This document shows positions 1-38,551 of a DNA stretch of 38,551 bases, piece after piece. The notes beneath the pieces were generated by a model that worked only from the letters and a program-made list of their open reading frames with translations, was not told where the DNA came from and ran no database searches. The position numbers and the translations under genes are program-made. How positions within the stretch are numbered: position 1 is the first letter of the stretch; every line of letters begins with the position of its first letter. The DNA lies in the NCBI GenBank assembly GCA_913064925.1, contig CAJYBN010000001.1:1-38551 (forward strand), in the 5' to 3' direction. The stretch is from an uncultured Peptococcaceae bacterium. Its GTDB lineage: Bacteria > Bacillota > Desulfotomaculia > Desulfotomaculales > Desulfallaceae.

Positions 1-632
1 GCGGTCCCCGGGAACCCATCGACCCGGTGCGTTTTATCGGCAACCGCAGTTCGGGCAAAATGGGCTATGCCTTGGCCGAGGCCGCGGTGGACAGGGGCGC
101 ACAGGTTTACCTGGTTTCCGGTCCTACCGGGTTGGAACCTCCCGCCGGCGTCAAGCTGACCAGCGTGGAGACTGCCGAAGAGATGTACCGGGCGGTGATG
201 GGTCTGTACCCGGATGTGGATGTAGTGGTAAAGGCTGCGGCCGTGGCGGACTACCGCCCGCGCACGGCGTCGCCGCAGAAAATAAAAAAAGACCGGGACA
301 GCCTGGTTATCGAACTGGAAAAAAACCCGGATATTTTGCGGGAACTGGGCAGGAAGAAGGAACAACAGCTGCTGGTGGGTTTTGCGGCGGAAACGGAGGA
401 CCTGATTGACAACGCGCGGCAAAAATTACACGATAAGAAACTGGACTTGCTTGTGGCTAATGATGTGACCCAGCCGGGGGCCGGGTTCGGTGCCGATACC
501 AATTTGGCCAAGCTGTTGTTCCCGGACGGGCGCGTGGAATCCCTCCCTTTGATGGATAAGTTGGAGCTCAGCCACCGCATCTGGGATGAGGTTGTCAAGC
601 TGCGGGCGCAAAAGCAAGAGGCAGCAGGTTAA
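1..632 (+). CDS. coaBC: CoaBC (phosphopantothenoylcysteine decarboxylase / phosphopantothenate-cysteine ligase), C-terminal CoaB part; 5' end lies outside the window
   Basis: The frame is open from the window edge to TAA at 630-632. GNRSSGKMGYALAEAA, KAAAVADYRP and LLVANDV are typical CoaB/Dfp ligase-domain motifs. Confidence 0.85.
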   Translation, partial: GPREPIDPVRFIGNRSSGKMGYALAEAAVDRGAQVYLVSGPTGLEPPAGVKLTSVETAEEMYRAVMGLYPDVDVVVKAAAVADYRPRTASPQKIKKDRDSLVIELEKNPDILRELGRKKEQQLLVGFAAETEDLIDNARQKLHDKKLDLLVANDVTQPGAGFGADTNLAKLLFPDGRVESLPLMDKLELSHRIWDEVVKLRAQKQEAAG

Positions 633-665
633 TCTGCTGCTTAAGGCTGTTGAGATACCTTGGCA

Positions 666-708
666 GGCGCTTCCGGCGCGGAGTTTGGAGTTAGCTAACG
701 GAAGCGCC
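666..708. terminator. Hairpin between convergent coaBC and the 714-1100 gene (possible bidirectional terminator)
   Basis: Perfect 10-bp arms GGCGCTTCCG (666-675) / CGGAAGCGCC (699-708) with a 23-nt loop. Only a weak T tract follows, so function is uncertain. Confidence 0.4.
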
Positions 709-713
709 CTTTG

Positions 714-1100
714 TCAACACTTTGCATCTTGGTTGGTCATAAGGGTGAGGTAAGTGGTTTGGCCTTCCTTGAACCCCCTGACCAGTTCGCAGTGGCGCAG
801 CACGGCAAATTGCTTTTCCAGCTCCCACTGGGGCAGGTCGAAATGACGGGCCAGTTCATCGCGGGTAATTTTCCCTTTTTCTTTGATTAACTCGTATATT
901 TGCTTCTGCAGTGGCGTCAGCCCCTCCGCTCCCCGCAGGCCAAGCTGGGCACGCGTAGCTTTGGCGCTGGCTACTGCGGCGGGATCGCAGGGCTTCGGCG
1001 GTTGCAGGACGTCAATATAACAGTCCTCGCAGAGCCGCTTGCCGTACCACTCGTAGCTTTGATCTTTGCTTATTTGGCTATGACACCTGTCGCAAGTCAC
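714..1100 (-). CDS. Small zinc-ribbon + winged-helix protein, function unknown
   Basis: The tracked ORF is 714-1163. I place the start at GTG (1098-1100) because AAGGAGGTG (1108-1116, minus strand) lies 7 nt upstream. The N-terminus has CDRC...CEDC (two CxxC pairs). The C-terminus LTPLQKQIYELIKEKGKITRDELARHF looks like a wHTH. Confidence 0.6.
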   Translation of the reverse strand: MTCDRCHSQISKDQSYEWYGKRLCEDCYIDVLQPPKPCDPAAVASAKATRAQLGLRGAEGLTPLQKQIYELIKEKGKITRDELARHFDLPQWELEKQFAVLRHCELVRGFKEGQTTYLTLMTNQDAKC

Positions 1101-1122
1101 GCTGCCGCACCTCCTTGCTACT

Positions 1123-1151
1123 ATTGTACTATTCAACATATTAAATGTAAA
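1123..1151 (-). promoter_or_regulatory. Sigma-A-type promoter for the 714-1100 gene
   Basis: Minus strand reads TTTACA (1146-1151), 17-nt spacer, TACAAT (1123-1128), just upstream of the RBS. Confidence 0.5.
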
Positions 1152-1169
1152 TATATTAACCAAATAGCT

Positions 1170-1670
1170 TTATTTTTTGTTGAGGCCGGCCTGCAACTTT
1201 TGCAGTAATTCTACGAGCCTGGTTTTTTCCTCGGTACTCAGGCCGGACATGGCTTCCCGGGTAAAAACCGTGTGAATGGGCAGTATATTTTCCATGAGGA
1301 GCAGGGCCTTGGCGGTGAGTCTAGCCCGGCAAACACGACGGTCCACAGGGTCGGTTTCTCTGACCACCAGGTTGTCTCTTTCCAGCCGGTCTATCAAACC
1401 AGTAATGTTAGCCTTACTCACCAGCATGCGCTCGCCAAGCTCCGAAAGAGACAGACCCCGGTCGCCCGCCTGACGCAGCTGCATAAGAGCATTGAATTTG
1501 GGCTGCGACAGGCCGAAACGGGCAAAATGCCTGCTCAGGACGTCTTCCAGCAGGTCGTATGTTTTGGTAAGTTCGATTATGGTTCTTATGGCCCAATAGG
1601 CATCATTTTCCTCAGTCAACTGTATTTCCCCCACATGTAGAATTTTATAGACAATATTCAGCGCTGTCAA
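1170..1670 (-). CDS. MarR-family transcriptional regulator
   Basis: LSQPKFNALMQL...LSLSELGERMLVSKANITGLIDRLERDNLVVRETDPVDRR is a canonical MarR wHTH. The TTG start at 1670 has no clear RBS, so the true start may be slightly downstream. Confidence 0.8.
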   Translation of the reverse strand: MTALNIVYKILHVGEIQLTEENDAYWAIRTIIELTKTYDLLEDVLSRHFARFGLSQPKFNALMQLRQAGDRGLSLSELGERMLVSKANITGLIDRLERDNLVVRETDPVDRRVCRARLTAKALLLMENILPIHTVFTREAMSGLSTEEKTRLVELLQKLQAGLNKK

Positions 1671-1705
1671 TAAACTGGAGGGAAGGTAGGGAAGGTAAAC
1701 AGGTT

Positions 1706-2632
1706 ATGAGCGGCGTAAACAACAACATTTTAGAACTGGTGGGCCGAACGCCGGTAGTCAGGTTGCACAAGGTGAAGGACGGATGCCCGGCGGAAATACT
1801 GGCCAAGCTGGAAATGGTCAATCCCAGCGGCAGCGCCAAAGCCAGGGCGGCGCTGGGCATGATTACAGCTGCCGAAAAAGCGGGAAAAATCAATCCGGGG
1901 AGTGTTATCGTCGAACCGACCAGCGGCAACCAGGGCATTGCGCTGGCCATGGTGGGGGCTGTTAAGGGGTACCGCGTTATCGTGGTTATGCCGGATTCCA
2001 TGAGCAGGGAGCGGCAGCAGCTGGCCAGGGCCTACGGGGCCGAAGTGGTGCTCACTCCCGCTGCGGAAGATATCACCGGGGCAATGAACAAGGCGCGGGA
2101 GCTGGTGGCGCAAATTCCAGGCGCGTGGATGCCGGACCAGTTTTCTAATCCCGACAACCCGGCATTTCACGAGCAAACGACGGCCAGAGAAATACTGGCA
2201 CAGGTGGACGGCGAAATCCATGCCCTTGTGGCCGGCGTCGGCACCGGGGGTACGCTGACCGGCGTGGCCAGGGTGCTGAAGAAAAGATATCCGGGAATAA
2301 AAGTGTACGCTGTGGAGCCCAAGAGGTCGGCGGTCCTGTCCGGGGGTAAACCGGGCCCACACGGCATCCAAGGTATTGGGGACGGTTTTGTGCCCGGCAA
2401 CCTGGACCTTTCCCTGGTGGATGCGCCCTTTGCCGTAGATGATGAGGAAGCTTTTCACATGACCAGGCGGCTGGCCCGGGAGGAAGGCCTGCTGGTGGGG
2501 ATCTCCTCCGGCGCTGCCGTGCACGCCGCCGTGTCGGTGGGCAGGGAACTGGGCGCGGGCAAGACCGTGCTCACCTTGCTGCCCGATACCGGGGAGCGCT
2601 ATCTCAGCACGCCCGTATTTGAATTTGAATAA
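1706..2632 (+). CDS. cysK: Cysteine synthase A / O-acetylserine sulfhydrylase (PLP-dependent)
   Basis: 308 aa. Contains the PLP-lysine region NPSGSAKAR, the GVGTGGTLTG loop and ISSGAA. A GGGAAGG RBS precedes the ATG. Confidence 0.85.
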   Translation: MSGVNNNILELVGRTPVVRLHKVKDGCPAEILAKLEMVNPSGSAKARAALGMITAAEKAGKINPGSVIVEPTSGNQGIALAMVGAVKGYRVIVVMPDSMSRERQQLARAYGAEVVLTPAAEDITGAMNKARELVAQIPGAWMPDQFSNPDNPAFHEQTTAREILAQVDGEIHALVAGVGTGGTLTGVARVLKKRYPGIKVYAVEPKRSAVLSGGKPGPHGIQGIGDGFVPGNLDLSLVDAPFAVDDEEAFHMTRRLAREEGLLVGISSGAAVHAAVSVGRELGAGKTVLTLLPDTGERYLSTPVFEFE

Positions 2633-2746
2633 GAGAATTTGAATAGGAGAACTAGCGAGGGCTGCTCTGCCGGGTCAGCCGCGGGTTAGGGGTCGGTAGG
2701 TTGATTGGCGAACACGGGTGACGCCCCACCAACAAGGAGTGAAACG

Positions 2747-3445
2747 ATGGCATACAAGGTGCTGGTTGTCGACGACGAGGAGTCCATCGTCAGGCTGGTT
2801 ACCTTCAACCTGGAAAAAGAGGGGTTCCAAACGCTAAAGGCCTACAACGGGGAAGAGGCGCTGGAAATCATCAGCGCGGAGAAACCGGACCTGGTGGTGC
2901 TGGACATTATGCTGCCGGGGCTGGACGGTTTTGAAGTCTGCCGGCGCATCCGCCGCGAAGAATGGCCGGTGGCGGTAATCATGCTTACCGCCCGGGACGA
3001 GGAAATAGACACGGTGCTGGGGTTGGAACTGGGGGCGGACGATTATGTTACCAAGCCCTTCAGCCCCCGTGAACTGGTGGCACGCGTCAAAGCCGTGCTC
3101 AGGCGTACTTCGGCAGGGGAAAAGCAAACCGGCGGCGAACAAATCACCGTCGGCAGCTTGGTGATCGACACCGCCAGGCACGAGGTGTACGTCAACGGGC
3201 AGCAGGTGGAACTTACCCCCAAGGAATTCGAGCTGCTGCATTTTCTGGCCCGCAACGCCGGCCGGGTAATGACCAGGGACGCCCTGCTCAATCACATTTG
3301 GGGCTATACCTACGACGGCGATACCAGAATAGTGGATGTGCACTTAAGCCACCTGCGGGAAAAAATTGAGCCCAATCCTAAAAACCCGGTATATATCAAA
3401 ACCATCAGGGGAGTGGGCTATAAATTGAAAGGTCCGGATGTTTAG
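2747..3445 (+). CDS. phoP: OmpR/PhoB-family response regulator, PhoP-like
   Basis: Receiver domain (VLVVDDEE, VLDIMLPGLDG, TKPF) plus a winged-helix output (TIRGVGYKL). I start it at ATG 2747, which is preceded by AAGGAG, rather than at the ORF-track TTG 2705. Confidence 0.8.
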   Translation: MAYKVLVVDDEESIVRLVTFNLEKEGFQTLKAYNGEEALEIISAEKPDLVVLDIMLPGLDGFEVCRRIRREEWPVAVIMLTARDEEIDTVLGLELGADDYVTKPFSPRELVARVKAVLRRTSAGEKQTGGEQITVGSLVIDTARHEVYVNGQQVELTPKEFELLHFLARNAGRVMTRDALLNHIWGYTYDGDTRIVDVHLSHLREKIEPNPKNPVYIKTIRGVGYKLKGPDV

Positions 3446-3459
3446 GTGAGAGGTCGAGT

Positions 3460-5223
3460 ATGTTCAAGCGCTTTCGCTGGCGGTTAATGACAACATATAT
3501 TGTGCTGGTCATATTTTCCATGCTGGTACTGGGTTTTTGCCTGTTGAACTCGCTGGAGGATTATTTTTACAGCAACTTGCAAACGCGGCTGGAAACCCAG
3601 GCCAAGCTGGCCTGCCGCTTGGTCAACGCCGGGTTCGACTGGAACCGCGAAAACATGGAAGAGCTGGCGGATAAAATAAGCGCCGACATAAAGGCCCGCG
3701 TCACCATTATTGACCGCGGCGGGACGGTGCTGGGGGACTCGGAAAGGGATGCCCGGGACATGGAAAACCACCTGGACCGGCCGGAAGTTATCGAAGCTAA
3801 GTCCCGTGGTGTGGGAATGGCCGTGCGGCACAGCACGACGTTGGATACGGGCATGATGTACGTGGCCGTACCCGTTACCAGAAACGGTACGACCGCCGGG
3901 TTCATGCGCCTGGCGCTGCCCCTGGCGGAAACGCGACAGGCCTTTTCCCGGCTGTGGTCGGTGGCACTGGGCGCCATTATGCTGGCCGTTTTCGTTACCG
4001 CCGCCGTCAGCCTGGCACTGAGCAAAAGGGTGACGGAACCGGTGGAAAAGCTGTCCGCCCTGGCGCGGCGCATGTCGCGGGGGGATTTTCGGGGACGCGC
4101 CGAGGTGACGAGCAGCGACGAGATCGGCGAGCTGGCCGGTACGCTTAATCAGATGGCGGAAACCATAGAGGATAAGGTCAGGCAGGTTTCCGAGGAAAAA
4201 AATAAGCTGGAGGCGGTATTGGCCAGCATGATCAGCGGCGTCGTCATTATTAACGGTAAAGGGCGGGTGGAACTGGTGAACCCGGCGGCGGAAAAATATT
4301 TTTCCTTCCCGGGTTCCGGGCTGCCCTATGACGCTTCGCTCAAGCACCCGGAGCTGTCGGCGGCCATAAAGACTGCGCTGGAAAGCGGTCAAGTGGTGGA
4401 GCGGGAAATAAAGATGGCTGCACCTAAGGAAACAACTCTGCAGGTCGTCATTTCCCCTGTCCTCGATCATACGGGCAACCTGGCCGGCGTGGTGGCGGTT
4501 TTGCACGATATCACCGAAATACGGAAGCTGGAAAAAGTGCGCTCGGAATTCGTGGCCAACGTTTCTCACGAGTTGAAAACCCCGGTGACGGCGGTGAAAG
4601 GCTTTACCGAAACGCTGCTGGACGGGGCCATGCACGACCCGGAAACGTGCCGCGAGTTCGTGGAAATAATCGATAACGAAGCCGGGCGGCTAAAAAGGTT
4701 GATCCATGATTTACTGGAATTGTCAAGGATTGAGGCCAAACAGGTCAAGCTCAAACTTAAGCCTGAGAACGTATCGTCCCTGGTTAGGGACACGGCTTTA
4801 AAACTGCAGGGCCAGGCGGAAAATGCCGGCCTCACCATCGAGCTGCGGCTGCCCGCCGGGCCCGTCATGGCCCGCTTGGACCGGGATATGATAGAGCAGG
4901 TGATGGTCAACCTGGTGGACAATGCCATTAAATACACCCCCGCCGGGGGGAGGATTGAAATCGAGGTTGAAGAAAAGCAGCGCGACGCTGTTGTTTGGGT
5001 GCGGGACACCGGCATCGGTATTCCGCCCGAAGATATAGACAGGGTTTTTGAACGGTTTTACCGGGTGGATAAAACCAGAAGCCGCCTGCAGGGCGGCACC
5101 GGCCTGGGTCTCAGCATCGTCAAGCACATCGTTGACATACACGGCGGGACGGTAGGCGTGGAAAGCAAGCCGGGCAAAGGTTCAGCGTTTTTCTTTACCC
5201 TGCCCAAAGAAAAACGGCAGTAA
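3460..5223 (+). CDS. phoR: Sensor histidine kinase, PhoR-like (TM-HAMP-PAS-HisKA-HATPase)
   Basis: H-box FVANVSHELKTP, N-box NLVDNAIKYT, G-boxes DTGIGI and GGTGLGLSIV. Has an N-terminal TM segment. Lies adjacent to phoP and the pst genes. Confidence 0.8.
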   Translation: MFKRFRWRLMTTYIVLVIFSMLVLGFCLLNSLEDYFYSNLQTRLETQAKLACRLVNAGFDWNRENMEELADKISADIKARVTIIDRGGTVLGDSERDARDMENHLDRPEVIEAKSRGVGMAVRHSTTLDTGMMYVAVPVTRNGTTAGFMRLALPLAETRQAFSRLWSVALGAIMLAVFVTAAVSLALSKRVTEPVEKLSALARRMSRGDFRGRAEVTSSDEIGELAGTLNQMAETIEDKVRQVSEEKNKLEAVLASMISGVVIINGKGRVELVNPAAEKYFSFPGSGLPYDASLKHPELSAAIKTALESGQVVEREIKMAAPKETTLQVVISPVLDHTGNLAGVVAVLHDITEIRKLEKVRSEFVANVSHELKTPVTAVKGFTETLLDGAMHDPETCREFVEIIDNEAGRLKRLIHDLLELSRIEAKQVKLKLKPENVSSLVRDTALKLQGQAENAGLTIELRLPAGPVMARLDRDMIEQVMVNLVDNAIKYTPAGGRIEIEVEEKQRDAVVWVRDTGIGIPPEDIDRVFERFYRVDKTRSRLQGGTGLGLSIVKHIVDIHGGTVGVESKPGKGSAFFFTLPKEKRQ

Positions 5224-5332
5224 ATGCGGGAAATTGCCGCGTAACCGCCGTTACCAAAGGTTATTTCACCGGAAGGTAGCTTTAGATCGCAAAATCGGTG
5301 GTATTTTAACTTCCATATCCGTGTTTAAAAGT

Positions 5333-6223
5333 TTATCTCACCGGCAGGTAGCCGACCTCCTCTACCATGGCCTGCCCTTCGGCGCTGAAGCCGAAATCCA
5401 AAAACGCCTTGGCCAAGCCCGCTGGTTCACCGATGGTGTACATGTTTAAATCGCGCACAATGGGATATTGGCCGGCTTTGGCATTTTCAATGGATGGCTC
5501 CACCGCCGGGCCGCCGTCCTTGCTGACGCGCACGGCTTTTACGCTATTATCCACGAAAGCCAGGCCGCAGTAACCGACGGCGTATTCCTCCTGGGCCACC
5601 GTTTTGACCATGGCAGCGTTGGAAGCGGTTTTCCTGCTGTTTTTGGTATATTCCTCATCGTTAAGCACAAATTCTTTAAAAAAACCGTAAGTGCCCGAGC
5701 TGGTGTCCCTGGTGTAAACGTAAATGTCCGCGTCCGGGCCGCCCACTTCCTGCCAGTTGGTTATTTTACCGGTGAAAATGTCCTTGATTTGCGCCATGGT
5801 CAGCTCTTCCACCGGGTTATTGGGATGGACGATCACGGCCAGGCCGTCGCGTCCCACTACAAATTCCTTGACGGTACCGTTGATCTGGTTGCGTTCCTTA
5901 TCTTTTATTTTGCGGGAAGCCATGGCGATGTCGGTGGTCCCGTTAATGAGCGCCGCAATGCCGTTGCCCGATCCGGTACCGGTGACCACTATATCCACGC
6001 CGGGGTGCTTGGCATTGAACGCTTCCGCCCAGGCCTGGGCCACGGGAGCCACCGTGGTAGAGCCGTTAAGGTTCAGCGTGCCGCTTAGTTCTTGCCCGCT
6101 GCCCGGGCTTTGTTGATTGTTCTGTCCGCCATTTTCCGCGTTTCCGCCGCAGCCGGCTGCCAACACGACTATCAGTGCCAGCAATAGTACTAACGGGAAT
6201 GCTTTCAGCAATTTTTTGCGCAT
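5333..6223 (-). CDS. pstS: Phosphate ABC transporter substrate-binding lipoprotein PstS
   Basis: Signal peptide with lipobox LAAGC. GSTTVAP and TGTGSGNG motifs are typical of PstS. AAAGGAGAGG RBS. Confidence 0.9.
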   Translation of the reverse strand: MRKKLLKAFPLVLLLALIVVLAAGCGGNAENGGQNNQQSPGSGQELSGTLNLNGSTTVAPVAQAWAEAFNAKHPGVDIVVTGTGSGNGIAALINGTTDIAMASRKIKDKERNQINGTVKEFVVGRDGLAVIVHPNNPVEELTMAQIKDIFTGKITNWQEVGGPDADIYVYTRDTSSGTYGFFKEFVLNDEEYTKNSRKTASNAAMVKTVAQEEYAVGYCGLAFVDNSVKAVRVSKDGGPAVEPSIENAKAGQYPIVRDLNMYTIGEPAGLAKAFLDFGFSAEGQAMVEEVGYLPVR

Positions 6224-6272
6224 TTACATAACCTCTCCTTTCGTTTTTAGGGCGCGCCCTTTTTCAGCACCA

Positions 6273-6324
6273 ACTATAACAAACGTGTTTTAACTAGCAT
6301 TAAAAACAGTGTAAATAATGTAAA
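6273..6324 (-). promoter_or_regulatory. Candidate PhoP-dependent pstS promoter (Pho boxes + -10)
   Basis: Minus strand has TTTACA (6319-6324), TTTACA (6310-6315), TTTTAA (~6300-6305) and TTAAAA (~6288-6293) at 9-12 bp spacing. A TATAGT -10 sits at 6273-6278 with no good -35. This is the pattern expected for TT(A/T/C)ACA PhoP boxes. Confidence 0.45.
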
Positions 6325-6362
6325 GATATCATAAAGGTTTATTATAGCCCGCGACTGTTGCG

Positions 6363-6395
6363 AAAAAAAAAAGCCGCCGGGCTGTTCGGCTTTTT
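6363..6395 (-). terminator. Intrinsic terminator hairpin, stronger on the minus strand
   Basis: Arms AAGCCG (6371-6376) / CGGCTT (6387-6392), extendable by A/T pairs, with a 10-nt loop. The minus-strand reading is followed by a run of 10 U (6363-6372); the plus-strand reading by 5 U. Confidence 0.6.
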
Positions 6396-6549
6396 CCGGC
6401 GCTGGAAAAAGCTTTTTTGTTTGCGATCCCACGGGTAACTCCCTATATTTCTGGAACCCGGCCAAGCTTGCGAACCCGTGGGCCCGGCAGTGCCGGCAGG
6501 TGGTGCAAATCGGCCGCTGCGTGTTAGCCCGCAGGCGGGCCCGCCGGAT
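6363..6549 (-). ncRNA. Candidate ~185-nt structured small RNA or leader (uncharacterised)
   Basis: Possible promoter on the minus strand: TTTAAT (6579-6584), 17 nt, TATATT (6556-6561). It is followed by a GC-rich hairpin-dense segment and the 6363-6395 terminator. No credible ORF is present. Confidence 0.3.
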
Positions 6550-6568
6550 GTAGTGAATATAAATTATG

Positions 6569-6629
6569 TTAAATTATTATTAAATAAGTAAATATTAAGT
6601 TTAATAATTTAATGATGATCTGGTAGAAT
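6569..6629 (+). promoter_or_regulatory. AT-rich promoter region of the Na/Pi transporter gene
   Basis: TAGAAT -10 at 6624-6629. Upstream is a block of TTAAAT/TTTAAT/TTAAGT repeats in place of a consensus -35, which may be degenerate Pho boxes. Confidence 0.35.
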
Positions 6630-6671
6630 TACTGTGGGATTGGATTGATCAAATCGCGGAGGGGACAACTC

Positions 6672-8435
6672 ATGTCTTTATCAATCCAGGAAATTGTTTT
6701 TTGCGCGTTGGGCGGCTTGGGCATGTTCTTGTTCGGTATAAAGTACATGTCGGAAGGGCTGCAAACCGTAGCCGGCAAGCGCATGCGGGAGTTCCTGGAA
6801 AAGGGAACCAAGACCCCGCTGCGCGGTGTGATCACCGGCGCGCTAACCACTGCCCTGATCCAGAGCAGCAGCGGCACCACCGTGCTCACGGTGGGCCTGG
6901 TTAACGCCGGGCTGTTAACGCTGCGCCAGGCCATCGGGGTCATCATGGGGGCCAACATTGGTACCACTATTACAGCCTACATGATCGGGTTCAAGCTGGA
7001 ACACTACGCATTGCCCATAATAGCCGTCGGCGTTATACTTATGTTTTTCATCAAGAACAAAAAGGTGGCCAACGTGGGCCAGGTTTTGTTCGGGTTCGGC
7101 ATGCTTTTTTACGGCATGAGCGTTATGGGTTATGGTTTAAAACCTCTCAAGGATTGGGACGTTTTTATCAATTTAATGACCAGCGTGGAAGACAACCCGC
7201 TGCTGGGCGTGGCCATAGGTACGGTTATGACCGTGGTGGTGCAGAGCAGCAGTGCTACCATTGGCGTGCTGCAAAACCTGGCCGACCAGGGAGCCGTGAC
7301 CTACCAGCAGGCCGTGCCCATTTTATTCGGGGACAATATCGGCACCACGGTGACGGCTTTGCTTGCTTCCATCGGCACCACCATAGCCGCGCGCCGCGCG
7401 GCGCTGACGCACACGCTTTTTAACTTAAGCGGTACCGCTATTTTTTTGCCCTTGTTTCTGCTGGGCATTTTCCCGGAGTTTATAAGACTGGCCACCAACT
7501 ATTTCTTCGTACTGCTGCCGGGGTTTGAGGGTACTTGGGAAACGCTGAACATCCGCATGCAGATCGCCCAAACCCACGGCATGTTCAATATCACCAACAC
7601 CTTGCTCCAGCTGCCTTTTGTCGGCTACCTGGCCTGGGCCGTGACCAAGATAGTGCCCGGGCCCGACGCCCAGTTTATCATGGAGCCCCGCTACCTGGAG
7701 CCGAGGCTTCTAGCCAACCCGTCGGTGGCCCTGGGGCAGGCTACCAGGGAGGTGCTGCGCATGGGCCGGCACGCCAGGCAATTTTTCAGCGAATCGGTGC
7801 AATTCTTTTTCAATCCCAGGAGCAAGGATCTTAACCCCATGTACCTAGAGCAGAAAGAGGAGTTAATCAACAGGTTGGATAATGATATTACCGATTACCT
7901 GGTCAAGCTGTCGGCCGACAAAAAAATGACTGAGGACCAGTCCAATTACGCCACCACACTGCTGCAGGTGGTTACCGACCTGGAACGCATCGGTGACCAT
8001 GCCGACAACATCGTGGAATTGTCCATTTACAGCATGGAAAACAAGATTACCTTTTCCGACGAGGCGGTGGCCAGCATACGCTCCATGGCCGAGCTGACCG
8101 AAAAAACGCTGAACATGGCCTTAAAAGCGCTGGAAACCGGCGATAGCTTTATGGCCAGGCAGGTGATCAGGAACGAAGTGGTCATTGACAACCTGGAGAA
8201 GGAATTCCGGGAAGGCCATATCATGCGCTTGAACGAGGGCCTTTGTGGTGGCGCTGAAGGTTCGGTGTTCCTGGACTTGCTGAGCAACATGGAGCGCATC
8301 GGCGACCACTCGGTGAATATAGCGGAGTACGTGCTGGGTGAGATGGGGGCCATTGAAAGGCAAAAAGTAAAGATGGCCAGCAAGGCCATCGCCATAAAAG
8401 AGGACAAGGCCCTGGCCAACGGGCCGGGCCGGTAA
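6672..8435 (+). CDS. Na+/phosphate cotransporter family protein with C-terminal PhoU-like repeats
   Basis: Polytopic N-terminal part with the duplicated QSSSGTT / QSSSATI motifs of Na/Pi-cotransporter II-related proteins. The C-terminal soluble part has two ERIGDH(A/S)xNI PhoU repeats. Start set at ATG 6672, after GGAGGGG. Confidence 0.85.
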   Translation: MSLSIQEIVFCALGGLGMFLFGIKYMSEGLQTVAGKRMREFLEKGTKTPLRGVITGALTTALIQSSSGTTVLTVGLVNAGLLTLRQAIGVIMGANIGTTITAYMIGFKLEHYALPIIAVGVILMFFIKNKKVANVGQVLFGFGMLFYGMSVMGYGLKPLKDWDVFINLMTSVEDNPLLGVAIGTVMTVVVQSSSATIGVLQNLADQGAVTYQQAVPILFGDNIGTTVTALLASIGTTIAARRAALTHTLFNLSGTAIFLPLFLLGIFPEFIRLATNYFFVLLPGFEGTWETLNIRMQIAQTHGMFNITNTLLQLPFVGYLAWAVTKIVPGPDAQFIMEPRYLEPRLLANPSVALGQATREVLRMGRHARQFFSESVQFFFNPRSKDLNPMYLEQKEELINRLDNDITDYLVKLSADKKMTEDQSNYATTLLQVVTDLERIGDHADNIVELSIYSMENKITFSDEAVASIRSMAELTEKTLNMALKALETGDSFMARQVIRNEVVIDNLEKEFREGHIMRLNEGLCGGAEGSVFLDLLSNMERIGDHSVNIAEYVLGEMGAIERQKVKMASKAIAIKEDKALANGPGR

Positions 8436-8507
8436 GGGAGATTGCGGCGGTTCGCCCGCCGAGCACAGAAAAGGTTTTTCCGGCGTGACAAACCATTGCG
8501 GGCTGTT

Positions 8508-9173
8508 TTAGAACAGCTTTTCATTAAGTTCCAACCTTTCTCCGGAAACCATATATATGATCCACTCGCTCAAGTTGGTGGCATGGTCGCCGATGCGCTC
8601 CAGGTGCCTGGCGATCATAAGCAGGAAAGTAGCTTGGCGGATGTTTTGGGAGTTCTGCATCATCAGCGCCAGCAGTTCCTGGAACACCTCCTGGTACAGG
8701 TGGTCTACCTCGTGGTCTTTTTTAGCGGTTGCCAGCGCCTTTTCCCGGTCCTGGTTGATAAAAGCGTTTAAATTATCCTTGACCATCTGGCGGCATAGCT
8801 CCGCCATGTGGGGGAGGTCGACCAGCGGTTTGATAAAGGGCTCTTTGCCAATGGTGAGCACTATTTTGGCAATGTTGCAGGCGTAGTCACCGATTCTTTC
8901 CAGGTCGGTGTTGATTTTCAAGGCGGTGCCGATGAAGCGCAGGTCTCTTGCCAGCGGCTGCTGCAGGGCCAGCAGGGACATGCATTTCTTTTCGATCTCC
9001 AGCTCCAGCCTGTCAATTTTTTCGTCGTCCATGACCACTTTTTCCGCCAGGTCCATGTCGCGCCGCTTGAAGGCCGTGGTGGCCATGTCAATGGCGTTTA
9101 CTACGAGGTTACCCATGCGTACTATGTCGCCCCGCAGTTTATCCAGCTGTTCATGAAAAGACTCTCTTACCAT
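8508..9173 (-). CDS. phoU: Phosphate signalling complex protein PhoU
   Basis: 221 aa with two PhoU repeats (ERIGDYACNI, ERIGDHATNL), directly downstream of pstB. Confidence 0.9.
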   Translation of the reverse strand: MVRESFHEQLDKLRGDIVRMGNLVVNAIDMATTAFKRRDMDLAEKVVMDDEKIDRLELEIEKKCMSLLALQQPLARDLRFIGTALKINTDLERIGDYACNIAKIVLTIGKEPFIKPLVDLPHMAELCRQMVKDNLNAFINQDREKALATAKKDHEVDHLYQEVFQELLALMMQNSQNIRQATFLLMIARHLERIGDHATNLSEWIIYMVSGERLELNEKLF

Positions 9174-9192
9174 AAGTGTCTAACTCCTTTTG

Positions 9193-9948
9193 TTAACCGA
9201 ATCTACCGGTAATATAATCTTCTGTGCGTTTTTCCCGGGGTGCCGTGAATATGGCGGTGGTTGTATTATATTCGATTAATTCACCGTTGAGAAAAAAACC
9301 GGTATAGTCGGACACCCTGGCGGCCTGCTGCATGTTGTGGGTTACTATTACTATGGTGTAATTCTGTTTAAGCTGGTGGATCAAGTCTTCCAGTTTGGCC
9401 GTGGAAATGGGGTCCAGGGCCGAGGCCGGTTCATCCATGAGAATTACTTCCGGTTCCACCGCCAGCACCCTGGCTATGACCAGCCTTTGTTGCTGGCCTC
9501 CCGAGAGGCCGAGGGCCGATTTGTATAACCTGTCCTTGACTTCGTCCCAGAGGGCGGCGGCCGCCAGGCTTTTATGCACTATTTGCTCCAGGTCCGTTTT
9601 CTTTTTTATACCGTGGATGCGCGGCCCGTAAGCCACGTTGTCAAATATGGACATGGGAAATGGGTTGGGCTTCTGGAAAACCATGCCCACCTTCTTGCGC
9701 AGGGCCACCGGGTCCACCCGGGGATCGTAAATGTTTTTACCGTCCAGCAATACTTCCCCTTCCACTCTAGTGCCCTCGATCACCTCGTTCATGCGGTTCA
9801 AGGCGCGCAGGAAAGTGGACTTGCCGCAGCCCGACGGGCCGATCAGCGCCGTGACGGCATTTTTTTGTATCGGCAGGTCAACGCTGTACAGGGCCTGGAA
9901 GTTTTTGTAGTACACGCTTAGTTTTCTGGTTTCCATTTTGTTTTCCAT
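9193..9948 (-). CDS. pstB: Phosphate ABC transporter ATP-binding protein PstB
   Basis: Walker [10 protein letters not shown], signature LSGGQQQR, Walker [12 protein letters not shown]. Confidence 0.95.
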
Positions 9949-9984
9949 GTGATCACCTTATTATTAGGCCATAGATAGCATTAA

Positions 9985-10836
9985 TTATCGCATGCGTTTT
10001 AATCTCATCCTCGTTCTAATGGCAACGGCGATCAAGTTCATGCCGCTTACTATGGCAAGTAAGACAAGCGCGGCACCGAAGGCCATGTGGTCCGGTACGT
10101 TAGGAACCTCGGTGGCTACTGCATATAAATGGTAGGGCAGGGCCATGACCTGGTCGCGTACCGAACTGGGCAGGCTGGGTATGTAAATGGCCGCTGCCGT
10201 AAACATGATGGGGGCCGTTTCTCCGGCGGCGCGGCTGATGCCAAGGATGGCGCCGGTGATCATGGAGGGTAGCGCCGCCGGCAGGACGATGCGCCTGATG
10301 GTCTGCCACTTGGTGGCGCCCAGGGCCAGGCTGGCGTGCCTGTAATCGTCCGGTACCGCTAAAAGCGCTTCCTCGGCGGTGGAAATGATAATGGGGAGGG
10401 TCAAAAAGCCCAGCGTCAGCGCACCGGCTGCCAGCGACCTGCCCAGCTTCAGTGTAAGGACAAAAAGCCCTAACCCGAACAACCCGTAAACCACCGAAGG
10501 AACTCCGGCTAAATTGATGATGGCCAACCTGATTACCCGCGTGAAGATATTTTTACCGGCATATTCCACCAAGTAAATGGCGGTACCGATGCCCAGCGGC
10601 AGGGCTATCAGGATGGTGCCCGTGGTTAAACCCAGGGTGCCCACAATAGCTGGAAAGATGCCGCCTTGGGTCAAAAATTTGCGGGGCGGTTGGGTTAAAA
10701 ATTCCCAAGTCAGGGCCGGCCAGCCCTTCCAGGCCAGCATGCCGACGATGGCCAGGACAGGTACAATGGCCAGGCACGTTAAAACGGCCAGGGCGCTAAA
10801 ACCCAGTTGTTCCTTTAAGCGCTTGGCCGCCGGCAT
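9985..10836 (-). CDS. pstA: Phosphate ABC transporter permease PstA
   Basis: Six-TM permease with the loop HASLALGATKWQTIRRIVLPAALP. Its start overlaps the pstC stop by 1 nt. Confidence 0.9.
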   Translation of the reverse strand: MPAAKRLKEQLGFSALAVLTCLAIVPVLAIVGMLAWKGWPALTWEFLTQPPRKFLTQGGIFPAIVGTLGLTTGTILIALPLGIGTAIYLVEYAGKNIFTRVIRLAIINLAGVPSVVYGLFGLGLFVLTLKLGRSLAAGALTLGFLTLPIIISTAEEALLAVPDDYRHASLALGATKWQTIRRIVLPAALPSMITGAILGISRAAGETAPIMFTAAAIYIPSLPSSVRDQVMALPYHLYAVATEVPNVPDHMAFGAALVLLAIVSGMNLIAVAIRTRMRLKRMR

Positions 10837-11729
10837 TACGATGCACCTCTCTTGGATGAAGTCCTGGCAAAGACGATGTCCGTTACCATGTTAATGAAGA
10901 AGGTAATGCTGAACAGCACTATTCCCAGCCCGAAAAGGGCCTGGTAATGAAGTCCCCCGTGCACCGTTTCGCCCATTTCCGCGGCGATGTCGGCGGTGAT
11001 GGTGCGGACGGGGTCGAAAATGGAGTGGGGAATCAGGGTGGCGTTGCCGGCCACCATCAACACGGCCATGGTTTCACCGATGGCCCTCCCCAAGCCGAGC
11101 ATGGACGCGGCCAGCAGGCCCGAACGGGCGCTGGGCACCACAATGCGCCAGGTAGTTTCCCACTTTGTGGCCCCAAGGGCCAGGGAGGCTTCCCGGTATT
11201 CGCGGGGCACCGCATCCAGGGCGTCCTCGGAAATGCTCACCACCGTGGGCAGGGCCATGATGCCCAGCACGATGGAAGCCGTAAAGGCACACAGGGCACT
11301 GGGCAAATTTAACATGTCCTTGATTAGCGGGGCCAGCACGGTCAACCCGAGAAAACCGTAAACGACCGAGGGGATACCCGCCAGCAGCTCGATAACCGCT
11401 TTGGCGACCTCGCGCACGCTGCGCGGGGCAACTTCGGCCAGGAACACGGCTATACCGATGCCAATGCTTATGGCTATAATCCCTGCACCGGTCGTAACCA
11501 CCAGCGAGCCGGTAATCAACGGCAGAGCTCCAAAGCGCGGCGGTTCGGCGTCCGGAAGCCATTCGGTGCCGAAAATAAAACCGGGCAGGCTGACGTGGGA
11601 AAACAAGCCGGCGCCTTCCCGTATCAGAAAATAAAATATCAACAACAGTATAAGCACGGAAGTAACCGCGACAATGCCCAGCAAATACTTGACCAAGTTT
11701 TCATAAATACCTGCCAATCCCTTATCCAC
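10836..11729 (-). CDS. pstC: Phosphate ABC transporter permease PstC
   Basis: Permease with the loop EASLALGATKWETTWRIVVPSARSG. GTG start at 11727-11729 is preceded by GGGAGG. Confidence 0.9.
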   Translation of the reverse strand: MDKGLAGIYENLVKYLLGIVAVTSVLILLLIFYFLIREGAGLFSHVSLPGFIFGTEWLPDAEPPRFGALPLITGSLVVTTGAGIIAISIGIGIAVFLAEVAPRSVREVAKAVIELLAGIPSVVYGFLGLTVLAPLIKDMLNLPSALCAFTASIVLGIMALPTVVSISEDALDAVPREYREASLALGATKWETTWRIVVPSARSGLLAASMLGLGRAIGETMAVLMVAGNATLIPHSIFDPVRTITADIAAEMGETVHGGLHYQALFGLGIVLFSITFFINMVTDIVFARTSSKRGAS

Positions 11730-11807
11730 CAGGTATCGCCTCCCTGCCGAGAACTTTTGCCGCCTTTTTTACTCTATCAGACCTTTTTTAAGCTAGAATA
11801 AATAAAC

Positions 11808-11844
11808 TGTAAGGAATGTTAAGACAAATTTTATTTTATGTAAA
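11808..11844 (-). promoter_or_regulatory. Candidate Pho boxes upstream of pstCAB-phoU
   Basis: Minus strand has TTTACA (11839-11844), TTAACA (11817-11822) and CTTACA (11808-11813). The first two are 22 bp apart, i.e. two helical turns. Confidence 0.4.
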
Positions 11845-11905
11845 GTTGCTGCTCAACGCTTTTAAATTACATAAGATGGTAATAAAGGATAATGAGGGAA
11901 TAGGC

Positions 11906-12217
11906 ATGTTGCTGGACAGGCTGAAAAAGAAGCTGCGCCGCGCCAAGCAAGAGGACGTCGGGATGATAAAAATCGGCGAACTGGCGGTGGCCATGGCCCG
12001 CCGGGTGGACCTGGCGGTGCCCCATGAATTCTCCATTTTCGTACCCCGGGTGGAAATCCGGCAGAGATATTACCGTGATAACCAGCTGCAGTATGAGAGG
12101 GAAATTATTTTTGACAGTCTCACCATCGTACACGCCCCGCAGCGCCCGCCGGCCGGGGGCGAACGGAATGAGCGGGAAGAAAACGCGGCCCGCCGGTCGT
12201 CTCATAAAATGGATTGA
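11906..12217 (+). CDS. Hypothetical small protein (103 aa)
   Basis: ATG 11906 is preceded by GAGGGAA. The upstream part of the tracked ORF (11816-11905) overlaps the pstC promoter region. No recognisable motif, so coding status is uncertain. Confidence 0.3.
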   Translation: MLLDRLKKKLRRAKQEDVGMIKIGELAVAMARRVDLAVPHEFSIFVPRVEIRQRYYRDNQLQYEREIIFDSLTIVHAPQRPPAGGERNEREENAARRSSHKMD

Positions 12218-12271
12218 GGGGTCTTTGTCCATGGTCTATAATTAAATTAAAGCAGCAGGGTAGGAAGAAAG

Positions 12272-14521
12272 GTGAAACAGTTGCAGTTGTATGCCGACGT
12301 GCTGGTGGAGGTGCCGGGAGTAGGGAGCGACCGGACATTCCAGTACCGCGTGCCGGAAGCCCTGGCCGGGTCTTTGCGGTTCGGCCACCGCGTGCGGGTG
12401 CCCTTCGGCGGGCGGCGGGTAACCGGTTTCGTGGTGGGCTTTAGCCAGCGGCAGGTGGTAGATAATGTCAAGGAAATTATCGAACTTGTGGACAACCGGT
12501 CGTTTTTCCGGGAGGACCAGCTGGACTTGGCCAGGTGGATAGCCAGCTATTACCTGTGCGATACTGTACGTGCCCTGCACGCCGTCATCGCTCCGGTATT
12601 AAAGAAAACCACCGGCAAGCGCATAACTCGTTACTATTGCCGTGTTACACCTGAAAAGCTTGAAGAAATGCGCCGGGAAATGGGCCGCCGGGCGCCTAAA
12701 AGCTTGGCGGTGCTGGAAACGGCGCTGAAAAACCCGGGGCTAAGCCGGCGCCACCTGGCAGCGCTGGCGGGCGCATCGCCATCGGTGGTGGATAAACTGG
12801 CGGCCGGTAAATGGCTGCGCGTGGAAAGCGAGATTCCCCTGCGCGATCCTTATCCTTCGCCGCCGCCCGGCGCGGCCGCGGCCGGGGTCCGGCTGACCGC
12901 CGAACAGGAAAAGGCAGTGCGGGAAATAAACGCCGCGCTGCGGGCGGGCGGTCACCGGGTTTTTTTGCTCCACGGGGTGACCGGCAGCGGGAAAACAGAG
13001 GTTTACTTGCACTGCATCGAACAAGTTTTACGCGCGGGGCGCCAGGCCATCGCGCTGGTGCCGGAAATATCCCTGACTCCGCAGATGGTCAAAATTTTCC
13101 GGGCCCGCTTCGGCAGGTCCATGGCGGTACTGCACAGCCGCATGTCCGATGGTGAAAGGTACGATGAGTGGCGGCGCATCGAGGACGGCGAGGCGCCGGT
13201 GGTGCTGGGGGCGCGTTCCGCCGTGCTGGCACCGGTCCCCGACCCGGGCCTGGTAATTATCGATGAGGAGCATGAATGGTCATATAAGCAGGAGGAAACG
13301 CCCCGGTATCATGCCCGGGCCGTGGCCCTGTACCGAACCCGGAAGAGCGGGGGTATGCTGGTGCTGGGCAGTGCAACACCTTCCCTGGAATCTTACTGCC
13401 GGGTTCTGCCCGGCGGGGCATATAAGCTGTTAAGCCTGCCCAAAAGAATTGAAGGAAAGGGTATGCCTGAGGTGCGCGTTGTGGATATGCGCCAGGAACT
13501 GCGGGCGGGTAACGGCGGCATTTTTAGTTTCCTGCTGCAGCGCAAACTGCAAGAGAGATTACAAAAGAAAGAGCAGGCCATAATCTTCCTCAACCGGCGG
13601 GGATTAAACACCCTCGTTGTCTGCCGGGAATGCGGCATGGTATTGAAGTGTTTCCGGTGCGAGATTTCCCTGACCTACCATATGGACGGGCTGCTTCGCT
13701 GCCATTATTGCAATTATACCGTTAAAGCCCCGCAATTTTGCCCGGACTGTGGCAGCCGCCAGATAGGCTACTTCGGCACGGGCACGCAGCGGGTGGAAAA
13801 AGAACTGCAGGCCTTGGTGCCCGGAGCGCGCGTTTTACGCATGGACGCCGACACCACCACGCGCAAGGGTTCGCATCAGCGTATACTGGACGCTTTTAGC
13901 CGGGGCGCGGCCGATATTCTCGTGGGTACGCAGATGATAGCTAAGGGGCTGGACATTCCCGGCGTGACCCTGGTCGGTGTAGTAAATGCCGATATTTCAT
14001 TGCACATGCCCGACTTTCGTGCCGGGGAGCGCACCTTTCAGCTGCTGGCCCAGGTGGCCGGCCGTACGGGACGCGGGAAAACCCCCGGCGAAGTGCTGAT
14101 CCAGACTTACACGCCGGAACATTACGCCATACAGACTGCCGCCCGGCACGACTACCATACATTTTTCAGGCGCGAGCTTTCGCTGCGCAAATCCATGGGA
14201 TACCCGCCTTTTTCCAAAATGGTCCGCCTGCTGGTGCACGGCGCGAGCGAAAGCGCGGTGCGGGAGGCGGCCTTGAACTTGCGCGAGTTGCTGGACGGCT
14301 TGGTAAAAGGCGCGGATCGGGATAAAATATACATAGTGGGACCGGCGCCGGCACCCGTGGCCCGGTTAAAGGGGGTTCATCGCTGGCACGTAATTACCTG
14401 GAGCCCGGACTACCATGGACTGCGCCGGGTTATGGAGGAGTTACGGCGCCGCACGGGTTTTAACCTGCCCGGCAAAGAGCTGTCCCTAAGCGTTGACGTC
14501 GATCCCATGAGCATTATGTGA
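12272..14521 (+). CDS. priA: Primosomal protein N' (replication restart helicase PriA)
   Basis: Walker A GVTGSGKTEV and DEEH box. Cys-rich zinc-binding insert CRECG...CFRC...CHYC...CPDCG. The start could instead be TTG 12281. Confidence 0.95.
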   Translation: MKQLQLYADVLVEVPGVGSDRTFQYRVPEALAGSLRFGHRVRVPFGGRRVTGFVVGFSQRQVVDNVKEIIELVDNRSFFREDQLDLARWIASYYLCDTVRALHAVIAPVLKKTTGKRITRYYCRVTPEKLEEMRREMGRRAPKSLAVLETALKNPGLSRRHLAALAGASPSVVDKLAAGKWLRVESEIPLRDPYPSPPPGAAAAGVRLTAEQEKAVREINAALRAGGHRVFLLHGVTGSGKTEVYLHCIEQVLRAGRQAIALVPEISLTPQMVKIFRARFGRSMAVLHSRMSDGERYDEWRRIEDGEAPVVLGARSAVLAPVPDPGLVIIDEEHEWSYKQEETPRYHARAVALYRTRKSGGMLVLGSATPSLESYCRVLPGGAYKLLSLPKRIEGKGMPEVRVVDMRQELRAGNGGIFSFLLQRKLQERLQKKEQAIIFLNRRGLNTLVVCRECGMVLKCFRCEISLTYHMDGLLRCHYCNYTVKAPQFCPDCGSRQIGYFGTGTQRVEKELQALVPGARVLRMDADTTTRKGSHQRILDAFSRGAADILVGTQMIAKGLDIPGVTLVGVVNADISLHMPDFRAGERTFQLLAQVAGRTGRGKTPGEVLIQTYTPEHYAIQTAARHDYHTFFRRELSLRKSMGYPPFSKMVRLLVHGASESAVREAALNLRELLDGLVKGADRDKIYIVGPAPAPVARLKGVHRWHVITWSPDYHGLRRVMEELRRRTGFNLPGKELSLSVDVDPMSIM

Positions 14522-14550
14522 AGACAATGAAATAAGGAGGCAAAAACCAG

Positions 14551-15006
14551 TTGGCCGTATACGTTATCGTGCAAGCCGAAAACAAAGTGCTGCGGGAAAA
14601 AGCACAGCGCGTTACCAAACTGGGTCGCAATATAATTAAATTGCTGGACAACATGCGGGATACCATGTACGCCAACAAGGGGGTGGGGCTGGCCGCCCCG
14701 CAAATCGGTATTTCCAAGCGGGTTATTGTTGTAGATATAGGTGAAGGGTTGGTAGAATTGATTAACCCGGAAATCTTGGTCGCCGCTGGCGAGGAAACCG
14801 GTACGGAGGGCTGCTTGAGCATTCCCGGCGTGGTGGGCGAGGTAACCCGCTCGGCCTGGATCAGGGTAAAGGGGCTGAACAGGAAAGGCAGCGAAACGGA
14901 AATCGAGGCGGAAGGTTTTTTTGCCCGGGCGCTGCAGCACGAGATAGATCATCTAAATGGTATTTTATTTACCGATAAGGCCAAGAATTTAAGAAAAGTC
15001 GAGTAA
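14551..15006 (+). CDS. def: Peptide deformylase
   Basis: The three PDF motifs are present: [21 protein letters not shown] start after AAGGAGG. Confidence 0.95.
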
Positions 15007-15029
15007 TTTACCGGTAAACGGAGGTAGCC

Positions 15030-15989
15030 ATGAAGGTCGTATTCATGGGCACGCCGGATTTTGCTCTGCCGTCTCTGCGTGCCCTGTTGCAAAGCAACCA
15101 TACCGTAGCCGCCGTGGTCACCCAGCCGGACCGGCCGGCCGGGCGGGGCAAAAAAATGCGCCCGCCGCCTGTGAAAACGCTGGCCCGGCAAGCCGGCCTG
15201 CCGGTGTACCAGCCGGAAAAAATCGGCGAAACGGGGTTTTTAAACGCACTGCACGCGCTGGACCCGGAAGTTATTGTAGTGGCTGCCTACGGCCGGATAC
15301 TGCCGAAAAAGATTCTTGACTTGCCGCCTTACGGCTGCATCAACGTGCACGCTTCGCTGCTGCCGGCTTACCGCGGCGCGGCGCCGATTCAGTGGGCCGT
15401 GATCAACGGGGAAAAGGAAACGGGCATCACCATCATGCAAATGGACGAAGGCTTGGATACCGGCGACATACTTATGCAGGGCAGGATAACCATCGGTGAG
15501 GACGATACGGCGGGAACGGTTCACGACCTTTTGGCGTCGTTGGGCGGGCAGTTGCTGGTCCAAACCCTGGATAAACTGGCGCGAGGACAAATTCGCCCCG
15601 TGCCGCAGAACCACGCGCTTGCATCTTACGCGCCGCCGCTGACCACCGCACATGCAGTTATCAACTGGGCCAATGACGCTGTCGCAGTGAAAAACCAGGT
15701 GCGCGGTTTGCATCCCTGGCCGGGCGCGCGCACTTACCTGGGGGACAAGCTGCTGAAAATCTGGCGTGTGTCGGTGCCGGGCCGCGTTCCGGGCAATGGC
15801 GGCGGGCCGCCGGGCCGGGTGCTGGCGGCGGACGGGGAAAAGGGGCTTTTGGTGCAAACCGGCCGGGGAATAATAAAGATAGAAGAGCTGCAGCTGCAGG
15901 GCAAAAGGCAGATGCCGGCGGCCTTGTTTTTAAGGGGTAATCCGGTGCTGCCGGGCGAGGTGCTGGGCAAGCACCCTGACGGGGGTTGA
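15030..15989 (+). CDS. fmt: Methionyl-tRNA formyltransferase
   Basis: FMGTPDFA N-terminus, HASLLPAYRGAAPIQWA, and a C-terminal Fmt domain. Confidence 0.95.
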   Translation: MKVVFMGTPDFALPSLRALLQSNHTVAAVVTQPDRPAGRGKKMRPPPVKTLARQAGLPVYQPEKIGETGFLNALHALDPEVIVVAAYGRILPKKILDLPPYGCINVHASLLPAYRGAAPIQWAVINGEKETGITIMQMDEGLDTGDILMQGRITIGEDDTAGTVHDLLASLGGQLLVQTLDKLARGQIRPVPQNHALASYAPPLTTAHAVINWANDAVAVKNQVRGLHPWPGARTYLGDKLLKIWRVSVPGRVPGNGGGPPGRVLAADGEKGLLVQTGRGIIKIEELQLQGKRQMPAALFLRGNPVLPGEVLGKHPDGG

Positions 15990-16774
15990 TCAGGTTGCAA
16001 AACATGGTGCAGGTTTATGAGCGCAAGCGCTTGTTTATCGGGCTGCTGGGCATAAGCGTAGCGGCCGTGGGGTTGGTGACGGCGGCCATCTGGTATTTGT
16101 TGTTCAGCCCGGAGCGGTCGGTGGTCTATCAACTGGTTCTGCTTCTGCTGGTGGTGGCGCTCATCGCCGTTATCGTACTGGCCGGTTTCGGCTTGGCCGG
16201 CATAGTGCTCACCATCATCCGCTCCCGGCCAATGGGTCTTTTGCAGGGGCCCATGCGGGTGGCGCTGAACACATTTTTCCCGCTGGTGCTGGTTCTGGGC
16301 AAAATACTGCGGATAGACATGGACCGGATAAAGCGTTCCTTTATTGCCGTAAATAATAATCTTGTTTCCGCCAAGCGCATTAAAATCGAACCGCACCAAT
16401 TGCTGTTGTTGGCGCCCCATTGCCTGCAAAACAGCGACTGCCTGCATAAGGTGACGGGTAACATTGACAACTGCCGCCGCTGCGGTAAATGCAACGTCAA
16501 TGACATCTTAAACCTGCGCGACCGTTACGGCATCCGGGTGGGTATGGCCACCGGCGGAACGCTGGCCCGCAAGTACGTGCGGGACTACCGCCCCAAGGCC
16601 ATCGTGGCCATTGCATGCGAGCGCGATTTAACCAGCGGCATCCTGGATGCCAATCCCGTACCTGTACTGGGTGTCACCAACTTGCGGCCCGAGGGCCCGT
16701 GCCAAAACACCCGGGTTTCCCTGCAGCGGGTGGATGAGGCCGTTCAATTCTTTCTAACAAGCAATAAGACGTAA
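15986..16774 (+). CDS. DUF116-family membrane protein with a Cys-rich cytoplasmic domain
   Basis: N-terminal TM helices, then HCLQNSDCLHK...CRRCGKC and IACERDL, which I recall as DUF116. The start overlaps the fmt stop (GTTGA). An alternative ATG is at 16004. Confidence 0.7.
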   Translation: MIRLQNMVQVYERKRLFIGLLGISVAAVGLVTAAIWYLLFSPERSVVYQLVLLLLVVALIAVIVLAGFGLAGIVLTIIRSRPMGLLQGPMRVALNTFFPLVLVLGKILRIDMDRIKRSFIAVNNNLVSAKRIKIEPHQLLLLAPHCLQNSDCLHKVTGNIDNCRRCGKCNVNDILNLRDRYGIRVGMATGGTLARKYVRDYRPKAIVAIACERDLTSGILDANPVPVLGVTNLRPEGPCQNTRVSLQRVDEAVQFFLTSNKT

Positions 16775-16801
16775 TAACAAACATAATATTATTTAAATTA
16801 T

Positions 16802-18238
16802 GTGTTGGATGTGATTGAATTGCCATCCCCGGTTAATGCCCGAGAACTGGCCCTGCAAGTTCTATTGGACGTGGAAGAGCGCGGGGCATATGTTAACTTG
16901 GCCCTGGGGGCCGCCCTGGACAAGGCGGACCCCTGCAGGCTTGACCGGGCTTTTATTACCGAACTGGTATACGGGACCCTGCGCCGTTTAAACACGCTGG
17001 ACTGGGCGCTGGGGCTTTACTTGCGCCGGCCGCTTTCCCGGCTTGACCCAAAGGTGCGTAATATTTTGCGCCTGGGGGCTTACCAGGTTTTGTTTATGGA
17101 ACGGGTTCCGGACGCCGCCGCCGTAAACGAGTCGGCCAAGCTGGCCCGCCGGCACGGCCACGAGGGGATAGTCAAGTTTGTCAACGGCGTGCTGCGCAAC
17201 TTGGTGCGGGGCCGGGAAAGGCTGCCTTATCCCGATCCGGGCCAGGACCCCGTGGGATATATTGCGCTGCGTCACTCGCACCCGGCCTGGCTGGTGCGCC
17301 GCTGGATGGACCAGTTCGGTTTTACGACCGCGGCGGCCTTATGCGAAGCGAATAACCGGCCGGCGCCCAACACGGTGCGGGTGAACACGCTCAAAGCGGA
17401 TACCGAAACGGTAATGGCCATGCTGGCCGGAGAGGGAATCGCCGTGCAAAGGGGGAAGTACGCGCGGGACTGCCTGCTGTTGGGTGGCGGAGTTGTCACC
17501 GGGCGGCTGGTCCCTTTTCGGGAGGGTCTATTGCAGGTCCAGGACGAAAGCTCGATACTGGTGGGGCAGGCCGTGCACCCCGGGCCGGGCTCCCGGGTGA
17601 TCGACGTGGCCAGCGCCCCCGGTGGCAAAGCCACCCACTTGGCCCAGTTGATGCAAAACCGGGGTGAAATACTGGCCCTGGACGTCCACCGGCATAAAAT
17701 CAAGTTAATTGAGGACAACTGCCGGCGGCTGGGCGTGACGATAGTGCGCACCCTGCTGGCCGACGCCCGGCACCTGCCGGAGGAATACGCGGTATGGGCC
17801 GATTACGTGCTGGTAGACGCCCCGTGCTCCGGGCTGGGAGTGCTGCGCCGCCGCCCGGATGCCAAGTGGCGCAAAAAAGAAGGGCAGATCCGGGAACTGG
17901 CTCTCCTGCAGTCCCAGATACTGTCTGCGGCGGCCGCCGCCTTAAAGCCCGGCGGAATCCTGGTCTACAGTACCTGCACCATCACCCGGGAGGAGAATCT
18001 GGGGCAAGTGGAGGCGTTTTTAAGGGCTCATCCCGACTTTACCCTGGAATCGCTGGCCGGCTTATTGCCCGACAGCCTGGACTGGGACAGCACTTTGCGG
18101 CAAGGTTTCTTGCAAATTATGCCCCACTTGCACGACGGCCTGGATGGCTTCTTTATTGCCAGGTTGCGAAAAGCACCCGGCAGCAGTTGCCAGGTGCCGG
18201 TTGCGAGTGCAGTAAAGAAAATAAACAGCCGGGTGTAA
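16802..18238 (+). CDS. rsmB: 16S rRNA (cytosine967-C5)-methyltransferase RsmB/Sun
   Basis: NusB-like N-terminal domain. SAM-binding VIDVASAPGGK. Catalytic DAPCSG and YSTCT motifs. Confidence 0.9.
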   Translation: MLDVIELPSPVNARELALQVLLDVEERGAYVNLALGAALDKADPCRLDRAFITELVYGTLRRLNTLDWALGLYLRRPLSRLDPKVRNILRLGAYQVLFMERVPDAAAVNESAKLARRHGHEGIVKFVNGVLRNLVRGRERLPYPDPGQDPVGYIALRHSHPAWLVRRWMDQFGFTTAAALCEANNRPAPNTVRVNTLKADTETVMAMLAGEGIAVQRGKYARDCLLLGGGVVTGRLVPFREGLLQVQDESSILVGQAVHPGPGSRVIDVASAPGGKATHLAQLMQNRGEILALDVHRHKIKLIEDNCRRLGVTIVRTLLADARHLPEEYAVWADYVLVDAPCSGLGVLRRRPDAKWRKKEGQIRELALLQSQILSAAAAALKPGGILVYSTCTITREENLGQVEAFLRAHPDFTLESLAGLLPDSLDWDSTLRQGFLQIMPHLHDGLDGFFIARLRKAPGSSCQVPVASAVKKINSRV

Positions 18239-18265
18239 AAATGCCAACATGACGGGAGGGCGGGC

Positions 18266-19312
18266 ATGGCAAATCTCCCTAGCTTGCGGGACCTATCGCT
18301 GGCGGAACTGAAACAAGTGACGGCCGACCTGGGTTTGCCGGCGTACCGTGCATCCCAAATTGCCGGTTGGGTGCACCGCAAAGGGGTCGCTTCCTTTGCG
18401 GAAATGACCAGTTTGCCCCGGGACGTGCGGGAAATGCTCTCCCGGCGGTTTAGAGCCGGCGGCTTGAACGTGGCCGGGAAAAAGGTTTCTCGCGACGGCA
18501 GCACGGTAAAATACCTGCTGGAGCTGGCCGACGGGCAGACGGTGGAAAGCGTGCTGATGCGTTACCGGTACGGTTATTCGGCCTGCCTGTCCACGCAGGT
18601 GGGGTGCCGCATGGGCTGCCGGATCTGCGCGTCGGGGCTGGAAGGGCTGGTGCGTAACCTGACGGCGGGGGAAATAATCGACCAGATTTGGGCTATGCAG
18701 CGTGATTCCGGCTGCCGGGTGGGGCGCGTAGTGTTGATGGGCTCGGGCGAACCGCTGGATAATTATGCGGCCACGATAAAATTCTTGACGCTGGTGAATG
18801 CGCCGTACGGGCTTAATATCAGCCACCGGCACGTTACGCTGTCCACCTGCGGCATAGTGCCGCGCGTATATGATCTAATGGAACTACGCCTGTCCATCAC
18901 TTTGGCGGTTTCGCTGCACGCTCCCAACAACGAGCTGCGCAGCAGGCTGGTGCCGGTGAATAAAGCGTACCCGCTGGAAGAACTGCTCCCGGCATGCCGC
19001 GCGTACGCGGAAACTACGGGCCGCCGGGTTTCGTTCGAGTACGCCCTGCTGGCCGGCGTCAACGACTCGCAGCAGCACGCGGGCGAACTGGCCGGTATTT
19101 TACGCGGTATTCACTGCCACATCAATTTATTACCCGTCAATCCGGTACCTGAACGCGGGTGGCGGCGCAGCGCCGCGCGGAACGTACGCGCTTTCCGGGC
19201 GATGCTGGAACGGGCCGGGTACCCGGTCACCGTGCGCCGCGAATTGGGGCTGGACATTGACGCCGCCTGCGGCCAGCTGCGGCGGCGCGTCAATGCGAGG
19301 GGTCGGGAATGA
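18266..19312 (+). CDS. rlmN: 23S rRNA/tRNA (adenine-C2)-methyltransferase RlmN (radical SAM)
   Basis: CX3CX2C cluster CRMGCRIC, GSGEPL, and the C-terminal CGQL cysteine. Confidence 0.9.
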   Translation: MANLPSLRDLSLAELKQVTADLGLPAYRASQIAGWVHRKGVASFAEMTSLPRDVREMLSRRFRAGGLNVAGKKVSRDGSTVKYLLELADGQTVESVLMRYRYGYSACLSTQVGCRMGCRICASGLEGLVRNLTAGEIIDQIWAMQRDSGCRVGRVVLMGSGEPLDNYAATIKFLTLVNAPYGLNISHRHVTLSTCGIVPRVYDLMELRLSITLAVSLHAPNNELRSRLVPVNKAYPLEELLPACRAYAETTGRRVSFEYALLAGVNDSQQHAGELAGILRGIHCHINLLPVNPVPERGWRRSAARNVRAFRAMLERAGYPVTVRRELGLDIDAACGQLRRRVNARGRE

Positions 19313-20058
19313 GGTTTTGGCGTAAACTGGAAAGCAACTTGGAAAGGCATATTGAGGGTTTTTTCCAAAACAGGTCCGAGGGCGACTTGCAGCCCGTAAA
19401 AGTGGCCAGGAAACTGGCCCGGGAGATGAGCGACCGCAGCCGGCCCGGGCTGCGTGAAGTATACGCGCCCAACCGTTACGTGGTATACCTGGATGCGGGC
19501 AATTATGCCCGCGCCAAGGCTTTTGTTGAACAGTTGTCGTCTGAATTCAGCACTTACCTGGCCGGCAAGGCGGTGGAAAAAAATTATACTTTGCCGGGGC
19601 CGGTGACGGTGCACATCGAAGAAGACAAAAACCTTGCCCCGGGCAAGTTCAGGGTGGAAAGTTTTTTTACGCGGGCGGAGGATTTAAGCCCGCTAACGGA
19701 AGATACCCTGTGCTACACTCCGGTCTGCAGCGGCGGCTCGCTCCGGGAACAGCCGGTAAATGGCGAGCGGCCGGCTCGCCTGGAAGTGACGGAAGGCGTG
19801 CTGCGGGGCAGGCAATTTACACTGGATGACAACCTGGTGGTTCTCGGGCGCAGGGAAACGTGCGATGTCTACCTGCCCGACGCCAGCGTATCCAGGCGGC
19901 ATGCCGTGGTGATGCGCCAGGGCCGGCGGTACGTCATCAGGGACCAGGGCAGCACCAACGGTACGTATGTGAACGGAGAGAAAGTGGAAAACAAGGTGCT
20001 GGGCCACGGCGACATCATCAAACTGGGTAAAACCGTGCTGGTTTTCAAGGTGGAATGA
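19309..20058 (+). CDS. FhaA-like protein (N-terminal DUF3662-type domain + C-terminal FHA domain)
   Basis: FHA signature GRRETCDVYLPDASVSRRHAVV...GSTNGTYVNG. ATGA overlap with rlmN. Confidence 0.8.
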   Translation: MRFWRKLESNLERHIEGFFQNRSEGDLQPVKVARKLAREMSDRSRPGLREVYAPNRYVVYLDAGNYARAKAFVEQLSSEFSTYLAGKAVEKNYTLPGPVTVHIEEDKNLAPGKFRVESFFTRAEDLSPLTEDTLCYTPVCSGGSLREQPVNGERPARLEVTEGVLRGRQFTLDDNLVVLGRRETCDVYLPDASVSRRHAVVMRQGRRYVIRDQGSTNGTYVNGEKVENKVLGHGDIIKLGKTVLVFKVE

Positions 20059-20061
20059 TTT

Positions 20062-20559
20062 TTGGAGATTTTTTTGTTTGTTTTGCGCACCATGTTTCTG
20101 GTGCTGGTTTACGCATTTATATTCATTTTATTATCTTACTTACTGAAAGACTTGCGGGGCACTGTACCGCGCGCGCCGGTACGACAGCCGGATGCCCTTA
20201 GGAACAAGGCCGGGGTACTGCGGGTGGTGAGCGCGCCTTCCGCGTGCGGTTTGGTGGGGAAGGAATTTCCGCTGGCCGGCGAATTGAAACTGGGCAGGGG
20301 GCCGGAAAACGAAGTGGTAATTCCCGACCGGTTTGCTTCCAACCGGCACGCGCGGTTGTATTGCCGCAACGGGCAGTACTGGCTGGAAGACCTGGGCAGC
20401 AAAAACGGTACCTTTTTAAACGGGCTACTCCTGGAAGGGCCTGCAGTGCTGGCAAACGGTGATCACATCAAGATCGGTAACGTGATATTCAGGTTTATGA
20501 GGTGGGATTATGAGGTGGAGTCAGGTCACCGAGTGCGGACCGGTGCGCCGGAGAAATGA
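20062..20559 (+). CDS. FhaB/FipA-like membrane-anchored FHA-domain protein
   Basis: One N-terminal TM helix (IFLFVLRTMFLVLVYAFIFILL), then FHA LGRGPENEVVIPDRFASNRHARL...GSKNGTFLNG. TTG start. Confidence 0.75.
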   Translation: MEIFLFVLRTMFLVLVYAFIFILLSYLLKDLRGTVPRAPVRQPDALRNKAGVLRVVSAPSACGLVGKEFPLAGELKLGRGPENEVVIPDRFASNRHARLYCRNGQYWLEDLGSKNGTFLNGLLLEGPAVLANGDHIKIGNVIFRFMRWDYEVESGHRVRTGAPEK

Positions 20560-21223
20560 AGACTGGTTGTGTGCCTGTCCCGGTTTGGGCTTGTTTGCCG
20601 TGGCCGACGGCATGGGCGGGCACCTGGCCGGCGACGTGGCCAGCAGAATGGCCCTGGAAGAATTGGAGAAATATATCAGGACGCATGCCGGCCGGGGATA
20701 TGCGGCCCGGGACCTGCTGGCGCTGGGCATACAGCAGGCCAACGCGGCGGTTTACCGGTCGGCCTTGGAAAATGCCTCCCGCAGGGGTATGGGAACGACG
20801 CTGGCCGCCTGCCTGGTGGAAGGGTACCGGCTCACCGTGGCCAATGTTGGGGACAGCAGGGTGTTGCTGCTGCGCGGCGAAAAGATACAAAAGCTTACCA
20901 ACGACCACTCCTTGGTGCAGGAGCTCCTTGACGGCGGCGTGATAACCGAGCAGGACGCTTTTCACCACCCGGGCCGCAATGTTCTCACCAAGGCGCTGGG
21001 CTTAGCCCCGCGGGTGGAGCCCGACATCTTTACATACCAGCTGGTGGCCGGCGACAGGCTGCTCATTTGCACGGACGGGTTGTCCGGTTTCGTGCGCGAG
21101 CAGCGGATTGGGCAGTTAATGGCCGCAGCGGAACCGCACGCGGCGGTGCGGGCGCTGCTGGCCGAGGCACTGCGCGCCGGCAGCAACGATAACATAACCA
21201 TGATACTCATGGTGATGGATTGA
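20510..21223 (+). CDS. prpC: PP2C-family Ser/Thr phosphatase (Stp/PrpC/PstP-like)
   Basis: RRNEDW, ADGMGGH, GDSR, TDGL and SNDN motifs. The start overlaps the previous gene by 50 nt and is preceded by GAGGTGG. Confidence 0.9.
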   Translation: MRWSQVTECGPVRRRNEDWLCACPGLGLFAVADGMGGHLAGDVASRMALEELEKYIRTHAGRGYAARDLLALGIQQANAAVYRSALENASRRGMGTTLAACLVEGYRLTVANVGDSRVLLLRGEKIQKLTNDHSLVQELLDGGVITEQDAFHHPGRNVLTKALGLAPRVEPDIFTYQLVAGDRLLICTDGLSGFVREQRIGQLMAAAEPHAAVRALLAEALRAGSNDNITMILMVMD

Positions 21224-22476
21224 TGCAGAAACGCTCCAGGGAGAGAAAACTGCTACTGGCGGCTTTTCTTTATACCCTCACCGGCGGAATAATCCTCTAT
21301 CTGGATGATCCGGGGCTGCCGGGGCTGGGGGCTATCAGCGCGGCCTGCGTTATGTTTGCCGGGTTTGTGGTCTTCAGCTTCACTTGGCAAAACCGGAACG
21401 CTGGTTTTGACCCGTACATCGTGCCGGTTATCAATGTACTGGCGGGCACCGGCATCATATTCCTGTTCAGGCTGGAACCGGCTTACGGCTACAGGCAGCT
21501 GGCCTGGCTGGTTATCAGCATGGCGGCCCTGTATTGCACTACCCTGCTGGGGCAGCGTTACCGGTGGCTGGGAGAGTATAAGTACCTGCTGGCCCTGGGC
21601 GGCATCATCGCCCTGCTGCTGCCCGTTTTTGTGGGAGTGGAAATGGGCGGAGCAAAGAGCTGGCTGGACCTGAGGCTTTTTCACTGGCAGCCGTCTGAAT
21701 TTGTCAAGCTGCTGCTGGTATTGTTTCTCGGCAGCTACCTGGTGGAAAACAGGGTCCCGTGGCGTTCGGGCGGCGGGCGCGCTTACTTTCTGCCGGGGGC
21801 CCAGGCATGGGGTCCGCTGCTGGGCATGTGGCTTACGGCGCTGCTGGTGCTGGTTTTTCAGAAGGATTTGGGCACCGCCCTCATTTACTTTGCTACCTTT
21901 CTGGCCATGGTGTATGTGGCCACGGCCAGGTGGCTGTATATATTTGGGGGAGTTTTTTTGTTTATCGCCGGAGCGACGGCGGCGTTTTTTACGGTAGGCC
22001 ACGTGCACACGCGGGTGGCCATTTGGCTCAACCCCTGGGCGGAGGCACAGGGAGCGGGTTACCAAATTATCCAATCCCTTTATGCCATTAAAGCCGGGGG
22101 GCTGTTCGGGGCGGGGCTGGGTAACGGTTTTCCGGGGTTTATCCCCGCGGTGCACACGGACTTCATTTTCGCCGCCATTTGCGAAGAAATCGGGCTGCTG
22201 GGCGGAATAGCCGTTTTGCTGCTGTTCATTATTTTGGTTTACCGGGGCTTTAAGATTGCGCTGGCCGCGCGGGACGATTTCGCCCAAATAACGGCGGCCG
22301 GTTTCTCTGCTCTGCTGGGCCTGCAGGTTTTTATCATTATTGCCGGGGTGACCAAGTTATTGCCCATGACCGGTATAACCCTGCCGTATATCAGTTACGG
22401 GGGCAGCTCGCTGGTAGCCAATTTTATCCTGGCCGGTATGCTGCTCAACATATCTGCCGAGGCTGATATAATATGA
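21220..22476 (+). CDS. SEDS-family peptidoglycan polymerase (FtsW/RodA)
   Basis: Polytopic protein (roughly ten TM segments by eye) with conserved SEFVKL, QKDLGTALI, PAVHTDFIFA and PYISYGGSS. Confidence 0.9.
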   Translation: MMQKRSRERKLLLAAFLYTLTGGIILYLDDPGLPGLGAISAACVMFAGFVVFSFTWQNRNAGFDPYIVPVINVLAGTGIIFLFRLEPAYGYRQLAWLVISMAALYCTTLLGQRYRWLGEYKYLLALGGIIALLLPVFVGVEMGGAKSWLDLRLFHWQPSEFVKLLLVLFLGSYLVENRVPWRSGGGRAYFLPGAQAWGPLLGMWLTALLVLVFQKDLGTALIYFATFLAMVYVATARWLYIFGGVFLFIAGATAAFFTVGHVHTRVAIWLNPWAEAQGAGYQIIQSLYAIKAGGLFGAGLGNGFPGFIPAVHTDFIFAAICEEIGLLGGIAVLLLFIILVYRGFKIALAARDDFAQITAAGFSALLGLQVFIIIAGVTKLLPMTGITLPYISYGGSSLVANFILAGMLLNISAEADII

Positions 22477-23852
22477 AGTATAATACGCGCAGGCTGGCAT
22501 ACGCTGTTTTAATAGGGCTGGCGGCCATATGCGCTTACCTGGCCCTGATACCGCCCTACGTGGATTGCGTTTCGGGCGGCGGCACTCAGCCGGCGGACCC
22601 GCGCCTGCAGGCCCGGGAAAGCATGATCAAACGCGGGGATATCCTGGACCGCCATGGCGAGGTGCTGGCCTGCAGCCTGCCGGCGGAACGGGGTTACCAG
22701 CGCTGTTACCCGCTGGGCAATGCGGCGGCTCACGTCACCGGCTACTGCTCGCAGCAATACGGTTCTGCGGGCCTGGAGAAAAGCATGGCTCCTGTTTTGC
22801 TGGGCCTGCGGGATGAAGACGTTTTGCGCAACTTGCGCAACCGGATCCTGGGCAGGCCGGCATCGGGCCGGGACATAATGCTTACCATCGATGCAGGGCT
22901 GCAGGCGCACGCAGCCCGCTTGCTGCAAGGGCACGTAGGTGCTGCGGTGGTACTGAACCCGGCCACCGGCGAGGTGCTGGCCCTGGCCAGTTACCCGGCG
23001 TATGACCCCGCTGTGCCGGGCAAATATATTGACGGCCGGAAAGCCCCGCTGTTAAACCGGGCCTGTCAGGGAGCCTACCCGCCGGGATCGGTTTTTAAAA
23101 TAGTCACGGCGGCGGCCGTGCTGGCTCACGAGCCGCGCGCGGCGGAACAAACCGTGCATTGCACGGGCGAGCTGGTAATTAACGGCTTTGTGTTGCGGGA
23201 CAACGCGGCACACGGTTTGGTTGATTTTTACGAGGCATTTGCGGCATCCTGCAATGTGGCCTTCGCGCGGTACGGCCTGGCCCTGGGAGCAGAAAAACTG
23301 GTGCAGCAGGCGCGCGCTTGCGGTATAGGAAAACGGCCGGAGTTTCCCCTGCCCGTTTACGCCGGGCACATTCCACCGGCGGGAGCTATGGACGGGCCGG
23401 CCCTGGCATCCACCGCCATAGGCCAGGGCGAGGTGCTGTTAAGCCCGCTGCATGCCGCTTTGCTGGCCTGCGCGGTGGCCAATGAGGGCCTGGTCATGAA
23501 ACCATACATTGTAGCCGGGTACGAGAACCCGTACGGCCGCTTCAGCCGGCGGCATCCGGAGAAGTGGCTGCGGGCCATGGATCCGGCGGTGGCCGCGGTG
23601 ATTAAGCAGCAAATGGTGGCTGCTGTGGCCGGCGGCACGGGGCGGGCGGCGGCGCTGCCGGGTGTGGCGGTGGCCGGTAAAACCGGTTCGGCGGAGAACC
23701 CGCACGGGCCGCCCCACGCCTGGTTCGTGGGATTCGCGCCGGCCGAGCGGCCGCGGGTGGCGGTAGCCGTGCTGCTGGAAAACGCCGGTTCCGGGGGGCG
23801 ACAGGCAGCGCCCCTGGCCCGGGAAATTTTTCGGAAAGCTCTGCAGCCCTGA
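22473..23852 (+). CDS. Class B penicillin-binding protein (transpeptidase, PbpA-like)
   Basis: SxxK (GSVFK), SxN (SCN) and KTG (GKTGSAE) motifs. ATGA overlap with the SEDS gene. Confidence 0.9.
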   Translation: MKYNTRRLAYAVLIGLAAICAYLALIPPYVDCVSGGGTQPADPRLQARESMIKRGDILDRHGEVLACSLPAERGYQRCYPLGNAAAHVTGYCSQQYGSAGLEKSMAPVLLGLRDEDVLRNLRNRILGRPASGRDIMLTIDAGLQAHAARLLQGHVGAAVVLNPATGEVLALASYPAYDPAVPGKYIDGRKAPLLNRACQGAYPPGSVFKIVTAAAVLAHEPRAAEQTVHCTGELVINGFVLRDNAAHGLVDFYEAFAASCNVAFARYGLALGAEKLVQQARACGIGKRPEFPLPVYAGHIPPAGAMDGPALASTAIGQGEVLLSPLHAALLACAVANEGLVMKPYIVAGYENPYGRFSRRHPEKWLRAMDPAVAAVIKQQMVAAVAGGTGRAAALPGVAVAGKTGSAENPHGPPHAWFVGFAPAERPRVAVAVLLENAGSGGRQAAPLAREIFRKALQP

Positions 23853-23907
23853 TCCCGACCCTTAAAACCGCCGCGCCGTTTTTAAACCTACTTCCGAGGT
23901 GAAGCGT

Positions 23908-25773
23908 ATGATTGGTAAAATGCTGGGTAACAGGTATGAAATACTGGAAAAGCTGGGCGGGGGAGGTATGGCCATTGTTTATAAGAGCAGGGATACTTTA
24001 CTGAACCGCCTGGTAACCATCAAGGTATTGCGTCCGGAATTCACCTCGGACGAGAATTTCATCAAGCGGTTCCGCCGCGAAGCGCAGGCGGTGGCCAGCT
24101 TGTCTCATCCCAATATCGTCAATATCCACGACGTGGGGCACGAAGACGGTGTCCATTACCTGGTAATGGAATTCGTGGAGGGCGACAACCTCAAGACCAT
24201 CATTAAGCAAAAGGGCCGGCTCGACCCGGCGGAATCAGTGCGTATTGCCGTACAGGTTTGCGAAGCCCTGCAGCATGCCCATGAAAACAACATAGTGCAC
24301 AGGGATGTCAAGCCGCATAATATTTTAATTACCAAGCAGGGGCGGGCCAAATTGACCGACTTCGGTATCGCTATGGAAGCTACCGCCGCCACCTTGACCA
24401 GGACCGACACCATCATCGGGTCGGTACACTATTTAAGCCCGGAACAGGCGCGGGGCGAAACGGCTACCGCCAGGTCGGATATATACGCCGTGGGTATTTT
24501 GCTTTACGAAATGCTTACCGGAAAGCAGCCTTACAGCGGCGATAGCCCCATCGCCGTGGCCCTCAAGCATATCCAGGAGACGCCGCAGCCCGTCGACAAG
24601 GTTAACCCGGCGGTACCCCCCGAGCTGGCGGCGGTGGTTATGCGGGCCATGGAAAAAAACCCCGAGCGCCGGTACCAAAGCGCCGGGGAACTGGCCAAGC
24701 ACCTGGAGATGGCTGTTGAAGACACCGGTCAGGCTACGGTGATACTGCCGGCGGGGAACGTGAAGCGAGCCGCGCCGGAACAGGAGGAAGACGACTTGAC
24801 GGGCGCAAGAGGAAACAACGGTTGGCTCACGCCCCGCTTCTGGGTATGGGCGGCGGTAATTGTGCTGCTGGCCGGGATGGTTACCGGAGGAGTATATGGC
24901 TTTTACAAATATATGGATGTGCCGGTGGTCAAAGTGCCCGGCGTGGTGGGAATGCCCGAGGAACAGGCCAGGGCCGAACTGAAGGCGCTGGGCCTGCAGG
25001 TACAAACCAGGGAGGTCCACAGCGAAGAGCCTAGGGGGATCGTCATCGCGCAGGATCCTGGCCCGGACGACCCCGAGGTTAAGCTGCCGCGGGTGGTCAA
25101 CCTGACGGTCAGCAAGGGGCCCGAAATGAAAGTGGTACCAAATTTGCACAACTTGACCGTCAGCGATGCATACATGCGGCTGGCTGAGGCAGGCCTGCTT
25201 TTGGCCCAGCCGCCCGCGGAGGCATTTCACCCCCAGGTGGAAAAAGGTAAAATAATTGCTCAAAGCCCCGATATGGGGCAAAGGGTGCCCAAGGGATCCG
25301 CAGTGCAGGTCACCGTAAGCAAGGGGCCGGAACCCAAAATGCAAAAGGTGCCCGACCTGACCGGCATGACTTTGCATGAGGCTCGCGGTATGCTGGCGGA
25401 GGTTAACCTGGCCGTCGACGAGAAGGCTATATCCTATGCCTACGACGCGGGCTACCTGAAGGGGCAAATCATTAAGCAGGAACCTGCCGCCGGCACGGAA
25501 GTGACCGAAGGGACGAAAATCAAGGTGGTGCTGAACCACAGCCCGGGCCCGGTGGAAAAGCAGGATACCGTGCATATAGAGGATGAAATACCCCGGGACG
25601 GTCGTACCCACATGGTGGAGATTGTGGTTACCGATACGGAAGGCAGAAAAGTGCAGTACGCCGGCACTCATACAGCCGGCGACAAAATCACCAAGACCAT
25701 CACTTATGCCGGCGGCGGAGTGGTGCAAATATATATCGACGGTAAGCTGGTGGCGGAAAACAAGTTGCAATAA
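23908..25773 (+). CDS. prkC: PASTA-domain Ser/Thr protein kinase PrkC/PknB
   Basis: G-loop GGGGMAIVY, VTIK lysine, HRDVKPHNIL, DFG, SPE. One TM helix, three PASTA repeats, and a C-terminal beta-rich domain. ATG 23908 follows GAGGTGAAG, so I prefer it to GTG 23899. Confidence 0.9.
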   Translation: MIGKMLGNRYEILEKLGGGGMAIVYKSRDTLLNRLVTIKVLRPEFTSDENFIKRFRREAQAVASLSHPNIVNIHDVGHEDGVHYLVMEFVEGDNLKTIIKQKGRLDPAESVRIAVQVCEALQHAHENNIVHRDVKPHNILITKQGRAKLTDFGIAMEATAATLTRTDTIIGSVHYLSPEQARGETATARSDIYAVGILLYEMLTGKQPYSGDSPIAVALKHIQETPQPVDKVNPAVPPELAAVVMRAMEKNPERRYQSAGELAKHLEMAVEDTGQATVILPAGNVKRAAPEQEEDDLTGARGNNGWLTPRFWVWAAVIVLLAGMVTGGVYGFYKYMDVPVVKVPGVVGMPEEQARAELKALGLQVQTREVHSEEPRGIVIAQDPGPDDPEVKLPRVVNLTVSKGPEMKVVPNLHNLTVSDAYMRLAEAGLLLAQPPAEAFHPQVEKGKIIAQSPDMGQRVPKGSAVQVTVSKGPEPKMQKVPDLTGMTLHEARGMLAEVNLAVDEKAISYAYDAGYLKGQIIKQEPAAGTEVTEGTKIKVVLNHSPGPVEKQDTVHIEDEIPRDGRTHMVEIVVTDTEGRKVQYAGTHTAGDKITKTITYAGGGVVQIYIDGKLVAENKLQ

Positions 25774-25783
25774 GGAGGTATAT

Positions 25784-26650
25784 ATGGATGGCGTAATTAT
25801 CAAGGCCTACGGCGGGTTTTATTTCGTCCGGGCGGTGGATCGCGAGCTCAAATGCACCATCAGGGGCAAGGTGCGCCGGCAATACGGGCAAGTGCTGGTT
25901 GGCGACCGGGTGCGCGTTGTCGAGACCGGCGACGGCCAGGGTGTGGTGGAGGCCCTTTTGCTCCGGCGCTGCGCCCTGACCAGACCTCCCGTGGCCAACG
26001 TGGATCAAGCCGTTATCATATTCTCGTTCACGGAGCCGGAACCCAACGCTGTGCTGCTGGACCGTTTTTTGGTCCAGGCCCAGGCGGCCGGCGTGGACCC
26101 CGTGATATGTTTCAACAAGCTCGATCTTGCCGGGCCCGGGGAATGCGCAATACTGGAGCATTACGAGCGGGCCGGGCACCCGCTGCTGCAGGTGAGCGCC
26201 AAAACGGGTGCCAATATAGAAAGGCTGCGCGAGATCCTGCGGGGACGCATTTCCGTGTTTGCCGGGCCGTCCGGTGTGGGCAAATCCAGCCTGCTCAATG
26301 CCCTGCAGCCCGGCCTGAAACTTAAAACAGGGGAAGTAAGCCGCAAGTTAAAGCGGGGAAGGCATACCACCCGGCACGTGGAGCTTATCCCTCTGGCCGG
26401 CGGCTTTGTTGCCGATACGCCGGGCTTTTCCAGCTTGCAGCTGCCTCCTATGTCCAGGCAGGAGCTGGCCGGCTATTTTCCCGAGTTTACCGCGGTAGGG
26501 GAGCAGTGCAGGTTTGCCGATTGTCTTCACCGGGACGAACCCGGGTGCGCGGTCAAACAAGCCGTGCAGTTGGGGCGGTTGTCGCCGCTTCGTTACCGGC
26601 ATTACCTGGAATTTTTAGATGAAGTGATTAACGGGGAAAGGAGATATTAA
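25784..26650 (+). CDS. rsgA: Ribosome small-subunit-dependent GTPase RsgA (CpgA/YloQ)
   Basis: Circularly permuted GTPase motifs NKLDL, GPSGVGKSS, DTPGF, and zinc knuckle CRFADCLHRDEPGC. ATG 25784 follows AAGGAGG. The upstream part of the tracked ORF overlaps prkC. Confidence 0.9.
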   Translation: MDGVIIKAYGGFYFVRAVDRELKCTIRGKVRRQYGQVLVGDRVRVVETGDGQGVVEALLLRRCALTRPPVANVDQAVIIFSFTEPEPNAVLLDRFLVQAQAAGVDPVICFNKLDLAGPGECAILEHYERAGHPLLQVSAKTGANIERLREILRGRISVFAGPSGVGKSSLLNALQPGLKLKTGEVSRKLKRGRHTTRHVELIPLAGGFVADTPGFSSLQLPPMSRQELAGYFPEFTAVGEQCRFADCLHRDEPGCAVKQAVQLGRLSPLRYRHYLEFLDEVINGERRY

Positions 26651-26652
26651 AG

Positions 26653-27324
26653 TTGATCAAAATTGCACCGTCCATATTGGCGGCCGACTTCGCCTTCCTT
26701 GGAGAACAGGTGCGGGCTGTGGAAAGGGCCGGGGTAGACATGCTGCACATTGACGTCATGGACGGGCACTTTGTGCCCAACATTACCGTAGGCCCGCTGG
26801 TGGTGGAAGCCCTGCGCCCGCACTGCGGGCTTGTTTTTGACGTACACCTGATGATCGACGACCCCGATCGCTACATCCGGAGGTTTGCCGAGGCGGGCGC
26901 TGATATTATTACCGTGCACGCAGAAGCCTGTGCCCACCTGCACCGGACCCTGCAGATGATCAAGCAGGCCGGTAAAAAGGCCGGGCTGGCTTTTAACCCC
27001 GCTACGCCGCCCGCTGGGCTGGATTACGTGCTGCCCCTGTTGGACCTGGTCCTGGTTATGACCGTTAACCCCGGCTTCGGCGGGCAAGAATTCATCGAGG
27101 AAATGCTGCCCAAAATCGGTGCGGTCAGGAACTGCCTGCGCCGCCACAAGGCCGAAGTCCTGCTGGAGGTGGACGGGGGGATCAACGCCCGTACTGCTCC
27201 CCTTGCGGTCAAGGCGGGCGCGGACGTGCTGGTGGCCGGGTCGGCCGTTTTCGGGGAAGGCGACCCCGCTTCGTCGGTTCGCCGGCTTAAGGAGGCTGCC
27301 GCTGCCGCCGGGGTTCAGATGTAA
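26653..27324 (+). CDS. rpe: Ribulose-phosphate 3-epimerase
   Basis: HIDVMDGHFVPN, MTVNPGFGGQ, VDGGI. TTG start after AAAGGAG. Confidence 0.95.
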   Translation: MIKIAPSILAADFAFLGEQVRAVERAGVDMLHIDVMDGHFVPNITVGPLVVEALRPHCGLVFDVHLMIDDPDRYIRRFAEAGADIITVHAEACAHLHRTLQMIKQAGKKAGLAFNPATPPAGLDYVLPLLDLVLVMTVNPGFGGQEFIEEMLPKIGAVRNCLRRHKAEVLLEVDGGINARTAPLAVKAGADVLVAGSAVFGEGDPASSVRRLKEAAAAAGVQM

Positions 27325-27415
27325 AGTGATTAATAAAATTTTCCCGGTCAAAAGGAAAAACACAATTTACAGCAAATTATAACAGGAAAAGTGTACATAT
27401 CAGGTTGATAAGTGG

Positions 27416-27838
27416 GTGTATGGAATGCAAAATGAAGGCCAACTGGTAATTTTTGCACTGGCCGACCAGCTATATGCATTGCCGATCCAGGAAACCCAGG
27501 AGATAATCCGCATGACCGATATCACCAGGGTTCCCAACACCAAGGAATACGTGGAGGGCATCATCAACCTGCGGGGCAGCATCGTTCCCGTCATCAACCT
27601 GCACCGCCGCCTGGGCCTGCCGGACAAAGAACACGACGACGCCACCCGCATCATTGTCGTGGAATACAACGGGCAAAAAGTGGGCATGATCGTGGATAAC
27701 GTGCAGGAAGTGGGCAGGTACGCGGAGGACGAGGTAGAACCGCCCGCCGTGGCCGGCGACAACGTGGACTACCTGAGCGGCGTGGTGAAAAAGGGAGAGG
27801 AACTTTGGCTTTTGCTTAATTTGGCCAAGGTGTTGTAA
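27416..27838 (+). CDS. cheW: CheW-like coupling protein (orphan)
   Basis: 140 aa, a single CheW domain (FALADQLYALPI, INLRGSIVPVINL, VDNVQEV). No other che or mcp gene is in the window. Confidence 0.8.
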   Translation: MYGMQNEGQLVIFALADQLYALPIQETQEIIRMTDITRVPNTKEYVEGIINLRGSIVPVINLHRRLGLPDKEHDDATRIIVVEYNGQKVGMIVDNVQEVGRYAEDEVEPPAVAGDNVDYLSGVVKKGEELWLLLNLAKVL

Positions 27839-27913
27839 CTGCTTACGGCCGGCGATCAGGTTGCGGAAAACCGGCTTATTAGTTATGAACAATGACGGGG
27901 ATAAAGTTACCGG

Positions 27914-29638
27914 GTGATGTTTTTTATGCCCACCAGCAGCGACTTACAGCGTAAACTGGCCGGCATAGACCGTAAAGGATACGGGGCTTACAAGTCCATA
28001 ACAGGCACCTATCAGTATGATTTTTTTACCTTGTATATTGACCATGTGCAAAGCGATCCCTTTGCACCCCCCAGTCGTATGCGGGTCAGGGTGAGCCAGC
28101 GCGTGGCTGCATTCCCGGCCGGGCTTTACCGGACTCGGCCCGGCAGGGTGGCGCTGGAGGACTTTTTAACCCGGCAGTTTGCCGCCGAGGCCCGAAAGTA
28201 TTCAGAAAAAAGGGGGACCGGCAAAAGCGGAGTCATAGCCATCGATCGCTGCGGTCAGGAAGTGCTGGAGCGTACTTCCATGGTAGTTAACAGCCAGTAC
28301 GTGGAAGCGCGTTTTACGGTGGGCCTGCCGGCGCGCGGCAGAACGGTAATGGCCGGCGAGGCCGTGGATATTTTGCTGCACCACCTTCCGGCCATAGTAA
28401 AGCATTCCTTGCTGTACGCCAGCTTGAACGCTGAAAAGCTGACCGAGCACGTGCAGCTGGCCGAGGACCAGGAAGACCTGCGCCGGCAGCTGGCAGAACT
28501 GGGGCTGGTGGCTTTTGTGGCCGACGGTTCCGTGCTTCCCCGGGAGAGCGGCATCAGCGATTTACCCCTGCGGGGGCCCAACGTGATCGCCTTTCGTTCT
28601 CCCCCCGAGTATTCGGTTACCGTAACATTGCCGCACAGGGGCAAGGTTACCGGTATGGGTATACCCCGGGGCGTCACTCTAATCGTCGGTGGAGGGTATC
28701 ACGGCAAATCCACTCTGCTGCGGGCCATTGAGCGGGGCGTATACAACCACGTTCCCGGCGACGGCCGGGAGCTGGTAATAACCGTAGCCGACGCCGTAAA
28801 GATCAGGGCCGAGGACGGGCGCAGCGTGTCGGGGGTGGACATAAGCGGGTTTATCAACAACCTGCCCTTTGGACAGGACACTACGAATTTTTCCACCAGC
28901 AACGCCAGCGGTAGCACTTCACAGGCCGCCAACATCGTGGAAGCGCTGGAAACGGGCACCCGGCTGCTGCTGTTGGATGAGGATACCAGTGCCACCAATT
29001 TTATGATCAGAGACGGCAGGATGCAGCGGCTGGTAGCCAGGGAAGCGGAACCCATCACCCCTTTCATCGACCGGGTGAGGGACCTGCTGGACAACTTTGA
29101 CACTTCTACCATCCTAGTGGTAGGAGGCTCGGGCGATTATTTCGAGGTGGCCGACAGGGTAATTATGATGCACAATTACCTGCCCCGGGACGTTACCGCC
29201 CGGGCACGGGAAATTGCCGCCGCTGCCGGGGGCGAGCGGAAGCGGGAAGTGGAGGCGCCGCTGAACAGGGTGCGGGAACGGATACCCCTGCCCCAAAGCT
29301 TGCAGTGGCAAAGTAGGGATAAAATCAAGGCCAGGGGGTTGGATGACATTCAACTGGGCCGGGAAAACGTCGATTTGCAGCACGTGGAACAGCTGGTGGA
29401 CAACAGCCAGACGGCTGCGCTGGCGGCTATCATTAAATACGCCACAGCAAAATATGTCGATGGTAAAGCTACCCTCATGCAGGTGGTACAGGCGGTGCTG
29501 CGGGACATCCAGAGAGAGGGGCTGGATATCATATCCCCCTTTCGCGGGCAGCACCCGGGGGACTTTGCCTTGCCCCGCAAGTACGAGATTGCGGCAGCCT
29601 TTAACAGGTACCGCGGCCTGAGGGTTAAACAAAAATAA
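27914..29638 (+). CDS. ABC_ATPase-family protein ('predicted ATPase of the ABC class', MRB1590-like), function unknown
   Basis: 574 aa. Walker A GGGYHGKST (28688-28714), Walker B LLLLDE (28964-28981), signature-like ASGSTSQ. No TM domain and no partner permease. The start may be GTG 27914 or one of the two ATGs in the next 15 nt. Confidence 0.7.
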   Translation: MMFFMPTSSDLQRKLAGIDRKGYGAYKSITGTYQYDFFTLYIDHVQSDPFAPPSRMRVRVSQRVAAFPAGLYRTRPGRVALEDFLTRQFAAEARKYSEKRGTGKSGVIAIDRCGQEVLERTSMVVNSQYVEARFTVGLPARGRTVMAGEAVDILLHHLPAIVKHSLLYASLNAEKLTEHVQLAEDQEDLRRQLAELGLVAFVADGSVLPRESGISDLPLRGPNVIAFRSPPEYSVTVTLPHRGKVTGMGIPRGVTLIVGGGYHGKSTLLRAIERGVYNHVPGDGRELVITVADAVKIRAEDGRSVSGVDISGFINNLPFGQDTTNFSTSNASGSTSQAANIVEALETGTRLLLLDEDTSATNFMIRDGRMQRLVAREAEPITPFIDRVRDLLDNFDTSTILVVGGSGDYFEVADRVIMMHNYLPRDVTARAREIAAAAGGERKREVEAPLNRVRERIPLPQSLQWQSRDKIKARGLDDIQLGRENVDLQHVEQLVDNSQTAALAAIIKYATAKYVDGKATLMQVVQAVLRDIQREGLDIISPFRGQHPGDFALPRKYEIAAAFNRYRGLRVKQK

Positions 29639-29646
29639 AGCGGCGG

Positions 29647-29662
29647 CCGGGTAATTACCCGG
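29647..29662. promoter_or_regulatory. Perfect 16-bp palindrome CCGGGTAATTACCCGG (candidate operator)
   Basis: Located in the 51-bp gap upstream of the CBS/ACT gene. The core GT-AATT-AC resembles GntR-type half-site symmetry. It could also be a simple hairpin. Confidence 0.3.
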
Positions 29663-29689
29663 GCGATTCGCCGAAAGGAGAGTGCGACC

Positions 29690-30322
29690 GTGTTTGTCAA
29701 GGATTTCATGAGCGCTTCCCCCATTACCATCAACGCTGACACGCCCATACTGGAAGCACTGAACATTATGCGCAAAAGGAAGGTGCACCAGCTGCCGGTC
29801 ATGGACCATGGGAAACTGGTGGGGCTGGTCACCGAGCGGGAACTATTGAAAGTTTCGCCGTCGCCTGCCACCACGCTCAGCGTTTTCGAAATGAACTACT
29901 TGTTGTCCAAAATGACCGTCAGGGAAGTGCTGGTAAAAGACCCCATCACCGTGGAACCGTCCTGTACCATTGAGGAAGCGGCTCTGCAAATGCGCCAGCA
30001 CCATGTCCGTTCTCTGCTGGTGGTGGATGGTGAGAAGCTGCAAGGTATTATTACCCAAACCGACGTTTTTGACGCGCTTATCCGCATATTCGGCTTACAC
30101 AGGGCCGGAGTAAGGCTGGTCCTGGAAATGGAAAACAAGGTTGGCGCCCTGGCGGATTTACTAGCCATTGTAAAAAAACATGGGTTGAACGTCATCGGAG
30201 TGGCCTGCCGCGAAATGGAAGACCAAAAAGTTCACGTCATGCTTAGGTTGGGCGCCTCGGTCGTTGACGAGCTGCTGGATGATCTTGCCGCTAATGGGAT
30301 TCGTATTCTTTATAATAGTTAA
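29690..30322 (+). CDS. CBS-pair + ACT domain protein (AcuB-like)
   Basis: Two CBS repeats (HQLPVMDHGKLVGLVTEREL; RSLLVVDGEKLQGIITQTDV), then an ACT-like C-terminus. GTG start after AAAGGAGAG. Confidence 0.75.
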   Translation: MFVKDFMSASPITINADTPILEALNIMRKRKVHQLPVMDHGKLVGLVTERELLKVSPSPATTLSVFEMNYLLSKMTVREVLVKDPITVEPSCTIEEAALQMRQHHVRSLLVVDGEKLQGIITQTDVFDALIRIFGLHRAGVRLVLEMENKVGALADLLAIVKKHGLNVIGVACREMEDQKVHVMLRLGASVVDELLDDLAANGIRILYNS

Positions 30323-30406
30323 AAGAAATAATAGTTAAGAAATAACCCCTGCGGGAACCGGAAACACGCTTTGCTATGGCCATACAAGGAGGAACAGGAA
30401 GGCTTG

Positions 30407-31063
30407 ATGCAGGAAAGTCAACCCCAAGTCAACTTGGCCAGATATATCACCATTGCCGTGGATATAGCCACCCGCATAGTACGCGGCGAGTATAGAATCG
30501 GGCAAAAGCTTTTCGGCAGATCCACTCTGGCCGGCAAGTACAACGTTTCGCCGGAAACCATCAGGCGCGCTCTAACGCTGCTGCAGGAGCGGGGTATCGT
30601 GGAAGTCATGCCCGGCGTGGGCGTGGTGGTAAAATCCGACCGCGCGGCTCACGAATACCTGGCGGATTATAACCAAAAAAAAGTGTTGTTTGACATCCAG
30701 GAGCGGCTGACGGAGCTGCTTAAGCAAAGGGAGAAGTTAAATTATGAAATAGACCGCCTTACCAACCAGTTGTTGGATTACACCTTTAAAATGGCGGGAA
30801 GGCTGCAAAAGCTGGAAGAGATAAGCGTACCTGCTAATTCGCCGCTGCTGGGCAAGTCGCTGGCCGAGGTGGGTTTCCGGGCCCGTACCGGCGCCACTGT
30901 TTTGTCCATCTACCGCCAGGGGCAAGAAATTTTGTCCCCGGAAGCCAATACCAGCCTACAGGCGGGGGACGTACTGCTGGTTGTCGGAACCAATGAGTCG
31001 GCCAAAATGGTGCAGCAGCTGGTCGAAGGGGGCATCATTTCAGGCGATGTAACGGAACATTAA
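30407..31063 (+). CDS. GntR-family transcriptional regulator with C-terminal TrkA_C (RCK_C) ligand-binding domain
   Basis: wHTH STLAGKYNVSPETIRRALTLLQERGIVEVMPGVGVVV. A coiled linker. TrkA_C-like GKSLAEVGFRARTGATVLSIYRQGQEILSPEANTSLQAGDVLLVVG. Confidence 0.75.
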   Translation: MQESQPQVNLARYITIAVDIATRIVRGEYRIGQKLFGRSTLAGKYNVSPETIRRALTLLQERGIVEVMPGVGVVVKSDRAAHEYLADYNQKKVLFDIQERLTELLKQREKLNYEIDRLTNQLLDYTFKMAGRLQKLEEISVPANSPLLGKSLAEVGFRARTGATVLSIYRQGQEILSPEANTSLQAGDVLLVVGTNESAKMVQQLVEGGIISGDVTEH

Positions 31064-31095
31064 AAAGCCTTGACGTGCAAGCGCAAGGCTTTTTT
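31062..31095 (+). terminator. Rho-independent terminator closing the cheW...gntR gene string
   Basis: Arms AAAAAGCCTTG (31062-31072) / CAAGGCTTTTT (31084-31094), 11-nt loop, T-run. Confidence 0.8.
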
Positions 31096-31201
31096 AATGT
31101 ATGCCGGGCTTGTGTTTATTATTGAGTTTATTTATCATTTAGAGATTATTTTTTGCATTCCGGTTGTAATGTGTTTCTGGTACTACGCTGCGCAACAGGC
31201 C

Positions 31202-31462
31202 ATGAATGAAATCAAGTGGTTCAAAAAGTGGAAAAAAGTGTTTAAAGGCGTTTCTTCCAGGCTGTTGCGAAAAGAATTTCCGGAGTTGAAAAAGGAGCTG
31301 TGGGGCAATAGCTTCTGGAGTTCCAGCTACTTCATCGCTTCCACCGGCCAGGTAAGTTTGGAAACGCTAAAACGCTACGTGGAGGAACAAAGCCATGAAA
31401 GGCCGTCCAAAATCAAAAAAGAAAGTGCAATAGGTCAAAAAGAAGGAATTCACCGGCAATGA
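31202..31462 (+). pseudogene. tnpA: IS200/IS605 Y1 transposase TnpA, C-terminal fragment only (HUH half deleted)
   Basis: FKGVSSRLLRKEFPELKKELWGNSFWSSSYFIASTGQVSLETLKRYVEEQ aligns by eye with the C-terminal third of IS608-type TnpA, including the catalytic-Tyr helix. No HUH motif is present. The 5' boundary is approximate. Confidence 0.7.
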
Positions 31463-31475
31463 GCAGTACAAAAGC

Positions 31476-33056
31476 GTGGTAATCACTACGCCCAAAAAAG
31501 CACTCAATAAGGTAAAGCTGGACGAGCTTTATAAAGTTGATACACTCCACGCTCAGGCCGTCAACGCCTGGATTGACAAATGGTACGACCATTTAGAGAT
31601 GGTGGAAAAAATTTTATCCGGCAGGGCCACCACCACGATGCAGAAACAGACCATCGACATCGGCCTGCCTTCTGCTTATATCCAGATCGCCGGCAACCGG
31701 ATGCTGGACATCCTTCGAGAGCACTACCTGGCCGTCCAGGATAAGATAGCTTCGGATGTCTGGAAGGAAGAAAAACTGTCCGCGGAATACAAATTCGTCT
31801 ATGCTACCTTCGCCCGGAATTACGTCATGTTTTCCCGGTTTATAAGCGGGAATTTTGCTGTAGACGACGTGGTTGATTCCTGGGCTGTCGGCGAAAACGC
31901 GTACCTGCAAAAAGCTACCGAGTGCTACAAAAAGCTTTCCGATCAAGAAAAAGCCCAAATACCTGCCAAAATTAAAGAAAAGTTTTCTGAAATCAGGTCC
32001 GTTTGGAAGAAGCCTTTCTTTAAAGGCGGCAGCATTCTTCTTGACTACCGGGTGTTTTCCGTAAGCGAGGCGGAAGAAACGACAGAGTTCAACCTCTGGG
32101 TGGAAATTACCTCTACTGAGCCGTACAAGCGCGTAAAGATACCGTTCTATGTAACCGGCAAAAAACTTGACATGCTGGAAACCCTTTTCCCTGGCTGGCA
32201 GAACACCAGCCGGCGCAAGGGGTTATTGGTCATCAGGGAAAGGCACGTTCACCTCTCCATCCCCGCAGAGAAGGAAAAAACCGAACCCGTGTCCCCCTTA
32301 GCTTACGTCGGCTGCGACGTAGGTATAAGCTCTCCCATCAGCCTGCACAACGGTAGCCGGTTCGGGAGAAACCTCAACGAGCTGGTCAATGAAGACTACG
32401 ACGAGTATTTGCGCCTGCAGGCGATTAGGAACAAGTTTCGCAGCCTCAAAGAAAAAGCAGAGAAGCGGTACGAAATCACCAAAGACCTCGTGGTCCGGGA
32501 AAAACTCCAGCGCAAGATAGCCGAGTACGAGCGCCACCTCTCCGACCACCGGTGGGCAGAACTTAGAAGGAAAATTAAGGCCACCGTAAAAACCGAAATC
32601 GGCCGGGCGGTGAACCTCATGCTCGAAGAACTTCCCCTTTCGAACCACGTGGTCATCGTTCTGGAAGACCTTTCCGAAATGGACGCCAGTGGAGCAAGAC
32701 GCTCCAAAAGAGGGTGCTTTGACCTCTCCGTCTGGGCCAGGAGGGAACTCCAGGACCACATCAAGCACGACCTGGAGTGGCGGGGCGGCAAGGCTATCTA
32801 CGTCGTCCCAGACTATACTAGCCAGAAGTGTTACGAGTGCGATTACGTGGACAAAGACAACCGGCGTGGGGATGTTTTCCACTGCAAAAGGTGCGGCTAC
32901 ACCGACCATGCCGACGTGAACGCTGCTAAAAACATCAAAGAACGTTTCTTTGATGAGGAAATCAATCAACTGGCCAAAAAATATTCTTGGAACAAAAATT
33001 TGCGCCGCGAAAAGATAAAGGAACTGCTCTTGCAAAGAGCAAACCAGGCGGCGTAA
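31476..33056 (+). CDS. tnpB: TnpB / Cas12-like RuvC nuclease (IS605 OrfB family), 526 aa, intact
   Basis: RuvC-I D281 (AYVGCDVGISS), RuvC-II E397 (VIVLEDLSE), zinc ribbon CYEC...CKRC, RuvC-III D480 (HADVNAAKNI). GTG start has no clear RBS. Upstream in-frame stop at 31431-31433. Confidence 0.8.
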   Translation: MVITTPKKALNKVKLDELYKVDTLHAQAVNAWIDKWYDHLEMVEKILSGRATTTMQKQTIDIGLPSAYIQIAGNRMLDILREHYLAVQDKIASDVWKEEKLSAEYKFVYATFARNYVMFSRFISGNFAVDDVVDSWAVGENAYLQKATECYKKLSDQEKAQIPAKIKEKFSEIRSVWKKPFFKGGSILLDYRVFSVSEAEETTEFNLWVEITSTEPYKRVKIPFYVTGKKLDMLETLFPGWQNTSRRKGLLVIRERHVHLSIPAEKEKTEPVSPLAYVGCDVGISSPISLHNGSRFGRNLNELVNEDYDEYLRLQAIRNKFRSLKEKAEKRYEITKDLVVREKLQRKIAEYERHLSDHRWAELRRKIKATVKTEIGRAVNLMLEELPLSNHVVIVLEDLSEMDASGARRSKRGCFDLSVWARRELQDHIKHDLEWRGGKAIYVVPDYTSQKCYECDYVDKDNRRGDVFHCKRCGYTDHADVNAAKNIKERFFDEEINQLAKKYSWNKNLRREKIKELLLQRANQAA

Positions 33057-33197
33057 CTCAGGTACGTATGAAGCCGTAAGGTTCGCCTCCAGCCGGGATG
33101 AAAGAAATGGACCGTAGCGGAGGCGCCCTGGAATGAGGAACGCGGGCGGAAGGTTTTTAAAACCGGAAGCCCCTTCCTTCAGGAAGGGGAGGCTTCA
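33057..33197 (+). ncRNA. Candidate omega-RNA (reRNA) scaffold 3' portion / IS right end
   Basis: Non-coding tail with hairpins 33084-33090/33119-33125 and 33166-33177/33182-33196. Its position relative to tnpB matches known TnpB guide-RNA loci. The scaffold probably starts inside the tnpB 3' end. Confidence 0.35.
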
Positions 33198-34196
33198 CCC
33201 GGCTGCACCACCGTGCTGTACGAGGGGACGCCAGACTACCCGCGCAAAGACATGTGGTGGGACGTGGTCTCCCGCAACAAAGCCACGGCACTGTGGCTGT
33301 CTCCCACCGGCGTGCGCGGCTTGATGCGTCTGGGCATTGAGGAGGCTCGCAAGCATGACTTGAGCTCCGTAGAGAGGATTTTCTGCGCCGGTGAAGTTTT
33401 AAACCCGCCGGTCTGGTCCTGGCTGCAGGAGCAGGTTTTTGAAAATAAAATACCGGTAATGGATCACATGTGGCAAACAGAAACCTCGGGCCCCATTTTC
33501 GCCAATCCGTACGGCCTGGGCATGATACCCATCAAGCCCGGTTCGGCGCATGTCCCGGTGCCCGGCGTGGTGGCCGAGGTGCTGGACGAAAAGGACGGCA
33601 AACCCGTACCGCCCGGAGGTAAGGGGGTAGTGGTCATCAAAAAACCGTTTCCGGGGCTGGTTTCCACCCTTTGGGGCGATCCCGAAGGTTACCTGTACAA
33701 TTACTGGGAGCGCCTGCCCGTTACCAAGGGCATGTACTTGTGCGGCGACGCTGCCTCCTTTGATGAAGACGGCTATATATGGTTTGCCGGGCGGTCCGAC
33801 GAGGTGATCAAAATCGCTGCCCACCGCATCGGTACTGTGGAAGTGGAAAGCGCTTTAATTTCGCACCCCGCCGTGGTGGAGGCCGGGGTTTCCGGCGTGC
33901 CCGACGAATTGCGGGGCGAGGTGGCCTGTGCCTTCGTAGTGCTGAAGCAGGGGTACGAGCCTTCGGAAGAAATGAAGCAAGAGCTTATCGCCCACGTGCG
34001 CAAAACCATGGGCGCCATCGTGGTTATGCGGGATATTCAGTTTGTCAGTTCGTTACCGAAAACCCGCAGCGGTAAAATCATGCGGCGGGTCATGAAGACC
34101 CTTTGGCTGGGCAAAGAATTGGGCGACCTGTCCACCATTGAGGAAGAGGTTTCCATTGGAGAGATTTATGACGCCATCAAGAGAATGAAAGGGTAA
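33198..34196 (+). pseudogene. acs: Acetyl-CoA synthetase / AMP-forming acyl-CoA synthetase, 3' fragment (N-terminal ~half missing)
   Basis: ...CTTVLYEGTPDYP, WQTETSG, YLCGDAASFDEDGYIWFAGRSDEVIKIAAHRIG and LPKTRSGKIMRR match the C-terminal half of Acs. The P-loop/AMP-binding N-terminal part is not in the window. The frame is still open for 327 codons. Confidence 0.8.
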
Positions 34197-34224
34197 TGCT
34201 TTTCGGGGGTGCCCCGTGCAGCGG

Positions 34225-34350
34225 TTTGCTGCCAAAAAATGGGTTGATGTGGTTATGGGCGACGGCCGCATTATCGAGGAAGGGGAACCGGAAACAATAT
34301 ATTCCAACCCGCAGCAGGACCATACACGGGAGTTTTTAGACAGGTACTGA
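34225..34350 (+). pseudogene. Remnant (last ~40 codons) of an amino-acid-type ABC transporter ATP-binding protein
   Basis: FAAKKWVDVVMGDGRIIEEGEPETIYSNPQQDHTREFLDRY* resembles the extreme C-terminus of GlnQ/ArtP-type ATPases (ADRVVFMDxGxIVEEGxPxxIFxNPxxxRTxxFL). Nothing upstream matches the rest of such a protein. Confidence 0.6.
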
Positions 34351-34387
34351 GCTGAACCGGATAAAAAGAAATACTGCGGGACATGCT

Positions 34388-34420
34388 AAAAAAGCCGCCG
34401 GGCTTATACGGTGGCTTTTT
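34388..34420 (+). terminator. Rho-independent terminator after the ABC ATPase remnant
   Basis: Arms AAAAAAGCCGCC / GGTGGCTTTTT (one G-U pair), 10-nt loop, T-run 34416-34420. Confidence 0.7.
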
Positions 34421-34512
34421 ATTATTGCTTACCGCGCGCTGCCGGTTCACGCAGGGGGCCGGGCGATTTCGGGCGACCGCTGCACCGTGCACGGCTGTGG
34501 GAGGTGAATGCC

Positions 34513-35220
34513 ATGACGAATTGCAACCAACAAGACAACCGGCAGCTAAAAGCTCTGGCAACGTTGTTCAGCCGCAGTGTCCTGCGCAAGATATTTCGTC
34601 TTTTAAAAAAAGTGGTTTTATGCCTGGTCATCATTTTCAGCCCGTTTATTGTGTGGGTGATATTATCCCTGAACAGGGAATTGATCGTTGTCTTGGCTAA
34701 CTGGGACTGGCTTTCCGGCGCCTTTCCCCGGCTTTTTGTGGCCCTGGGGGAACACGTTAACACGTCAGAATTCGCCAGGGGTTTTAACGAGGCCGCTTTG
34801 GGTGGTCTTCTAACCCTATTCGGCGTTATTGTTACGGTATGGTATTACCAGATGGTGAGGGTGCAGGAAGTTACCGAAAAACGGCTTTTTGTCATTGACG
34901 AACTGCTGGAAGAACTGAAAAAAAACAGGGCCGTCGTAGAAAGCATTACCGGGGGCAAATACCAAAAGCAATCGCCCGTCGACAATTCTCCGGGGAAAAG
35001 CATAATATTCGTGACGGAAGCCTGGCACAAGCTGGGCGGGGACGTGGCCCTGCTGCCCAGGCGACTGCACTTGCGCTTGAGCGTGTTGTACGGCTGCCTG
35101 AACCGGTGCAGCGAAGTGGAAGATTACTGGAAAAACAAGGCCACCATAGACCGCATGGCGGGAATTATCTCCGACCTGCACAAATACCGGTGTACTTTGA
35201 GCAAATGGGAAATTACCTGA
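34513..35220 (+). CDS. Hypothetical membrane protein (2 predicted TM helices + ~120-aa soluble C-terminal domain)
   Basis: ATG 34513 is preceded by GGGAGGTG. Hydrophobic stretches VVLCLVIIFSPFIVWVILSL and AALGGLLTLFGVIVTVWYY. No motif I recognise. Looks more AT-rich than the core genes by eye. Confidence 0.55.
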   Translation: MTNCNQQDNRQLKALATLFSRSVLRKIFRLLKKVVLCLVIIFSPFIVWVILSLNRELIVVLANWDWLSGAFPRLFVALGEHVNTSEFARGFNEAALGGLLTLFGVIVTVWYYQMVRVQEVTEKRLFVIDELLEELKKNRAVVESITGGKYQKQSPVDNSPGKSIIFVTEAWHKLGGDVALLPRRLHLRLSVLYGCLNRCSEVEDYWKNKATIDRMAGIISDLHKYRCTLSKWEIT

Positions 35221-35255
35221 TTACCGCGGCCGTCAGGGAGTTTTGGTAAACGCGT

Positions 35256-35290
35256 AAAAGAGGCGACTTTGCATGAAAGCCGCCTCTTTT
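35256..35290. terminator. Bidirectional terminator between the 34513-35220 gene and opuAC
   Basis: Arms AAAAGAGGCG (35256-35265) / CGCCTCTTTT (35281-35290), 15-nt loop, with A/T runs on both sides. Confidence 0.75.
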
Positions 35291-35300
35291 GTTGGAAGCA

Positions 35301-36197
35301 TTACTGGAATTTGTCCTTCACGCTGTTTAGTTCCTCGATGGAATTGATGGTGACGTAGGTGGGCACCACCAGACCGATCTTGGCACCCTCCAGGTTGGGG
35401 CCAAGGTTTTCCACCTTATCCTTAACCTTGGCGTAGTAGTCGGCGTGCGTGCCGGGCAGCCAGGCCGATACGATGCCGTCAAATTCCCCTTTGCCGATGC
35501 CGGTCCACATCACACCGGCGTCCACGGCTACAGCTTCCACTTCGTAACCCATGTTCTCCAGGACATTCTTAACCACATGGGTGCTGGCGATCTCGGAATC
35601 CCATTCCACGTAACCCAGGATCACCTTGCCGCTGTTGCCGGTTTCTTTACCGCCGGGAATCCATTCGTTGACCTTGTCCTGGTTCTCCTGGATCCACTTT
35701 TGGGCCGCGTCGTCGGGGGTCATGCCGCCTTCAATGTCCAGCATGACCGCCTCCATGTCAGCGGGGGTCCAGTAAAAGTTATCCAGAACCTGGTAAACAA
35801 CGGGTTTTTCATCCTTCAAGCCCGGGCGCACGATGGTGGCGATATGCTCCTCACCGCCGTATATCCCCTTGGGATCTTCCAGGTACTTGAGATCCCACTT
35901 GGCGAACTTCCAGTGCGGCGTCCAGCCGGTTACGACGATCCACTCGTTGGCGTCAATGGCCTTTTTCAGCGACGCGGCCATGGCGGCGCTGCTGCTGTCT
36001 TGCAGAATGAAATCCAAGTTATACTCCTTTATGGCTTTCTCCGTCGCCTTCATAATCCCCGCACCGGGCTCAATGCCGACGATTTTACCTTTGACGCCGC
36101 CGCCTTCATCGCCGCCACTTCCGGCGCAGCCGAACAGCAAGGCGGAAAGCATGGCCAGCGTAATTACAAGGGTGATCAATTTCCATGCTTTTTTCAA
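35301..36197 (-). CDS. opuAC: Glycine betaine/proline betaine ABC transporter substrate-binding lipoprotein
   Basis: Lipobox LLFGCAG. OpuAC-family aromatic-box context (GWTPHWKF, WLPG). Confidence 0.85.
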   Translation of the reverse strand: MKKAWKLITLVITLAMLSALLFGCAGSGGDEGGGVKGKIVGIEPGAGIMKATEKAIKEYNLDFILQDSSSAAMAASLKKAIDANEWIVVTGWTPHWKFAKWDLKYLEDPKGIYGGEEHIATIVRPGLKDEKPVVYQVLDNFYWTPADMEAVMLDIEGGMTPDDAAQKWIQENQDKVNEWIPGGKETGNSGKVILGYVEWDSEIASTHVVKNVLENMGYEVEAVAVDAGVMWTGIGKGEFDGIVSAWLPGTHADYYAKVKDKVENLGPNLEGAKIGLVVPTYVTINSIEELNSVKDKFQ

Positions 36198-36246
36198 TTT
36201 TCTCTCCTCCTCCTCACTTGATTTTTAATTAGATTTATTTTATTTG

Positions 36247-36275
36247 AAAAAAGGGAAGCTTTATTTCCCTTTTTT
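36247..36275 (-). other. Intra-operon hairpin overlapping the opuAB stop codon
   Basis: Arms AAGGGAA (36251-36257) / TTCCCTT (36265-36271) flanked by A and T runs. The opuAB stop (36261-36263) lies in the loop. Confidence 0.4.
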
Positions 36276-37088
36276 GCTCAGGTTCTGGGTGATCCGGTCC
36301 AGGATGATGGCAATGACCACAATGGCCAGGCCGCCTTCAAAACCGGTGGGCACGTCCAGGCGTTGGATACCCCTGAGCACTTCCTTGCCCAGCCCCCCGG
36401 CGCCGATCATGGCTACGATGACCACCATGGACAGGGAGAGCATGATACACTGGTTGACGCCTGCCATGATGGTGGGCATGGCCACCGGGAGCTGAACCTT
36501 GACCAGTTTTTGCATCTGCGTAGAACCAAATGCTTCGGCGGCTTCCACCAGCTCGACGGGCACCTGGCGAATACCCAGTCCCGTGAGCCGGATGGCCGGC
36601 GGCATAGCGAACACCACCGTGGCTATCAAGCCGGGTACGGTGCCGATGCCGAAGAAAAACACGGCCGGTATCAAGTAAACGAAGGGCGGCATGGTCTGCA
36701 TGAAATCAAGCACGGGCATGATTGCTTTGTGCGCGGTGTCGCTGCGGGCCGTCCATATACCCAGGGGAACGCCGAACACCAGGGCCACGATGGTCGCGGA
36801 AATGACCATGGCCAGCGTCTCCATGGACGGTTCCCAGATGTTGAGGTCGTAAATCAGCAGCAAGCCAAAAGCCGTGCCGATGGCCGTCTTTCGGTTGGTC
36901 AGGAACCATACTAGCAGAAGAAAAATGAAGATTATCACCAACGGGTGCGGGAGCAGCAGCAGGTAAGTTATGCTGCTGACCATGAAGTTGATGACTACAA
37001 CTATGACGTTAAAGAGCGGGATAAGATTATTGGTGGCCCAAATGACCAGCAGGTCCACCCAGTGCCCGATAGGAATTTTAGGTAACAA
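36261..37088 (-). CDS. opuAB: Glycine betaine ABC transporter permease
   Basis: Multi-TM permease with the loop EAAEAFGSTQMQKLVKVQLPVAMPTIMAG. Overlaps the opuAA stop by 11 nt. Confidence 0.9.
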   Translation of the reverse strand: MLPKIPIGHWVDLLVIWATNNLIPLFNVIVVVINFMVSSITYLLLLPHPLVIIFIFLLLVWFLTNRKTAIGTAFGLLLIYDLNIWEPSMETLAMVISATIVALVFGVPLGIWTARSDTAHKAIMPVLDFMQTMPPFVYLIPAVFFFGIGTVPGLIATVVFAMPPAIRLTGLGIRQVPVELVEAAEAFGSTQMQKLVKVQLPVAMPTIMAGVNQCIMLSLSMVVIVAMIGAGGLGKEVLRGIQRLDVPTGFEGGLAIVVIAIILDRITQNLSKKGK

Positions 37089-38280
37089 AGTCGTCGTTAT
37101 CCCCCTTTCGCACCATACCGGCCAGCACCGAACCCCTGACGATGATGCCCAGCAGCACGTTTTGGTCGTTTACTACGGCGATGGGGTACTTGGTTTCCGC
37201 CACCAGCGGAATCAAATCTGCCACCGGGGTGTCTGGGGATACACGGGGGGTGTCCCTGATGATGATATCATCCAGGCTCTCCTTTTGTTCCTCCACCGCC
37301 CGTAGCGCGTCTTCCGCCATGACCAGCCCGGCCAGGCGCCTGTCACGGGAAACGACAAAAATACTGGATATGCCGTTTTCCCGCATGCGCCGCATGGCTT
37401 GGCGCGGCCCGTCTTTTGGAGTGATCACGGCATCGGGTTTTTTCATCACCCCTTCGGCGGTAAGCACCTTGGACATATCCACGTCTTCAACGAACTTTTC
37501 CACGTATTCGTTGGCCGGCTTGATAAGGATTTGTTCGGGAGTGCCTATCTGGATGATGGCTCCGTCTTTCATTAAGGCGATGCGGTCGCCTATTTTCAAA
37601 GCTTCGTCCAGGTCGTGCGTTACAAAGATGATAGTTTTATTGAGGGAAGCCTGCAGGGAAAGCAGCTCGTCCTGCATTCCTTTCCTGATCAACGGGTCCA
37701 GTGCGCTGAAAGCTTCGTCCATCAGCAATATGTCGGGGTCGCTGGCCAGCGCCCGGGCCAGACCCACCCTTTGCTGCATGCCGCCGCTGAGCTGGGCGGG
37801 CATGCTGTCCTCCCATTCTTTCAGTCCCACCACTTCCAGGACCCGGCGGGCTTTTTCGTATCTTTCCTCCCGCTCCAGCCCCTGGACTTCCAGCCCGAAG
37901 GCCACGTTATCCAGTACCGTGCGGTGCGGGAACAGGGCGAAGCGCTGGAAAACCATGCCCAGCTTCCTGCGCCTGACTTCCCGCAGCTTTTTTTCTTCCA
38001 TGCCCGTAATTTTCTCGCCGTCGATGATCACTTTGCCGCTGGTGGGTTCGATGAGCCGGTTGATGCAGCGCAACAAAGTAGACTTGCCGCTTCCGGACAG
38101 GCCCATCAGCACAAAGATTTCCCCGGCGTTGACATGAAAGGAAACGTTGAACACGCCGACGGTGTTCTTGGTTTTTTGCAGGATTTCTTCTTTGCTTTTA
38201 CCCTCCTGCAGCATTTTCATGGCTCGTTCGGGGTGGTCACCGAATATTTTGATCAAGTTTTCGACAATTACCTTAGCCAT
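37078..38280 (-). CDS. opuAA: Glycine betaine/proline ABC transporter ATP-binding protein with C-terminal tandem CBS domains
   Basis: Walker A GLSGSGKST, signature LSGGMQQRVGLARAL, Walker B ILLMDEAFSALDP. CBS pair at the C-terminus. Confidence 0.9.
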   Translation of the reverse strand: MAKVIVENLIKIFGDHPERAMKMLQEGKSKEEILQKTKNTVGVFNVSFHVNAGEIFVLMGLSGSGKSTLLRCINRLIEPTSGKVIIDGEKITGMEEKKLREVRRRKLGMVFQRFALFPHRTVLDNVAFGLEVQGLEREERYEKARRVLEVVGLKEWEDSMPAQLSGGMQQRVGLARALASDPDILLMDEAFSALDPLIRKGMQDELLSLQASLNKTIIFVTHDLDEALKIGDRIALMKDGAIIQIGTPEQILIKPANEYVEKFVEDVDMSKVLTAEGVMKKPDAVITPKDGPRQAMRRMRENGISSIFVVSRDRRLAGLVMAEDALRAVEEQKESLDDIIIRDTPRVSPDTPVADLIPLVAETKYPIAVVNDQNVLLGIIVRGSVLAGMVRKGDNDDFVT

Positions 38281-38551
38281 TTGTTTCCGCCTTCCGTTTT
38301 TTATGCCGAGATAGGTTCCTATAAAACATACCCGTTATTTATTATGCCGGGGCAGTCCCTTAAGGCATACCTAACTGTTTATTGTTATTATGCATATTGG
38401 AATGGATAGGCTTGGTAGGCATACTCATTGTACAAACTAAAATGCCAGCATTTTTAATTATAAGCAAAGTTGCTGGCTACTTTATTGTAGCAAATGATAA
38501 ATCAATTGTCTAGCATAGATAATAAGCTTCAAAATGCGTTAATATTGACAG

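Follow-up and report, generated by a model that had tools for sequence, protein, structure and literature searches.

Does the RNA-guided nuclease gene in the 38,551-nt stretch of DNA analysed here (hereafter the window) belong to a recently damaged copy of an insertion sequence, or has a stranded nuclease been domesticated by its host? Both options were left by an earlier sequence-only reading, in which an intact 526-codon TnpB/Cas12-like frame was placed next to a truncated transposase gene. The data presented below favour the first option and lend no support to the second: the locus is very probably a dead-end remnant of an IS200/IS605 element of a small clade with long TnpB proteins, which was inserted into an acetate/acyl-CoA ligase (acs) gene and then suffered a deletion and a nonsense mutation. 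The features of the locus are listed in Table 1.

Table 1. Features of the element remnant and of the acs gene flanking it (positions in the window).
Feature	Position	Strand	Remarks
acs N-terminal (ACAS_N) remnant, MCFWYYAAQQAMNEIKWFKKWKKVF	31169..31243	+	fused in frame to the tnpA remnant
Deletion junction acs/tnpA, GTGTT/TAAAGG	31241..31246	+	microhomology of at most 3 nt (TTA) possible
3' remnant of Y1 transposase gene tnpA, codons 83-153 of 153 and stop	31244..31462	+	Tyr helix LKRYVEEQ, no HUH
Native tnpB start: Shine-Dalgarno GGAGG (31381-31385), 9-nt spacer, ATG (31395-31397)	31381..31397	+	read from sequence
Full-length tnpB frame, 553 codons and stop	31395..33056	+	one interruption; translation aligns with relatives from residue 1
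In-frame TAG, tnpB codon 13	31431..31433	+	Lys (AAA/AAG) in relatives, within conserved VQKVKKK
526-codon ORF of the sequence-only reading	31476..33056	+	GTG falls at Val28, inside the native protein
RuvC-I Asp, D281 in 526-aa ORF numbering and D308 in native numbering	32316..32318	+	invariant column
RuvC-II Glu, E397	32664..32666	+	invariant column
Zinc-ribbon/TNB cysteines, C452-x2-C455 ... C470-x2-C473	32829..32894	+	invariant columns
RuvC-III Asp, D480	32913..32915	+	invariant column
Putative omega-RNA scaffold	33004..33198	+	overlaps the tnpB 3' end and the right end
Right-end subterminal hairpin, GGAAGCCCCTTCCTTCAGGAAGGGGAGGCTTCAC	33165..33198	+	element terminus ...TTCAC at 33198
Predicted guide, CGGCTGCACCACCGTGCTGT	33199..33218	+	acs sequence; would be included in a read-through omega-RNA
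3' part of the disrupted acetate/acyl-CoA ligase gene	33199..34196	+	reading frame from 33201

The nuclease gene and its native reading frame

The 526-codon open reading frame (ORF) exists as claimed, with a GTG start codon and the expected motifs; the positions assigned to D281, E397, D480 and C452/C455/C470/C473 proved correct, and these residues are invariant in an alignment of 19 family sequences. Pfam PF07282 spans residues 424-487, the Pfam Cas12f1-like_TNB model is matched with an E-value of 3.9e-18, and the cutoff of the NCBIfam guided_TnpB model NF040570 (100 bits) is narrowly passed with 105.3 bits, while the scores with the NCBIfam IS200_TnpB and IS607_TnpB models fall far below both cutoffs. 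The AlphaFold model (pLDDT 82) has the domain order WED-REC-WED-RuvC-TNB, and its best PDB matches in a Foldseek search were AsCas12f (E 4e-14), CnCas12f1, OsCas12f, ISFba1 TnpB and ISDra2 TnpB. Altogether, an ordered RuvC D-E-D triad, a TNB within the RuvC domain, a score above the family cutoff, a WED-REC-RuvC-TNB fold and a conserved, putative RNA structure at the 3' end of the gene and the right end were found. The ORF derives from a TnpB-type RuvC nuclease gene, and RNA-guided, TAM-dependent cleavage would be expected of intact members of its family; the initial assignment to a TnpB/Cas12-like nuclease in a decapitated IS200/IS605 element is supported.

A search of 185,579 species genomes revealed seven loci of the clade, whose proteins are 528-561 aa long as called and about 553 aa once the overlap with tnpA is allowed for, and about 25 additional representative clusters of 520-590 aa match over almost the full length. 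Since all clade members are of this size, the length of the window protein, previously taken as a sign of novelty, is no such mark, and the long N-terminus is normal in the clade. The idea that the short database forms (528-544 aa) are natural N-terminal truncations was rejected: in the two that were checked (528 and 532 aa) no stop codon separates the called start from the Lys-rich start upstream, and the short calls result from gene callers avoiding overlap with tnpA. The length of the N-terminal tail varies within the family, the Ammonifex copy having a shorter one. The 90%-identity cluster of the window protein contains only itself, a duplicate record and a 35-aa fragment. A scan of viral contigs found no relatives, and a tblastn search of plasmids and phages returned only distant matches with less than 30% identity; at least 80% of the query was covered in one plasmid record and in two phage records that duplicate each other. 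The clade is a rare, uncharacterised long-TnpB lineage of anaerobic Bacillota and Spirochaetia.

Relatives of the window TnpB (54-82% identity, about 553 aa) all begin with MKGRPKSKKKVQKVKKK, 27 codons further upstream than the GTG codon, and ATG 31395 aligns with their start codon. Translation from this ATG reads MKGRPKSKKKVQ*VKKKEF, where the asterisk denotes the TAG codon at 31431-31433. A stop at tnpB codon 13 is absent from every relative examined; the TAG recurs in another assembly record (L027), which matches the window over 5,899 nt at 0 mismatches, and both records possibly derive from the same reads. Because the native gene consists of 553 codons with a TAG at codon 13, the 526-codon ORF is the remainder located 3' of a nonsense codon, and the frame can be called neither intact nor fully open; the uninterrupted coding from the native start expected of a functional copy ends at codon 13. 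The inactivation rests on a single base. Apart from this one TAG the frame is clean, which, taken together with the retention of all catalytic residues and zinc ligands, indicates that the inactivation was recent. Four substitutions at columns that are otherwise invariant (E20K, R39H, L118M and G423R) are private to the window protein, versus none or one in each of its six closest relatives.

The truncated element and the disrupted acs gene

Complete elements were found in L028, L003, L032 and L036; these relatives are organised as TTTAAC / left-end hairpin, tnpA (153 aa), overlapping tnpB (553 aa) and a structured right end terminating in TTCAC, and the HUH motif is present in their TnpA. The left-end consensus of the relatives is TTTAAC-N5-CGCCGGGAAGTCYCC...GGAGATGARAGGCG; 15 of the 16 distinct left-end flanks read TTTAAC and the remaining one GTTAAC. 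The relatives occupy unrelated genomic contexts and have proper IS ends, and the family includes tnpB-only and miniature derivatives.

Homology of the window copy to complete relatives is confined to positions 31242-33198. It begins at 31242-31244 in comparison with two independent relatives of different divergence, both of which extend further 5', where the HUH part of tnpA is encoded. The ORF upstream of tnpB matches only positions 70-121 of the 121 positions of Pfam Y1_Tnp, and the tnpA remnant aligns with residues 83-153 of the complete L028 TnpA at 83% identity. The sequence-only reading had correctly recognised a 3' remnant of tnpA with the Tyr helix, of which 72 codons survive rather than about 85, and had rightly reported the loss of the HUH half and the left end: tnpA codons 1-82 are absent, and a pattern search did not find the left-end hairpin in the window. 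No second copy of the element is located within the window. Without the left end and the HUH half of TnpA the element is unable to mobilise itself, as had been proposed; of the components of an autonomous element, both a complete Y1 TnpA (HUH and Tyr) and a left end with a subterminal hairpin beside the target are lacking, while a right end with a subterminal hairpin and a defined terminus is present. The right-end hairpin occurs once in the window, which is not a chance expectation, and is kept in relatives, where the flanks diverge directly past TTCAC or a motif differing from it by one base.

The right end meets acs exactly at CTTTTGAC/CGGCTGCACC of the uninterrupted orthologue L030, in which the empty site reads CTT TTG AC/C GGC TGC ACC. 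The 3' part of acs shares 86% identity with P0044 and matches only positions 329-646 of the 649 positions of the NCBIfam acetate--CoA ligase profile. At the opposite side, the junction puts tnpA codon 83 directly behind an N-terminal remnant of acs; this acs remnant gives a weak match to Pfam ACAS_N (E 0.023), and 13 of 24 residues are identical to the ACAS_N ORF of the acs homologue L031 (BLASTP E 1e-7). A join between GTGTTTA of acs and TTAAAGG of tnpA, with the microhomology given in Table 1, accounts for the junction. A 5' break made by TnpA, considered because the junction reads TTTAAA, was rejected as unsupported. In the region 30900-33400, a scan for sigma-70 promoters revealed no sites, and terminator-like matches were at chance level.

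The acs/tnpA fusion, the position of the right end at the acs empty site and the TAG point to a history of insertion, deletion and nonsense mutation. The element, oriented like acs, would have been inserted 3' of a TTTAAC that lies within the Leu-Leu-Thr codons of this gene. A single deletion of about 1.1 kb would then have taken tnpA codons 1-82 and the left end, together with about 0.8 kb of acs. An AAG/AAA-to-TAG substitution, which could have preceded or followed the deletion, would have truncated TnpB translation from the ATG served by the Shine-Dalgarno sequence. The early stop codon in tnpB indicates that the element is decaying rather than domesticated. For the host, the consequence is one acs paralogue turned into a pseudogene and one dying IS copy, and nothing more.

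The putative omega-RNA and alternative readings

The putative omega-RNA scaffold comprises helices 33004-33007/33049-33052, 33072-33075/33191-33194, 33084-33093/33117-33125 and 33170-33177/33182-33189. Across 14 related 3' regions, 98% of the cells pair and 8 pairs show compensatory changes; none of 500 shuffles attained the observed values, and slid controls paired at 40-54%. An Rfam scan of the whole window at the gathering thresholds gave no family matches, so the putative omega-RNA represents no curated family. By analogy with the known TnpB/omega-RNA arrangement, the flank past the right end, which is identical to what follows CTTTTGAC in the uninterrupted orthologue L030, is the predicted guide. 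The left-end flanks (15 of 16) and the empty-site comparison suggest TTTAAC as the TAM of the clade.

Following established TnpB biology, in intact members of the clade the 3' end of tnpB and the right end would be transcribed into omega-RNA, and the 3' extension of this RNA (the flank past TTCAC) would guide the RuvC nuclease to a target in which a 5'-TTTAAC TAM adjoins the matching sequence. This target would be the empty donor site remaining after excision by TnpA, and its cleavage is proposed to promote retention of the element. Such a cycle would be interrupted at three points in the window copy, which has no transposase, no left end with its TAM junction, and a broken nuclease frame.

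One could hypothesise that the locus is nevertheless an immobilised, fixed-guide nuclease in the first phase of domestication, with transcription starting at the acs promoter and ribosomes stopping at 31460-31462 or at the TAG and reinitiating at GTG 31476 to produce an active 526-aa TnpB that acts with the omega-RNA and lacks only the Lys-rich tail. The 526-codon frame is indeed open and all catalytic residues are present, the right end and the putative scaffold are intact, and the stop codon of the acs'-'tnpA fusion ORF lies 14 nt before the GTG. Moreover, the tail is variable in length in the family, as the Ammonifex copy illustrates, and in the AlphaFold model the first WED strand consists of residues 2-6, so that the 526-aa form loses no folded domain. 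However, a Shine-Dalgarno sequence stands before the native ATG (GGAGG) but not before the GTG; throughout the clade, the Lys-rich VQKVKKK stretch is conserved; the only match of the guide would be the acs fragment next to it, whose TAM is lost; and four private changes affect invariant positions. Such an arrangement is seen in no relative, all of which are located elsewhere with IS ends. We therefore consider this scenario unlikely, and domestication is unsupported since the host gene is destroyed rather than regulated, the relatives occupy unrelated contexts with IS ends, and the native frame is broken. If true, the locus would be a snapshot of the first step in TnpB immobilisation. A separate, equally doubtful suggestion is that this rare 553-aa clade with its enlarged REC is an uncharacterised transposon-borne lineage placed near the root of Cas12f2-like effectors.

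It is also improbable, to a slightly greater degree, that the TAG is not a real stop, being either a base-call or assembly error or subject to readthrough (for example by pyrrolysine or a suppressor in a Desulfotomaculia-like host), in which case the decapitated element would encode a 553-aa TnpB. The TAG is one base away from the Lys codons of relatives, TAG terminates only 1 of 31 long ORFs in the window, and the two records carrying it are perhaps not independent; but both records are identical at this codon, and the rarity of TAG is common in Bacillota, so that stop-codon usage in the window is not diagnostic for pyrrolysine or other readthrough. Even then the element would be immobile, and the conclusion that it is the remnant of an ordinary IS would stand. 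The assignment of the protein to CRISPR effectors (Cas12f or Cas12f2-like) instead of transposon TnpBs can practically be dismissed, although the top structural matches are Cas12f proteins and residues 149-494 match the NCBIfam Cas12f2 model, since the score of 83.3 bits compares with a cutoff of 450, relatives have tnpA and IS200/IS605 ends, and the window contains no repeat array, in agreement with what had been claimed. Neither a CRISPR array nor cas1/cas2 was seen beside clade members at the loci examined. The dead-end remnant of an IS200/IS605 element thus remains the preferred reading. The locus opens or settles no long-standing question, and its analysis yields only by-products of modest value, namely exact ends, the probable TAM TTTAAC, an omega-RNA scaffold supported by covariation, and complete copies; the latter (L028, L003, L032 and L036) are candidates for genome-editing nucleases.

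Comparison with known systems

With TldR and other exapted TnpBs the window protein shares the state of a TnpB homologue that no longer moves with its element. In contrast to them, its RuvC triad is intact rather than inactivated, it shows no conserved partnership with a host gene and no non-mobile association, its guide flank is simply the disrupted insertion site, and its reading frame is broken. Cas12f proteins (AsCas12f and CnCas12f1) resemble it in the WED-REC-RuvC-TNB order, with Foldseek E-values of 4e-14 to 6e-12, and the Cas12f2 model (length 524) is of similar size; however, the window TnpB is transposon-borne and has no CRISPR array, and the TM-scores are only 0.4-0.5.

The TnpB of ISAam1 is compact (about 370 aa), versus about 553 aa in the clade. 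The two are compared here by the TAM motif: TTTAAC, the probable TAM deduced from 16 left-end flanks, contains TTTAA, which is the experimentally used TAM of ISAam1 TnpB (PMC12908284).

The closest parallel is provided by IS200/IS605 elements such as ISDra2 and IS608, in which tnpB overlaps a preceding Y1 HUH transposase gene, each end carries a subterminal hairpin, and insertion takes place 3' of a short, fixed target sequence (TTTAAC in the clade). The RuvC D-E-D triad, the zinc ribbon and the RNA-like structure across the tnpB 3' end and the right end are common to these elements and to OMEGA nucleases. The ISDra2 TnpB is 408 aa long with catalytic D191, E278 and D361; the native clade protein is longer by about 145 aa, with about 117 extra residues before RuvC-I, accounted for by the 27-aa Lys-rich tail and a helical REC of about 165 aa, and about 29 in a helical hairpin between RuvC-I and RuvC-II. 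Although the window copy differs from a typical element in its nonsense codon and in the loss of the left end and the HUH half of tnpA, the locus is a further member of the known IS200/IS605 type, from a clade that is itself uncharacterised.

Reading frame of the tnpB gene

The 526-codon open reading frame claimed by the sequence-only reading is present at 31476–33056 (+ strand, GTG start, TAA stop), and the residues named there for RuvC (D281, E397, D480) and the zinc ribbon (C452/C455/C470/C473) lie at the positions indicated and do not vary among 19 aligned clade sequences. The motifs, the ORF and the decapitated element are real, but the nuclease gene is not intact. A search of 5.8 billion proteins recovered about 25 close relatives with 54–82% identity; nearly all those of full length have about 553 aa and begin with MKGRPKSKKKVQKVKKK. 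The same ATG is found at 31395, in frame with the 526-codon ORF and preceded by GGAGG at 31381–85 with a 9-nt spacer. Translation from this ATG reads MKGRPKSKKKVQ, a stop and VKKKEFTGNEQYKSVV, the stop being a TAG at 31431–33 in place of the relatives' Lys codon (AAA or AAG) within a conserved Lys-rich stretch. The GTG chosen earlier is Val28 of the native protein. Among the shorter clade members, those of 528 and 532 aa were checked, and their upstream frame is open to the Lys-rich start; they merely reflect gene callers avoiding the tnpA overlap. At four columns that are invariant in all other sequences, the window protein has private substitutions (E20K, R39H, L118M, G423R), versus 0–1 in its six closest relatives, a mild sign of relaxed constraint. 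TAA terminates 22 of the window's 31 long ORFs, TGA 8 and TAG, which is rare there, 1.

Element limits, complete relatives and probable history of the insertion

The ORF upstream of tnpB matches the Pfam profile Y1_Tnp at positions 70–121 of 121 alone and is 83% identical to residues 83–153 of a complete 153-aa TnpA; the 3' remnant of tnpA noted before therefore exists, but with 72 codons rather than about 85. In blastn, homology extends from 31242/31244 to 33198 for two relatives of unlike divergence, one from a Pelotomaculum MAG (80% of nucleotides identical) and the other a metagenome element (67%). Upstream of the break these relatives run on into the HUH half of tnpA, whereas the window copy does not. 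The element (31242–33198) has a GC content of 50.6%, compared with 56.5% for the whole window.

Complete elements were found in four loci (L028, L003, L032, L036). In L028, TTTAAC is followed by a left-end hairpin, tnpA, an overlapping tnpB and a right end whose last bases are ...GGCTTCAC. The sequence immediately 5' of the element is TTTAAC in 15 of 16 distinct left-end flanks and GTTAAC in one; right ends all terminate in TTCAC or a one-base variant, with flanks diverging beyond. Derivatives comprise tnpB-only forms with a preserved left end (locus L029 and three copies from one Spirochaetia MAG), a Pelotomaculum copy with a frameshifted tnpA, and miniature (PATE-like) left-end/right-end forms of the same IS family in L026, L013 and L025, in which the left-end hairpin is joined directly to the right-end region and no more than the last 30–60 tnpB codons, so that the putative omega-RNA scaffold is kept wholly or in part. 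This layout and these derivative forms are standard IS200/IS605 biology.

Among 185,579 species-representative genomes the clade has 7 loci; a metagenome collection holds 13, and viral contigs yielded none. It occurs in anaerobic Bacillota (Pelotomaculum, Desulfofundulus, Ammonifex, Desulfotruncus) and in a single Spirochaetia MAG. In the Pelotomaculum MAG (L001, CAZLAK010000005.1), the tnpB relative is preceded, at a distance of a few kb, by a RecU gene and two genes with RRXRR and HNH Pfam matches, an architecture like that of IscB or of HNH endonucleases; mobile nuclease genes may be clustered here. In Ammonifex thiophilus (L011, NZ_QSLN01000001.1), the family's left-end hairpin (1128) lies about 1.8 kb upstream of the tnpB relative (~2950), whose N-terminal tail is shorter and which has another hairpin-like sequence immediately in front of it; the element may be nested or rearranged.

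The right end is followed by the 3' portion of a gene for an acetate/acyl-CoA ligase (acs; profile positions 329–646 of 649). In an uninterrupted orthologue (L030, Desulfocucumaceae; 86% identical protein) the site reads GGG CCG CTT TTG AC/C GGC TGC ACC ACA GTG, and in the window TTCAC is followed by C GGC TGC ACC ACC GTG. Given the synonymous Leu codon TTA in place of TTG, the ancestral site would have been TTTAAC/CGGCTGC, which is the target sequence of the family. Ahead of the 5' break, 31169–31243 encodes MCFWYYAAQQAMNEIKWFKKWKKVF, in which 13/24 residues are identical to the ACAS_N part of an acs homologue (E 1e-7; the Pfam match is weak). The junction GTGTT/TAAAGG can be read as acs GTGTTTA plus tnpA TTAAAGG, with microhomology of up to 3 nt. 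The simplest history has three steps: the element would have entered acs at TTTAAC, oriented as acs; a single ~1.1-kb deletion would have taken ~0.8 kb of acs along with the ~105-nt left end and codons 1–82 of tnpA; and, before or after this, a nonsense substitution would have arisen in tnpB. The closest full-length acs homologue (L031) is called as two ORFs overlapping by 4 nt, either a split or frameshifted gene or a gene-call artefact. A GntR-HTH + TrkA_C regulator adjoins acs upstream on the same strand in the window and downstream on the opposite strand in L030, which suggests a conserved regulator–acs neighbourhood.

The acs N-terminal remnant is fused in frame to the tnpA remnant, and this fusion ORF stops at 31460–62. 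Reinitiation at GTG 31476, 14 nt past that stop, could give a 526-aa protein keeping all folded domains; no Shine-Dalgarno sequence precedes this GTG, and we consider an immobilised but active nuclease improbable. Slightly less probable still is that the TAG is a sequencing error or is read through, which, if true, would still leave an ordinary IS remnant; a JGI metagenome contig (L027) equals the window over 5,899 nt, TAG included, though the two may share a source sample. Of the two alternatives offered earlier, a recently damaged ordinary IS copy was right, and domestication found no support.

Right-end structure and putative guide RNA

The element's last ~195 nt (33004–33198) hold a conserved structure, with 98% of cells pairing across 14 sequences and compensatory changes in eight pairs; none of 500 shuffles attained these values, and pairing in slid controls was 40–54%. 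It matches no Rfam family. From the analogy to TnpB systems already characterised, we interpret it as a putative omega-RNA scaffold, the flank after TTCAC as the likely guide and TTTAAC as the candidate TAM; TTTAA is in experimental use as the TAM of ISAam1 TnpB (PMC12908284). With such a TAM and guide, the nuclease of an intact element would cut the rejoined empty site (TTTAAC plus flank) after excision, favouring the element's own retention. In the window copy, this putative omega-RNA/TnpB cycle is broken three times over. The element ends, the proposed TAM and the omega-RNA model are by-products for a rare long-TnpB clade.

Protein architecture and relation to known nucleases

The 526-aa ORF contains a Cas12f1-like TNB zinc-ribbon domain (Pfam, E 3.9e-18) and narrowly passes the generic NCBIfam RNA-guided endonuclease TnpB family (105.3 bits, cutoff 100), while Cas12f2 is sub-threshold (83 bits, cutoff 450). 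The window contains neither a CRISPR-like array, in line with the earlier reading, nor another copy of the element. For practical purposes, a CRISPR effector can be ruled out. The AlphaFold model obtained with the clade alignment is confident (pLDDT 82).

Coordinates of the modelled domains and of features in the compared loci
Feature	Location	Remarks
First beta strand	526-aa ORF, 2–6	AlphaFold model
Helical REC	526-aa ORF, 12–176	AlphaFold model
WED beta strands	526-aa ORF, 186–261	AlphaFold model
RuvC	526-aa ORF, from 276	AlphaFold model
Long helical hairpin	526-aa ORF, 300–385	AlphaFold model
Lid	526-aa ORF, 402–413	AlphaFold model, low confidence
Zinc ribbon	526-aa ORF, after the lid	AlphaFold model
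C-terminal helices	526-aa ORF, 494–525	AlphaFold model
L028 tnpA	232–693	153 aa, HUH and Tyr present
L028 tnpB	629–2290	553 aa, overlaps tnpA
L026 miniature	~120–399	
L013 miniature	~2810–3200	
L025 miniature	~1620–2320	
L031 acs, ACAS_N ORF	1103–1297	64 aa
L031 acs, main ORF	1294–3048	584 aa
Window regulator	30371–31063	
L030 regulator	1765–1997	
L001 RRXRR + HNH and RecU genes	1–800; 3984–4913	

Foldseek matches in the PDB were AsCas12f (E 4e-14), CnCas12f1, OsCas12f, ISFba1 TnpB and ISDra2 TnpB (2e-7), with TM-scores of 0.3–0.5. The long N-terminus is the norm of the clade in the 19-sequence alignment, and an HMM search of 1.84 billion representatives revealed ~25 further clusters of 520–590 aa with near full-length matches (E 1e-54 to 1e-28), while thousands of ordinary 350–450-aa TnpBs matched the C-terminal half. 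All ten long (520–590 aa) members compared with NCBIfam fell in the generic guided_TnpB family near its cutoff. A new architecture is therefore rejected, and the long N-terminus is the mark of a TnpB branch that is sparse and uncharacterised, yet ordinary. ISDra2 TnpB has 408 aa and catalytic residues D191/E278/D361. Relative to it, the native protein has ~117 extra residues ahead of RuvC-I, accounted for by the 27-aa Lys-rich tail together with an enlarged REC, and ~29 between RuvC-I and RuvC-II; from RuvC-II onward the spacing is equal.

Follow-up and report, generated by a model that had tools for sequence, protein, structure and literature searches.

A structured tail downstream of a defective tnpB in a broken acs gene: a probable IS605-type right end and putative omega-RNA scaffold

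The window (the whole 38,551-nt stretch of DNA analyzed here) contains the remnant of a tnpA-tnpB transposon within a broken acs gene; all features of the remnant and of acs described below lie on the plus strand. A gene for a GntR/TrkA_C regulator ends at 31063 and is followed by a strong terminator (31062–31095) and an AT-rich stretch, upstream of the element. The open reading frame at 31070–31462 matches the IS200 Y1 transposase profile over its last 52 codons only, in the C-terminal part of the profile (positions 70–121 of 121); this match is the 3′ half of tnpA, an IS200-type Y1 transposase gene (31242–31462; Pfam PF01797, 3.1e-16). A 71-nt remnant of the acs 5′ region lies at 31175–31245 (approximately codons 28–51, ...AAQQAMNEIKWFKKWKKVF). 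By blastn it is 76–83% identical to the 5′ part of acs in three syntenic relatives, and it ends with TTTAA (31241–31245) at the left breakpoint. The join between acs and tnpA sits in a 4-nt TTAA microhomology. The tnpB frame (31395–33056; 553 codons, stop codon at 33054–33056) is followed by a non-coding tail of 142 nt (33057–33198), which is the subject of this report, and then by the 3′ part of acs (33199–34196), which extends from approximately codon 317 to the end of a 649-aa orthologue in a frame that is still open. This 3′ part matches TIGR02188 with 355 bits (profile positions ~307–627) and shares 93% identity with intact orthologues from the same gene neighbourhood.

The gene order in three relatives is ABC-ATPase, CBS/ACT, GntR/TrkA_C, an intact acs of 648–656 codons, a two-helix membrane protein, and opuAC/opuAB, with the CBS/ACT gene undetected in one relative and the ABC-ATPase gene undetected in one relative. 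Since this order matches the flanks found in the window, the element occupies the place of the 5′ half of acs, and it explains the broken acs at a conserved locus of this genome (a 2.7-Mb assembly of 305 contigs with 95% completeness).

Alignment to L013, the locus of an 82%-identical tnpB homologue, and to other tnpA genes places the start of homology at ~31242; the 5′ half of tnpA, including the region that encodes the HUH motif, and the left end of the element are absent here. The tnpB frame carries an in-frame TAG at codon 13 (31431–31433) and is open past it. Its longest open reading frame extends from a GTG at 31476 to 33056 (526 aa); the start codon in relatives lies 27 codons upstream of this GTG, and the window keeps that ATG (31395). 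A few database relatives of tnpB are likewise annotated from approximately the same internal start. The predicted protein scores 105 bits with NCBIfam NF040570, for which the threshold is 100, and contains the Cas12f1-like TNB domain of Pfam; an alignment of 19 sequences indicates that the RuvC residues D281, E397, and D480 and the two CxxC pairs of the zinc ribbon are intact. The dN/dS ratio against the L013 homologue is 0.086; judged by this comparison, tnpB has evolved under purifying selection. Because the frame is otherwise open and dN/dS is this low, the inactivation, if real, would be recent; because of the premature stop, the full-length partner protein may not be made here. This copy is a defective, immobile remnant, with no left end, half of tnpA, and a TAG at codon 13 of tnpB.

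A protein search identified ~25 close full-length relatives of tnpB (530–560 aa), and scanned genome and metagenome collections contained 20 loci with relatives. Among 18 genomes of the same family, a protein search at E ≤ 1e-30 gave a match in the window's own genome only. A covariance model (R1) was built from 13 tails and collected 28 distinct copies; the tail in the window scores 126 bits. Among 150 further genomes drawn from the same order, five contained full-length R1 matches and a sixth gave a weak match only, and the family is multicopy in two same-order genomes (18 and 10 R1 matches). Neither a DNA search nor the covariance model detected a second copy of the tail in the window's own genome; with one copy there, the boundary of the element could not be set from within that genome. 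At five loci (L013, L021, L023, L024, and L025) tnpA lies directly upstream of, or overlaps, the start of tnpB in the same orientation, and other copies of the family are without tnpA. The left ends of relatives contain a C-rich hairpin that resembles the subterminal hairpin of the tail, mostly with the same TTCA loop; in the window, the right-end hairpin is present and covarying and the left end is missing. The motif TTTAAC precedes the left end in all 20 distinct copies, and the sequence upstream of the motif is unrelated among them. Five gene-less mini-elements (269–547 nt) in related genomes consist of a left end and the ~115-nt tail; in one of the five, the terminal 86 nt of the ORF are retained as well. 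In the window's own genome, a related IS605 element on another contig is flanked by TTTAAC and has both an intact tnpA and a left end that is similar. The family thus combines the features of an IS605-type element: a tnpA (here a fragment) adjacent to tnpB, a fixed target motif on the left, and a sharp boundary on the right.

That right boundary was located by comparison among copies and with intact acs genes. Across 27 distinct copies the conserved block ends in ...GGAGGCTTCAC; in the window, conservation stops after ...GGCTTCAC, at 33198. Beyond this point the flanks are unrelated, with all four bases represented at position +1. The last bases of the element are TTCAC (33194–33198), a transposon-encoded terminal motif that, as such or as a one-base variant (TCCAC, TTTAC), ends 26 of the 27 copies. 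From the other side, ten intact acs orthologues align with the window DNA only from 33199 (CC GGC TGC ...); before that position they read CTGCTCA, CTGCTGA, or similar. The initial annotation had placed the end of the element at 33196–33197, which was right to within 2 nt; the conserved end and the start of acs together give 33198/33199. Homology to acs at the DNA level upstream of 33166, which would have put the boundary elsewhere, was not found, as it starts at 33199. An acs HMM alignment that begins at 33165 was rejected as an over-extension, since orthologue proteins match from query residue 2 (G, 33201) and orthologue DNA from 33199.

The tail contains two hairpins, both at the coordinates given initially; the tnpB stop codon (33054–33056) and PGCTTVLYEGTP from 33198 likewise agree with the sequence. 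Hairpin 1 (33084–33125) pairs CGCCTCC (33084–33090) with GGAGGCG (33119–33125) and is extended by pairing of 33092–33093 with 33117–33118, leaving a 23-nt loop that differs between subfamilies. Hairpin 2 (33166–33197), the subterminal palindrome, comprises GAAGCC-CCTTCC (33166–33177), the loop TTCA (33178–33181), GGAAGG (33182–33187), GGA (33188–33190), and GGCTTC (33191–33196). Its core is an 8-bp stem (33170–33177/33182–33189). The earlier description of this palindrome as a 12-bp interrupted hairpin fits the pair counts, but an alternative fits them equally well, in which GGCUUCA (33191–33197) pairs with UGAAGCC (33069–33075) to form a long-range helix that encloses both hairpins; the counts do not separate the local (GAAGCC, 33166–33171) from the long-range (33069–33075) partner of GGCUUC. 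A further hairpin of 10 bp lies in the 3′ coding region of tnpB (32933–32955, CATCAAAGAA/TTCTTTGATG) and is probably an upstream part of the omega-RNA scaffold; it is predicted in the single-sequence fold and shows GC/AU/GU exchanges in the RNAalifold analysis (alignment pairs 33–38/46–51). Over the last 46 codons of tnpB, synonymous divergence from the 82%-identical homologue is 0.60, compared with 1.26 elsewhere, and there are zero amino-acid changes. This reduced synonymous change and the hairpin in the coding region agree with ISDra2, whose omega-RNA likewise overlaps the end of tnpB (PMC8612924).

When a 160-nt segment containing the tail was folded alone, it was not unusually stable (z = −0.94); the 274-nt stretch at 32925–33198 gave z = −2.68, with 2 of 200 shuffles folding as well. 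Because the tail alone is thermodynamically unexceptional, a comparative test was needed, and alignment with the DNA 3′ of homologous tnpB genes, as had been proposed, showed the tail to be conserved wherever a locus has sequence at this place (13 loci), together with covariation. We assessed the structure with RNAalifold and by direct counts of pairs. Standard pairs occupy 97.7–98.4% of cells (98.4% on the 28 distinct sequences), compared with 43–56% when the partners are slid, and 8 pairs are changed on both sides; the observed values were reached by none of 500 shuffles. In hairpin 1, 100% of cells are paired and 3–4 pairs are changed on both sides (for example, A-U in 20 and G-C in 7), and in the core of hairpin 2 two pairs are changed on both sides (C-G 12, U-A 10; G-C 17, U-A 2). 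G-U pairs are present only when the alignment is read as the sense strand. Such covariation is equally expected of an RNA hairpin and of a same-strand, single-stranded DNA hairpin used by TnpA. An Rfam scan of 30500–34000 at E ≤ 1 returned nothing relevant, its only match being a spurious minus-strand snoRNA (E 0.087).

We consider it highly probable that 33057–33198 is the right end of an IS605-type (tnpA-tnpB) element that also contains an omega-RNA scaffold, preserved in a dead remnant. In single-stranded DNA, the Y1 transposase TnpA would bind and cleave a site made up of hairpin 2, including the TTCA loop, and the terminal TTCAC. In RNA, the guide RNA of TnpB (omega-RNA, or reRNA) would have as its scaffold the tail together with approximately the last 90–130 nt of the tnpB ORF, and the 3′ guide would be transcribed from whatever DNA comes after 33198. 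The arrangement found here is that of an omega-RNA locus, in that a structured, conserved region spans the 3′ end of tnpB and the right end and a variable segment comes next. From these features of the sequence we infer that an RNA would be made from the tail and bound by TnpB. Two observations speak against this reading: a scan of the plus strand at 30900–34500 revealed no promoter-like site, and the strong terminator at 31062–31095 lies upstream.

The same tail might instead be a DNA signal only, namely a right end recognized by TnpA, with the guide of this TnpB clade coming from elsewhere or the protein not being RNA-guided at all. The likeness of hairpin 2 to the left-end hairpin, with a TTCA loop mostly common to both, is what recognition by TnpA predicts; top-strand DNA could fold into these stems just as well, and the tail has no counterpart in Rfam. 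In characterized IS608-type right ends, however, a subterminal hairpin and ~10 nt suffice, whereas here conservation and covariation continue past hairpin 1 into the ORF, ~115–140 nt upstream, and their extent so far beyond the subterminal hairpin argues for a role as RNA. The mini-elements, moreover, retain the entire ~115-nt tail, and every TnpB tested so far uses an RNA derived from the right end (PMC8612924). A purely DNA-level function appears to us very unlikely. We give almost no credence to the idea that the hairpins terminate or attenuate transcription of tnpB: in its favour, the stems are G+C-rich and directly follow the stop codon, but no T-run stands behind either of them, a plus-strand terminator scan of 33057–33216 was empty, and conservation stops at the sharp boundary of the transposon.

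If the tail is an omega-RNA scaffold, its guide would be the 16–20 nt at 33199–33218 (CCGGCTGCACCACCGTGCTG), a segment of acs coding sequence that is assigned by position alone. The initial annotation had the guide reading into acs; the 20 nt past the boundary are indeed acs, but a canonical insertion at this point is not supported, as the guide's own copy is preceded by TTCAC and not by the TAM TTTAAC, which acs orthologues also lack there. A search of the genome for the 20-nt guide beside a TAM, suggested at the same time, found no second match, there being no other match with fewer than 3 mismatches in the 2.7-Mb assembly. Were an omega-RNA produced today, its guide would be CCGGCTGCACCACCGU..., and the cell would offer it no TTTAAC-flanked target. 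The absence of a target for this predicted guide fits a stranded remnant and says nothing about the family as a whole; it illustrates how, once an element has decayed, the guide at its right end can become directed at a sequence that is no legitimate target.

The two ends of the acs break offer some indication of how the junction arose. The TTTAA that ends the acs stub coincides with the only TTTAAC in the 1950-nt gene of the closest orthologue (93% identity), and TTTAAC occurs at the position of the stub end in 2 of 12 acs orthologues. Since the stub ends at this sole TTTAAC and the right-hand junction has no TAM in orthologues, codons 51–52 are probably the original insertion site. The element would have entered acs at the TTTAAC of codons 51–52, and later deletions would have taken the left end with half of tnpA, as well as acs codons ~52–316. 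The order of events that we infer from these comparisons, and towards which we lean, is therefore entry at codons 51–52 followed by later deletions, with the junction between the right end and acs being secondary. A further gap of ~250 nt relative to orthologues, from the intergenic region to acs codon ~28, indicates that the locus suffered several deletions. Two candidate routes to the right-hand junction were tried and rejected, a canonical insertion into a synonymous CTT TTA ACC variant and a deletion through TCAC microhomology; each predicts TTCAC-CGGC, one C short of the observed TTCAC/CCGGC, so that neither route fits unless a further indel is assumed. The additional C may reflect a genuine indel or a mistake in the assembly.

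Alternatively, 33198/33199 may itself be the primary junction, created by off-target insertion, with one deletion through the TTAA microhomology having removed acs codons 52–316, the left end, and the 5′ half of tnpA. A single insertion and a single deletion would then suffice, the left junction indeed falls within the 4-nt TTAA microhomology, and the right end is complete to its last base, as an insertion leaves it. Such an insertion would, however, have ignored the motif found in 20 of 20 left flanks, as the orthologues read CTGCTCA, CTGCTGA, or similar at this point, and a TTTAAC set directly before CCGGCTGC would have produced an in-frame TAA in acs. The end of the stub at the single TTTAAC would be a coincidence of ~0.5% for a random breakpoint in the first 951 nt, and one C fewer than TTCAC/CCGGC is again predicted. 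We regard a primary junction as possible but somewhat doubtful. Both abnormal junctions also coincide with positions at which TnpA would cut, the left one with the TAM (TTTAA, 31241–31245) and the right one with the terminal nucleotide of the element (33198), and the 3′ part of acs is joined to 33198 without microhomology. The locus could accordingly be pictured as the scar of one abortive TnpA excision whose cleaved 3′-OH ends were rescued by illegitimate joining or template switching, a scenario that we think unlikely; if true, one event would have lost the left end, half of tnpA, and 800 bp of flank and would have given the omega-RNA a new guide. Entry at codons 51–52 with subsequent deletions remains the history that we prefer.

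Among the closest known parallels to the arrangement described here is ISDra2 of Deinococcus radiodurans, in which the TnpB-bound RNA corresponds to the 3′ end of tnpB plus the right end, with the last ~16 nt derived from the flank, and in which the TAM is identical with the TnpA target (PMC8612924). The element in the window shares with ISDra2 the overlap of tnpA and tnpB, the RuvC triad, the zinc ribbon, and a TAM that is the left-flank target; by analogy with the ISDra2 reRNA, its scaffold would be drawn from the end of tnpB together with the right end, while the flank past the boundary would supply the guide. Unlike the 408-aa TnpB of ISDra2, the protein here has ~550 aa, with ~150 extra N-terminal residues that have no Pfam match, and by sequence its C-terminal half resembles Cas12f structures (8j12, 7wju, and 8dzj; E ~4e-18) more closely than it does the TnpB of ISDra2 (E 3e-8). 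The TAM is TTTAAC rather than TTGAT, the scaffold sequence is unrelated to that of ISDra2 and lies outside Rfam, and this copy, in contrast to ISDra2, is defective.

The general layout of IS605 elements has been described for Geobacillus: a TAM flanks the element on the left, its right terminus bears a transposon-encoded motif, and there are subterminal palindromes; gene-less mini-elements carrying omega-RNAs also occur there (Meers et al., 10.1101/2023.03.14.532601). The family described here resembles ISGst of Geobacillus stearothermophilus and its PATE-like derivatives in having a left-flank TAM, a terminal motif, and subterminal palindromes on the top strand, and in the lack of tnpA in most copies; the predicted omega-RNA overlaps the right end, and mini-elements keep both ends and the putative omega-RNA. 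It differs from ISGst in its TnpB clade and in the sequences of its ends. With IS608 of Helicobacter pylori, the paradigm for TnpA peel-and-paste transposition, the family has in common a Y1 HUH transposase and hairpins near both ends. By analogy, cleavage would occur 3′ of a short motif, here ~9 nt past the right hairpin, and insertion 3′ of a fixed target without target duplication. In IS608, cleavage takes place 10 nt past the right hairpin. The target is TTTAAC here and TTAC in IS608, and the terminal motif is TTCAC here and TCAA there.

As far as the libraries searched show, the clade of ~550-aa TnpB proteins is uncharacterized. Its ends, its TAM (TTTAAC), its terminal motif (TTCAC), and a covariation-supported scaffold are now defined, and these definitions can serve tests of the clade as an RNA-guided nuclease by way of intact relatives rather than this copy. 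The locus itself is the fossil of a known TnpB/omega-RNA system and not a new kind of system.

The tnpB reading frame of the decayed element starts at the ATG at window position 31395, the same start as in its relatives (MKGRPKSKKKVQ...), and is interrupted by a TAG at codon 13 (31431-31433). The 526-aa ORF that had been described as intact is only the portion of this frame 3' of that stop. Of the 5' end of acs, 71 nt (31175-31245) are still present, with the GntR terminator region on one side and the tnpA fragment on the other. This stub corresponds to about codons 28-51 and terminates in TTTAA at the site of the sole TTTAAC, the target motif of this element family, in the closest orthologue. 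A comparison with the orthologues shows that ~250 nt are absent as well, taking in codons 1-27 of acs together with its promoter-proximal region. In relatives, a conserved ORF of ~40 aa (MGFKDLEKKARDY...), followed by a terminator, is placed between the GntR/TrkA_C gene and acs (L050:7830-7950, with equivalents at loci L051 and L052); this ORF was not seen at the equivalent place in the window.

The same genome carries further IS605-type elements or remnants on contigs C48 (L106; 11108-14123), C17 (L105), C175 (L107) and C170 (L108), all of which have in common the left-end motif CCGCCGGGAAGTCCCC...GGGGATGAAAGGCGG, flanked by TTTAAC in three of the four and by TTTGAC in the remaining one. The C48 element encodes an intact, 137-aa TnpA together with a TnpB of a different, classical OrfB type. 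Elements that lack any protein gene and consist of a left end joined to the omega-RNA/right-end tail were found in related genomes, at L032:138-399, G027:C165 ~14210-14590, G027:C176 ~5907-6262, G043:C189 ~18300-18663 and G043:C199 ~9306-9852. These mini-elements are PATE-like, span 269-547 nt, and each has TTTAAC flanking its left end. The covariance model of the right end matched 18 and 10 times in two genomes of the same order.

In the L016/L022 copy, which lacks tnpA, the right end (L016:5570-5659) no longer has the 5' half of hairpin 2, but GGGGAGGCATTCAC is kept at the boundary and the remainder of the scaffold is still present; this end is probably unusable by TnpA. Within the loop of hairpin 1 in the window (33094-33104) is GGGATGAAAG, nearly the same 10-mer as GGGGATGAAAGG, the 3' arm of the hairpin at the left end of relatives (e.g., L013:3455-3470, the locus of the 82%-identical tnpB homologue). 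The loop 10-mer is limited to the long-loop subfamily.

The first ~150 residues of the ~550-aa TnpB clade to which the protein belongs (window 31476-33053) matched no family in Pfam. When a profile of this clade, built from the alignment of 19 TnpB sequences, was compared with solved structures, Cas12f (8j12, 7wju, and 8dzj) matched with E ~4e-18 and ISDra2 TnpB (8bf8) more poorly, with an E of 3e-8. Judged by these sequence matches, the clade may lie near a Cas12f ancestor.
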